This document shows positions 1 through 39,131 of a DNA stretch of 39,131 nt, piece after piece. Every line of letters starts with the position of its first letter. Position 1 is the stretch's first letter. The notes below the pieces were generated by a model. The model was given only the letters and a program-made list of their open reading frames with translations. It had not been told where the DNA came from and made no database searches. Origin of the DNA: a virus (taxonomy: Duplodnaviria > Caudoviricetes); IMG/VR virus record IMGVR_UViG_3300007973_000005, positions 1 to 39,131 of that record, one strand, 5' to 3'. The translations under genes and the position numbers were made by a program.

Positions 1-39
1 CTCGAACGCATTTTTCCACACAATTTATGAAATTAGGAA

Positions 40-489
40 ATGGCGAGACAGCCAAAACCGACAGCCCTAAAAATTCTACACGGTGATTTTGCCAAGAATC
101 CCAAACGCAGGAACAAGGCAGAGCCGCAAGTGCCCGCCGAAACTCCGGACTGTCCAGCATGGATGAAGGGTGATGCTCGAAAAGAGTGGATCAGGATCAT
201 GGCGGAAATTAAATCCATGAAAGTGATGACACTTCCTGATCGTGCCGCGATGGAACAGTATTGCGTTTTGTACGGGACTTGGAGAGACGCATTGAGGGCA
301 GTGGCAAGGGAGGGGGCTGTCCTAAGCTCAGAACATGGATCGTATGAAAACCCATCGTCGAAAATCGCCCTGAGATGCTCGGCGGAAATGCACAAATATC
401 TTTGCCAGTTCGGACTAACTCCGGCCTCAAGATCACGGGTAAACGTCACACAAGAAACAGCACCAGCAAGGATGAGACGACAGCGTTGA
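40..489 (+). CDS. terS: terminase small subunit (P27 family-like)
   Basis: N-terminal RQPKPTALKILHG, P-x-W-L/M...ARKEW and C-terminal FGLTPASRSR motifs; first gene of the packaging operon. Confidence 0.9.
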   Translation: MARQPKPTALKILHGDFAKNPKRRNKAEPQVPAETPDCPAWMKGDARKEWIRIMAEIKSMKVMTLPDRAAMEQYCVLYGTWRDALRAVAREGAVLSSEHGSYENPSSKIALRCSAEMHKYLCQFGLTPASRSRVNVTQETAPARMRRQR

Positions 490-2168
490 AAATCGACAAA
501 GTCACAAAGCGATGGATTCGAAACGAAGCCGACGAAAGAGCGGCTGCGAACGGATGCCGCATGGACGAAGCTCGTGGCCAGTTCGTAATTGACTGGGCGC
601 GGGACAATCTTGTTCTGTGGGAAGGTGACTGTGCCGGTTTGCCGTTGATTGCCAGCGACTGGCAAGCCGATTGTGCGATGCGGCTATTCGGCTGGGTTAA
701 GATGTCCGCACGGTGGAAACGCGAGGTGCGGCGATTCCGAGAGGCGTTGATTGGCAAGCCGAAGAAGAACAAGAAGTCGCCGACCGTTGCCTGGTGGGAT
801 TTGTATTTGCTCGATGGCGACGGTGAGCCAGGGCAAAACGTTTACACGGCAGCCAAGGACGGGCAGCAGGCTCGAATTGTTCAGGGCCACGCAATCAAGA
901 TGGTTCAGGCATCACCGACACTGTCGGCCTACATGCGAATCAACAAAACCGATTCAAGCATTACGGTTGACGAAACTAACTCAGCAATGAGAATTTTGAG
1001 CAGCGACAACGTTGCCTCTCAAAAGTCAAAGGAGGGGCTGAACGGTTCTTGTTCAGTGGACGAAATCCACGTTGTCGATGCTGAGTTTATGAAGCGAATC
1101 AGCCGCATGGGCATCAGTCGTTCGGAACCAATGATTATCCAAGTTACAACAGCCGGAAACGATCCAACAAGCTACGGAAAGCAGCGTTACGACTACGGCA
1201 AGCGGGTCGAGTCCGGAGCATTCGAAAACGAGTCATTTTTTTTTGACTGGCATGAGGCTCCATTTGATCTGACCGACGATGATTTGAAGAAAGACCCGAT
1301 CAAGTTTGGCATGATGGCCAATCCGGCCTGGGGCCACACTGTTGGAGAAGAGGAATTCATTTCGGACCTGCAGAGCTGCGATACCCCGTCAGCGTTGCGA
1401 ACGTTCAAAATGTACCGGCTCAACATCTGGCAGCAATCATCAAATCCATTTCTGCAGGCCCACGACTGGGAGGCTTGCCAGCGTGATGTGTCGTGGGAGC
1501 ATCTTGAAACGCTGCCATGCTGGGCGGGTCTTGACTTGTCACGAACTCGCGACTTAACGGCGTTGTGTCTTTGCTTCAAGGACCATGACGGCACGCTTCA
1601 CTTTCGATGGTGGTTCTGGATGCCTGAAGACACAGCAAAACAGCGTGTCGCGGCTGCTCCGTTCACTGACTGGGAGCATGACGAAAAGGCTCAATTGACC
1701 CTGACAGATGGAGACTGGATCGACTATGATTATGTCTGGTCGACGCTCTGCGAAATTGGACAACGGTTTCAGATTCAAAAACTACTTTACGACAAGCGAT
1801 TCGCAGACTATCTAATTCAGCGGGTGATGGTTGGAGAGCAGAACAGCGACGGGACGTGGAAGCATCGGCCTGCAGAGTTTCCGATTGAGGAATGTGGACA
1901 AGGCCCGTTCATTTTGAATGAGCCAATCGAGGAATTCGAAAAGCTGGTGATGTCTCACAAGTTGACGCATGATGGAAACCCAATAGCCGCATGGCAGGCC
2001 AGCAACGTGACAAGGGGGAAGAATGGCCTGCTCTGCAAACCTAACGGGAAAGATGATGTCAGGACAATCGACGGAATGCAGGCAGCCGTCATGGCTCTTG
2101 CTGGTGTCGAAAAGGGTGAGTCAAGCTTTGCATATTCCACCGCCGGTTCAGGCGTCGTTCTTTTCTAA
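486..2168 (+). CDS. terL: terminase large subunit
   Basis: Walker A-like PKKNKKS, Walker B SVDEIH, coupling motif TTAG, nuclease GLDLS and IDGMQA; start placed at TTG 486, which overlaps the terS stop (TTGA). Confidence 0.92.
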   Translation: MKIDKVTKRWIRNEADERAAANGCRMDEARGQFVIDWARDNLVLWEGDCAGLPLIASDWQADCAMRLFGWVKMSARWKREVRRFREALIGKPKKNKKSPTVAWWDLYLLDGDGEPGQNVYTAAKDGQQARIVQGHAIKMVQASPTLSAYMRINKTDSSITVDETNSAMRILSSDNVASQKSKEGLNGSCSVDEIHVVDAEFMKRISRMGISRSEPMIIQVTTAGNDPTSYGKQRYDYGKRVESGAFENESFFFDWHEAPFDLTDDDLKKDPIKFGMMANPAWGHTVGEEEFISDLQSCDTPSALRTFKMYRLNIWQQSSNPFLQAHDWEACQRDVSWEHLETLPCWAGLDLSRTRDLTALCLCFKDHDGTLHFRWWFWMPEDTAKQRVAAAPFTDWEHDEKAQLTLTDGDWIDYDYVWSTLCEIGQRFQIQKLLYDKRFADYLIQRVMVGEQNSDGTWKHRPAEFPIEECGQGPFILNEPIEEFEKLVMSHKLTHDGNPIAAWQASNVTRGKNGLLCKPNGKDDVRTIDGMQAAVMALAGVEKGESSFAYSTAGSGVVLF

Positions 2169-2178
2169 GGTGCTTTGA

Positions 2179-3813
2179 ATGTACGGCGTTTCTGAAATCA
2201 TCGCGAATCCATCCCCGATCGGCAGCGGTCTGCAGAACTTGTCGGCGCGTGACGCAGGAGGGTGGACTTCAATCATTGGTGGCGGCAAGTCATCGGCAGG
2301 CGTCCGGGTTACTCCGATGTCAGCGATGGGGTATCCACCGCTCTGGCGTGCAATCAACCTGATCAGTTCCCGAGTTTCGTGTCTACCGTTTGACTGCTTT
2401 AAGCGAGACGGAAGCGACCGGCAATATGATGAGCAGCATCCAGCCAACATCATGTTTTCCGGCGACATGAACGAGAACATGGACGCGGGCACGTTCATTG
2501 AAGTCATCACGGCAATGGCTGCACTGTATGGAAACGGGTACGCAGTGATCGACAGAGACTCACGCGGCAATCCGCTTGAAATGTATTTGCTCGATCCGCA
2601 GAAGACATTCCCGGCCATGTATGACGGCGTTTTGTGGTACGTCACGCGAATCGAAAGTGAGGAAATCCGATTTCCGCAGAGAGACGTTTACCACTACAAA
2701 GGATTAAGCCACAACGGCATTCAGGGCATGAACGTCATTGACATCATGAAAGACGCACTTGGCGTCGGCATGGCGGCTCAGCAGTTTGGCGGGCGATTCT
2801 TTGGTCAGGGGTCAAACGCTGGCGGTATCCTGATGATTCCAGGGCACTTCAGCGAAGAAAAGATCAGGAACACCATCGACGCATGGGAGAAGATGACGCA
2901 GGGGCTGCAGAAGGCTCATAAGGTCGCACTGCTGCAGGACGGGGCGAAGTTTCAGCAATTGACGATCACCAACGATCAAGCCCAGTTTCTTGAAACGCGG
3001 CAATACGAAATCCGGGCAACTGTGGGAAACATTTACGGCATTCCACCGCACAAGCTCGGAGACGATACCCGCACAAGCCACAACAGTCTGGAGTCAGAGA
3101 ATCAATCTCTGCTGGATGACTGCCTCAACGTTTGGCTGAAGCGTCACGAGCGAGAGGCGAAGCGGAAGCTGCTGACCGATCGGCAGCGAAAAAACAATAC
3201 TCACTTCTTTGAGTTCAACCGAGAAGCGTTGATTCAGATGAGCTTTGAAACGAAGGTCAATGGAATCTATCGTCAGACGGAAATGGGCCTGATCACATGG
3301 AATGAAGGCCGGAGAATGATGAACATGCCTGACATTGGACCTGACGGAGATAAGCGTTTTCATCCGGCGAACTGGATGGAGGACGGTATTGAACCTGTTC
3401 AAAAGCCTGCTCAACCCATGCAGAACCCCGCGCAAAGTCCAGACAAAACACCACCTGAAACGCCACAGAACAACGTTTTGCGGGCCATGATTGCCAGTTC
3501 CGTGACAAACGCTCTACGGATTGAGTCTGACCGTGTTGTTCGTGCTGCAAAGCGGCCTGATGCGTTTCTGTCGTCAGTCGATGCCATCTATGAAACATGG
3601 ACTGACACATTTACGGCGGATCTCGGCTGGCAGTCGGCCGATACGGTCGTGGCGATTGCCAAGCATACAGAGGAAAGCAAACGCCAAGTCATGGACGTGG
3701 CTGGAGTGGCGACAAGTTCAACGCTGGAGACTCACGTCAGGGATCTGGTTGCGTGCTGGTCTGATCGTGGGCAAATTCTGGTTGATAATCTTTTGAAGGC
3801 GGCAGTGAAATGA
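2179..3813 (+). CDS. HK97-family portal protein with C-terminal extension
   Basis: LYGNGYAVIDRD, F.QGSNAGGIL, DQAQFLETRQY, YGIPPHKLG, ITWNEGRRMMNM motifs; follows terL. Confidence 0.93.
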   Translation: MYGVSEIIANPSPIGSGLQNLSARDAGGWTSIIGGGKSSAGVRVTPMSAMGYPPLWRAINLISSRVSCLPFDCFKRDGSDRQYDEQHPANIMFSGDMNENMDAGTFIEVITAMAALYGNGYAVIDRDSRGNPLEMYLLDPQKTFPAMYDGVLWYVTRIESEEIRFPQRDVYHYKGLSHNGIQGMNVIDIMKDALGVGMAAQQFGGRFFGQGSNAGGILMIPGHFSEEKIRNTIDAWEKMTQGLQKAHKVALLQDGAKFQQLTITNDQAQFLETRQYEIRATVGNIYGIPPHKLGDDTRTSHNSLESENQSLLDDCLNVWLKRHEREAKRKLLTDRQRKNNTHFFEFNREALIQMSFETKVNGIYRQTEMGLITWNEGRRMMNMPDIGPDGDKRFHPANWMEDGIEPVQKPAQPMQNPAQSPDKTPPETPQNNVLRAMIASSVTNALRIESDRVVRAAKRPDAFLSSVDAIYETWTDTFTADLGWQSADTVVAIAKHTEESKRQVMDVAGVATSSTLETHVRDLVACWSDRGQILVDNLLKAAVK

Positions 3814-4496
3814 GACCACAAACGAAACTCACGGCAACGATTCCATCGCTGCGAGATTCCGTATTTGATTCGAACTTCAAAATCACTTGCTCCGTGCAAT
3901 CTGACAGCGTAGACGTGTGGCTTCATGGCATTGTGGGCGACGAATACACGCAAACGGATTCGGCATCGATCAGTAAAGTACTGATGTCGAATCGTGGCAA
4001 GCCATTGAACCTTTACGTCAATTCCCCTGGCGGGCTGGCCTATGACGGCGTTGCCATTTTTAACGCGATTCAGGCTCACACGGGACCGACGACAGGCATT
4101 ATTGAAGGGCTGGCAGGATCGGCGGCCAGTCTCGCTGTAATGGCCTGCGATACGATCAAAGCCTATGCTACAAGCAAGTTCCATCCGCACTATTCGCTGT
4201 GCATCGCGATGGGCCATAAGGCTGACATTGCAGACACGCTGCTGATGATGGAAAAGCTTGACGCGGATCTTGAACAACTTTACGCAACTCGCACGGGCAA
4301 TTCGGTCGAGGTTACAAAATCGCATTTGATAGGCCCGCATGGCGATGGAACGCACTTTACAGCGGCTGAAGCAAAGGCGGCAGGCTATGTTGATGAGGTG
4401 ATTCAGATCACCGGCAAGGCTCCGCAGGGCAGCAAGCCAAAGAACTCTGTCAGTGCCGATCGCTTGCGAATGTGGAAACGAGCATTGACACGGTGA
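3810..4496 (+). CDS. ClpP-like head maturation protease
   Basis: VNSPGG, GLAGSAAS (catalytic Ser region), FTAAEAKAAGYVDEV; lies between portal and capsid. Confidence 0.9.
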   Translation: MRPQTKLTATIPSLRDSVFDSNFKITCSVQSDSVDVWLHGIVGDEYTQTDSASISKVLMSNRGKPLNLYVNSPGGLAYDGVAIFNAIQAHTGPTTGIIEGLAGSAASLAVMACDTIKAYATSKFHPHYSLCIAMGHKADIADTLLMMEKLDADLEQLYATRTGNSVEVTKSHLIGPHGDGTHFTAAEAKAAGYVDEVIQITGKAPQGSKPKNSVSADRLRMWKRALTR

Positions 4497-4576
4497 CATA
4501 CATCCGCTAACAATTCACGCATCAGCTCAGCGACCCATGAGGGCACGCGGGCAAATTTCGATCTGATGTTCATGAG

Positions 4577-4668
4577 AAGCGTCAATCGTTTTCAGTCTTG
4601 GTATTTCCAACACTGTCAGCGACTGACGCTTTTTCTGTTGGTCCTGACGCAAAGTCAAAGGACTAACA
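4577..4668 (+). promoter_or_regulatory. structured leader of the capsid gene: terminator-like hairpin followed by an RBS-sequestering hairpin
   Basis: AAGCGTCA(4577-84)/TGACGCTT(4624-31) stem followed by a T-run; TGTTGGTCCT(4636-45)/AGGACTAACA(4659-68) 10-bp stem covers the SD-like AGGA. Confidence 0.55.
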
Positions 4669-6111
4669 ATGGACGAATTTCAGAAACTGGTCGGCGAGCG
4701 AACCACGCTGCTTGACCAAGCTCAGGCACTGGTTGACGCGGGCGTAACGGCTGGCTCACTCAGCGAAGACGATGACAAGAAAATCGGGGAATTGCACACT
4801 CAGGCAGAAGCCCTGACTGCAAAAATCAACGATCTTCAGGCCGCAAACGATCGAGCCGCAAAAGCTCAGGACGCTCAGAACAAGCTGAAGGCAACTCGTC
4901 TGAATCCGCTTGTGAACCGAATCAGAATGATCGGCACGAATGCTCCTGCAATGCCATCGAATGGCGGCAACGGTGCGTTTAAGCTGCCCGCCAATGTTCG
5001 CCGGGCAAACCCCAGCAACTTCGCTCCGCACGCTGACGAAGCAGGACGGCAGCCGGTTGAACGTGCTTACCGTTTTGGCCAGTGGGCACTCGCCACCGCC
5101 ACAATGTGTATGCCGGGCAAGTTCCAGTTTTACAACTCAGTTGAGTTCTGTCAGCAGAACGGGCTGATGAATGTCCACGGTGAAGGCGGCGGCGACGTTT
5201 CCGGGGCTGGCATTTTTGTCCCGGACGAATTTTCGACGGACATTATCAGGCTTGTCGAGCAATACGGCGTTCTACGTCGGCTCGTTCCAGCAACATTGAT
5301 GACTTCGGAGACAAAGACGACTCCGCGACGTGTCGGCGGGCTAACTGCCTATGCAGTCGGTGAAAATTCAGCCGGAACAGAGTCAGACGCTGAGTGGAAC
5401 GAAGTGAAGCTCGTTGCCAAAAAGTGGATGGTTCTCACTCGCATGAGTAACGAACTGGCCGAAGATTCCGTGGTCTCAATTGCCAATGAATTGATTCGCG
5501 AAATCGCTCTGGCATTTGCTTACGCTGAGGACTTGGCGGGCTTCACTGGAACCGGCACATCGACGTTTAACGGCATCGTGGGAATTCTCACGAAGCTTGA
5601 CACGCTGACGGCTGGAACTGCTCCGGGCCTGATTCTTGGTGCGGGCAATGCCTACAGTGAACTGACGCTGGCAAACTTCAGCAGCGTTGTGGCTGCTTTG
5701 CCACAATACGCCGCTGCAAACCCTCGCTGGACATGCCATCGCACGTTCTTTTACAACGTGATGCAGCCTCTGGCGCTGGCTGCCGGCGGAACGACTGCTG
5801 CCGACATCGCCAACGGCATCGCAGCACAGTTCCTTGGGTACGCTGTTGAGTTTTCTCAGGTGATGCCATCGGTGGCAGCAAACAGCCAGATTCCCGTTAT
5901 CTTTGGTGATCTCGCGTTGGGCTGCCAGTTCGGTGATCGTCGCATGATGAACATCGAATTTAGTGATCAGGTTTCCGTGGGCGGTCAGTCCGTTTGGGAA
6001 CGCGATCAGATTGCAGTGAAGGCGACCAGCCGAAACGATTTTGTGTGCCACGACTTCGGAACCAACTCGGCTGCAGGGCCGATTGTTGGTCTGGAAATGG
6101 CCGGAAGCTAA
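4669..6111 (+). CDS. HK97-fold major capsid protein with N-terminal coiled-coil scaffold (delta) domain
   Basis: GAGIFVPDEFSTDII, AYAVGE, MSNELAED, FLGYAVEFS, IFGDL motifs; RBS AAGGA. Confidence 0.93.
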   Translation: MDEFQKLVGERTTLLDQAQALVDAGVTAGSLSEDDDKKIGELHTQAEALTAKINDLQAANDRAAKAQDAQNKLKATRLNPLVNRIRMIGTNAPAMPSNGGNGAFKLPANVRRANPSNFAPHADEAGRQPVERAYRFGQWALATATMCMPGKFQFYNSVEFCQQNGLMNVHGEGGGDVSGAGIFVPDEFSTDIIRLVEQYGVLRRLVPATLMTSETKTTPRRVGGLTAYAVGENSAGTESDAEWNEVKLVAKKWMVLTRMSNELAEDSVVSIANELIREIALAFAYAEDLAGFTGTGTSTFNGIVGILTKLDTLTAGTAPGLILGAGNAYSELTLANFSSVVAALPQYAAANPRWTCHRTFFYNVMQPLALAAGGTTAADIANGIAAQFLGYAVEFSQVMPSVAANSQIPVIFGDLALGCQFGDRRMMNIEFSDQVSVGGQSVWERDQIAVKATSRNDFVCHDFGTNSAAGPIVGLEMAGS

Positions 6112-6130
6112 TCGACGGCTGACACGATAC

Positions 6131-6155
6131 GCGGGGCTTCGCGTTGAAGCCCCGC
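6131..6155 (+). terminator. hairpin after the capsid gene (terminator or mRNA-stabilising stem)
   Basis: Perfect 10-bp GCGGGGCTTC/GAAGCCCCGC stem; only a weak T tract. Confidence 0.55.
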
Positions 6156-6189
6156 ACTCTTTGCGAATCATCCTCAAGGGGAAACCATA

Positions 6190-6642
6190 GTGAATAATCT
6201 TGACTTCAAACTTGTGAGCATCACGCCACCAGCGGCGATCTCGGACAATGCAACGCTGACAACGGGCGAGATTGACACACTCGGTTGGTCGTACCTGACC
6301 ATTGTTGTCTACGAAGGTGCGACAGACATTGCAATGGCTGCATTGTCTGTTACGCAGTCCGATACCGCAGGCAGCGGCCACGCCAACGTGACCGGACTCA
6401 TCTGGGGCACATCAACAAACATCGACGGCAGCACGTCAGCCCTGCCTTCTGCAACCGATGACAACTTGTTCCAAGTTGCTCAGATCGACCTGAAGGGCAA
6501 AAAGCGTTACATCGACGTGACAGCCACGACTGGCGACGGTGCCGCCGGAACTTACATCGCAATTCTTGGCATTCTTAGCCGTCCGCAGGTTTCACCGATT
6601 TCAGCATCTGAAGCCGGTGCAAACGAAATTCTGCGAGCGTAA
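6190..6642 (+). CDS. putative head decoration/capsid-associated protein
   Basis: 150 aa, Thr/Ala/Gly-rich and beta-like, with KKRYI motif; immediately after the capsid gene. Confidence 0.6.
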   Translation: MNNLDFKLVSITPPAAISDNATLTTGEIDTLGWSYLTIVVYEGATDIAMAALSVTQSDTAGSGHANVTGLIWGTSTNIDGSTSALPSATDDNLFQVAQIDLKGKKRYIDVTATTGDGAAGTYIAILGILSRPQVSPISASEAGANEILRA

Positions 6643-6645
6643 ACC

Positions 6646-6816
6646 ATGCACACAATCACGTTCCTCCGTGGTTGGCAAGGGCGGGCCGTGGGGTCGCAAG
6701 ACTCCCGGCTACCTCTTGGCATCATGAAAACTCTGGTTATGGCTGGGACTGCTGAGTTTACGACTCAGGGTATCCAGCCACAGCATCAAGCAAAGAAGCA
6801 TCGATCGAAACGATGA
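6646..6816 (+). CDS. small hypothetical protein (56 aa, MHTITFLRGWQGRAVG...)
   Basis: Absent from the ORF track; fills the gap, and its TGA overlaps the next ATG (ATGA). Confidence 0.6.
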   Translation: MHTITFLRGWQGRAVGSQDSRLPLGIMKTLVMAGTAEFTTQGIQPQHQAKKHRSKR

Positions 6817-7385
6817 GCACAACCTACAAAGTCACGACGGAGCCGACGACTGAGCCAATCACATTGGACCAGTTCAAAGACGCTTTGCGCGTGACTGGTT
6901 GTGACTTCGATGAACAGCTCACCGAACTGCTGAAAGTGTGCCGCAAGCAGGTAGAGCATGACAGCTATCGAAAGCTGATCACTCAGACGGTTACGTTGTA
7001 CATGGACGACTTTCCGGATGAGGACGAAATTGAAATTCGTCTTGCTCCGGTGTCAGCAATCAACTTTGTGAAGTATTACGACGAATCAGAAACGTTGCAG
7101 ACGTTGCCAGTCGGCGATTACTGGACGAATCTGATTGAAACACCGCCGGAGATCGAACTGAAACTTGGCTATTCATGGCCAATGGTTCAGATCGAGCGAC
7201 CAAACGCCGTCCAGGTTGAAATGGTTTGCGGATACGGGGCAGCGTCTGCCGTTCCGGTCGAAGCGAAACTGGCAATCAAAGAACTTGGCAAGATGAACTG
7301 GAAGGACTGCACAGGGAGCCGGGCAGTCTATGACAGACTGATGAATCAGTTGGCGTGGACGGGTTACGGAGTGGCACAGGGATGA
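6813..7385 (+). CDS. head-tail connector (gp6/phiE125 gp8-like)
   Basis: EPITLDQFKDALRV, LITQT, AVQVEMVCGYG...VP motifs. Confidence 0.85.
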   Translation: MSTTYKVTTEPTTEPITLDQFKDALRVTGCDFDEQLTELLKVCRKQVEHDSYRKLITQTVTLYMDDFPDEDEIEIRLAPVSAINFVKYYDESETLQTLPVGDYWTNLIETPPEIELKLGYSWPMVQIERPNAVQVEMVCGYGAASAVPVEAKLAIKELGKMNWKDCTGSRAVYDRLMNQLAWTGYGVAQG

Positions 7386-7726
7386 AATGCCTTTCCGAGT
7401 ATGACAAAAAGGTGACGATTCAAAAGGCTGTCGGCACTGCAGACGCTCACGGTCATGTCGATCTGACAACGGGAAGCAACTGGCAAACCTATGCAACTGC
7501 GTTTTGTAAAGTGATCACAAAGGGCGGTAGAGAGTTCTGGAAAGTGCAGCAGGTCAACGCGGACACGGATCAGGCATGGACGACGCAATGGTCAAAGACA
7601 ATTCAAAACGTTACGCCTGACATGCGGCTTGTTTTTGAGGGAAACACGTACGAGATCCTGACGGCAATCGATGTAAACATGGACCACGAAGAGATTCAGA
7701 TTCTGACACGTCGTAAGGTGGTGTGA
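7382..7726 (+). CDS. head closure / head-tail adaptor (SPP1 gp16-like)
   Basis: KVTIQ, GGREF, VTPDMRLVFEGNTYEI; start placed at ATG 7382 overlapping the upstream stop. Confidence 0.85.
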   Translation: MKCLSEYDKKVTIQKAVGTADAHGHVDLTTGSNWQTYATAFCKVITKGGREFWKVQQVNADTDQAWTTQWSKTIQNVTPDMRLVFEGNTYEILTAIDVNMDHEEIQILTRRKVV

Positions 7727-8220
7727 TGTCTGCGGTATCGGGCGTGGGAGAACTCGACAAGCTATTCCGAGAATTGTCAAAAGGCGTAGCAAACAAAATC
7801 GCACGGCCGGGGCTTGTAAAAGCTGGCAGAGTTGCGGCAAAGAAGGTCAAGGCGAGCATTCCAAGCAGATTCAAGACCATCCGCAAGGCAATCAGATCGC
7901 GTTCAGTCAAAACAAAATTTAACGGCGGTGTGGCAGGCGTAAAGGTCGGGGCGGGGGTAGCCCGGAAGAAGGAATCAGACAAGAGTAGAAGCGGAAAAAA
8001 AGGCGTCGGAATCGGTGCCCGCAACGTGCATTGGTGGTTTGTTGGAACTGGTGAGCGAAAGACAAAATCAGGCAAGAGAACGGGACTCATGCCGAAGCAG
8101 GCTGTCGGGGTTTCTGATGTATTGATGTCCGCAAAGGGCGAGCTGAACGAAATCATTCGACGTGGGATAGAAAAAGGGATTTGGAAAGAAACGGTTAAGC
8201 AGGCCAGAAAACAACTATGA
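7723..8220 (+). CDS. HK97 gp10-like tail completion/neck protein
   Basis: VSGVGELDKLFREL, basic composition, HWWFVGT; synteny. Confidence 0.75.
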   Translation: MMSAVSGVGELDKLFRELSKGVANKIARPGLVKAGRVAAKKVKASIPSRFKTIRKAIRSRSVKTKFNGGVAGVKVGAGVARKKESDKSRSGKKGVGIGARNVHWWFVGTGERKTKSGKRTGLMPKQAVGVSDVLMSAKGELNEIIRRGIEKGIWKETVKQARKQL

Positions 8221-8618
8221 AAAGCGGACTGGTGTCATTGCTGGCAGGAGAATCGACGGTTAACGCAATTTGCGGATCGCGAGTCTACGTCAACAAGGCA
8301 CCACAGAAAGCCACGTTTCCGCACATCGTCATCACGCAGATGAGCAGTGAAGAAAACGGAAGCATGGACGGCGGATCGGGGCAGCTTCGATTTATTAACT
8401 TCGACATTGATTGCAGGGCGACAACCAGCGTCAAGGCGGACGAATTGGCCACTGCGGTCAGGGTGTTTATCGACGACTACTCCGGAGCGGCTGGAAGTTA
8501 CACAATCGGTGCAGTCGTGATGAACGATGAAAGCGACGACTACGAATCACCGCAGGATGGTTCTGATATTGGCGTCCATGTTGTGACGCTGGATCTTGAT
8601 GTTCAGTTCAACACATAA
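8217..8618 (+). CDS. tail terminator (DUF3168-like)
   Basis: RVYVNKAPQKATFPHIV, FDIDC; synteny. Confidence 0.8.
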   Translation: MKSGLVSLLAGESTVNAICGSRVYVNKAPQKATFPHIVITQMSSEENGSMDGGSGQLRFINFDIDCRATTSVKADELATAVRVFIDDYSGAAGSYTIGAVVMNDESDDYESPQDGSDIGVHVVTLDLDVQFNT

Positions 8619-8629
8619 GGGAAAAGCAA

Positions 8630-9046
8630 ATGGCTAAACTTCGGTGCAAAGGCACGATCATCAAGCAGACCATTTCAGCATCGCTGACGGCTGTTGCTCA
8701 GATCACTGATTTCAATCATGACGGGGCTGAATCGGAAACCTTCGACGCCACAACGCTCGATACATCCGGAGCCGGAAAAGAGTATAGCCAAACAGGCTAC
8801 TCTGAGGGCGGCAACTTTGGGTTTACCATCTTTTACGATGACACACTGGCCGGTCATCAGGCAATTACGGATCTCGTGACGACTCCCGCTTCATGCGTCT
8901 GGAACATCACGACCACAGCAGCCACAGCGGCAGCTATGGCGTTCACTTCAGCGGGCATTGGGTTTGGGTTCACTGGAGCCATGAACGACGGCTTGAAGGC
9001 TGATGTGAGCCTGAAGATTACCGGCCTGCTTGCATACCAGACATAA
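8630..9046 (+). CDS. major tail (tube) protein
   Basis: ETFDATTLD...KEY...EGGNFGFTIFYD, LKITG; follows the tail terminator gene. Confidence 0.75.
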   Translation: MAKLRCKGTIIKQTISASLTAVAQITDFNHDGAESETFDATTLDTSGAGKEYSQTGYSEGGNFGFTIFYDDTLAGHQAITDLVTTPASCVWNITTTAATAAAMAFTSAGIGFGFTGAMNDGLKADVSLKITGLLAYQT

Positions 9047-9058
9047 CCGGAGGCGGCT

Positions 9059-9448
9059 TTGAAGATCAAGTTCGTGAGATCAGACAACGGCGTGGCAGCA
9101 GCATACGACACGCCAGAATATGCTGAGCAGATCGACAGAAGCTCCGGGCAGCCGTTTTGGAAGCTCGGGGCGGTTGTTTCGGTTGAACGTCGTGGCGCTC
9201 AATTGCTGGTCGGCAATGGCGACTGTGAGCCAGCAGACGAAGAAGCGGAGCAGGCGTGCAAAGGCTGGCGAGAAAAGCGGCCTGACGTGCTGCTGTCTCG
9301 CGAAATGCTGGCCCGTGCAATCGATCCGGAGGACCGCGAACGATTCCGCAACGGGGAAATTCTTGGCTACGACGAAAACGGCAATGACATTCCCGGCCCG
9401 AATTGGATCGAGCCGGACGACGAAGACACTGAAGAGGATAACGAATGA
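9059..9448 (+). CDS. hypothetical tail-region protein
   Basis: RBS GGAGG; stop overlaps the next start; acidic C-terminus. Confidence 0.65.
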   Translation: MKIKFVRSDNGVAAAYDTPEYAEQIDRSSGQPFWKLGAVVSVERRGAQLLVGNGDCEPADEEAEQACKGWREKRPDVLLSREMLARAIDPEDRERFRNGEILGYDENGNDIPGPNWIEPDDEDTEEDNE

Positions 9449-9840
9449 GAGTGATTCCAACGGCGGAACAGTTTTTGACGGCACCAGAACTTGCCCAGGC
9501 AAAAAGGGATGTTCCTGTTCCGGAACTTGGTGTGGGCATGGTCATCCCAGTTTGGGGCATGACTCCCCGTGAGCGATCGGCGTGGGAGGACAAGCAGACG
9601 CAGTTGTCTGAGTCCAAGCGGGCAAAGCACAAGCTACAGGTCCGTGAGCGAATCCTTGTCGAATGCTGCCGAAACGATGACGGCGTTCAGTTGTTCACGG
9701 CAGATCAGATTGAGCAACTTGGGAGACGTCGCGGCGATGTAATCGAGCGGCTTGTTAACGTTGCCTTGGATCTGTCTGGGTTTTCGGAACAGGATATCGA
9801 GAAGATCGCAAAAAACTCAGACGCAGCCCTCGAAGACTGA
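9445..9840 (+). CDS. tail assembly chaperone (gpG-like)
   Basis: VPVPELG, LFTADQIEQL, ends AKNS; lies before the tape measure gene and carries a slippery site. Confidence 0.8.
   Translation: MRVIPTAEQFLTAPELAQAKRDVPVPELGVGMVIPVWGMTPRERSAWEDKQTQLSESKRAKHKLQVRERILVECCRNDDGVQLFTADQIEQLGRRRGDVIERLVNVALDLSGFSEQDIEKIAKNSDAALED
9810..9816 (+). promoter_or_regulatory. -1 programmed ribosomal frameshift heptamer A AAA AAC
   Basis: X XXY YYZ in the chaperone frame; the -1 frame is open from here to 10157 (LRRSPRRLTALRLAEH...DEMLSKMSHQQFDEW). Confidence 0.85.
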
Positions 9841-10157
9841 CAGCACTTCGACTGGCTGAACACGTCGCGAGAACGACTGATGTTGATGAGATGCTGTCAA
9901 AGATGTCGCACCAGCAATTCGATGAGTGGTGTGCGAAGGACATGATTGAGCCGATCGGAACGAGCGAGCCAGTGTGCAGGATTTTGACTAAGATCGGCAG
10001 AATGATTGCGGCGTTTATGGGGCAGGAAATGAAGGACCGTGATTTCATGCCGTGGATTGCAAAACATAAAAAGCGATCGAAGCCAAAAGCCCTTTCGCCT
10101 AAGCAAAGCGCCATTGCGATCAGCACACACCTGCGAATGCTTGTAGGGGGTGGCTAA
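9810..10157 (+). CDS. tail assembly chaperone frameshifted C-terminal part (gpT-like)
   Basis: The -1 frame continues into ORF 9891-10157; abuts the tape measure start. Confidence 0.75.
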   Translation, partial: KKLRRSPRRLTALRLAEHVARTTDVDEMLSKMSHQQFDEWCAKDMIEPIGTSEPVCRILTKIGRMIAAFMGQEMKDRDFMPWIAKHKKRSKPKALSPKQSAIAISTHLRMLVGGG

Positions 10158-11914
10158 TGGCGGTCATCGCTGGCGATTTGGTAACACGCCTTGGCGTCGA
10201 TGGTCGCAAGTTTCAAAGCGGGCTATCAAAGGCACGCGGGGAAACTCGCAGCTTTGCATCTGATGTTACGCGGATCGTCTCGGGCATTGCCATTGCAGAC
10301 ATTGGGAAGCGTGCGGTTGGCGGAATTGTCGACATGGCTGCCAGTGTCGTAAAGCTTGCCGCGGACGCTCAGACTGCACAGATCACGTTCGAGGTTTTGA
10401 CAGGAGATGCAGCACGAGGGGCGAAGCTGTTCAAGGACATTGAGAAGTTTGCAGCACGGACATCATTTGACCTGACATCCGCAGCAGACGCAACAAAAAG
10501 CCTACTGGCTGCAGGCGTGGGTGAGTCTGACGTTCTCAACACGATGCAGTTGCTTGGTGACTTGGCGATGGGGGACGCAAATAAGCTCGGCTTTCTGTCC
10601 AAGGCTTACACTGATGTCATGAACAAGGGCAAACTGCAGGGGCAGGAGATTCGCCAGTTCGCAGAAAACGGCGTCGGGCTAGTCGGTGCGTTGGCTTCGT
10701 CGATGAATAAGACAAATGCGGAAATCCTAAAAATGTCTGAAGCGGGGCAGATTTCATTCGCTGACATGAAGAAGGCTCTGGAGTCCCTGACTGGGCCTGG
10801 CGGGCGATTCTTCGGCATGATGGCAAGGATCAACGAAACGTTTACGGGCCAATGGAATTCACTCGTTGAAAACATCCAGACGTTTGGCCGCGATCTTGGG
10901 GCTTTGGTGCTGCCGAAGCTGACGGCTATTGTGGCTGAAACCAACAAGCTGCTGACCGCGTTTAATTCACTTGGCGATGCGAGATGGAAGTTTGCAGGCG
11001 AGCTAATCGTCGCATCGTTTGATGTTGCGATGGAAACAATAAAACTGCATTGGGCAGAAATGCTCAACAACATGCTCGACCAAGTTTCAAAGATCAACTG
11101 GTCGAAGCTTCTCAATCCATTTGCCAGCGTAAAAATTAGCGACTTGAGGCCAAGCACAAAGCCTGAAAACCTACAGGAAGCTCAGGGTCGACTTGATGGG
11201 TTAATGGGCAAACTGCGCGGAGCCGGTGCGGCGAATGAAGGAGCTGGACCGGGGGGGAAAATGACGGCAAGCGAGGCATTGGACCTAGCGGATAAGCGAT
11301 GGGAAGCTGCGCTGGCAAAAACTAGGGCGCTAACAGAACAGGCTTCATCATTGCACGATCGGCTCGTGCCGGGTTCTCCTGAATTTCGAGGCATAGCAGA
11401 TCAAATTGACAGCTTAAAGCCACAGTTAAATGCGGCATACGCTGCCATTGATGCAGCAAAAGCAGACTACGCCAAAGCTGAGGCCGCTTTGAGCACAGAA
11501 AACGCTGCTAAAGCAAAAGGCGAATCGCAGGTAGCATTTACATCCGGCATTTCCTCAATGTTCGAAAAGCTCAAGCAATCTCCGCTGATGGGAACAATCG
11601 AATCCCTCAAGATGGGAGCAGGCGGGATGATCGACCGCGCAAAGATTCAGGGCGGTGCGATGTCCGGCATGTTGTCAAACTGGCTTGGAACAGACAGAGA
11701 GGAAAAGACAAAGGCGGAGCGATCGGGGCCGTCATTTGCCAACGCAATGCAAAAAGGCTCACAAGAAGCGTTCAGCACAATTTTGAACGATGTTCTTGGG
11801 GTAAGGCAAGACCCATTGCTCAAAGCGACTAAAGAGCAGACCAAGCAAATCGTTGCTGCACTGACAAAACAAAAGCCCTCTGTACAGCCAAAATTTGCTC
11901 CGGAGTTTGCGTAA
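10157..11914 (+). CDS. tape measure protein
   Basis: GDLVTRLGVD N-terminus; tape-measure domain (FEVLTG..A, TSFDL, KGKLQGQEIRQFAENG, GGRFFGMM); Ala-rich helical. Confidence 0.9.
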   Translation: MAVIAGDLVTRLGVDGRKFQSGLSKARGETRSFASDVTRIVSGIAIADIGKRAVGGIVDMAASVVKLAADAQTAQITFEVLTGDAARGAKLFKDIEKFAARTSFDLTSAADATKSLLAAGVGESDVLNTMQLLGDLAMGDANKLGFLSKAYTDVMNKGKLQGQEIRQFAENGVGLVGALASSMNKTNAEILKMSEAGQISFADMKKALESLTGPGGRFFGMMARINETFTGQWNSLVENIQTFGRDLGALVLPKLTAIVAETNKLLTAFNSLGDARWKFAGELIVASFDVAMETIKLHWAEMLNNMLDQVSKINWSKLLNPFASVKISDLRPSTKPENLQEAQGRLDGLMGKLRGAGAANEGAGPGGKMTASEALDLADKRWEAALAKTRALTEQASSLHDRLVPGSPEFRGIADQIDSLKPQLNAAYAAIDAAKADYAKAEAALSTENAAKAKGESQVAFTSGISSMFEKLKQSPLMGTIESLKMGAGGMIDRAKIQGGAMSGMLSNWLGTDREEKTKAERSGPSFANAMQKGSQEAFSTILNDVLGVRQDPLLKATKEQTKQIVAALTKQKPSVQPKFAPEFA

Positions 11915-12747
11915 TGACTATTACAAGGCGAGGACTTATTGAAACCTCTGGAGATAACTCCAGAGGAACGATCACGATCAATGAAACCTATGGATTTACG
12001 GTAAGCACGAAAGCAGAGGCTACGGTTTATCAGGTTGGGTCGCAATCGCCCTACGTAATCGGGCAAATCCATCCAGAGGATCCACGCTGTTACTGCTCAA
12101 GTGTGCGGCCAGTGATGCGAAAACTGTTTGCGGACTGGGCTGTAGAGATCACCTTCACGTCTGAACGCGAAATGAGCGAGAATCCGCTATTTGAAAAAGC
12201 CGAAATCGAATGGGACGGCGAAAACTATGAGGAGAAATTAATTGTCGATAAGGACGGCGAGGCTGTCTTGAATTCGGCTGGGGATCCATTTGTTGATGCA
12301 ATGAGAGAGCGTAATCGCAGAGTTGTTACTGTCTTACAAAACGTCGCCAATGTTCCAACGTGGATTCTCAACGCAGAAGACGCGGTCAACAGTGTGGATT
12401 TCACGCTTGACGGCTTTTTGATACCGGCGGGCAAAGGGAAGCTATCAGCGCCAAAGCTGGGAAAGTGGCAGACGCGAAACAATAATCGTTTTCGTGAAAT
12501 GCGGCTCGAAATCAAGCTCAGCAAAGACAATTGGAAATACAAGCCTCTTGATGCTGGCTTTCGATTTCGCAATGGAGCCAGCGAATTGGTTCGCTTGACC
12601 TCAGACGATGGCACGGACATTACGGAACCTGCCTGCCTGAACGGAACGGGGCAGGTTCTGACAAACCCGACGCCAGCGACGGCTGTGTTTTTGGCCTTTG
12701 ATAACTATCCAGAATTTGACTTCGCCGCATTGGAGATCAGACAGTAA
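11914..12747 (+). CDS. putative minor tail / distal tail protein
   Basis: Translationally coupled to the tape measure gene; NSAGDPF and LDAGF motifs. Confidence 0.55.
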   Translation: MTITRRGLIETSGDNSRGTITINETYGFTVSTKAEATVYQVGSQSPYVIGQIHPEDPRCYCSSVRPVMRKLFADWAVEITFTSEREMSENPLFEKAEIEWDGENYEEKLIVDKDGEAVLNSAGDPFVDAMRERNRRVVTVLQNVANVPTWILNAEDAVNSVDFTLDGFLIPAGKGKLSAPKLGKWQTRNNNRFREMRLEIKLSKDNWKYKPLDAGFRFRNGASELVRLTSDDGTDITEPACLNGTGQVLTNPTPATAVFLAFDNYPEFDFAALEIRQ

Positions 12748-13118
12748 TGGCCAACGAAATTACCATTCAGCTAGACTTCAAACGGCAGCACGCAACAGTT
12801 ACCTCTGATAATCACTTTTATCCGTCGCGACAAAAGCGAATCACCCAAGCTGGCGTGGGGCAGAGCGACACAAAGCCGACAATCGGGACCACAGAGGAGT
12901 CCATTTCATTTACCGACATCGCTACTAATGGATTCGTGTTTTTTGAAAATCTCGATCCCACAAATTATGTAGAATGGGGCACAGTTACGGGGGATTACAC
13001 TGGCAGAATGTTGGCCGGAGAAACCGCTGGACCGTTTCGGCTTAACACTGGAAAAACCGTGTATATGAAAGCCAACACTGCATCTTGCCGCGTCCGGATT
13101 ATCCATTACGAGGCGTGA
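12747..13118 (+). CDS. hypothetical virion protein
   Basis: Coupled ORF, beta-rich (FENLDPTNYVEWG). Confidence 0.6.
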   Translation: MANEITIQLDFKRQHATVTSDNHFYPSRQKRITQAGVGQSDTKPTIGTTEESISFTDIATNGFVFFENLDPTNYVEWGTVTGDYTGRMLAGETAGPFRLNTGKTVYMKANTASCRVRIIHYEA

Positions 13119-13121
13119 GAC

Positions 13122-13502
13122 ATGGCAGACGGGTACATGCTGACAGATGGCCAGATGCGAGATATTCGCTGGGCTATTAGGTATTTGAAGCGAATGATTT
13201 CTGGCGGTTTCTTTGAAAGGCCGCGTCAGCAAGTTCAGCGGACTAGGCAGGTGGTGTTGTCGCAAGATCTAGCCGCAGCAGTAAACACGAAGCGAGATCC
13301 AAGCACAGCCGTAGCGCGTGTTTTGCAAAGAAAAAGAGACGGCGATCTGATACTGCTCGCAGAAACGATTACCATTGTAAATCGCTTCACGCAAATTAGT
13401 GTCGATGCGGGAACGTACGCGAAAGCTGAATGGATTGACGGCGAATGGCAGTTATACGCTGCTGATTGTCCGGGTGGCTCAGCATCATCGGGAAGCGTGT
13501 GA
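13122..13502 (+). CDS. hypothetical tail-region protein
   Basis: Coupled ORF ending WQLYAADC. Confidence 0.6.
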   Translation: MADGYMLTDGQMRDIRWAIRYLKRMISGGFFERPRQQVQRTRQVVLSQDLAAAVNTKRDPSTAVARVLQRKRDGDLILLAETITIVNRFTQISVDAGTYAKAEWIDGEWQLYAADCPGGSASSGSV

Positions 13503-14170
13503 TGCTGCTGGGATGCTGTCATTGTGGAGAAACGCCGAGCGAATCAACGCCACCAAGCGAATCAACTCCACCAAGTGTGAGTGAATCGGTTCCGCCGAGC
13601 GAATCTGATAGCGGACCTAGCTATTCTGAAATTTCCAGCAGTTGCATTTCCTCGTTTGGCTGTGTTGCCATACCACGACGGCTGACGTGGAATGTCTCTG
13701 TTTCGGGCGGAACGTGGGATGGAAAACCGGACTGCTTGTGTTCAGCGTATGACGGCACGTACACATTGAAATTCTGCGATTGCCGATTTGAAACTTTGAC
13801 TGGTTATCGTTTGTTTTACGCGACAGACGAACTTGGAACATGGAGAGGGCGACCTGGTTTCCCCAATACTGACTTGGTTGGATGCCGTACAAAAACGGCA
13901 GGAACGTGCGTTCCATTGGAGGGCAGTGTAACCACAACCAGAAAGTACTATGCCATCGTCACGCCTGGAAACATTCGCGTGATCACGACGACGTATTACA
14001 CATCAACTGACACGTTTCCGTTCACTGGAGTAAATGCAACGCGACAGTGGGAATATACCGGGTCAGTAAACTGCTTAGCGTCGAGTTCGTACAGCTTGAC
14101 GAAGCTTGCATTAATATCAAACTTAGATGGGTGTGGTTGGGCAACGACCGGAACACTCACGCCGGGATAA
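13502..14170 (+). CDS. Cys-rich putative tail-tip/receptor-binding protein with a Pro/Ser/Thr/Glu linker
   Basis: Starts MLLGCCHCG at ATG 13502 (TGATG overlap); many Cys; PSEST repeats. Confidence 0.55.
   Translation: MLLGCCHCGETPSESTPPSESTPPSVSESVPPSESDSGPSYSEISSSCISSFGCVAIPRRLTWNVSVSGGTWDGKPDCLCSAYDGTYTLKFCDCRFETLTGYRLFYATDELGTWRGRPGFPNTDLVGCRTKTAGTCVPLEGSVTTTRKYYAIVTPGNIRVITTTYYTSTDTFPFTGVNATRQWEYTGSVNCLASSSYSLTKLALISNLDGCGWATTGTLTPG
13535..13606 (+). repeat. imperfect 18-nt coding tandem repeat (PSESTP)
   Basis: ccgagcgaatcaacgcca ccaagcgaatcaactcca ... ccgagcgaatct. Confidence 0.8.
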
Positions 14171-14173
14171 TAT

Positions 14174-15241
14174 ATGGAAGCTTGCAAATATCGCTCGCCG
14201 GGTATTTCCGGGTTCAACTGTTCGAATCACGAAGACCTTGTCATTGTCGATGAGGTTAGCGAACAGTTCTGTGATTCCTGCAGATACGCAACGCCACCAG
14301 CAGTTGGTTTCTTCGCACAAACAGAACAACTTCTGATTCAGAAAGCCCGACGCGGAGAAATCACGGTAGCGGCGAAGCCATGCGGTGGTTGCGGCGAAAC
14401 GAAACACCGATTGCCAGAGCCAGAAGTTACTCAATTTGTGTGGCCTTATTGGGACGGTGGGGCACAAGCTGACGAGCTTCGCTGGTCAATCCGATCGGTC
14501 GAGACGTTCTTTCAAGGCAAAGCGAAGATTACAATCATCGGTGACAAGCCAGATTGGTATCACGGGCACGTCATCATAAAAAAGAGAGTTTCCGCAACAA
14601 GGCCTAACCGAGCTTTTCGCGACATGCTTGGGAAGGTGTTCTACATCGCGACACATGCCGAAATTGATTCCGAGTGCGTCTGGATGATGGACGACATTTA
14701 CTTCCTGAAACCATTTACACTGAACGATATCAAGACACCTCGTGCAGAACCGTGGAGACCGGACGCCAGCAACAGTTGGCAGAAAAGAAAGACTCTGTCG
14801 ATGGAGACTCTGGCGGCTCGTGGATTAACTCAACACGACTACGCAACGCACCTACCGCACTGGCTGGAAAAAGACAAACTGCGGGCGATGTTCGACGACT
14901 TTAATCTGCACGAGCATACCATGTTGTGGGAAGTGCTTTACGGCAATGTTTACCGAGGCACTCCACACCGCACGCGGCCATTCTTCGCACGGTTTCAGCA
15001 TCAGGCGGACAAAGAAACATTTAAGCGACTAACCGCAAACGCGACCGTGATCAACAACACTGAGTCTGCGTGGTGCGATGGCCTACACGATTTTCTCGCC
15101 GAACTGCTCCCGACTCCTTCAAGCGTTGAGGCTGAGCATGAGGCTTCAAAGCCGGTTTACATCATCACGAAGAAGGGGCCGAGAACCGTAAAGCGGCGAC
15201 CACTGGAAACGCACAGAGACTACATCGAGAAGCAACAATGA
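14174..15241 (+). CDS. Cys-rich N-terminus fused to a Stealth/glycosyltransferase-like domain
   Basis: ELRWSIRSV, IIGDKPDW, WMMDDIYFLKP and YATHLP resemble Stealth CR2-like sugar-phosphotransferase motifs. Confidence 0.6.
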   Translation: MEACKYRSPGISGFNCSNHEDLVIVDEVSEQFCDSCRYATPPAVGFFAQTEQLLIQKARRGEITVAAKPCGGCGETKHRLPEPEVTQFVWPYWDGGAQADELRWSIRSVETFFQGKAKITIIGDKPDWYHGHVIIKKRVSATRPNRAFRDMLGKVFYIATHAEIDSECVWMMDDIYFLKPFTLNDIKTPRAEPWRPDASNSWQKRKTLSMETLAARGLTQHDYATHLPHWLEKDKLRAMFDDFNLHEHTMLWEVLYGNVYRGTPHRTRPFFARFQHQADKETFKRLTANATVINNTESAWCDGLHDFLAELLPTPSSVEAEHEASKPVYIITKKGPRTVKRRPLETHRDYIEKQQ

Positions 15242-16644
15242 TTCCTCACATTATGATCATCCAGTCCGCCTACACTGACCGCAGGCTATCAGAGCGACGG
15301 CTGGAAATATCGCGGCACACTGCAATTCCATCGCTGGCATACCAGACCGTCAAGCCTGTTATTCATATCGCGGTTAATCCTGATGATCCGTTTTTGGCTG
15401 AGCGACTTGAGGCATTCCGGTCAACCGGCTGCGATGTCAAGCCTCTTTACCGACCCAACTGGAAGCTCTACCGCGAGAACTGGGAGCTTCCAGAGGGACG
15501 AAAGATCGTCAGCCGCATGGACGATGATGACGTGATCTGTAAAGAGTATTGCGAACTGACAAGGGCACAGGCCCCAGAGTCTGGCGAGTGGAATCTCATT
15601 TGGCCGAATGGATACGTATTTTGGCGTGAGACCTGCTATCTGTTGCATCATCCCGGCATTCAATTTGTCACGCTGGTGACAGATCACGACAAAGATCCGC
15701 ATCAAGAGCAGCACTGGGGATACCATAAGCGATGGCAAACAAAGGTCGTTTCCGATGCGGTCGGCTGGATCTGGGTTCGTCATGGTGACGCGGCATCGTC
15801 AACGCTGCCGAGATATCGCAAAGTCAAAAGAAGCGGCATTGACGCAAAGCGAATTCCGATTAACCTCAGAGCGATACTGCGAGCTATTGCGGACTCAGGA
15901 ACAGCCAGCGGAAACTATACGGAACATCGCAATCCAGCACTGTTGGCCCATGTGCTACAGCAAAACAAACGGCACGAACCGGCAACACCAGCGGGGCCGC
16001 GTTTTCTGGTCGTAGTCCCAACGCATCGGCTTGCGGTGGCTCAGGCGACAATCGACGAACTGCAAATGTCCTTCACCTACCCGACAGAGTTTCACGTTCT
16101 GGACGGCACGCCTTCAAAGTGTCACGCTCTCAACAAGGCTTTGGTGGAGTTGGTCGATCCGGCAAAGCATGACATTTATGTGACGATCGACGATGACATT
16201 CTGCCAGGGGAAAACTGGCAGCACTTCATTGCGTGTGCCTTCCACCGCATTCCGAAGCTGGGAGCATGCGGAGTCGATTACAGCGGAACCGAGGAAGGGC
16301 GGGCGTTAATGGCCAACGCAATGAACTCGCCAGTGCAGCAGGTGCGAGACATCCAGTTCCGAGATGCTACAGGCTTTATGAATCTCGCTGGCGGATGCTT
16401 CGCGATCAGATCGGCACTAGCCAAAGAGACTGGCCCCTACCCATTTGCGGACGATGGCAGGCAATACCACGCGGACGAAGACGGATGGAGATCGCATCAG
16501 GTCACGCGGCGCGGCTGGAAAGTCGGTTACGTCACAAATCCGAATGAGCCAGTCAGGATGATTACGCACGTCAACACAGAGCAGTATGTTGAGACGAAAG
16601 CCAAAGACGTAGAGGCGTGGCAAGCAAGGCCGGTCTGGCCATGA
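15238..16644 (+). CDS. two-domain glycosyltransferase (GT-A folds)
   Basis: PSLAYQT...SRMDDDD (putative rhamnosyltransferase-like) and a second domain VVVPTHR...TIDDDI...AGGCFAI...DEDGW (GT2-like). Confidence 0.7.
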   Translation: MIPHIMIIQSAYTDRRLSERRLEISRHTAIPSLAYQTVKPVIHIAVNPDDPFLAERLEAFRSTGCDVKPLYRPNWKLYRENWELPEGRKIVSRMDDDDVICKEYCELTRAQAPESGEWNLIWPNGYVFWRETCYLLHHPGIQFVTLVTDHDKDPHQEQHWGYHKRWQTKVVSDAVGWIWVRHGDAASSTLPRYRKVKRSGIDAKRIPINLRAILRAIADSGTASGNYTEHRNPALLAHVLQQNKRHEPATPAGPRFLVVVPTHRLAVAQATIDELQMSFTYPTEFHVLDGTPSKCHALNKALVELVDPAKHDIYVTIDDDILPGENWQHFIACAFHRIPKLGACGVDYSGTEEGRALMANAMNSPVQQVRDIQFRDATGFMNLAGGCFAIRSALAKETGPYPFADDGRQYHADEDGWRSHQVTRRGWKVGYVTNPNEPVRMITHVNTEQYVETKAKDVEAWQARPVWP

Positions 16645-16685
16645 AAACACTAATCCCCTGAAGCGGATAAAAAGCGGCGGGGATG

Positions 16686-16731
16686 CACAGCATTGGGAGA
16701 GGACTGCGAGCTACCTGCAGTCCTCGCTGTG
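16686..16731. terminator. stem-loop between convergent genes
   Basis: GAGGACTGC/GCAGTCCTC stem extended by CACAGC/GCTGTG. Confidence 0.5.
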
Positions 16732-16739
16732 TTAAATAA

Positions 16740-16928
16740 TCAGCAACTACCGCCGCACATTGGACATTTCCATCCGCCAAATTTGACGGACGATAAAATC
16801 CAAATCGGAATCCACATTCCCAATGTAAAAAATGAAATGCACAAGTGCAGTGCATGGTTAGTGCTTGGCCGGACTGCCATAACATTGTTTTTGCATTTGG
16901 GACAATGCTTTGCAGTGACATCGGACAT
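16740..16928 (-). CDS. LITAF-like zinc-ribbon membrane protein (62 aa)
   Basis: CPKC...NHALHLCISFFTLGMWIPIWI...WKCPMCG: two CxxC pairs flank a hydrophobic hairpin. Confidence 0.7.
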   Translation of the reverse strand: MSDVTAKHCPKCKNNVMAVRPSTNHALHLCISFFTLGMWIPIWILSSVKFGGWKCPMCGGSC

Positions 16929-17023
16929 CACGCACACCCTCTGGCAAACCACATCAGCAGCAGAATCGGGCCTGCGACAATGCAGGCTTTCAGATCACGG
17001 GCGATTCGGCGGGACGGGTTCAT
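16928..17023 (-). CDS. small hydrophobic peptide (31 aa, MNPSRRIARDLKACIVAGPILLLMWFARGCA)
   Basis: ATG lies 7 nt after a predicted -10; its TGA overlaps the ATG of the LITAF-like gene. Confidence 0.45.
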   Translation of the reverse strand: MNPSRRIARDLKACIVAGPILLLMWFARGCA

Positions 17024-17030
17024 GGGGGAC

Positions 17031-17059
17031 AGGATGCACGGGAGGGCGGGGAATGTCAA
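17031..17059 (-). promoter_or_regulatory. sigma70-like promoter (leftward, leaderless transcript)
   Basis: TTGACA-N17-CATCCT on the minus strand. Confidence 0.55.
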
Positions 17060-17153
17060 ATGACTAGCCAGCCGCGAGCCGTTCGGCGGTCATGCTGATT
17101 AGAAGACCCAATAAAAACACGGGCAAAAAAAATCTTTTCCGCAATCCTGCAAA

Positions 17154-17197
17154 ATGATATCACCATCCATTGACGCCCCTGTCGATAGTGATATCAT
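17154..17197 (+). promoter_or_regulatory. rightward promoter with a flanking inverted-repeat operator
   Basis: TTGACG(17170-75)-N16-TATCAT(17192-97) with extended TG; ATGATATCACCATC/GATAGTGATATCAT is a 13/14 inverted repeat. Confidence 0.65.
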
Positions 17198-17237
17198 GCC
17201 CACACCGAGACGCAAAACACTGGCAAGGAAAAGAACG

Positions 17238-17393
17238 ATGACACGAGGATCGCGAGTATCAGTAAACGGAGATGTCGGGACGTTCATCGAATTCGACAGA
17301 AAAAACGGTGATCGCGTCGCGATTGTGATTCTGGACGAAATGCCAGGACGCGAGCAAGTGTTTGAGGTGCGTGAAGTAAAGGCAATCAAGTGA
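17238..17393 (+). CDS. small hypothetical protein (51 aa, beta-rich)
   Basis: RBS AAGGA before ATG 17238; first gene after the promoter. Confidence 0.6.
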   Translation: MTRGSRVSVNGDVGTFIEFDRKNGDRVAIVILDEMPGREQVFEVREVKAIK

Positions 17394-17548
17394 GAAAACA
17401 AAAACCCAAAGGCAATCCTCAACTGCTGCTGCGTGTTCCGCCGGAACTGCAAAAGCCGTTGGCGGATGAATCAGCGAAGACCGGCGAAAGTCGGCAGGGC
17501 GTGTTGTGGCGGATCGCGGCAAAGTATTTTAAGGGTCGGAAAGCGTGA
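17390..17548 (+). CDS. Arc-like ribbon-helix-helix repressor (52 aa)
   Basis: Absent from the ORF track; MRKQKPKGNPQLLLRVPPELQKPLADESAKTGESRQGVLWRIAAKYF fits the Arc/Mnt pattern; coupled on both sides (GTGA). Confidence 0.7.
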   Translation: MRKQKPKGNPQLLLRVPPELQKPLADESAKTGESRQGVLWRIAAKYFKGRKA

Positions 17549-19029
17549 GAATCGATTTTGATACACGTTCAGCAGAAGACTACGCACGGTTTTTGGCCGT
17601 ACGCAAATGCCCGATCTATCAGTTTAAGGGATCGGCAGCAATTGTTCCGGACGAATACGCCTCACTTGTGGGCGTCAAAGCAAAGCGGAAGACCGGCAAG
17701 AAATACACTCCAGCCGTTAACCTGTTTGACTATCAGGCAGACATTGTTCGCATTGCGGTCGAGCGTCGCAAGTATGCGATTTTTGCTGACTGCGGACTTG
17801 GCAAAACCTTGATGCTGCTTGAATTTGCTCGCCATTGTGCTGAGCAAACAAAAGGGAAAGTTCTGATCGTTTCCCCGTTGATGGTATGTCGTCAAACGGT
17901 CGACGAAGCTATCCGGTGGTACGGCGAATCATTCCCGATCGGTCGCGTGAAAGCCTTCGATTTGCAGTATTGGCTGAACTCGACAAGCTCGCTGGATTCA
18001 CAAATCGGAATCACGAACTACGAAGCGATCCGCGAAGGGCTGGAACCCGGAAGACTGTCAGGATTGATTCTCGATGAATCATCCATGCTGAAAAGCCATT
18101 ACGGTGCATGGGGTACGCGGCTGATTGAATTGGGCCGAGGACTGGATTGGAAATTGTGCGCGACTGGAACTCCAGCCCCGAACGATCGAATTGAGTTTGC
18201 GAATCATGCTGTGTTTCTGGACCGTGCAAAAACCGTCAATGAGTTTCTCGCCACTTACTTCATTAATCGCGGCGAAACGCAAAACAGATGGGAACTTAAA
18301 CCGCACGCCCTGAAGCCGTTCTATCGGTCGCTGGCTGATTGGTCGATCTTCCTGACGAATCCAGCCACCTACGGATGGAAAGATAACGTCGGCGTGACTC
18401 CTCCGATCAACATCCACATCGACCACATCGATTTAACCGACGAACAACGCAAGGCTGCTCAATCGGTCACTGGCTCTCTGATCACAAACAACATCGGCGG
18501 CATTGGCGATCGTGGCAAGCTGTCACAGATCGCAAAAGGTAAGGGCGGAATAGCATCACTCAAGCCCGCATTTATTCGATCACAAGTCGAGAGTTGGCCA
18601 GATGAATCGACAATCATTTGGTGTCACTACAACGACGAGCAAGAGCAGATGGAAAAACTGTTTCCTGAAGCCGTTAGCGTTTCCGGTGACACGAAAGAAG
18701 CAGACCGGGAAGCGGCTGTCGATGCGTTTAAGTCAGGCCGAGTCAAAGTGCTGATAACGAAGCCAAAGATTCTCGGGTTCGGTTTGAATCTACAGGTCTG
18801 CACACGGCAGATCTTCAGCGGCATAAAGGATTCCTATGAGGAGTTCTATCAGGCCGTGAAACGTTCGAATCGTATCGGATCGACGAAGCCTCTCAATGTC
18901 CATATTCCAGTGACGGAGCTGGAAGTTCCATTTGTTGACAACGTGCTACGCAAAGCCGGTCGAGTTCAACAGGACACGGAAGAGCAGGAAGCACTTTTCA
19001 AGGAGATTGGCCATGCATGTTTTCGATGA
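17545..19029 (+). CDS. SNF2-like superfamily 2 helicase
   Basis: ADCGLGKT, LDESS, ATGTPAPND, GFGLNLQ, QAVKRSNRIG. Confidence 0.88.
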   Translation: MRIDFDTRSAEDYARFLAVRKCPIYQFKGSAAIVPDEYASLVGVKAKRKTGKKYTPAVNLFDYQADIVRIAVERRKYAIFADCGLGKTLMLLEFARHCAEQTKGKVLIVSPLMVCRQTVDEAIRWYGESFPIGRVKAFDLQYWLNSTSSLDSQIGITNYEAIREGLEPGRLSGLILDESSMLKSHYGAWGTRLIELGRGLDWKLCATGTPAPNDRIEFANHAVFLDRAKTVNEFLATYFINRGETQNRWELKPHALKPFYRSLADWSIFLTNPATYGWKDNVGVTPPINIHIDHIDLTDEQRKAAQSVTGSLITNNIGGIGDRGKLSQIAKGKGGIASLKPAFIRSQVESWPDESTIIWCHYNDEQEQMEKLFPEAVSVSGDTKEADREAAVDAFKSGRVKVLITKPKILGFGLNLQVCTRQIFSGIKDSYEEFYQAVKRSNRIGSTKPLNVHIPVTELEVPFVDNVLRKAGRVQQDTEEQEALFKEIGHACFR

Positions 19030-19948
19030 TTCAGAACAATACCACGTCCATCACGGCGATTGCATTCCGCACATGCTGGAAGACATGCCAGAAGACTCAG
19101 TCGACTTTGCTGTGTTTTCTCCGCCATTCCCGTCGCTATACGCTTACAGCGACGCGGAGGGCGACATTGGAAATGTCGACTCAATGGGAATGGAAGCGGC
19201 GGTTCACCTGTCGTTCATGTTTAACGGGCTGATGCGAGTTTTGAAGCCGGGACGGGCTGCAATCGTCCACGTCTGCCAGATCCCACGAATGAAGCGATCA
19301 GGCGGCGTTGGCCTGTGCGACTTTCGAGGCACCAACATTCGGCTTGGCGAACGTGCTGGCCTCGTGTATGAATATGATTGGAGCGTTCGCAAAAATCCGC
19401 AGTCTCAGGCTATACGAACACGATCGCGAGAGCTTCAGTTTTCAGGGCTGGAAAGTGATCGCTCAAAGCAACGCGGCACGCTTCAAGACTACTTGATCAA
19501 GTTCCGCAAGCCAGGCGAGAACGCAACGCCTATCGATGCGAAGGGGCAAGTCAGCCGAAACGATTGGATCGCATGGGCGGAAGGCTGCTGGGATGACGTG
19601 CATGAAACCGACACTCTAAACACGGCGGCCGCGAAGTCCGACGATGACACGAGGCACATTTGCCCTTTGCAGCTTGAGGTTATTCGTCGTTGCGTTCTTC
19701 TCTATTCGAATCCGGGCGAGATCGTTTTCAGTCCGTTTGCTGGCATCGGATCTGAAGGATTCGTTTCGCTCGGAGGAACGTCGCCAAAGACAAAACGGGT
19801 GATCTACGACAAGCGGCGTTTTTATGGATGTGAACTAAAGACCGAGTATCACAAGCAGGCATTAAAGAATCTTGATCTGGCAACACGTCAGCATTCTGCG
19901 GTGCATCAGTCGAGTTTGTTTTCAGAACTTGAGGAGGTCGCCCGATGA
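19013..19948 (+). CDS. DNA methyltransferase (N4-C/N6-A, beta-class order)
   Basis: HGDC, catalytic FSPPF, then SAM-binding SPFAGIGSEG and GCEL; start placed at ATG 19013. Confidence 0.88.
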   Translation: MHVFDDSEQYHVHHGDCIPHMLEDMPEDSVDFAVFSPPFPSLYAYSDAEGDIGNVDSMGMEAAVHLSFMFNGLMRVLKPGRAAIVHVCQIPRMKRSGGVGLCDFRGTNIRLGERAGLVYEYDWSVRKNPQSQAIRTRSRELQFSGLESDRSKQRGTLQDYLIKFRKPGENATPIDAKGQVSRNDWIAWAEGCWDDVHETDTLNTAAAKSDDDTRHICPLQLEVIRRCVLLYSNPGEIVFSPFAGIGSEGFVSLGGTSPKTKRVIYDKRRFYGCELKTEYHKQALKNLDLATRQHSAVHQSSLFSELEEVAR

Positions 19949-20301
19949 GCCAACTAACCCTTTTCGACTGCCCCGAAGCCACAGCCCCAATCGCTCGCCA
20001 CAGCGATCCAGCTACAAGCCACAAAGCAGCAGAACGAATCCAGCCAACAGTCACAGCCCGCCAGATTCAATGTTTGGAAGTTCTTCGCGAACACGGGCAG
20101 CCAATGACAAGCAGCGAACTGGCTGAAGCGTGCTGCAATCGGTTCTGCTCAGACCTGAAAGTTGATCCTGTGCAGTACGCGAAAAAGCTCGACAACTTTC
20201 GAAAGAGGGCCGACGAGATCAAGCGAAACGAAGACCTGTGCATTCGGCTGGAAGCGGAGCGAGATGGCGGGCAGTTGTTCGAAGCAAAGGACGGCAAATG
20301 A
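19945..20301 (+). CDS. putative winged-HTH DNA-binding protein
   Basis: ARHSDPATSHKAA...LEVLREHGQPMTSSELA pattern. Confidence 0.6.
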   Translation: MSQLTLFDCPEATAPIARHSDPATSHKAAERIQPTVTARQIQCLEVLREHGQPMTSSELAEACCNRFCSDLKVDPVQYAKKLDNFRKRADEIKRNEDLCIRLEAERDGGQLFEAKDGK

Positions 20302-20579
20302 TCATTCCGCAAAGCAAATCAAAGCCACCAGTGCCACACAAAGATTCGCGTTTGACTCCGATTGTTTGCTTGGGAGTCATCAAGATTCGACGATCAGGAG
20401 GCGGAGGGCGACCGATTTGGAAGTGCCGGTGTGAATGCGGAAACGTCATCCTGACTGCCCGCCACCGAATTCAAAACGGTGAAACAAAGTCATGCGGATG
20501 CCTTCGAAAAGAAATGTCACGCGACGCCATTAAACACGCTCAACAAGTCAGGAGAGAGAAGTATGCCGCTATTAAATGA
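20298..20579 (+). CDS. HNH/AP2-associated Zn-binding N-terminal module without a nuclease domain
   Basis: WKCRCECGN...GETKSCGCL, the same module as the N-terminus of 32807-33448. Confidence 0.6.
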   Translation: MIIPQSKSKPPVPHKDSRLTPIVCLGVIKIRRSGGGGRPIWKCRCECGNVILTARHRIQNGETKSCGCLRKEMSRDAIKHAQQVRREKYAAIK

Positions 20580-20709
20580 AATCATTGCAACAGTTTTACT
20601 GATCGTCTTGGCATGGTTTGCGGCTGGATCATCGCAACTGGCTGACGAGCGAAGCCAGATCAAGCGTGGAAACAAGTGGGCGCGGGACAACTACCCACCA
20701 ACTTACTAA
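20563..20709 (+). CDS. small membrane protein (48 aa)
   Basis: RBS AGGAG; hydrophobic IIATVLLIVLAWFAAG. Confidence 0.5.
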   Translation: MPLLNEIIATVLLIVLAWFAAGSSQLADERSQIKRGNKWARDNYPPTY

Positions 20710-20740
20710 CCGGCGAGAGCAAGGGTTCACCGGATTTATC

Positions 20741-20819
20741 TGACTGTGCGGCGTGGTGGGACACGCGGGGATGTTGCGGAACGGCATTCTTTGGCCTTGG
20801 TTCAAATCCAACACAGTCA
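20741..20819 (+). ncRNA. tRNA-like RNA (non-canonical)
   Basis: TGACTGTG/CACAGTCA acceptor stem, GCGT/ACGC D stem, TTGG-TTCAAAT-CCAA T arm; 9-bp anticodon-position stem with no U33-type loop. Confidence 0.6.
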
Positions 20820-20869
20820 TTCAGCGGCAACGTGTCGCTGTGCCAAACGCCAATTTAGGAAAATAGACA

Positions 20870-21643
20870 ATGATTACATTTACGCTTGAGACTATTAGTC
20901 CGCATGTGGCTAAGCAGTATTTAGAACGAAACCATAAAAACAGATCGCTCACCAAGGAGCGAGTGAACGCATTATCGAGAGACATTCAGTCAGACGCCTT
21001 TATGGTCACGCATCAGTGCATCGCGTTTAATGCTAACGGCGATTTAATTGACGGGCAGCATAGACTGTCGGCCGTGGTAGCTACAGGAACATCGGTGCAG
21101 ATGTATGTGGCAAGATATGAGCGAACAGAGACGGCGATGGCGTTGCCCTTTGATAATGGCCTGACCCGCAAGCATTATGATATTTTGGATATCACTCGAA
21201 AGCAGACTGAACTCGCGTCTGCGGTGCTGAGAATCAAAGGCCGAGCAAACACGTTTACGTCTGCGGATATACAGGCGTGCGTTGATCATCACGAGTCGCA
21301 GTTTAACACGGTTTTGGAATGCTCATCGAACACGGCTAAGCACAGGTCGTCTGCTGGTGCAAAGGCGGCCATCGCGTTGCTGATAAAAAAGAACCCACAA
21401 GCTGCGGATGAAATCATTCAGCAGTATGTGAAGTTTCTAAACTTCGATTTGGATGGCATGTGGCCGAGCGTTGCGGCGTGTGTTCGCGCATTGGAAAACA
21501 TTAGGGCATCTGGCGGATCAACAATGCAAAAAATGGTTGCTTCGAGAGTGTGGTATGCGTTTCAACCTGAAAACAAGCATCTAAAGCTCATCAGAATATT
21601 AGATGAAAACGCACTGATAGCGGAAATGCAAACGTTTTGCTGA
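20870..21643 (+). CDS. ParB/Srx-like (DGQHR) domain protein
   Basis: LERNHKNR, IAFNANGDLIDGQHRLSAV. Confidence 0.75.
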   Translation: MITFTLETISPHVAKQYLERNHKNRSLTKERVNALSRDIQSDAFMVTHQCIAFNANGDLIDGQHRLSAVVATGTSVQMYVARYERTETAMALPFDNGLTRKHYDILDITRKQTELASAVLRIKGRANTFTSADIQACVDHHESQFNTVLECSSNTAKHRSSAGAKAAIALLIKKNPQAADEIIQQYVKFLNFDLDGMWPSVAACVRALENIRASGGSTMQKMVASRVWYAFQPENKHLKLIRILDENALIAEMQTFC

Positions 21644-21650
21644 ATCGGAA

Positions 21651-21823
21651 GCGGCTGGATCGTTTCCAGTCGTGCCCGCTGTCAACGGCGGCGGGCGAAT
21701 ACAAGCGGTCGACCGTGAAACGTCGCTAAGTCGAAGGAATCGAACCGCTCTTTGTACTCCTGCGAACAGTCACCAAGGGTTCGGCGTTTCCAGCAGTCAC
21801 GCCGAGACTGTTCGCAGGTTTTT
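21651..21823 (+). promoter_or_regulatory. multi-hairpin leader/ncRNA ending in a terminator-like stem
   Basis: Four consecutive stems; the last is CCTGCGAACAGTC/GACTGTTCGCAGG (13 bp) followed by TTTTT. Confidence 0.55.
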
Positions 21824-21844
21824 CTATCACGAAAGGATTTCAGG

Positions 21845-22111
21845 ATGTTGGTACTCAGAAGGTCGGTCAGTGAGGAAGTCATCATCACGGTCGGCGAAGA
21901 AAGAATCGTCGTCAAGTTGGTCGACACGATCGGCGGGAACCACGCACGAATTGGATTCACAGCATCAAAGAACGTGCGGATTGATCGCAAGGAGATCCAC
22001 GATTCGATCATGGAAACAGGTTTCAATCCGGAAGCAAAACCGGCATTGAAGACAGTGATTCGAATTGGTGAGCGACTCCCCGGCGAATTGATGCGGAGAA
22101 AACCGCAATGA
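21845..22111 (+). CDS. csrA: carbon storage regulator CsrA/RsmA-like RNA-binding protein
   Basis: MLVLRRSVSEEVII...ARIGFTASKNVRIDRKEI matches the CsrA pattern MLILTRR.GE...VRIGI.AP..V.V.REE. Confidence 0.85.
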   Translation: MLVLRRSVSEEVIITVGEERIVVKLVDTIGGNHARIGFTASKNVRIDRKEIHDSIMETGFNPEAKPALKTVIRIGERLPGELMRRKPQ

Positions 22112-22359
22112 CACGACGCAAGAAAGCCGGAAAGAAATCCAACAGGCTACACGTTCCAACAGGCCACAAGCCAATGACGCGAGATCCATCATTGGAAGAG
22201 ATCTGGGGCACAGAAACAACGATCGGGCTGGCGGAAATTATCCGCATGGAACGGCCTGACCATCCGGAAAACAAAGGCTTGCATCGGCCTTCACAGATTC
22301 GTGAGTGTTCGACGCGAATGCTGCCGGGTGGTCGCGGCGTATTGAGGGGGCAGGGATGA
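22108..22359 (+). CDS. hypothetical protein
   Basis: ATGA-coupled at both ends. Confidence 0.6.
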   Translation: MTRRKKAGKKSNRLHVPTGHKPMTRDPSLEEIWGTETTIGLAEIIRMERPDHPENKGLHRPSQIRECSTRMLPGGRGVLRGQG

Positions 22360-22799
22360 AAGTACAAGCATGGATTGGAATTGACCCCGGAGCATCCGGC
22401 GCAATCGCAGTCGTCTTTGCTTCGGGCAATGTTTGCTGGATTAAGAACGACAGCACAGAACATGAGCTGGCAAACTGGATTCGTGAACTGGCCTTGTCGC
22501 ACGAACTGGCAGCAGTCATTGAGCAAGTTAACGCAATGCCAAAGCAGGGCGTCTCATCAACCTTCAAGTTCGGCAAGTCGTTTGGCTTCTTGATTGGCAT
22601 CCTGACGGCGTTGCAAGTGCCTTACGAATCATATCGGCCTCAAGTTTGGCAGAAGCACATGAGATGCTTGACGAAAGGCGACAAGAACGTGAGCAAGGCG
22701 GCTGCACAGCGACTCTGGCCATCAACGAAGATCACTCACGCTAATGCTGATGCTTTGCTGATTGCGGAGTTTTGCAGGCAGATTAGGAACGGGCGATGA
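22356..22799 (+). CDS. RuvC-like Holliday junction resolvase
   Basis: IGIDPGASGA, VIEQV, FGKSFG, PQVWQK, ADALLIA; start placed at ATG 22356. Confidence 0.85.
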   Translation: MKVQAWIGIDPGASGAIAVVFASGNVCWIKNDSTEHELANWIRELALSHELAAVIEQVNAMPKQGVSSTFKFGKSFGFLIGILTALQVPYESYRPQVWQKHMRCLTKGDKNVSKAAAQRLWPSTKITHANADALLIAEFCRQIRNGR

Positions 22800-23134
22800 G
22801 TGAGGTCATCTGCATCAGTTTCACGCCATCGCGTGAGTACGCGGACGCAATCAGGCAGGATCGCAATATTCGCGACGGCAAGGCGTGCGGAGCTACAGCC
22901 GGGGACACTTGGCATCTGGGGCTGCGGACATATGACGTGATTGATCAGTTCGCACGGTATCGCGACGACGAACGCGAACCGATCACAAACCCATTCTGGC
23001 GAGCAAGAATTGAGAAGCACAAGCGGTTGAGGGCAGCCGATGACGCGCAGTGGAGAGTACGAGACATGGCAGCAGCGTTGCAGCCATCAGTTGTGAAAGC
23101 ATTTTTGAAAGCATTGACTAATGGCGAAAGCTGA
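22796..23134 (+). CDS. hypothetical protein
   Basis: Coupled ORF within the operon. Confidence 0.6.
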   Translation: MSEVICISFTPSREYADAIRQDRNIRDGKACGATAGDTWHLGLRTYDVIDQFARYRDDEREPITNPFWRARIEKHKRLRAADDAQWRVRDMAAALQPSVVKAFLKALTNGES

Positions 23135-24125
23135 ATTGATACTAACGGAAGAACAGGCCATTGCATTTGGCCAGGCATTGCAGACGCCGCTAGTTGCGAT
23201 CGCAAGGACTGCGGAGCTGTCTCGATTGCATGGGGACACGGTTGCAAGCCTGTACCGAGTTGCGGCACTAAAGGAGTTCCGCAAAGTCGTATCGGCTGAA
23301 GAGATCAAGGCACTGATCATTGCAGCGGCTGGAGACGGCTACGAAGTTGCGGAGTCGGACAAGTTTAAGATTCCTGATGAGATTAAGCTCGAGGGAGCAG
23401 TCAGGGCGATGCAGAAAGGCTATTTGCTGAGCGATGAGGCTGGCCCCCACTTTACTGTGATCCTCGGCAAGGGCGGCGTCTCAGTCCTGATCAAGGAAGC
23501 CGGGCATCGTCACAAGTTGCGACGGGCCGGATGCAAGCAAATAGACGTTGTCTCTGCTGCAAAGCACATGCGGCCACGTCCTAATGCGGGTGGCAAGTTT
23601 GACATGATTGTCGAGGGTCGAGCGTCATGCGTGCTGAATGGTGAAGTCATTGCCGTGGAGCGTAACGCAGACTTGCCAATCATTTTGCCATGCTGGGAAA
23701 CGGACGGGCCGGATGGACACGAGGCAAAAGCACGGCGGCGGCTGTTGCGTGATCTCTGGGCAAAGGTGTCTGGAGACTTCGAGCCAATTGAGTTGGATGA
23801 GGTCGAGAGCGAATCGCAGGTTGAGCAGATTATTGTTCCGGCCAAAGTCATTGAGAGAACGCCGGTCGAGGCTGAAAAAACTGAAACCGAAAAGCACGAG
23901 CCATCACTCGCACGCATCCGCAAGATTCTCGCTGACAATCCTGATCAACTGACATTCGTTGAGTCGGTTTGGAATGAGATCGCAGCAGCAAAGACTCATG
24001 AGAAGCTTGAGGATGCCGGCAAGGAGTTGGCGGCGATGAAAGCCAGCGTTAGCAGTCAGGTACTGTCGTTGGTGCGTCCGTTCTATCAGGCTCGGCAAGC
24101 GGAGCTGAAAGGCGGTGCGGCATGA
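23121..24125 (+). CDS. putative single-strand annealing recombinase (RecT-like, tentative)
   Basis: Size and position next to ruvC; acidic linker and helical C-terminal domain; weak resemblance only. Confidence 0.35.
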   Translation: MAKAELILTEEQAIAFGQALQTPLVAIARTAELSRLHGDTVASLYRVAALKEFRKVVSAEEIKALIIAAAGDGYEVAESDKFKIPDEIKLEGAVRAMQKGYLLSDEAGPHFTVILGKGGVSVLIKEAGHRHKLRRAGCKQIDVVSAAKHMRPRPNAGGKFDMIVEGRASCVLNGEVIAVERNADLPIILPCWETDGPDGHEAKARRRLLRDLWAKVSGDFEPIELDEVESESQVEQIIVPAKVIERTPVEAEKTETEKHEPSLARIRKILADNPDQLTFVESVWNEIAAAKTHEKLEDAGKELAAMKASVSSQVLSLVRPFYQARQAELKGGAA

Positions 24126-24487
24126 GGCACATCGAAGCCGGTGAGGGATTTAGGCTTCTTACAGTCGGCGAAAAGATCCAGTCAGGCGATTCGTTCCGGC
24201 CTCTAGGTCAAGATTGCTGGCTGATGGTTTTCCAGGCGAGAGTCGATCAGGTTGTCACTCAGGGGCACGTTGCGCATCGGCGAAAGATCGTCCCGGACTT
24301 GTCTCTGCCGAGTGGCATTGAAGCAATCGTCTGCAGTGACATAACAGCTCGCCAGAGGCTCGGCGTAGAAAAGTACGGAACAACGGTCAGAGACAATCCA
24401 CTGAGCCTCCGTGAGTGGCTCCAGCATTCGTACGAAGAATGTCTCGATCAGGCGATTTATCTCAGGAGGGCAATCGATGAACTCTAA
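24122..24487 (+). CDS. hypothetical protein with a conserved phage helical domain (possible all-alpha NTP-pyrophosphatase-like)
   Basis: RQRLGVEKYGTT...EWLQHSYEECLDQAIYL motif. Confidence 0.5.
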   Translation: MRHIEAGEGFRLLTVGEKIQSGDSFRPLGQDCWLMVFQARVDQVVTQGHVAHRRKIVPDLSLPSGIEAIVCSDITARQRLGVEKYGTTVRDNPLSLREWLQHSYEECLDQAIYLRRAIDEL

Positions 24488-24674
24488 AAAAACACGATTT
24501 CACGACGAATGGTTTGCGGTATACGGCTACGAGATGCCACCACACGTCGAACGGCTTCCGATCGTGCAGATTCAGGAGGCGATTGAGTTTGGCCGGAAGA
24601 AGTATCAGCCTGTGAACGAGACGGCTGGCAGCGATGACGATCTCAAAGCTTGGGACGGGCACAAGGAGTTTTGA
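24477..24674 (+). CDS. hypothetical protein
   Basis: RBS GGAGG; overlaps neighbours. Confidence 0.55.
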   Translation: MNSKKTRFHDEWFAVYGYEMPPHVERLPIVQIQEAIEFGRKKYQPVNETAGSDDDLKAWDGHKEF

Positions 24675-24958
24675 TGAGCCACAACCAACGACTCTACTGG
24701 CTAAAGACGCTCGGATTCACCGCACAAGACCGGGGCATCATCCACGGCACGCTCGGAACCTGCTCCTTGGTAACCGGAGAACGCCAAGGCGAGACAGAGG
24801 AATTCTGGCTGGCCGCTCGTGATGGATCGGCATTGGTCCACACGAGCAGCCTTCCGGTGATGACGTGGCAGGAGTTGCAAGCATGGATTGAGGAAAAGCC
24901 TGAGGTGAAGAAAACGTTGCCGAAGGAAAGAAATCTTTTCGGAGATGACCAATGGTAG
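24674..24958 (+). CDS. hypothetical protein
   Basis: RBS AAGGAG; TGATG coupling. Confidence 0.6.
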   Translation: MSHNQRLYWLKTLGFTAQDRGIIHGTLGTCSLVTGERQGETEEFWLAARDGSALVHTSSLPVMTWQELQAWIEEKPEVKKTLPKERNLFGDDQW

Positions 24959-25170
24959 CGCCGGAGCCATTTACCTGCCCCAAATGCGGCGGGCATTACT
25001 ACGGGTCGATCTGCCAGCGGCGGCCAGATGGATCGTTTTGGAAGGTCGCGGAGGAATGCCACGACCAGCACAGCGTTGGGTGCAAGTACGTGGCGCGGAA
25101 AGAAGTGTTGCTCATTGCTGCGAAGCACTTTGATCAAGGAACGTGGCAATCGTGCGCGGAGGGTATTTAG
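24952..25170 (+). CDS. small zinc-ribbon-like protein
   Basis: CPKCGG...CHD....GC; RBS GGAG. Confidence 0.5.
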   Translation: MVAPEPFTCPKCGGHYYGSICQRRPDGSFWKVAEECHDQHSVGCKYVARKEVLLIAAKHFDQGTWQSCAEGI

Positions 25171-25263
25171 AAAATCCGCAACGTAAAGATGATACGGGCG
25201 TGTTGGTTGAGTAGAAGCAGCCTCCACATTAATTTGATTGCATCGGGTTCGCCCGATTTATCG

Positions 25264-25306
25264 CCCGCTGCTGAAAGGTCTTCTACCCTTTTGGCAGCGG
25301 GTTTTT
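25264..25306 (+). terminator. intrinsic terminator/attenuator upstream of the replication genes
   Basis: CCCGCTGCTGAAAGG/CCTTTTGGCAGCGGG 15-bp stem followed by TTTTT. Confidence 0.7.
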
Positions 25307-25409
25307 GCATTGGGATGAAGGCTATGACGAAGGGAGAGTTCGAGGCATACAAGGCCGCACAGATTGCCGCACTTCTTGCATGGGACATAAAGCGTCAGGA
25401 GGTGGCAAA

Positions 25410-26423
25410 ATGAACTACCCAAAACGCGAGCCGTTCTTTGCTCATAAGTTTGTGCGGTTAATGCACAAGGCGGCTGTTGCTGCAGAGATCGGTCGGGATG
25501 CGTTCAGCTTGCTTGTTGTCGTAGCACATACCGAAGACGCGATGCGATATCGCGGGGCTGCAAAGTTCTGGAACTCGCAATTGATCGAAACACTTGGGTT
25601 TACAAAGTGGGATCAGTTCGACAAGGCGAGACGCAAGGCAATTGAATCCGGCTGGCTTAGGTACTCCGGCGACGGCAAGCGAACGTCCGGAGAGTATTAC
25701 GTCACAATTCCAGATGGGTATGAGCAAATCTCAGACACGCCTATTGAGGATACCTGTACGCTTGTGAATCCCGAAAACGGGTATAAACAGGGGTACGATG
25801 ACGGGTATAAACAGGGGATGATCGAGGGTATAAAGAGGGTACAATGTGGGGTACAATGTGGGGTACAAACAGGGGATGAACAGGGGGAACCTTCTATCCC
25901 TATGCCTTTACCTACTCCTGATCTATACACGCCAGGGCGTGATGTCGTAATTCCGGAACACATTAACACAGAACAGTTCCGCAAAATCGTTGGCCGCTTC
26001 GTGAATTACACACGGGCGTCATCAAAGACCAACGGCAAGCCAATTCAATCGAACTCAATGGAAGAGCAAGAGCTTTGGCGGATGGTCGGCACATGGAAGG
26101 TCGATGCCGATTCGCTATCTGAAGCGGTTAGTGCAGCGATTGTCGGCGGATGGGCAAATCTGCGAAAGCCGACCGGAACCAAGGCATTTGCAAAGTTCAC
26201 AAAGTTTTCAGACGAATTCGTCGAGGCAATCAAGGCTGCTCAGCAATACCCAACTGATTACGCAACTCGATTGAAAATGCTCGGCGAGCAAAAGTTCGAG
26301 GCGTTAAAGCGAACTGGCACTGCAAGGGTTGCTGAGGCCAAAGACTCGCAACTGCAGGCACTTGGGGAAGTATACGACTCGCATTTGAAGGATATCAGGA
26401 ATGGAATCAAGACAAGCAATTGA
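25410..26423 (+). CDS. putative replication initiator protein
   Basis: RBS GGAGG; N-terminal wHTH-like region, internal DNA repeats, directly upstream of DnaB; start placed at ATG 25410. Confidence 0.7.
   Translation: MNYPKREPFFAHKFVRLMHKAAVAAEIGRDAFSLLVVVAHTEDAMRYRGAAKFWNSQLIETLGFTKWDQFDKARRKAIESGWLRYSGDGKRTSGEYYVTIPDGYEQISDTPIEDTCTLVNPENGYKQGYDDGYKQGMIEGIKRVQCGVQCGVQTGDEQGEPSIPMPLPTPDLYTPGRDVVIPEHINTEQFRKIVGRFVNYTRASSKTNGKPIQSNSMEEQELWRMVGTWKVDADSLSEAVSAAIVGGWANLRKPTGTKAFAKFTKFSDEFVEAIKAAQQYPTDYATRLKMLGEQKFEALKRTGTARVAEAKDSQLQALGEVYDSHLKDIRNGIKTSN
25777..25891 (+). repeat. ~12-bp iteron-like tandem repeats (candidate origin)
   Basis: ACGGGTATAAACAGGGG x2, GGGTACAATGTG x2 and further GGGTA(T/C)AA variants. 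Confidence 0.7.
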
Positions 26424-27606
26424 GCGGGCAATCATCTGTGCCGCCTTTGACGGGGCAGACGCAGTCGACCGGATCGGAAGCCAAGTCAGCACAATGGACT
26501 TCGCTGACATCGCTCTGCGGGCCGTCTGGAACGCTCTGGCGTCGATCGCAGGCGACGGCAAGGCAATTGACCCTGTCCTCGTCTACGAACACATGACGCA
26601 ACGCGGACGGATGCCGCAGCAAATCAGCTTGGAACTTTTGGCCGATCTGTTTTCCGCGCGGTGGGAATCGGCACACATTGATCATTACTGTGCAGCACTT
26701 CAGCAGCACGCAGCCGCGGATGATGCTCATTTGCTCGGTGAACAGTTGGCGCACGAGCCAGTCATCGATCAGGCGATCATTGACGGCTATATCAGCAAGC
26801 TTGATCAGATCCAGCGTGGACGGAAGGACGAAATCAAAACCGTGGCCGATGCGATCCACGGGCTGGAGGAACGCAAGGCAAATCCTCGGGCGATAACTAA
26901 AACCGGATTGACGCAACTTGACGACATCCTGAGAGGCGGGCTGCGAGACGGCCAGTCGATCATAATCGGTGGGCGTCCTGGTGCTGGCAAATCGGTCTTG
27001 ATGACTCAAATCGGCGTCGGGGCTGCTCAGTTCGGGGCCGGGGTTCTGATCGTAAGTCTTGAAATGATGAAAGAAGAATTGATCGACCGGCTGTCAAAGT
27101 CAATTCCATTCGAAACGCTGAGCACGCTGCCGCTGTACTTCATCGACTCGACTTCGGATCTCGGGACGATTCAGAGCCTCGTGAGGGTGGCTTGTCGGCG
27201 TTATAAAATCGGGGTCATCGTGATTGATTATCTCCAGTTGATGGAGGCTAAGGGCGGACGCAATGAAAGCCGAGAACGTGAAATCGCCACGATTAGCCGA
27301 AGACTAAAGCGGATGGCATTGGACCTGCAGAAGCCGGTGATTGTCGGCAGCCAGTTGAATCGTGAATCGACGAAGAAGGGAAAACCGACATTGGCGGATC
27401 TTCGTGAGTCGGGATCGATTGAGCAGGACGCGGATATTGTGTTGCTGTTGAGTGCGAGCGATGACGGGCCGGAGACGTTGCTGCAGGTGGCGAAACAGCG
27501 AGGTGGAAGGACGGGTGAGATCACGCTGAAGCTGGATGGCCCTCGGTTCATGTTTGAAGCGGAAGCGTCTTCAACCGATTGGGCGGAAAGACGATTCGGC
27601 AATTGA
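26401..27606 (+). CDS. dnaB: DnaB-like replicative helicase
   Basis: GGRPGAGKS, SLEM, IDYLQL, SQLNR, DLRESGSIEQDAD, KQRGG. Confidence 0.93.
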   Translation: MESRQAIERAIICAAFDGADAVDRIGSQVSTMDFADIALRAVWNALASIAGDGKAIDPVLVYEHMTQRGRMPQQISLELLADLFSARWESAHIDHYCAALQQHAAADDAHLLGEQLAHEPVIDQAIIDGYISKLDQIQRGRKDEIKTVADAIHGLEERKANPRAITKTGLTQLDDILRGGLRDGQSIIIGGRPGAGKSVLMTQIGVGAAQFGAGVLIVSLEMMKEELIDRLSKSIPFETLSTLPLYFIDSTSDLGTIQSLVRVACRRYKIGVIVIDYLQLMEAKGGRNESREREIATISRRLKRMALDLQKPVIVGSQLNRESTKKGKPTLADLRESGSIEQDADIVLLLSASDDGPETLLQVAKQRGGRTGEITLKLDGPRFMFEAEASSTDWAERRFGN

Positions 27607-27631
27607 CTTCCCACAATAAACCTATTAGCCT
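27603..27631 (+). promoter_or_regulatory. sigma70-like promoter heading the variable region (leaderless RHH gene)
   Basis: TTGACT-N17-TAGCCT with ATG 6 nt downstream. Confidence 0.6.
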
Positions 27632-27637
27632 TAGTGC

Positions 27638-27811
27638 ATGAAAAAGAAAGCCTCAAAAGGTCGCCCGAAACATCCCGCAGGAATGCGAGCCAAGGTCATG
27701 TCGCTGTGGATCAGTCCGAAGCGTGAAAAGAAGATCAAGGCCAGCGCAAAACGGCAAGGCGTCAGTGTGTCGGAGGCGATTGGCAGGCTGATTGATGACG
27801 CTGAAGAGTAG
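27638..27811 (+). CDS. ribbon-helix-helix (CopG-like) DNA-binding protein (57 aa)
   Basis: Absent from the ORF track; KGRPK...KVMSLWISPKREKKIKASAKRQGVSVSEAIGRLI. Confidence 0.7.
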   Translation: MKKKASKGRPKHPAGMRAKVMSLWISPKREKKIKASAKRQGVSVSEAIGRLIDDAEE

Positions 27812-27833
27812 CGGTGTGGAACATCCGCTGTTC
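27806..27833. repeat. palindromic boundary site A
   Basis: GAGTAGCGG-TGTGGAACAT-CCGCTGTTC; contains the RHH stop TAG. Confidence 0.85.
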
Positions 27834-27854
27834 ACAAAAACAAAGGGGAAAGTT

Positions 27855-28277
27855 ATGAAAAGCAGGTTATTGGAAAACGGAATGATGTCGTGGGAATGCA
27901 GGATCGACAGGGACCATCCCGAGGCTGACGAGGCGACGGCGGTGATTCATATTCCGATCGCAGGTAGTCCGCACATGGTAGTGCAGGTCTGCGAAATCGA
28001 CTGCATTCCGTGCGGTCCAGATGAGTACGGCGACAACAATATCATTCGCGATGGTGAGGATGGCGATCGGTGGCGGAATGTGGTGCTGATTGCGTGTGCT
28101 CCACATTTGCTGAATGCCGTGCAGCAAGCGGAAAAGAAACTGGAAGCCATCGTACAGGCCGGAATGGCGGATGGCGGGATCTGCAAGACTGAGCATGATT
28201 TGTGGGTCAGCCTGGAGGGAATTCGCCGCGAGCTTGATGTTGCGGCGGATTGGGCTACGGATGTCGGGTCGTTTTGA
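27855..28277 (+). CDS. hypothetical protein (unit A-B)
   Basis: RBS GGGGA before ATG 27855; NVVLIACAPHLL resembles the NARLIAAAPELL phage family. Confidence 0.65.
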   Translation: MKSRLLENGMMSWECRIDRDHPEADEATAVIHIPIAGSPHMVVQVCEIDCIPCGPDEYGDNNIIRDGEDGDRWRNVVLIACAPHLLNAVQQAEKKLEAIVQAGMADGGICKTEHDLWVSLEGIRRELDVAADWATDVGSF

Positions 28278-28302
28278 GTAGAGGTAATTGCATCCGCTGT
28301 TC
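28276..28302. repeat. palindromic boundary site B
   Basis: GAGTAGAGG-TAATTGCAT-CCGCTGTTC; overlaps stop TGA 28275-77. Confidence 0.85.
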
Positions 28303-28326
28303 CTGAAAACATTGGGGATTCATCAA

Positions 28327-28620
28327 ATGCCAAAACAGATAACAAGGTTTCACGACAGGCTAAAAAGCCAAACGGCTGAGCAGTGGGCGGTTGAGGTTGA
28401 GGCGACAATCGACAGCTACGCGATGATGTTCGCAGACGGAGATCAAGTCGCGTGCGATGAGAGAGAGCGAATCAGGAATCGAGTCGAAATTCTTCGGCGG
28501 CAGGAATCTGAATGCTGGGATCGTATCGAGCGGACTGCAAAGCAAATTCAGTGTATCCGCGAAGAAGGATATGCCTTGCTTCAAAACGCGTTGGATTTGA
28601 ATCAGAAAAGGAACGGATGA
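28327..28620 (+). CDS. hypothetical coiled-coil protein (unit B-C)
   Basis: RBS GGGGA before ATG 28327. Confidence 0.6.
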   Translation: MPKQITRFHDRLKSQTAEQWAVEVEATIDSYAMMFADGDQVACDERERIRNRVEILRRQESECWDRIERTAKQIQCIREEGYALLQNALDLNQKRNG

Positions 28621-28862
28621 TGCGTTGGTTCAAGGCGATGCGATCGACAGGTGAGAAGAATCAGCCGGGGGAATTTACTGTAGAGGATTCTGATGGCGTC
28701 GAATGGCAGGTAACTGCGATCGACAGCAAGAAGAAGCCTGGGACCTTAACTCTCCTGAATGAAGTGGTCTGCATGAATCGAGGCTACGAATGCGGCTCGG
28801 AAATGCGGGCGGACATTCACCAGGCAGTGCGGGACCTGATTGATTCGGAATCTGTAGGGTGA
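28617..28862 (+). CDS. hypothetical protein (unit B-C)
   Basis: ATGA coupling; RBS AGGA. Confidence 0.6.
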   Translation: MMRWFKAMRSTGEKNQPGEFTVEDSDGVEWQVTAIDSKKKPGTLTLLNEVVCMNRGYECGSEMRADIHQAVRDLIDSESVG

Positions 28863-28887
28863 GCAGAGGAACTTGTATGCTCTGTCC
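28861..28887. repeat. palindromic boundary site C
   Basis: GAGCAGAGG-AACTTGTAT-GCTCTGTCC; overlaps stop TGA 28860-62. Confidence 0.75.
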
Positions 28888-28970
28888 CGATGGTCGGGAT
28901 GGTGGAAGTGTGGAAAATACGGCAGTTGTGGCTCAAAAATGACACCGCTGCTCTTTTGTGGAGAATCAAG

Positions 28971-29399
28971 GTGGGAAAGCATACGCCCGGACCGTGGAAG
29001 ACCGTGAACAAACCCGACTATGCGTCTTACGGTGGAATCGGGATTGAGCAGGACTCAGGCTCAAAAGATGAGAACGTAATTTGTGAGATCTGGCCAATCA
29101 AAACCGTGCCGACAGAAGATCCTGAGGCTCAAGGAAACGCTCTCCTGATTGCTGCTGCCCCTGAGATGCTGGAGGCTTTGCGCGACGCGGTGAGGCTCAT
29201 TGAGCATCTTGGTGGGAACGCTAGCCACCAGAAGAAGATGATTGCTAAGGCGGAGAACTGCGACGAATCGACAATGCAATCGTCGGACATCCGTTTTGGA
29301 CATGTTGTTGGGCTGATCGTAATGGCCGGTGACACAGCCGGCACATATGGTCGTCAGGCAATTGGCATTCCCGAGCAGGCGATTACTGTGCGTAGGTAG
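28971..29399 (+). CDS. hypothetical phage protein of the KHTPGPW...NALLIAAAPEMLEAL family
   Basis: RBS GGAG before GTG 28971; recurrent phage motif. Confidence 0.7.
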   Translation: MGKHTPGPWKTVNKPDYASYGGIGIEQDSGSKDENVICEIWPIKTVPTEDPEAQGNALLIAAAPEMLEALRDAVRLIEHLGGNASHQKKMIAKAENCDESTMQSSDIRFGHVVGLIVMAGDTAGTYGRQAIGIPEQAITVRR

Positions 29400-29403
29400 C
29401 GAT

Positions 29404-29430
29404 CAACAGCGGAATTCCGTTCCGCTGCTC
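29404..29430. repeat. palindromic boundary site D
   Basis: CAACAGCGG-AATTCCGTT-CCGCTGCTC; 4 nt after the stop. Confidence 0.85.
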
Positions 29431-29474
29431 ATCGTGGGTGGTGGAATTCATTGGTAATTTCAAAGGGTGATCAG

Positions 29475-30188
29475 ATGAAGAAACTTGAATCAGTTGCCGG
29501 TGGACATATTCGACATGCTATCCATAACGCCATCGCAGAAGCCGTGGCATGTGGTGAGCATTGTCAGTTCGATTTCAACGGAGTCTCAGTTGTCGTGGCT
29601 GGTGATTCAAATCCTGATCTGATCTATCGGGATTGGGATCGTGGAATGCGTGGGTATCTTGGGAAAGAATCATCGGTCGGGCCGTATCCAGAGCCAACAC
29701 TGACAGCAGTCACGATGGAAAGTGATGCCGCGATTCAAGCGGCTAAAGACCGTGTTCGAGAAGTGCGAGAGGAAGAGGCCAGAAAGGAAGCCGCGAAGCA
29801 AAAGACTGCTCTACAGGGTGCTTTGAGTGTCGCCGGTCCAATTGAGTTGGTCGACGAAGAGGGCTGGAACAAATTCAAGGCGAACAACACGGACGGCTAC
29901 GGCGGTCGAGTCGTCCGGTACGCTGAAGAGTGGGCGCGACTGATGCAAACTCGGTTGGCCAACGGAGAAACAATCGCTCAGTGTGCGGACGAGCTGAGTC
30001 ACCTTGCCGACGATGATGGAATCACTGGCTTCATGTATGGCTGTGCTGTCGGAACCTTGGCAAAAGTCTGGAAGCACGGGGAGGCCCTGCGGCGGTGGCA
30101 CAACAAGGAAACGCAGATCGGCACTGAAGGCGACAAGGCAAACGAGTCTGGTGGCGTTCTGAATCCTGCTCTGCTCAGCATCGGATGA
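29475..30188 (+). CDS. hypothetical protein (unit D-E)
   Basis: Long ORF; GITGFMYGCAV..L...WKHGEALRRWHN motif. Confidence 0.7.
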   Translation: MKKLESVAGGHIRHAIHNAIAEAVACGEHCQFDFNGVSVVVAGDSNPDLIYRDWDRGMRGYLGKESSVGPYPEPTLTAVTMESDAAIQAAKDRVREVREEEARKEAAKQKTALQGALSVAGPIELVDEEGWNKFKANNTDGYGGRVVRYAEEWARLMQTRLANGETIAQCADELSHLADDDGITGFMYGCAVGTLAKVWKHGEALRRWHNKETQIGTEGDKANESGGVLNPALLSIG

Positions 30189-30213
30189 GCATCGGTATCG
30201 TGTTCCTCTGTTT
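30187..30213. repeat. palindromic boundary site E
   Basis: GAGCATCGG-TATCGTGTT-CCTCTGTTT; overlaps stop TGA 30186-88. Confidence 0.8.
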
Positions 30214-30228
30214 AAGGTTTGGTGAGTT

Positions 30229-30690
30229 ATGGTCGGTAACATTTTAACGATTGGTCAGTGTGCCAAACTTTGCGGCGTCACTCCTCGCGATGTCGCGAAG
30301 TGGTTCGACACTGGGCGTCTGAGGGGATATCGAATTCCAGGATCTCAGGACCGAAGAGTTCCGAAGGAATACCTGTTGCGGTTCTTGCGTGAGCAGGGAA
30401 TGGCGATTCCTAACGAGCTGACTGAACCGGAGAGCGATGGCGGCAATAAGGAAATTGCGAAGCAGGTCAGGCCAACAGTTGACGACGTGCTGAAAAGCCT
30501 CAGGGGCGACCCTGAAAACTTCCGGCAGATACTAACCGACAAAGATACGCTGCTTCAGAAGCTGTGCAAATACGCAAAGCGAAAAAGCGAGGATGAACAG
30601 GTTCCTGCGTGGTCCATTGTTGGTGAGATCTTAGGTCACGGAAGCGGCGTTTCATCGGCGATTTACGAACTGTACAGAGAGTACAAGTAA
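30229..30690 (+). CDS. excisionase/MerR-like HTH domain protein (unit E-F)
   Basis: LTIGQCAKLCGVTPRDVAKWFDTGRLRGYRIPGSQDRRVP. Confidence 0.8.
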   Translation: MVGNILTIGQCAKLCGVTPRDVAKWFDTGRLRGYRIPGSQDRRVPKEYLLRFLREQGMAIPNELTEPESDGGNKEIAKQVRPTVDDVLKSLRGDPENFRQILTDKDTLLQKLCKYAKRKSEDEQVPAWSIVGEILGHGSGVSSAIYELYREYK

Positions 30691-30714
30691 ACGCGGTTCG
30701 TGGTTCCTCTGCTC
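30688..30714. repeat. palindromic boundary site F
   Basis: TAAACGCGG-TTCGTGGTT-CCTCTGCTC; begins with stop TAA. Confidence 0.75.
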
Positions 30715-30737
30715 ACGAAAACATTGGGGAAATCGTC

Positions 30738-31325
30738 ATGACGTGCGAAATCAAAGACGCGAGACTCTGCCGCAAATGTGATGTTGTCACTGCCGATCAG
30801 CACTGTGATCTGTGCGGCAAGAGGACTGCGCCACACCCGGAATCAGGTTCGCCGGACTCGGTACAGTATTGCATCGACTGCGGGGAGGAATTCACGGCGG
30901 CTGAAGTGATTGTCAGGACGTTTAAGGATGATCCATACTGCCAGTGCGAGGACGGGGATCTGATAACGGTCTGCCGGAAATGCGAGGCATTCCGAATCGA
31001 GGAAGTGGGCGACGTTCCCAGTGCTTCGGAATCGACACCTTCTGCAGACAGTGAAGTCCCAGACGAAAAGGTAGAGAAATTCATCCTGTCAGTCCTGGAC
31101 GACTACAAGAGCCACGACTGGGACGATGTGCTGATTGAAGTTGATTCAGAGTTCCGGAAAGCAGGGATTACGCTCGGCGCTCGGCAGTCTGAAAAGTGCC
31201 TCGGAAATCTCGTGGAACGCAGGGAAGTAAGCCAGCGATGGATCGGCGATTTCTGTAACCTGAAGAGAATCAGGAAGCCGGTCGCGGTGACTTCTCAGCG
31301 GCCTTTGTTTGCGGACTGCGAATAA
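30738..31325 (+). CDS. Cys-rich (multiple CxxC) protein with a possible C-terminal wHTH (unit F-G)
   Basis: CRKC, CDLC, CIDC, CQC, CRKC; RBS GGGGA. Confidence 0.65.
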   Translation: MTCEIKDARLCRKCDVVTADQHCDLCGKRTAPHPESGSPDSVQYCIDCGEEFTAAEVIVRTFKDDPYCQCEDGDLITVCRKCEAFRIEEVGDVPSASESTPSADSEVPDEKVEKFILSVLDDYKSHDWDDVLIEVDSEFRKAGITLGARQSEKCLGNLVERREVSQRWIGDFCNLKRIRKPVAVTSQRPLFADCE

Positions 31326-31349
31326 CAGAGGTTTGGTACTCCGATCCTC
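31323..31349. repeat. palindromic boundary site G
   Basis: TAACAGAGG-TTTGGTACT-CCGATCCTC; begins with stop TAA. Confidence 0.75.
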
Positions 31350-31351
31350 AA

Positions 31352-31452
31352 GGTCAGGTGGTGTAGAGTCAAAGGCGTCCGGACGCTGGAGACGACGGAA
31401 ACACGGGTTTCGTTTACGGAACTTACCCTCGGTTCGAATCCGAGCCTGACCA
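31352..31452 (+). ncRNA. tRNA-like RNA with a 36-nt expanded D-loop
   Basis: GGTCAGG/CCTGACC acceptor, GTGT/ACAC D stem, CTCGG-TTCGAAT-CCGAG T arm; abnormal anticodon arm. Confidence 0.7.
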
Positions 31453-31584
31453 ATCTGGAGGCCCTTCAGAAAGGCAAAAAATGAACCGACCGGCGATATC
31501 CAGACAGGCCGGTCAATTGGGATGCAAGCACTTCGGTTGTGCTCGATGCAGCTTAGCGGCTGAATCGGTGTCGCAAATGACTCG

Positions 31585-31656
31585 GGGACGCCTGAGAGGT
31601 ATGCGGCATAAACGGGGACAAACCCTGTGGGCTCGGTTCGACTCCGGGGCGTTCCA
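31585..31656 (+). ncRNA. tRNA-like RNA with a G3-U70/A73 acceptor and no canonical D stem
   Basis: GGGACGC/GCGTTCC-A, CTCGG-TTCGACT-CCGGG T arm, ACGGG/CCTGT stem with loop GACAAAC. Confidence 0.65.
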
Positions 31657-31666
31657 CTTGTGAAAC

Positions 31667-31693
31667 AAGTAGCGGATAACCATATCGATAGTC
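31667..31693. repeat. palindromic boundary site H (degenerate)
   Basis: AAGTAGCGG-ATAACCATA-TCGATAGTC. Confidence 0.55.
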
Positions 31694-31771
31694 GCGGAAA
31701 CTATGGAAAATCAGTATCACGATCAGGACGGTAAACCAGTTCGCGGCGGACTCGACGACGTGACATAATGC

Positions 31772-31921
31772 ATGGTTGCTGGGCGGATCCTGTTGGGACC
31801 GGATGGGAAGCGACTGCAGTCGGACTCAGCACCGATTTATGTGCAGTTTGACATCGGAGACGGCAAGGTGGTGCGGATGCTCAATAGTGGCTATCGAGAG
31901 AAGCCGGATGAGCCAAAGTAA
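31772..31921 (+). CDS. small hypothetical protein (49 aa, unit H-I)
   Basis: MVAGRILLGPDGKRLQSDSAPIYVQFDIGDGKVVRMLNSGYREKPDEPK; its TAA begins site I. Confidence 0.5.
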   Translation: MVAGRILLGPDGKRLQSDSAPIYVQFDIGDGKVVRMLNSGYREKPDEPK

Positions 31922-31945
31922 ACGCGGTTCGGAACTCCGATCGTC
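31919..31945. repeat. palindromic boundary site I
   Basis: TAAACGCGG-TTCGGAACT-CCGATCGTC. Confidence 0.7.
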
Positions 31946-32071
31946 ATGAAGCCATTGACAGCGACACAATCCCTGGTAAACTGTCGGCACCCCATGTGAT
32001 CTCAAATTTAATCCTATGACTGCTACCGGCCTCAGAATTGTGCCGGATTCGTTGCGTCGTGGGGTGTCGAG

Positions 32072-32275
32072 ATGTCTGCAAAGACTAAGGCTTGGTGGCA
32101 ATCCAAAACGATTTGGGTTAACGCAATCACCGCTGCGACAGCGACTCTCACCGTGCTCGGTGGTCAGCAGATCGTTACTGATCACCCTGCAATCGCTGCT
32201 GGTCTCGTGGCTGCTCTGGGCGGGTTAAACATCGCCCTGCGAATCATTACCGTGCTGCCGATCGGTGGTGAGTGA
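32072..32275 (+). CDS. holin-like small two-TM protein
   Basis: KAWWQSKTIWVN...NIALRIIT pattern, two hydrophobic segments. Confidence 0.65.
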   Translation: MSAKTKAWWQSKTIWVNAITAATATLTVLGGQQIVTDHPAIAAGLVAALGGLNIALRIITVLPIGGE

Positions 32276-32742
32276 TGGCCAAAAAAGCCCCTGCAAAACC
32301 AGCAGCGAAGCGAAAGCCACGGCCAAAAAATCGCGTTGACATCGCTGGCGAAAAGCTCACAAAAGAACTTGCGAAGTCAATCGCGTGGCGGTCTTGGCTA
32401 GTCAGTGGGGCCAAGGCCGTCGCGTTGATTGTTTGCGGTGCGGTGGCTGGCGTTTATGCGGCGGGCGGCATTGAGATTGGGCCGGGGCCAGTCGTCCGTG
32501 ATGACGTGCTTCAGCAGTCCTACGACGCGGACAGGATTACCCAAGCCGCTGTCTTGCGAGAGTTGTCCGAGCAGGACTTCGACGGCAGCACGGATGATGG
32601 CCGACGCAAGGCTGGCGAGTGGTTTAACGCTCAGCGGTTCCGCAATCGGGCCAATGATTTTGGCGGTTATACGGATCAAGTGGCGGAAGCGATCGCGGCG
32701 AATTCAGAGGATAAATTGGCGGAGCAATTGGAAGAAAAATAA
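32272..32742 (+). CDS. membrane-anchored hypothetical protein
   Basis: Basic N-terminus, one TM segment, helical C-terminus. Confidence 0.6.
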   Translation: MMAKKAPAKPAAKRKPRPKNRVDIAGEKLTKELAKSIAWRSWLVSGAKAVALIVCGAVAGVYAAGGIEIGPGPVVRDDVLQQSYDADRITQAAVLRELSEQDFDGSTDDGRRKAGEWFNAQRFRNRANDFGGYTDQVAEAIAANSEDKLAEQLEEK

Positions 32743-32806
32743 AAAACCCCGCAATGGTTGTCGCCATCCGGGGAGGTGTCCCAAACCTGATTGAGAGGAA
32801 TGAGAG

Positions 32807-33448
32807 ATGAAGATTCGACACGATGAAGTAATGGTTGTCAATGCGAAACTAAAACAGATTGGAATGAGCTTCAAAATTAAAATGGGGACGCAACGTGTCA
32901 GCCACGCGGTATTCGAATGTGAGTGTGGCAACAAGCTGCTGATGATTGTTGGGAATGTGAAGTCGAATAAAAGTAAGTCGTGCGGTTGTCTAAACGATGC
33001 TGTCCGTGGGCAGTGTCTTGTGAAACATGGCCAAAATAGAAGTAGGCATCGAACTGTTGAGTACAGGACATGGTGCGGCATCAAAGATCGGTGTCATCGC
33101 GAAACGTCAAAGTGTTTTCAGTTTTATGGTGCGCGTGGAATCAGAGTATGCGAACGTTGGCTAAATTCATTTGAGGCATTTTTTGAGGACATGGGACAAC
33201 GGCCAGTTGGTTGTTCAATCGACAGGATCGACAATGCGAAAGGCTACGAGCCGAGCAATTGCCGATGGGCAACGTGGACGCAACAGCAGCGAAATAAGAC
33301 TTCAAATGTGTTAATGACCATTGACGGTGTAACTAAGTGCCGTGGTGAATGGGCGCAATGTGAAGGTGCGGCAGAATGCTTCCTGATTAGATCGCGAAAA
33401 AAACGCGGATGGTCAGACAAAGAGGCGGTTTTCGGACAAAACAAATGA
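32807..33448 (+). CDS. HNH homing endonuclease
   Basis: KSCGC, YGARGIRVCERW, SIDRIDNAKGYEPSNCRWAT...QQRN. Confidence 0.9.
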   Translation: MKIRHDEVMVVNAKLKQIGMSFKIKMGTQRVSHAVFECECGNKLLMIVGNVKSNKSKSCGCLNDAVRGQCLVKHGQNRSRHRTVEYRTWCGIKDRCHRETSKCFQFYGARGIRVCERWLNSFEAFFEDMGQRPVGCSIDRIDNAKGYEPSNCRWATWTQQQRNKTSNVLMTIDGVTKCRGEWAQCEGAAECFLIRSRKKRGWSDKEAVFGQNK

Positions 33449-34257
33449 GTGATTTCACAGGATACAATCCAGAAGCTGAAGACAAATTCTTCATTTCATC
33501 GCTGACGAGCGGCGAGGAAGTGTTGCAATTGGTCGGTGCGTACCGTGAGCAGTCTTTGGACCCCCGCAAGCTGATCAGGGTCGAGAACCAAAAAACGATG
33601 GGCAGTTGCGCCGGACACTCACTGTCTTCAAATCTCGAATGGCTGTATTGCATCGCCACGCAAGGCCAGATCGTCCAGTTGTCGCGAATGGCCGGATACA
33701 TTCTTGCTCAGGATCGCGATGGAATCAGGACGGATTCCGGAAGCGTCGTTTCCTCGGGGGTCAAGGTGGCTTTGGAAACAGGGCTTCCGGAAGAAAGCCT
33801 TTGGCCTTACCCCACGAGCTACAACCGCACAAAACCGGGAAATGATTGGCAAGGAAACGCTGAAAAATACCGAATTGCGAAGGCCGTAAACATTACGAGC
33901 TGGGATCAGTGGAAAACGTGGCTCGGGTCTGGTCAAGGCGGAATCCACACCGGCATCAGTTGGGGCAACTCAATGAACAAAGCTGTCGTTGAATCTTTTA
34001 GTCCGGGCGGTGGTGGCCATTCAATTGCTGCTCTCTGCTTGTCGGAACGCAAAGACCGAAGCGGCGAGCCTTACTCATGGATTGCAAACAGTTGGTCAGA
34101 GTCATTTGGGAACGGTGGCTGGCAGGAGTGGAGTCCGACAGCGGTCAGGCAGATGTGTCAGCATCGATTCACAACGTTCGTTGGACTGTCGGACATGCCA
34201 AACGTCAAGCCTCGCGAGTACACATTGGAAGATCTCAAAAAGGGGCTTGCGATATGA
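33445..34257 (+). CDS. papain-like (C1) cysteine peptidase
   Basis: ENQKTMGSCAGHS (Q and catalytic C), GGGHSI (H), ANSWS (N); start placed at ATG 33445. Confidence 0.85.
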   Translation: MSDFTGYNPEAEDKFFISSLTSGEEVLQLVGAYREQSLDPRKLIRVENQKTMGSCAGHSLSSNLEWLYCIATQGQIVQLSRMAGYILAQDRDGIRTDSGSVVSSGVKVALETGLPEESLWPYPTSYNRTKPGNDWQGNAEKYRIAKAVNITSWDQWKTWLGSGQGGIHTGISWGNSMNKAVVESFSPGGGGHSIAALCLSERKDRSGEPYSWIANSWSESFGNGGWQEWSPTAVRQMCQHRFTTFVGLSDMPNVKPREYTLEDLKKGLAI

Positions 34258-34859
34258 GATGGTCATTGATTGCATTGCTAGCACTTGGATGCGGTGATTC
34301 CGGCGAATTGACGGCGTTAAAGCTATCACTGGCAAACGCTCAGGAATCGATTGTCGAAACGCAATCGAAGCAGATCGACAAGACAGACGAAGCAATCGGA
34401 ATTCTTCGCGAGAATACAACCGCACTGGCAGCGATAAAAGCCAAAGTGGATGCACTTCAGGTCGTTTCCAATCCTAACGGAAAGGATGGTGATCCAGAGT
34501 CTGCCCCTGAGTCCCCGGCAAAAGCGAACGACACCCAAAATCCTCTCAAGGTCGCTACGCCGGGGACTTCTTCTCGTGTTGCTTTAGATGGCACGGTTCT
34601 GCGATGGAACATCGAAGGCAATTGGAATCCGACAATCCTTCAGACATCAGCACATCTGCGAGAGCACGGCATCAACACGAACGGTATGACTCACCAAGAG
34701 ATGGCTGACATCCATGCGTCGATTCACGATGGCAAACAGATTCCAGCTTCAGCAGTCAGGGTTAAAAATGCGGGTGCGGTTTCGAATTGTCCCGGCGGGA
34801 TGTGTCCGACAAATCGAACACAGCGACGACGAGGACTTTTCGGAGGCTTGTTTCGATGA
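34254..34859 (+). CDS. predicted lipoprotein with a coiled coil
   Basis: MRWSLIALLALGC lipobox-like signal; C-terminal CPGGMCP...RRRGLFGGLFR. Confidence 0.65.
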   Translation: MRWSLIALLALGCGDSGELTALKLSLANAQESIVETQSKQIDKTDEAIGILRENTTALAAIKAKVDALQVVSNPNGKDGDPESAPESPAKANDTQNPLKVATPGTSSRVALDGTVLRWNIEGNWNPTILQTSAHLREHGINTNGMTHQEMADIHASIHDGKQIPASAVRVKNAGAVSNCPGGMCPTNRTQRRRGLFGGLFR

Positions 34860-35128
34860 ACTTGATCAAGCCAATCGATCTACGACACATGAACATCCGC
34901 GAAGCGATCCAAGCGGTGATCAGCGGACGCATTGAGCGGATTGAATGGTCGGAGACGGTCAACCTGAAGCTCAAGCACGACGGCGAACAGGCAATTCTGA
35001 CCATCACAGACGGGACGGTCGAGGTTGATATTCCGGGGCCGATCAGTCCGGATGTGTTGCGGGTGACGGCTTACGAGGATCATGCCTTGGTGGATCTGAG
35101 GTTGAGTCAGGTAAGGATCAATTACTGA
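34856..35128 (+). CDS. hypothetical protein
   Basis: RBS GGAGG; ATGA coupling. Confidence 0.6.
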   Translation: MNLIKPIDLRHMNIREAIQAVISGRIERIEWSETVNLKLKHDGEQAILTITDGTVEVDIPGPISPDVLRVTAYEDHALVDLRLSQVRINY

Positions 35129-35433
35129 TGAGCCGCGATGACACAATCATGACCAGCCTGCTCTACGAGCGAGCCGCGCAATGCGGATCATGGGCGGGAG
35201 ATCTGGCCGTCAGTAAAGAGGGCGAGACGATCGACTTTTATGGTCGGCGGATGTTGAGACTTGCAAAAAAGCAGCGAATCAAACCGACGGACACAGACGA
35301 GGAAATTGCAAAGGCGATAACTCCAATCATGGCGTGGCTGTTCTGGCAAATCGCTCCAGACCTGCTGATGTGGATTGTCGAAGCGATCAGAAAACGAATT
35401 TGGGTTAACGAAAACCGGGCCACTCACGTATGA
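35128..35433 (+). CDS. hypothetical protein
   Basis: Coupled; amphipathic/hydrophobic C-terminal helix. Confidence 0.6.
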   Translation: MSRDDTIMTSLLYERAAQCGSWAGDLAVSKEGETIDFYGRRMLRLAKKQRIKPTDTDEEIAKAITPIMAWLFWQIAPDLLMWIVEAIRKRIWVNENRATHV

Positions 35434-35786
35434 CACTCGCACAATCAGCAACAATGATAGGCAGCCCTGAGTTATGGGGCCAGCTTGGCGGCATTCTCGG
35501 GCTCATCGTGTTCGCCATGTTTGTCGGTGTGTTCTTCATTTTGAGGTGGGTGTTTTCGCGGTCGGAGAAACAGGACGTGCGCCAGCAAAAATTCCTCGAT
35601 GAGTTGATGGCAGCACATCGGGCGGAGCGAGAATCGGATAGACAAGAACGGCGACAAGAACATCTGGACAGGGACCAAAAGTTCGAGGCTTTAGTTCTGC
35701 GATCAGTTGGTGTAATCGATAATTTGACAACGGAGCAGCATGCGACGCGGCAGTTGCTGGAGCGGTTGCAATGCACACGATCTTGA
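35430..35786 (+). CDS. single-TM protein with a coiled coil (holin/spanin-like)
   Basis: LGGILGLIVFAMFVGVFFIL followed by a charged helix. Confidence 0.6.
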   Translation: MTLAQSATMIGSPELWGQLGGILGLIVFAMFVGVFFILRWVFSRSEKQDVRQQKFLDELMAAHRAERESDRQERRQEHLDRDQKFEALVLRSVGVIDNLTTEQHATRQLLERLQCTRS

Positions 35787-36157
35787 TGGTCAACACGTTA
35801 CTGTCGGCAGTTACGGCGATGCTATGTTTGGTCGTTGTTGTCGTGTGGATGCCTCGTGTCGTCGGTGGTAATCATACATTGTTGCTGGCAGGTATCGTAG
35901 TTGGTTTTGCCGGAGCGTTTTGCGACAATGTGTATTGGGGGATTACTTGGTACTCGAAGCTGCAACAATGGGACACGATGCAATGGTGGTTTAATAATGG
36001 TCCGATTGCCAACATCTTTTTTCGCCACGGCATGAAGCTGACAGCGGCGGCTTGTCACTTGGAAGCGGCAAGGCGTGCAGGCATTGAAAACGTGACGGAG
36101 CTTAGTGTTGCGGCACTGATCGGAAGCCTGTTTTTATTCGGCACGTTGTGTTTGTAG
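35771..36157 (+). CDS. multi-pass membrane protein
   Basis: Three to four hydrophobic segments. Confidence 0.6.
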   Translation: MHTILMVNTLLSAVTAMLCLVVVVVWMPRVVGGNHTLLLAGIVVGFAGAFCDNVYWGITWYSKLQQWDTMQWWFNNGPIANIFFRHGMKLTAAACHLEAARRAGIENVTELSVAALIGSLFLFGTLCL

Positions 36158-36158
36158 G

Positions 36159-36186
36159 GAGTAGCGGATCTGTTGATCCGCTGTTG
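36159..36186. repeat. palindromic site J (same family as A-I; may double as a terminator)
   Basis: GAGTAGCGG-ATCTGTTGAT-CCGCTGTTG, 1 nt after stop TAG and followed by ATTTTT. Confidence 0.75.
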
Positions 36187-36203
36187 ATTTTTGAGGGCTG
36201 AAA

Positions 36204-37415
36204 ATGGGCGTCGAAGCCGTAATTGCAACGCAGGTGATCGACACAACGTCTGTCGGCAGGTCGCTCATGACTGCTGCGGACGCTGCGGCGGCACGGACGG
36301 CATTAAGCCTTGGGACTCTTGCGACACAGTCAGGGACGTTTTCCGGAACGTCCAGCGGCACGAATACTGGCGACCAGACGACAATCTCTGGAAACGCTGG
36401 ATCAGCAACAGTCCTGCAGACTGCTCGGAACATAAACGGAGTCAGCTTCGACGGCTCTGCGAATATCACTGTGACGGCAGCAGGGTCCACGCTTTCGGAC
36501 ACTGTCACTGTTGCGAAAGGCGGGACCGGATTAACTGCACTTGGAACTGCATTGCAGGTGCTGAGGGTTAATGCAGGGGCGACGGCTCTGGAGTATGCCA
36601 CGGCAAGTGGGGGAACTCCGGCCGGTTCCAGTGGGCAGGTTCAGTACAACAATGCCGGGGCATTTGGAGGAATGACGGCAGTCGTGTACGCAGGTTCCGG
36701 CACACTCCTTACTGTGACATCACAGGCTGCGTCAGACGTTCCGCTGTTGGTAAAAGGTGCGGCAAGCCAATCCGGAAATCTGATCGAGACGCGAAACAGC
36801 AGCAACACGGTTTTGACAGCGATCACGTCTGCAGGAGACATACTCTGCTCGATGCTTCGCAGCAGCACAGGTGCGACCACTTCAGCAATTTACGTTGCAG
36901 AGGGGTTACGAAAACGCTGGGAGCTAAGTGGAGCCGAGCAAAATCAGTACATGACGACTGGTTGTGCATTTGACGGCGGTTCAAATTGGATTTTAATCGG
37001 TGGGGGCGGTGCTCCAAGTTATGCACCCGGATCATCGACTCACCGAGTATCACTCGACATCACAAATCGAATTCTGTACCTCGGGACGAACATCCTCGCT
37101 TCACCACTGGCGTACACGCTCGCTGGAACTGGTGGCAGTGGAACCAATATTGTCGGCGGGAAACTCACGCTTTCGGCTGGCCGATCGACCGGAAACGCGA
37201 CTCCGGCGGTCGTGGCATTAGCGTCAACGTCTGCTGGTAGCAGCGGCACGACTCTACAAACACTTCGCGACTGCTTGCATGTCGACGGCAATACTACGGC
37301 AGCGGAGACACCACTGTTGCTGTTGGATATCGACAAAGGGACGCTGCAGCGTGTTTCCATTGGTGCGTCTGATTCGGGCGGTACAGGTTTCAAAGTTTTG
37401 AGGGTGCCGAACTAA
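36204..37415 (+). CDS. tail/head fibre-like protein
   Basis: G/T/A/S-rich; TARNINGVSFDGSANITV, VAKGGTG and GQVQYNNAGAFGG fibre motifs. Confidence 0.75.
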   Translation: MGVEAVIATQVIDTTSVGRSLMTAADAAAARTALSLGTLATQSGTFSGTSSGTNTGDQTTISGNAGSATVLQTARNINGVSFDGSANITVTAAGSTLSDTVTVAKGGTGLTALGTALQVLRVNAGATALEYATASGGTPAGSSGQVQYNNAGAFGGMTAVVYAGSGTLLTVTSQAASDVPLLVKGAASQSGNLIETRNSSNTVLTAITSAGDILCSMLRSSTGATTSAIYVAEGLRKRWELSGAEQNQYMTTGCAFDGGSNWILIGGGGAPSYAPGSSTHRVSLDITNRILYLGTNILASPLAYTLAGTGGSGTNIVGGKLTLSAGRSTGNATPAVVALASTSAGSSGTTLQTLRDCLHVDGNTTAAETPLLLLDIDKGTLQRVSIGASDSGGTGFKVLRVPN

Positions 37416-37747
37416 TGGACAAAATAACAATCACAATCACTCGCGGGTGTGACGCTCAAGGCGTCGGCGGTTCAGTCGTCGATAATGCCGCTGCCGTCCT
37501 CGGTTCGATGCCGGACGGAACGCCAATCGTTGACGCTCTGGTCGCGGCATTTGCGGATGCTTACGGGGTTCACGAGGTGGATGGTGAGCCAGTCAGCGGA
37601 TACCGCAATTTGTCATACCGTTGCCGTCAGTACATGACTGAGATTGTCTCGTCATACGCAGCAAAAACGGCAGCAGCAGTGGCTCAAAGTCAGGCTCAGG
37701 CGGCAGTGGCTCATGCTCTTGGCTCTGTTCAGATTCTGGAGTCTTAA
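37415..37747 (+). CDS. hypothetical protein (possible fibre chaperone)
   Basis: TAATG coupling to the fibre gene. Confidence 0.55.
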   Translation: MDKITITITRGCDAQGVGGSVVDNAAAVLGSMPDGTPIVDALVAAFADAYGVHEVDGEPVSGYRNLSYRCRQYMTEIVSSYAAKTAAAVAQSQAQAAVAHALGSVQILES

Positions 37748-37750
37748 ACC

Positions 37751-38224
37751 GTGGCGACGCAAACAGTCGAATTCAGATCACCACCATCGCAGACGATCAC
37801 AGCTAAATTGTTTGCAGTTGGGAGCGATACGCAGGTTGCGTCGGTATCAGCGACCGAGGCGACCAACCGCAAAGGCACGTATGCAGCGGTCTACACCGAT
37901 GTTGCGGCTGGCGAGTATGAGTTGATTGCATTGGTAGGATCTATTCCAGTGGCTCGCTGGTTTGTCACCCTAACACTAACGACGGCGACGTTTCAGGCAC
38001 GCGAAAAAGTAAACGCGGAACTGGACTCCGCTGTTGCGACGAAGATCGACAACATCCAAGACGCTGCAGGGTGGCTCTTGGCAATCAGCTCTGGAGCCGT
38101 CGCGAATCCGCAGACATCGACTGAGCAATACGACATCACGCAATTTGGCGTCAATTATCGAGTTGCGATGGCAGGGTTGACTTCCACTGGAACAAGGACA
38201 GCGCCAACGCTGAGCAAGCCATGA
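37751..38224 (+). CDS. hypothetical virion-like protein
   Basis: Beta-rich; NRKGTYAA and GTRTAPTL motifs; RBS GGAG. Confidence 0.6.
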   Translation: MATQTVEFRSPPSQTITAKLFAVGSDTQVASVSATEATNRKGTYAAVYTDVAAGEYELIALVGSIPVARWFVTLTLTTATFQAREKVNAELDSAVATKIDNIQDAAGWLLAISSGAVANPQTSTEQYDITQFGVNYRVAMAGLTSTGTRTAPTLSKP

Positions 38225-38439
38225 GCCAAGGACGATACTCACAACGGGGGTTTGCGTTTCAGGGCTTTGCGTTTCGAACGTGGGGGCTGGCTGGGGGTGC
38301 GACAACAACGGCGACAGATCCAGTCAGTGGATGGACAGCACAACCAGCAAAGCGGCATTTCGTGGCATCGGTGGCAAATAGACTGAGCGTGACATCCACA
38401 CAAGACAGAGTTTGGATTGCGAGGGCTGACAATGGCTGA
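38221..38439 (+). CDS. hypothetical protein
   Basis: ATGA coupling. Confidence 0.5.
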   Translation: MSQGRYSQRGFAFQGFAFRTWGLAGGATTTATDPVSGWTAQPAKRHFVASVANRLSVTSTQDRVWIARADNG

Positions 38440-38815
38440 ATGTGTGCAATCAATCAATGTGATCTGTAAGCACGTTGAGTCAAACGACACCTATTATGTC
38501 GATCTGGCTCCACGGCTTGGAACTGGCGAAACGGTCAGCAGCATCACGTCAGTAACACCGTCAGACGCAAACATGACGGCAGCGTCAGCGACAGTGCTGA
38601 CAGGGGCAACAACGATCACCCAAACCTCACGAGATGAGCAGGGCAATACGACGACGACCACCTATGTCATCGCAGCCAACAAAGGAGCATCGTTTACGTT
38701 GACTGGTGGCAGCACCGGCGCTGGATGCGGAACCGTGACCGTGAAGTTTGTGAAGAGTACAGGCAAGGCAGATGCGGTTGATTGCTTGGTTGAGGTGCAT
38801 GGGGTTGATGTCTGA
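38432..38815 (+). CDS. Ig-like putative fibre adaptor / virion protein
   Basis: K...NDTYYVDLAPRLGTGETVSS...LTGG pattern. Confidence 0.55.
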   Translation: MAECVQSINVICKHVESNDTYYVDLAPRLGTGETVSSITSVTPSDANMTAASATVLTGATTITQTSRDEQGNTTTTTYVIAANKGASFTLTGGSTGAGCGTVTVKFVKSTGKADAVDCLVEVHGVDV

Positions 38816-39111
38816 TGCCAACGTCACCAAAAACATTTAGGAGCAGCGAGCGACGCAAGGAGCGTGAGCAGTTTAGGGGATCGAAGCAGAGTCGTGGTTA
38901 TGGTGGTGAGTGGGAGCGAATCAGCCTATTGAAGCGTCAGCATTGTCCAGTGTGTGAGGTGTGCAATGATGCTGCTGCTGATGACGTGGACCACATTGTT
39001 CCTTTCAATGGAATGGATGATCCAAAGCGGACAGAATGGCAGAACCTGCAGAGCATTTGCAGAGCCTGCCACAACGGTAAGACTCATGGAGGTAGGGGGC
39101 AAAAATGTTGA
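38815..39111 (+). CDS. HNH endonuclease (HK97 gp74-like, terminase-associated)
   Basis: RGYGGEW, CEVC, VDHIVP, NLQSICRACHNGKT; would lie directly upstream of terS if the genome is circularised. Confidence 0.9.
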   Translation: MPTSPKTFRSSERRKEREQFRGSKQSRGYGGEWERISLLKRQHCPVCEVCNDAAADDVDHIVPFNGMDDPKRTEWQNLQSICRACHNGKTHGGRGQKC

Positions 39112-39131
39112 GAACGACACAACCGCAGAAC

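Follow-up and report, generated by a model that had tools for sequence, protein, structure and literature searches.

We found that a family of short two-armed sites, spread over related phage genomes in one fixed order, likely marks crossover points where a phage-encoded Cre-like recombinase swaps DNA between matching cores; we put the probability of this at roughly 0.7. Each position has its own core and the cores keep their order, the genes between them differ, and a candidate enzyme gene stands beside the first site, which together point to fixed crossover points. The best reading is a matched-core double crossover between phage genomes, that is, natural cassette exchange and not integron-type capture. 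Full-text searches of Creative Commons PMC and bioRxiv found no description of such a system.

Site family in the window

The window is the whole stretch of DNA analyzed, 39,131 nucleotides of a water phage; dozens of relatives carry the sites. An earlier note described nine sites, A to I, with 9-bp inverted arms around a 9-bp spacer (10 bp in A). When we rescanned the window with a matrix, all nine lay at the coordinates claimed and had this layout, and the arms within a site were indeed poorly complementary, agreeing at only 4 to 7 of 9 positions. ORF stops at 27811, 28277, 28862, 30188, 30690, 31325, and 31921 fall inside A, B, C, E, F, G, and I, and D starts 4 nt past the stop at 29399, as the note had said. 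In a leave-one-out PWM scan, 0 to 4 of the ~39,100 other positions outscored each site. The two top-scoring "other" positions, 36159 (J) and 38010 (K), proved to belong to the family, which is not limited to 27806-31945. The motif is rare elsewhere, with 8 matches at a score of at least 15 in 1.18 Mb from 76 other viral loci and at most 2 in any locus. The features of the window are as follows; sites rest on the matrix scan and array comparison.

27638..27811, +, small RHH-like gene with its stop in site A (Pfam NikA-like, E = 0.0093, under the cut-off)
27806..27833, +, site A, core ending GAACAT
27855..28277, +, cargo A-B, protein without assigned function (same unit in slot A-B of 9 arrays)
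28276..28302, +, site B, core TAATTGCAT
28327..28862, +, cargo B-C, a pair of short ORFs (ORF list; starts taken from the sequence)
28861..28887, +, site C, core AACTTGTAT
28890..29399, +, cargo C-D, phrog_1273 family (PHROGs; the gene may really begin near 28971)
29404..29430, +, site D, core wATTCCGTT
29475..30188, +, cargo D-E, protein whose C-terminal domain is Tad4 (anti-Thoeris; PF25186, E = 2.5e-29)
30187..30213, +, site E, core wATCGTGTT
30229..30690, +, cargo E-F, HTH_17 protein (Pfam)
30688..30714, +, site F, core wTCGTGGTT
30738..31325, +, cargo F-G, Cys-rich protein without assigned function (ORF list, Pfam)
31323..31349, +, site G, core ending TGGTACT
31352..31660, +, cargo G-H, RNAs (tRNA-like 101-nt RNA, 31352-31452; second foldable stretch, 31585-31660)
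31667..31693, +, site H, core ending ACCATA
31772..31921, +, cargo H-I, 49-aa ORF (ORF list)
31919..31945, +, site I, core ending GGAACT, last of the accessory array (then a sigma-70-like promoter, 31955-31982)
36159..36186, +, site J, core ATC(T)GTTGAT, bounding the tail-fibre module on the left
36187..38009, +, J-K module: tail-fibre-like gene 36204-37415 (PHROG), gene 37415-37747, and the 5' half of gene 37751-38224
38010..38036, +, site K, core wACTGGACT, embedded in frame in ORF 37751-38224

The K core encodes Leu-Asp in that ORF. ARAGORN and Rfam made no call for the tRNA-like RNA of G-H. A consensus scan of the window did not call the promoter that had been predicted at 27603; its best call was the one at 31955-31982, directly after site I.

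Cores keep one order across related arrays

We compared 51 related arrays, with 297 sites in 24 core classes. The spacer had been thought to vary freely; we found instead that the core is specific to its position. None of 1136 pair observations conflicted in core order (shuffles, mean of 391 and minimum of 347), with address classes drawn up after inspection of the data and contigs that are related to each other. The arrays were retrieved mostly by core B or J. The counts exclude duplicate contigs, four near-identical arrays, and the pattern matches that had no array (9 of 30 and 13 of 44). In a held-out array set found via core J, 2 of 87 observations were discordant, both from one J-K-J-K tandem; 20 of the 33 new J matches had fewer than two sites. 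Known cores within arrays all read on the gene strand, and in L193 the whole J-K region is inverted relative to the array.

Tandem repeats of addresses also occur: B-gene-B in L118, C*-...-C in L153, and J-K-J-K in L213.

Identity between phages switches within the sites

The claim that genes are exchanged exactly at the sites held up, as homology between phages begins and ends inside them. Among same-address pairs, 156 share only the upstream flank, 82 only the downstream flank, and 25 both; where one flank is shared, identity switches within the site. The whole left arm is identical in only 22% of the upstream-sharing pairs, and the whole right arm in 46% of the downstream-sharing pairs. In L199 and L205, the 1.9-kb J-K module is 97.6% identical over 36165-38032 and the flanks are unrelated. 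At site K, two versions of the N-half and two of the C-half are joined in all four ways (L216, L232, G003, and L197); K is thus a junction between assorted N- and C-terminal protein halves. Slots reduced to 6 to 11 nt with both sites kept make up 7 of 207 units, and A-B is such an empty slot in some arrays. The window and five long relatives have arrays in common despite differing head and terminase genes (no tblastn match of the relatives' genes to the window's). Cargo genes, and even head and tail backbones, differ while core order holds.

Mosaic breaks without sites are seen elsewhere in these genomes, for example near 20737, 22361, and 24126. Public runs, consisting of contigs, listed no circle or back-joint, which is no evidence either way; many of the loose ends (among the 24 shown of 72) lie in or just behind sites.

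Cargo from 230 units falls into 183 families, for the greater part lacking Pfam matches. Among the cargo are Tad4, a Lar-like protein, DNA methylases, an RNA ligase, and tRNA-like RNA. Because the cargo is so varied and largely lacks Pfam matches, and includes such genes as Tad4, the slots are worth searching for new counter-defence genes. Tad4 relatives on L080 to L082 have no arrays. Among cargo pairs of at least 95% identity, 44 have a common left core and 6 do not. The tRNA-like RNA occupies slot G-H in the window and E1-E2 in L193, and of the 45 cargo families with more than one member, 27 come after different cores, a point against a strict slot model.

A candidate recombinase gene abuts the first site

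The earlier note had proposed a recombinase supplied in trans. Its premise stands, as Pfam, PHROGs, and tblastn with P0001 found no integrase in the window, and related phages do carry a tyrosine-recombinase candidate, P0001; action in trans is putative. Of 14 loci that could be evaluated, 11 have the P0001-type gene directly against the first site, and family sites lie downstream in all 14; genes of this type are codirectional with the array. In L195, a diverged homologue (46%) accompanies a diverged array. By tblastn, the P0001-type gene is absent from the window and from four of the five long relatives, including a complete genome. Among arrays fetched without P0001 as the query, it stands before A in only 6 of 34. 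The RHH-like protein of the window precedes site A in 12 of 38 arrays, and its gene occupies the place where some relatives have the candidate recombinase gene.

The predicted structure of P0001 (pLDDT, 80) has the core-binding and catalytic domain fold. The model aligned with lambda Int (Z 14.8, with an rmsd of 3.8 across 250 residues), Cre (Z 13.6), the integron integrase 2a3v (Z 13.1), and a SroF chain (Z 11.4), with 13 to 16% identity to Cre and lambda Int. Six of seven catalytic positions could be assigned from motif position and conservation: R217, D220, K262, R348, and Y385 are invariant in 18 divergent homologues and H370 is nearly so. In the HxxR motif, A345 takes the place of the His. 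P0001 matched no NCBIfam family at E 0.01 and nothing in GenBank phages, and a PDB sequence search with its alignment gave only chance stathmin matches. The model suggests that P0001 is likely a divergent tyrosine recombinase of the lambda-Int/Cre fold. G001 and G004 also encode arm-binding integrases, but at a distance from the arrays; we took these for ordinary prophage integrases and did not consider them as candidates.

The earlier note had named, as possible support, the same cassettes in host arrays next to a tyrosine recombinase; in the two genomes examined, the candidate was only on phage-like contigs and not beside host arrays. These two GTDB matches (labeled Gammaproteobacteria and Chitinophaga) look like phage contigs in bins, with 1 and 4 matches to the strict site pattern. 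Atlas matches of the HTH protein were mixed, and a plasmid search gave no match. Planctomycetota is only a tentative host, suggested by a resemblance.

Model for exchange at matching cores

We propose that two related phage genomes would share one cell and that DNA between two matching cores would be swapped. The enzyme would bind arms of ~10 bp, and strand exchange would need a matching overlap of 6 to 7 bp, so that directly repeated sites in one genome would not delete each other. A first crossover would join the two genomes, and a second at another shared address would resolve them, leaving the module swapped. Phages without the enzyme gene, such as that of the window, may use the enzyme of a coinfecting phage or prophage. 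Rarer events at mismatched cores could produce deletions that keep one core and could move cargo to other slots.

We also lean toward a wider reading, in which the phage population shares a genome-wide map of about two dozen mutually incompatible cores and a new recombinase family is a public good carried by a minority. Backbones, the lysis region, the tail-fibre module, protein halves, and single anti-defence genes would then be exchanged like alleles at loci. Phage mosaicism at gene borders is usually ascribed to illegitimate or relaxed homologous recombination. If true, the address map would be a dedicated parasexual system for this mosaicism, with a concrete, testable enzyme-and-site pair as its cause and many natural substrates. 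The cores would be natural orthogonal sites for one enzyme, and a recombinase with ~24 distinguishable cores would suit multisite cassette exchange.

Alternative explanations

The sites could be operators of a recombinase-fold repressor or of the RHH-like protein, with exchange by homologous recombination there. A repressor whose fold is that of tyrosine recombinases, MrpR, is described in PMC10516654, and the P0001 model matched the SroF chain. The sites also lie within one putative transcription unit, and the window encodes a Holliday-junction resolvase. However, operators need neither 24 distinct, position-locked middles nor an in-frame copy inside a gene nor two copies 6 nt apart; the gene before A varies between arrays while the arms stay alike, and P0001 keeps six of seven catalytic positions versus three in MrpR. 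We consider this reading unlikely.

Integron-like capture, in which single cassettes leave as circles and insert at any site, would explain a recombinase gene at the head of the array, cargo that changes slot, and the tandems in L118, L153, and L213. It also fits the placing of stop codons, which reach into the left arm at 222 of 288 sites, versus 505 of 7600 random positions. Free insertion would, however, bring in foreign cores and scramble an order that showed no conflict. The earlier note favored capture and reordering and had itself remarked that full attC ends are missing; among 280 distinct sites, none has RYYYAAC and 2 have GTTRRRY. No attC-type single-stranded hairpin was seen, as arm pairing was not above random (248 sites) and no hairpin covariation was found. 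Given the fixed order and the absent attC ends, we regard capture as quite unlikely.

Exchange by a Xer-like host recombinase, with the phage gene as an accessory, is a rather poor prospect. Most arrays are without the phage recombinase gene, and dif modules work with host enzymes, according to PMC13141974. Against this, the phage gene lies tight against the first site in most evaluable loci, and the L195 homologue and array diverge as a pair. The family arms do not seem to resemble the E. coli dif sequence. XerC and XerD boxes around a 6-bp spacer were not seen (the arms are 9 bp and near symmetric, around 9 to 10 nt), and site orientation does not alternate within arrays as in pdif.

RNA hairpins, terminators, or RNase III sites can practically be dismissed: A, D, and G fold well (z of -3.1, -5.3, and -2.6) and pairing within addresses is slightly above shuffles (5.32 versus 5.24, P = 0.027), but B, F, and H fold no better than shuffles, mean pairing (5.32 of 9) is below that of random arm pairings (5.52), loops need no fixed addresses, and the arms show no covariation, which supports the note's preference for protein-bound double-stranded sites.

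Comparison with known systems

Matched-core exchange between phages resembles recombinase-mediated cassette exchange, which is engineered with heterospecific lox or FRT sites: the arms are the same, the cores differ, and matching pairs exchange without self-deletion. The phage sites differ in being natural, with about two dozen addresses, and in a putative enzyme only distantly related to Cre and lambda Int. Rci shufflons invert segments within one molecule. There too, an in-frame site inside a gene joins alternative protein halves, as at K, whereas the halves at K are assorted between genomes.

In integrons, phage-borne ones and CALINs included, as PMC9892861 describes them, a tyrosine-recombinase gene likewise heads co-oriented single-gene units, the site overlaps the stop codon, and some arrays are without the enzyme. 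In contrast, the phage sites are 27 bp, have no attC ends or hairpin, and keep a fixed order, and the phage enzyme gene is codirectional with the array and has no NCBIfam match.

By analogy, the closest known system is the dif modules of Acinetobacter. According to PMC13141974, these gene modules sit on Rep_3 plasmids between two-armed tyrosine-recombinase sites (pdif), which recombine only if their spacers are identical or nearly so; single modules are replaced via a cointegrate, and empty modules exist. The phage end products fit such matched-spacer exchange, with presumed cointegrate intermediates. The pdif sites use host XerC/XerD and a 6-bp spacer, alternate in orientation, undergo inversions, and are found on plasmids (PMC13141974). 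In contrast, the arrays described here are found in phages, come with their own divergent recombinase candidate, and have near-symmetric arms around 9 to 10 nt, one site orientation per array, and one order of 24 addresses that takes in structural genes.

Sites and their order

The window spans an entire virus record of 39,131 bp. Searches of it with Pfam and PHROGs found no integrase, in agreement with the earlier note, among genes that all lie on one strand and encode a terminase, portal, head, tail, helicases, a methylase, and a CsrA-like protein. A matrix scan recovered the nine two-armed sites of that note (A to I, 27806..31945) as described and far above background. The matrix built for them found two more:

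J, 36159, before the tail-fibre gene
K, 38010, inside ORF 37751-38224

A DnaB search gave 79 loci and from these 5 close relatives, and the core-B pattern gave 30 viral matches (21 contigs with arrays) and 44 metagenome matches (31 relatives). With duplicates removed and loci fetched with the candidate enzyme (below) added, the final set held 51 arrays and 297 sites. The arm consensus is nearly the same on the left and the right. The constant part of a site is its core, which falls into 24 classes (addresses), mostly W-N7-W; stability is highest over the right-hand six bases, and variation is seen in the first one or two. Over these six bases, the Hamming distance is at least 2 for all class pairs except 2. 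Each phage carries a subset of the addresses, up to 16. We found that core order was discordant in 0 of 1,136 pair observations in the 51 arrays, versus 391 in shuffles. Since the classes were drawn from the same data, we tested the order on separate contigs found with core J. There, 13 new contigs with at least two sites gave 87 pairs, of which 2, both from the same J-K-J-K tandem, were discordant; this test is modest because several of the 13 are near copies or have only J and K. In five long relatives, neither the head nor the terminase proteins matched those of the window by tblastn, and thus the address map spans different backbones.

Stop codons overlap the left arm at 222 of 288 sites. 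On average, 5.32 of the 9 arm positions pair (248 distinct sites), slightly above within-address shuffles (5.24) and below random left-right pairings (5.52), and attC ends are absent. The sites are not attC, nor are they hairpins, a point on which the earlier note was right; with the core order also fixed, the integron-like capture that it proposed is not supported.

A AAAACATTGG-like leader recurs 3' of the right arms, before the ribosome-binding site, at 90 of 297 sites (e.g., window 28305-28316). Lone right arms occur at window 28945-28953 and in three relatives (L001, ~5440; L005, ~11515; L213, ~9950), shortly past a full site and directly upstream of a ribosome-binding site, with a TGACA/TGACT-like stretch ahead. 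These may be decayed sites or extra binding arms.

Exchange at the sites

As expected of the shuffling system proposed earlier, genes differ between related phages exactly at the sites. Homology with the window stops at 27834 in two related loci (L001 and L002) and begins at 27806 in L003 and at 38015 in L005. Same-address pairs shared only the upstream flank in 156 cases, only the downstream flank in 82, both in 25, and neither in 2,170, with 269 unclear; these counts are dominated by A and B. Identity switches inside the site, in the interval from the left arm to the outer right arm. In L199/L205, the J-K module is 97.6% identical to the window over 36165-38032, with unrelated flanks on both sides. 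K is always in one frame, its core encoding Leu-Asp; N- and C-terminal halves are assorted there, and one pair of types shows all four combinations. Some slots are empty with both bounding sites kept. We conclude that exchange at the sites is almost certainly real.

In L213/L234, two different tail modules stand in tandem (7994-12103, J-K-J-K), and the stretch that links the first K to the second J holds a short truncated frame. Homology borders without a family site also recur among relatives, at window 27603 (the position of the promoter predicted earlier), 20737, 22361, and 24126.

In three cases, one and the same cassette, left arm included, is joined precisely to different cores:

E1 in L128 versus G2 in L177
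H in L097 versus I in L087
D2 in G001 versus E1 in G004

The core rule therefore leaks. Cargo families lie behind more than one core in 27 of 45 cases; cargo pairs of at least 95% identity, near-duplicate arrays included, share a core in 44 cases versus 6 with different cores.

Among the cargo, window 31352-31452 holds a 101-nt tRNA-like RNA with an acceptor stem, a T arm, an enlarged middle, and a CCA end. It was not called by ARAGORN or Rfam and is possibly a decoy or substitute tRNA; the same sequence occupies another slot of L193 (~7003-7106). A second structured stretch (31585-31660; z -3.1) has a T-loop-like motif and a CCA-like end. In the protein encoded by window 29475-30188, a Tad4 domain follows an unknown N-terminal part of 120 aa; the same fusion occurs in slot A-B of L124 and in L080, a locus that lacks an array.

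A candidate recombinase

A Pfam search of the five long relatives gave a weak match directly before the array of one (G004). The stop codon of this 405-aa ORF, P0001, falls within site A's left arm. Its predicted fold lacks an arm-binding domain and otherwise resembles XerH, Cre, and the core of lambda Int. The tyrosine-recombinase catalytic set is R, D/E, K, H, R, H/W, Y (PMC10516654); judged by motif position and conservation, P0001 retains R217, D220, K262, R348, H370, and Y385, and the His of HxxR is missing. Protein search yielded 165 homologues. P0001 fetched 17 distinct loci, three of which end within the gene, and all 14 evaluable loci have family sites downstream. The gene stops directly at a site in 11 of the 14 (left arm decayed in two of these); in the remaining three, which carry 45-46% homologues, it lies 3.5-7 kb upstream of sites. 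In arrays fetched without it as query, the gene precedes A in 6 of 34; the window's RHH-like gene does so in 12 of 38. G004 additionally encodes an ordinary integrase, which suggests that the enzyme could come from a prophage.

In L181 (8001-8145), the recombinase gene has a big internal deletion that retains the start and last codons, and site A still follows. A high-scoring site lies in the 5' part of a 45-46% homologue in L194 (10151) and L195 (10121), and was not seen in L193; it could reflect autoregulation or N-terminal swapping.

Proposed mechanism

Sites of tyrosine recombinases have two inverted arms to which the enzyme binds, and recombination requires matching overlap sequences. We propose that a crossover at matched cores would join two phage genomes and that a second crossover at another shared address would follow. 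Distinct cores would keep directly repeated sites from mutual deletion, and the common order would keep exchange products intact. Mismatched-core joints may explain why each phage has only some of the addresses; together with rare duplications (L118, L153, L134, L213), they might perhaps also create new ones. We give the full model, with P0001 as the enzyme, a probability of about 0.7. Cargo mobility alongside a fixed order is outside what it explains.

Comparison with known systems

A search of the full-text literature (Creative Commons PMC, bioRxiv) turned up no account of phages with ordered cores. Phage-borne integrons are known (PMC9892861) but rest on attC. The sites resemble integrons in layout but fall outside that family on attC ends and hairpin folding. 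The likeness to dif-module exchange, in which modules are replaced singly via cointegrates at matching spacers (PMC13141974), lies in the way of working, but the 9-10 nt spacer (6 bp in dif modules) and the single orientation of sites within an array place them outside that family too. Engineered cassette exchange is likewise similar in its way of working.
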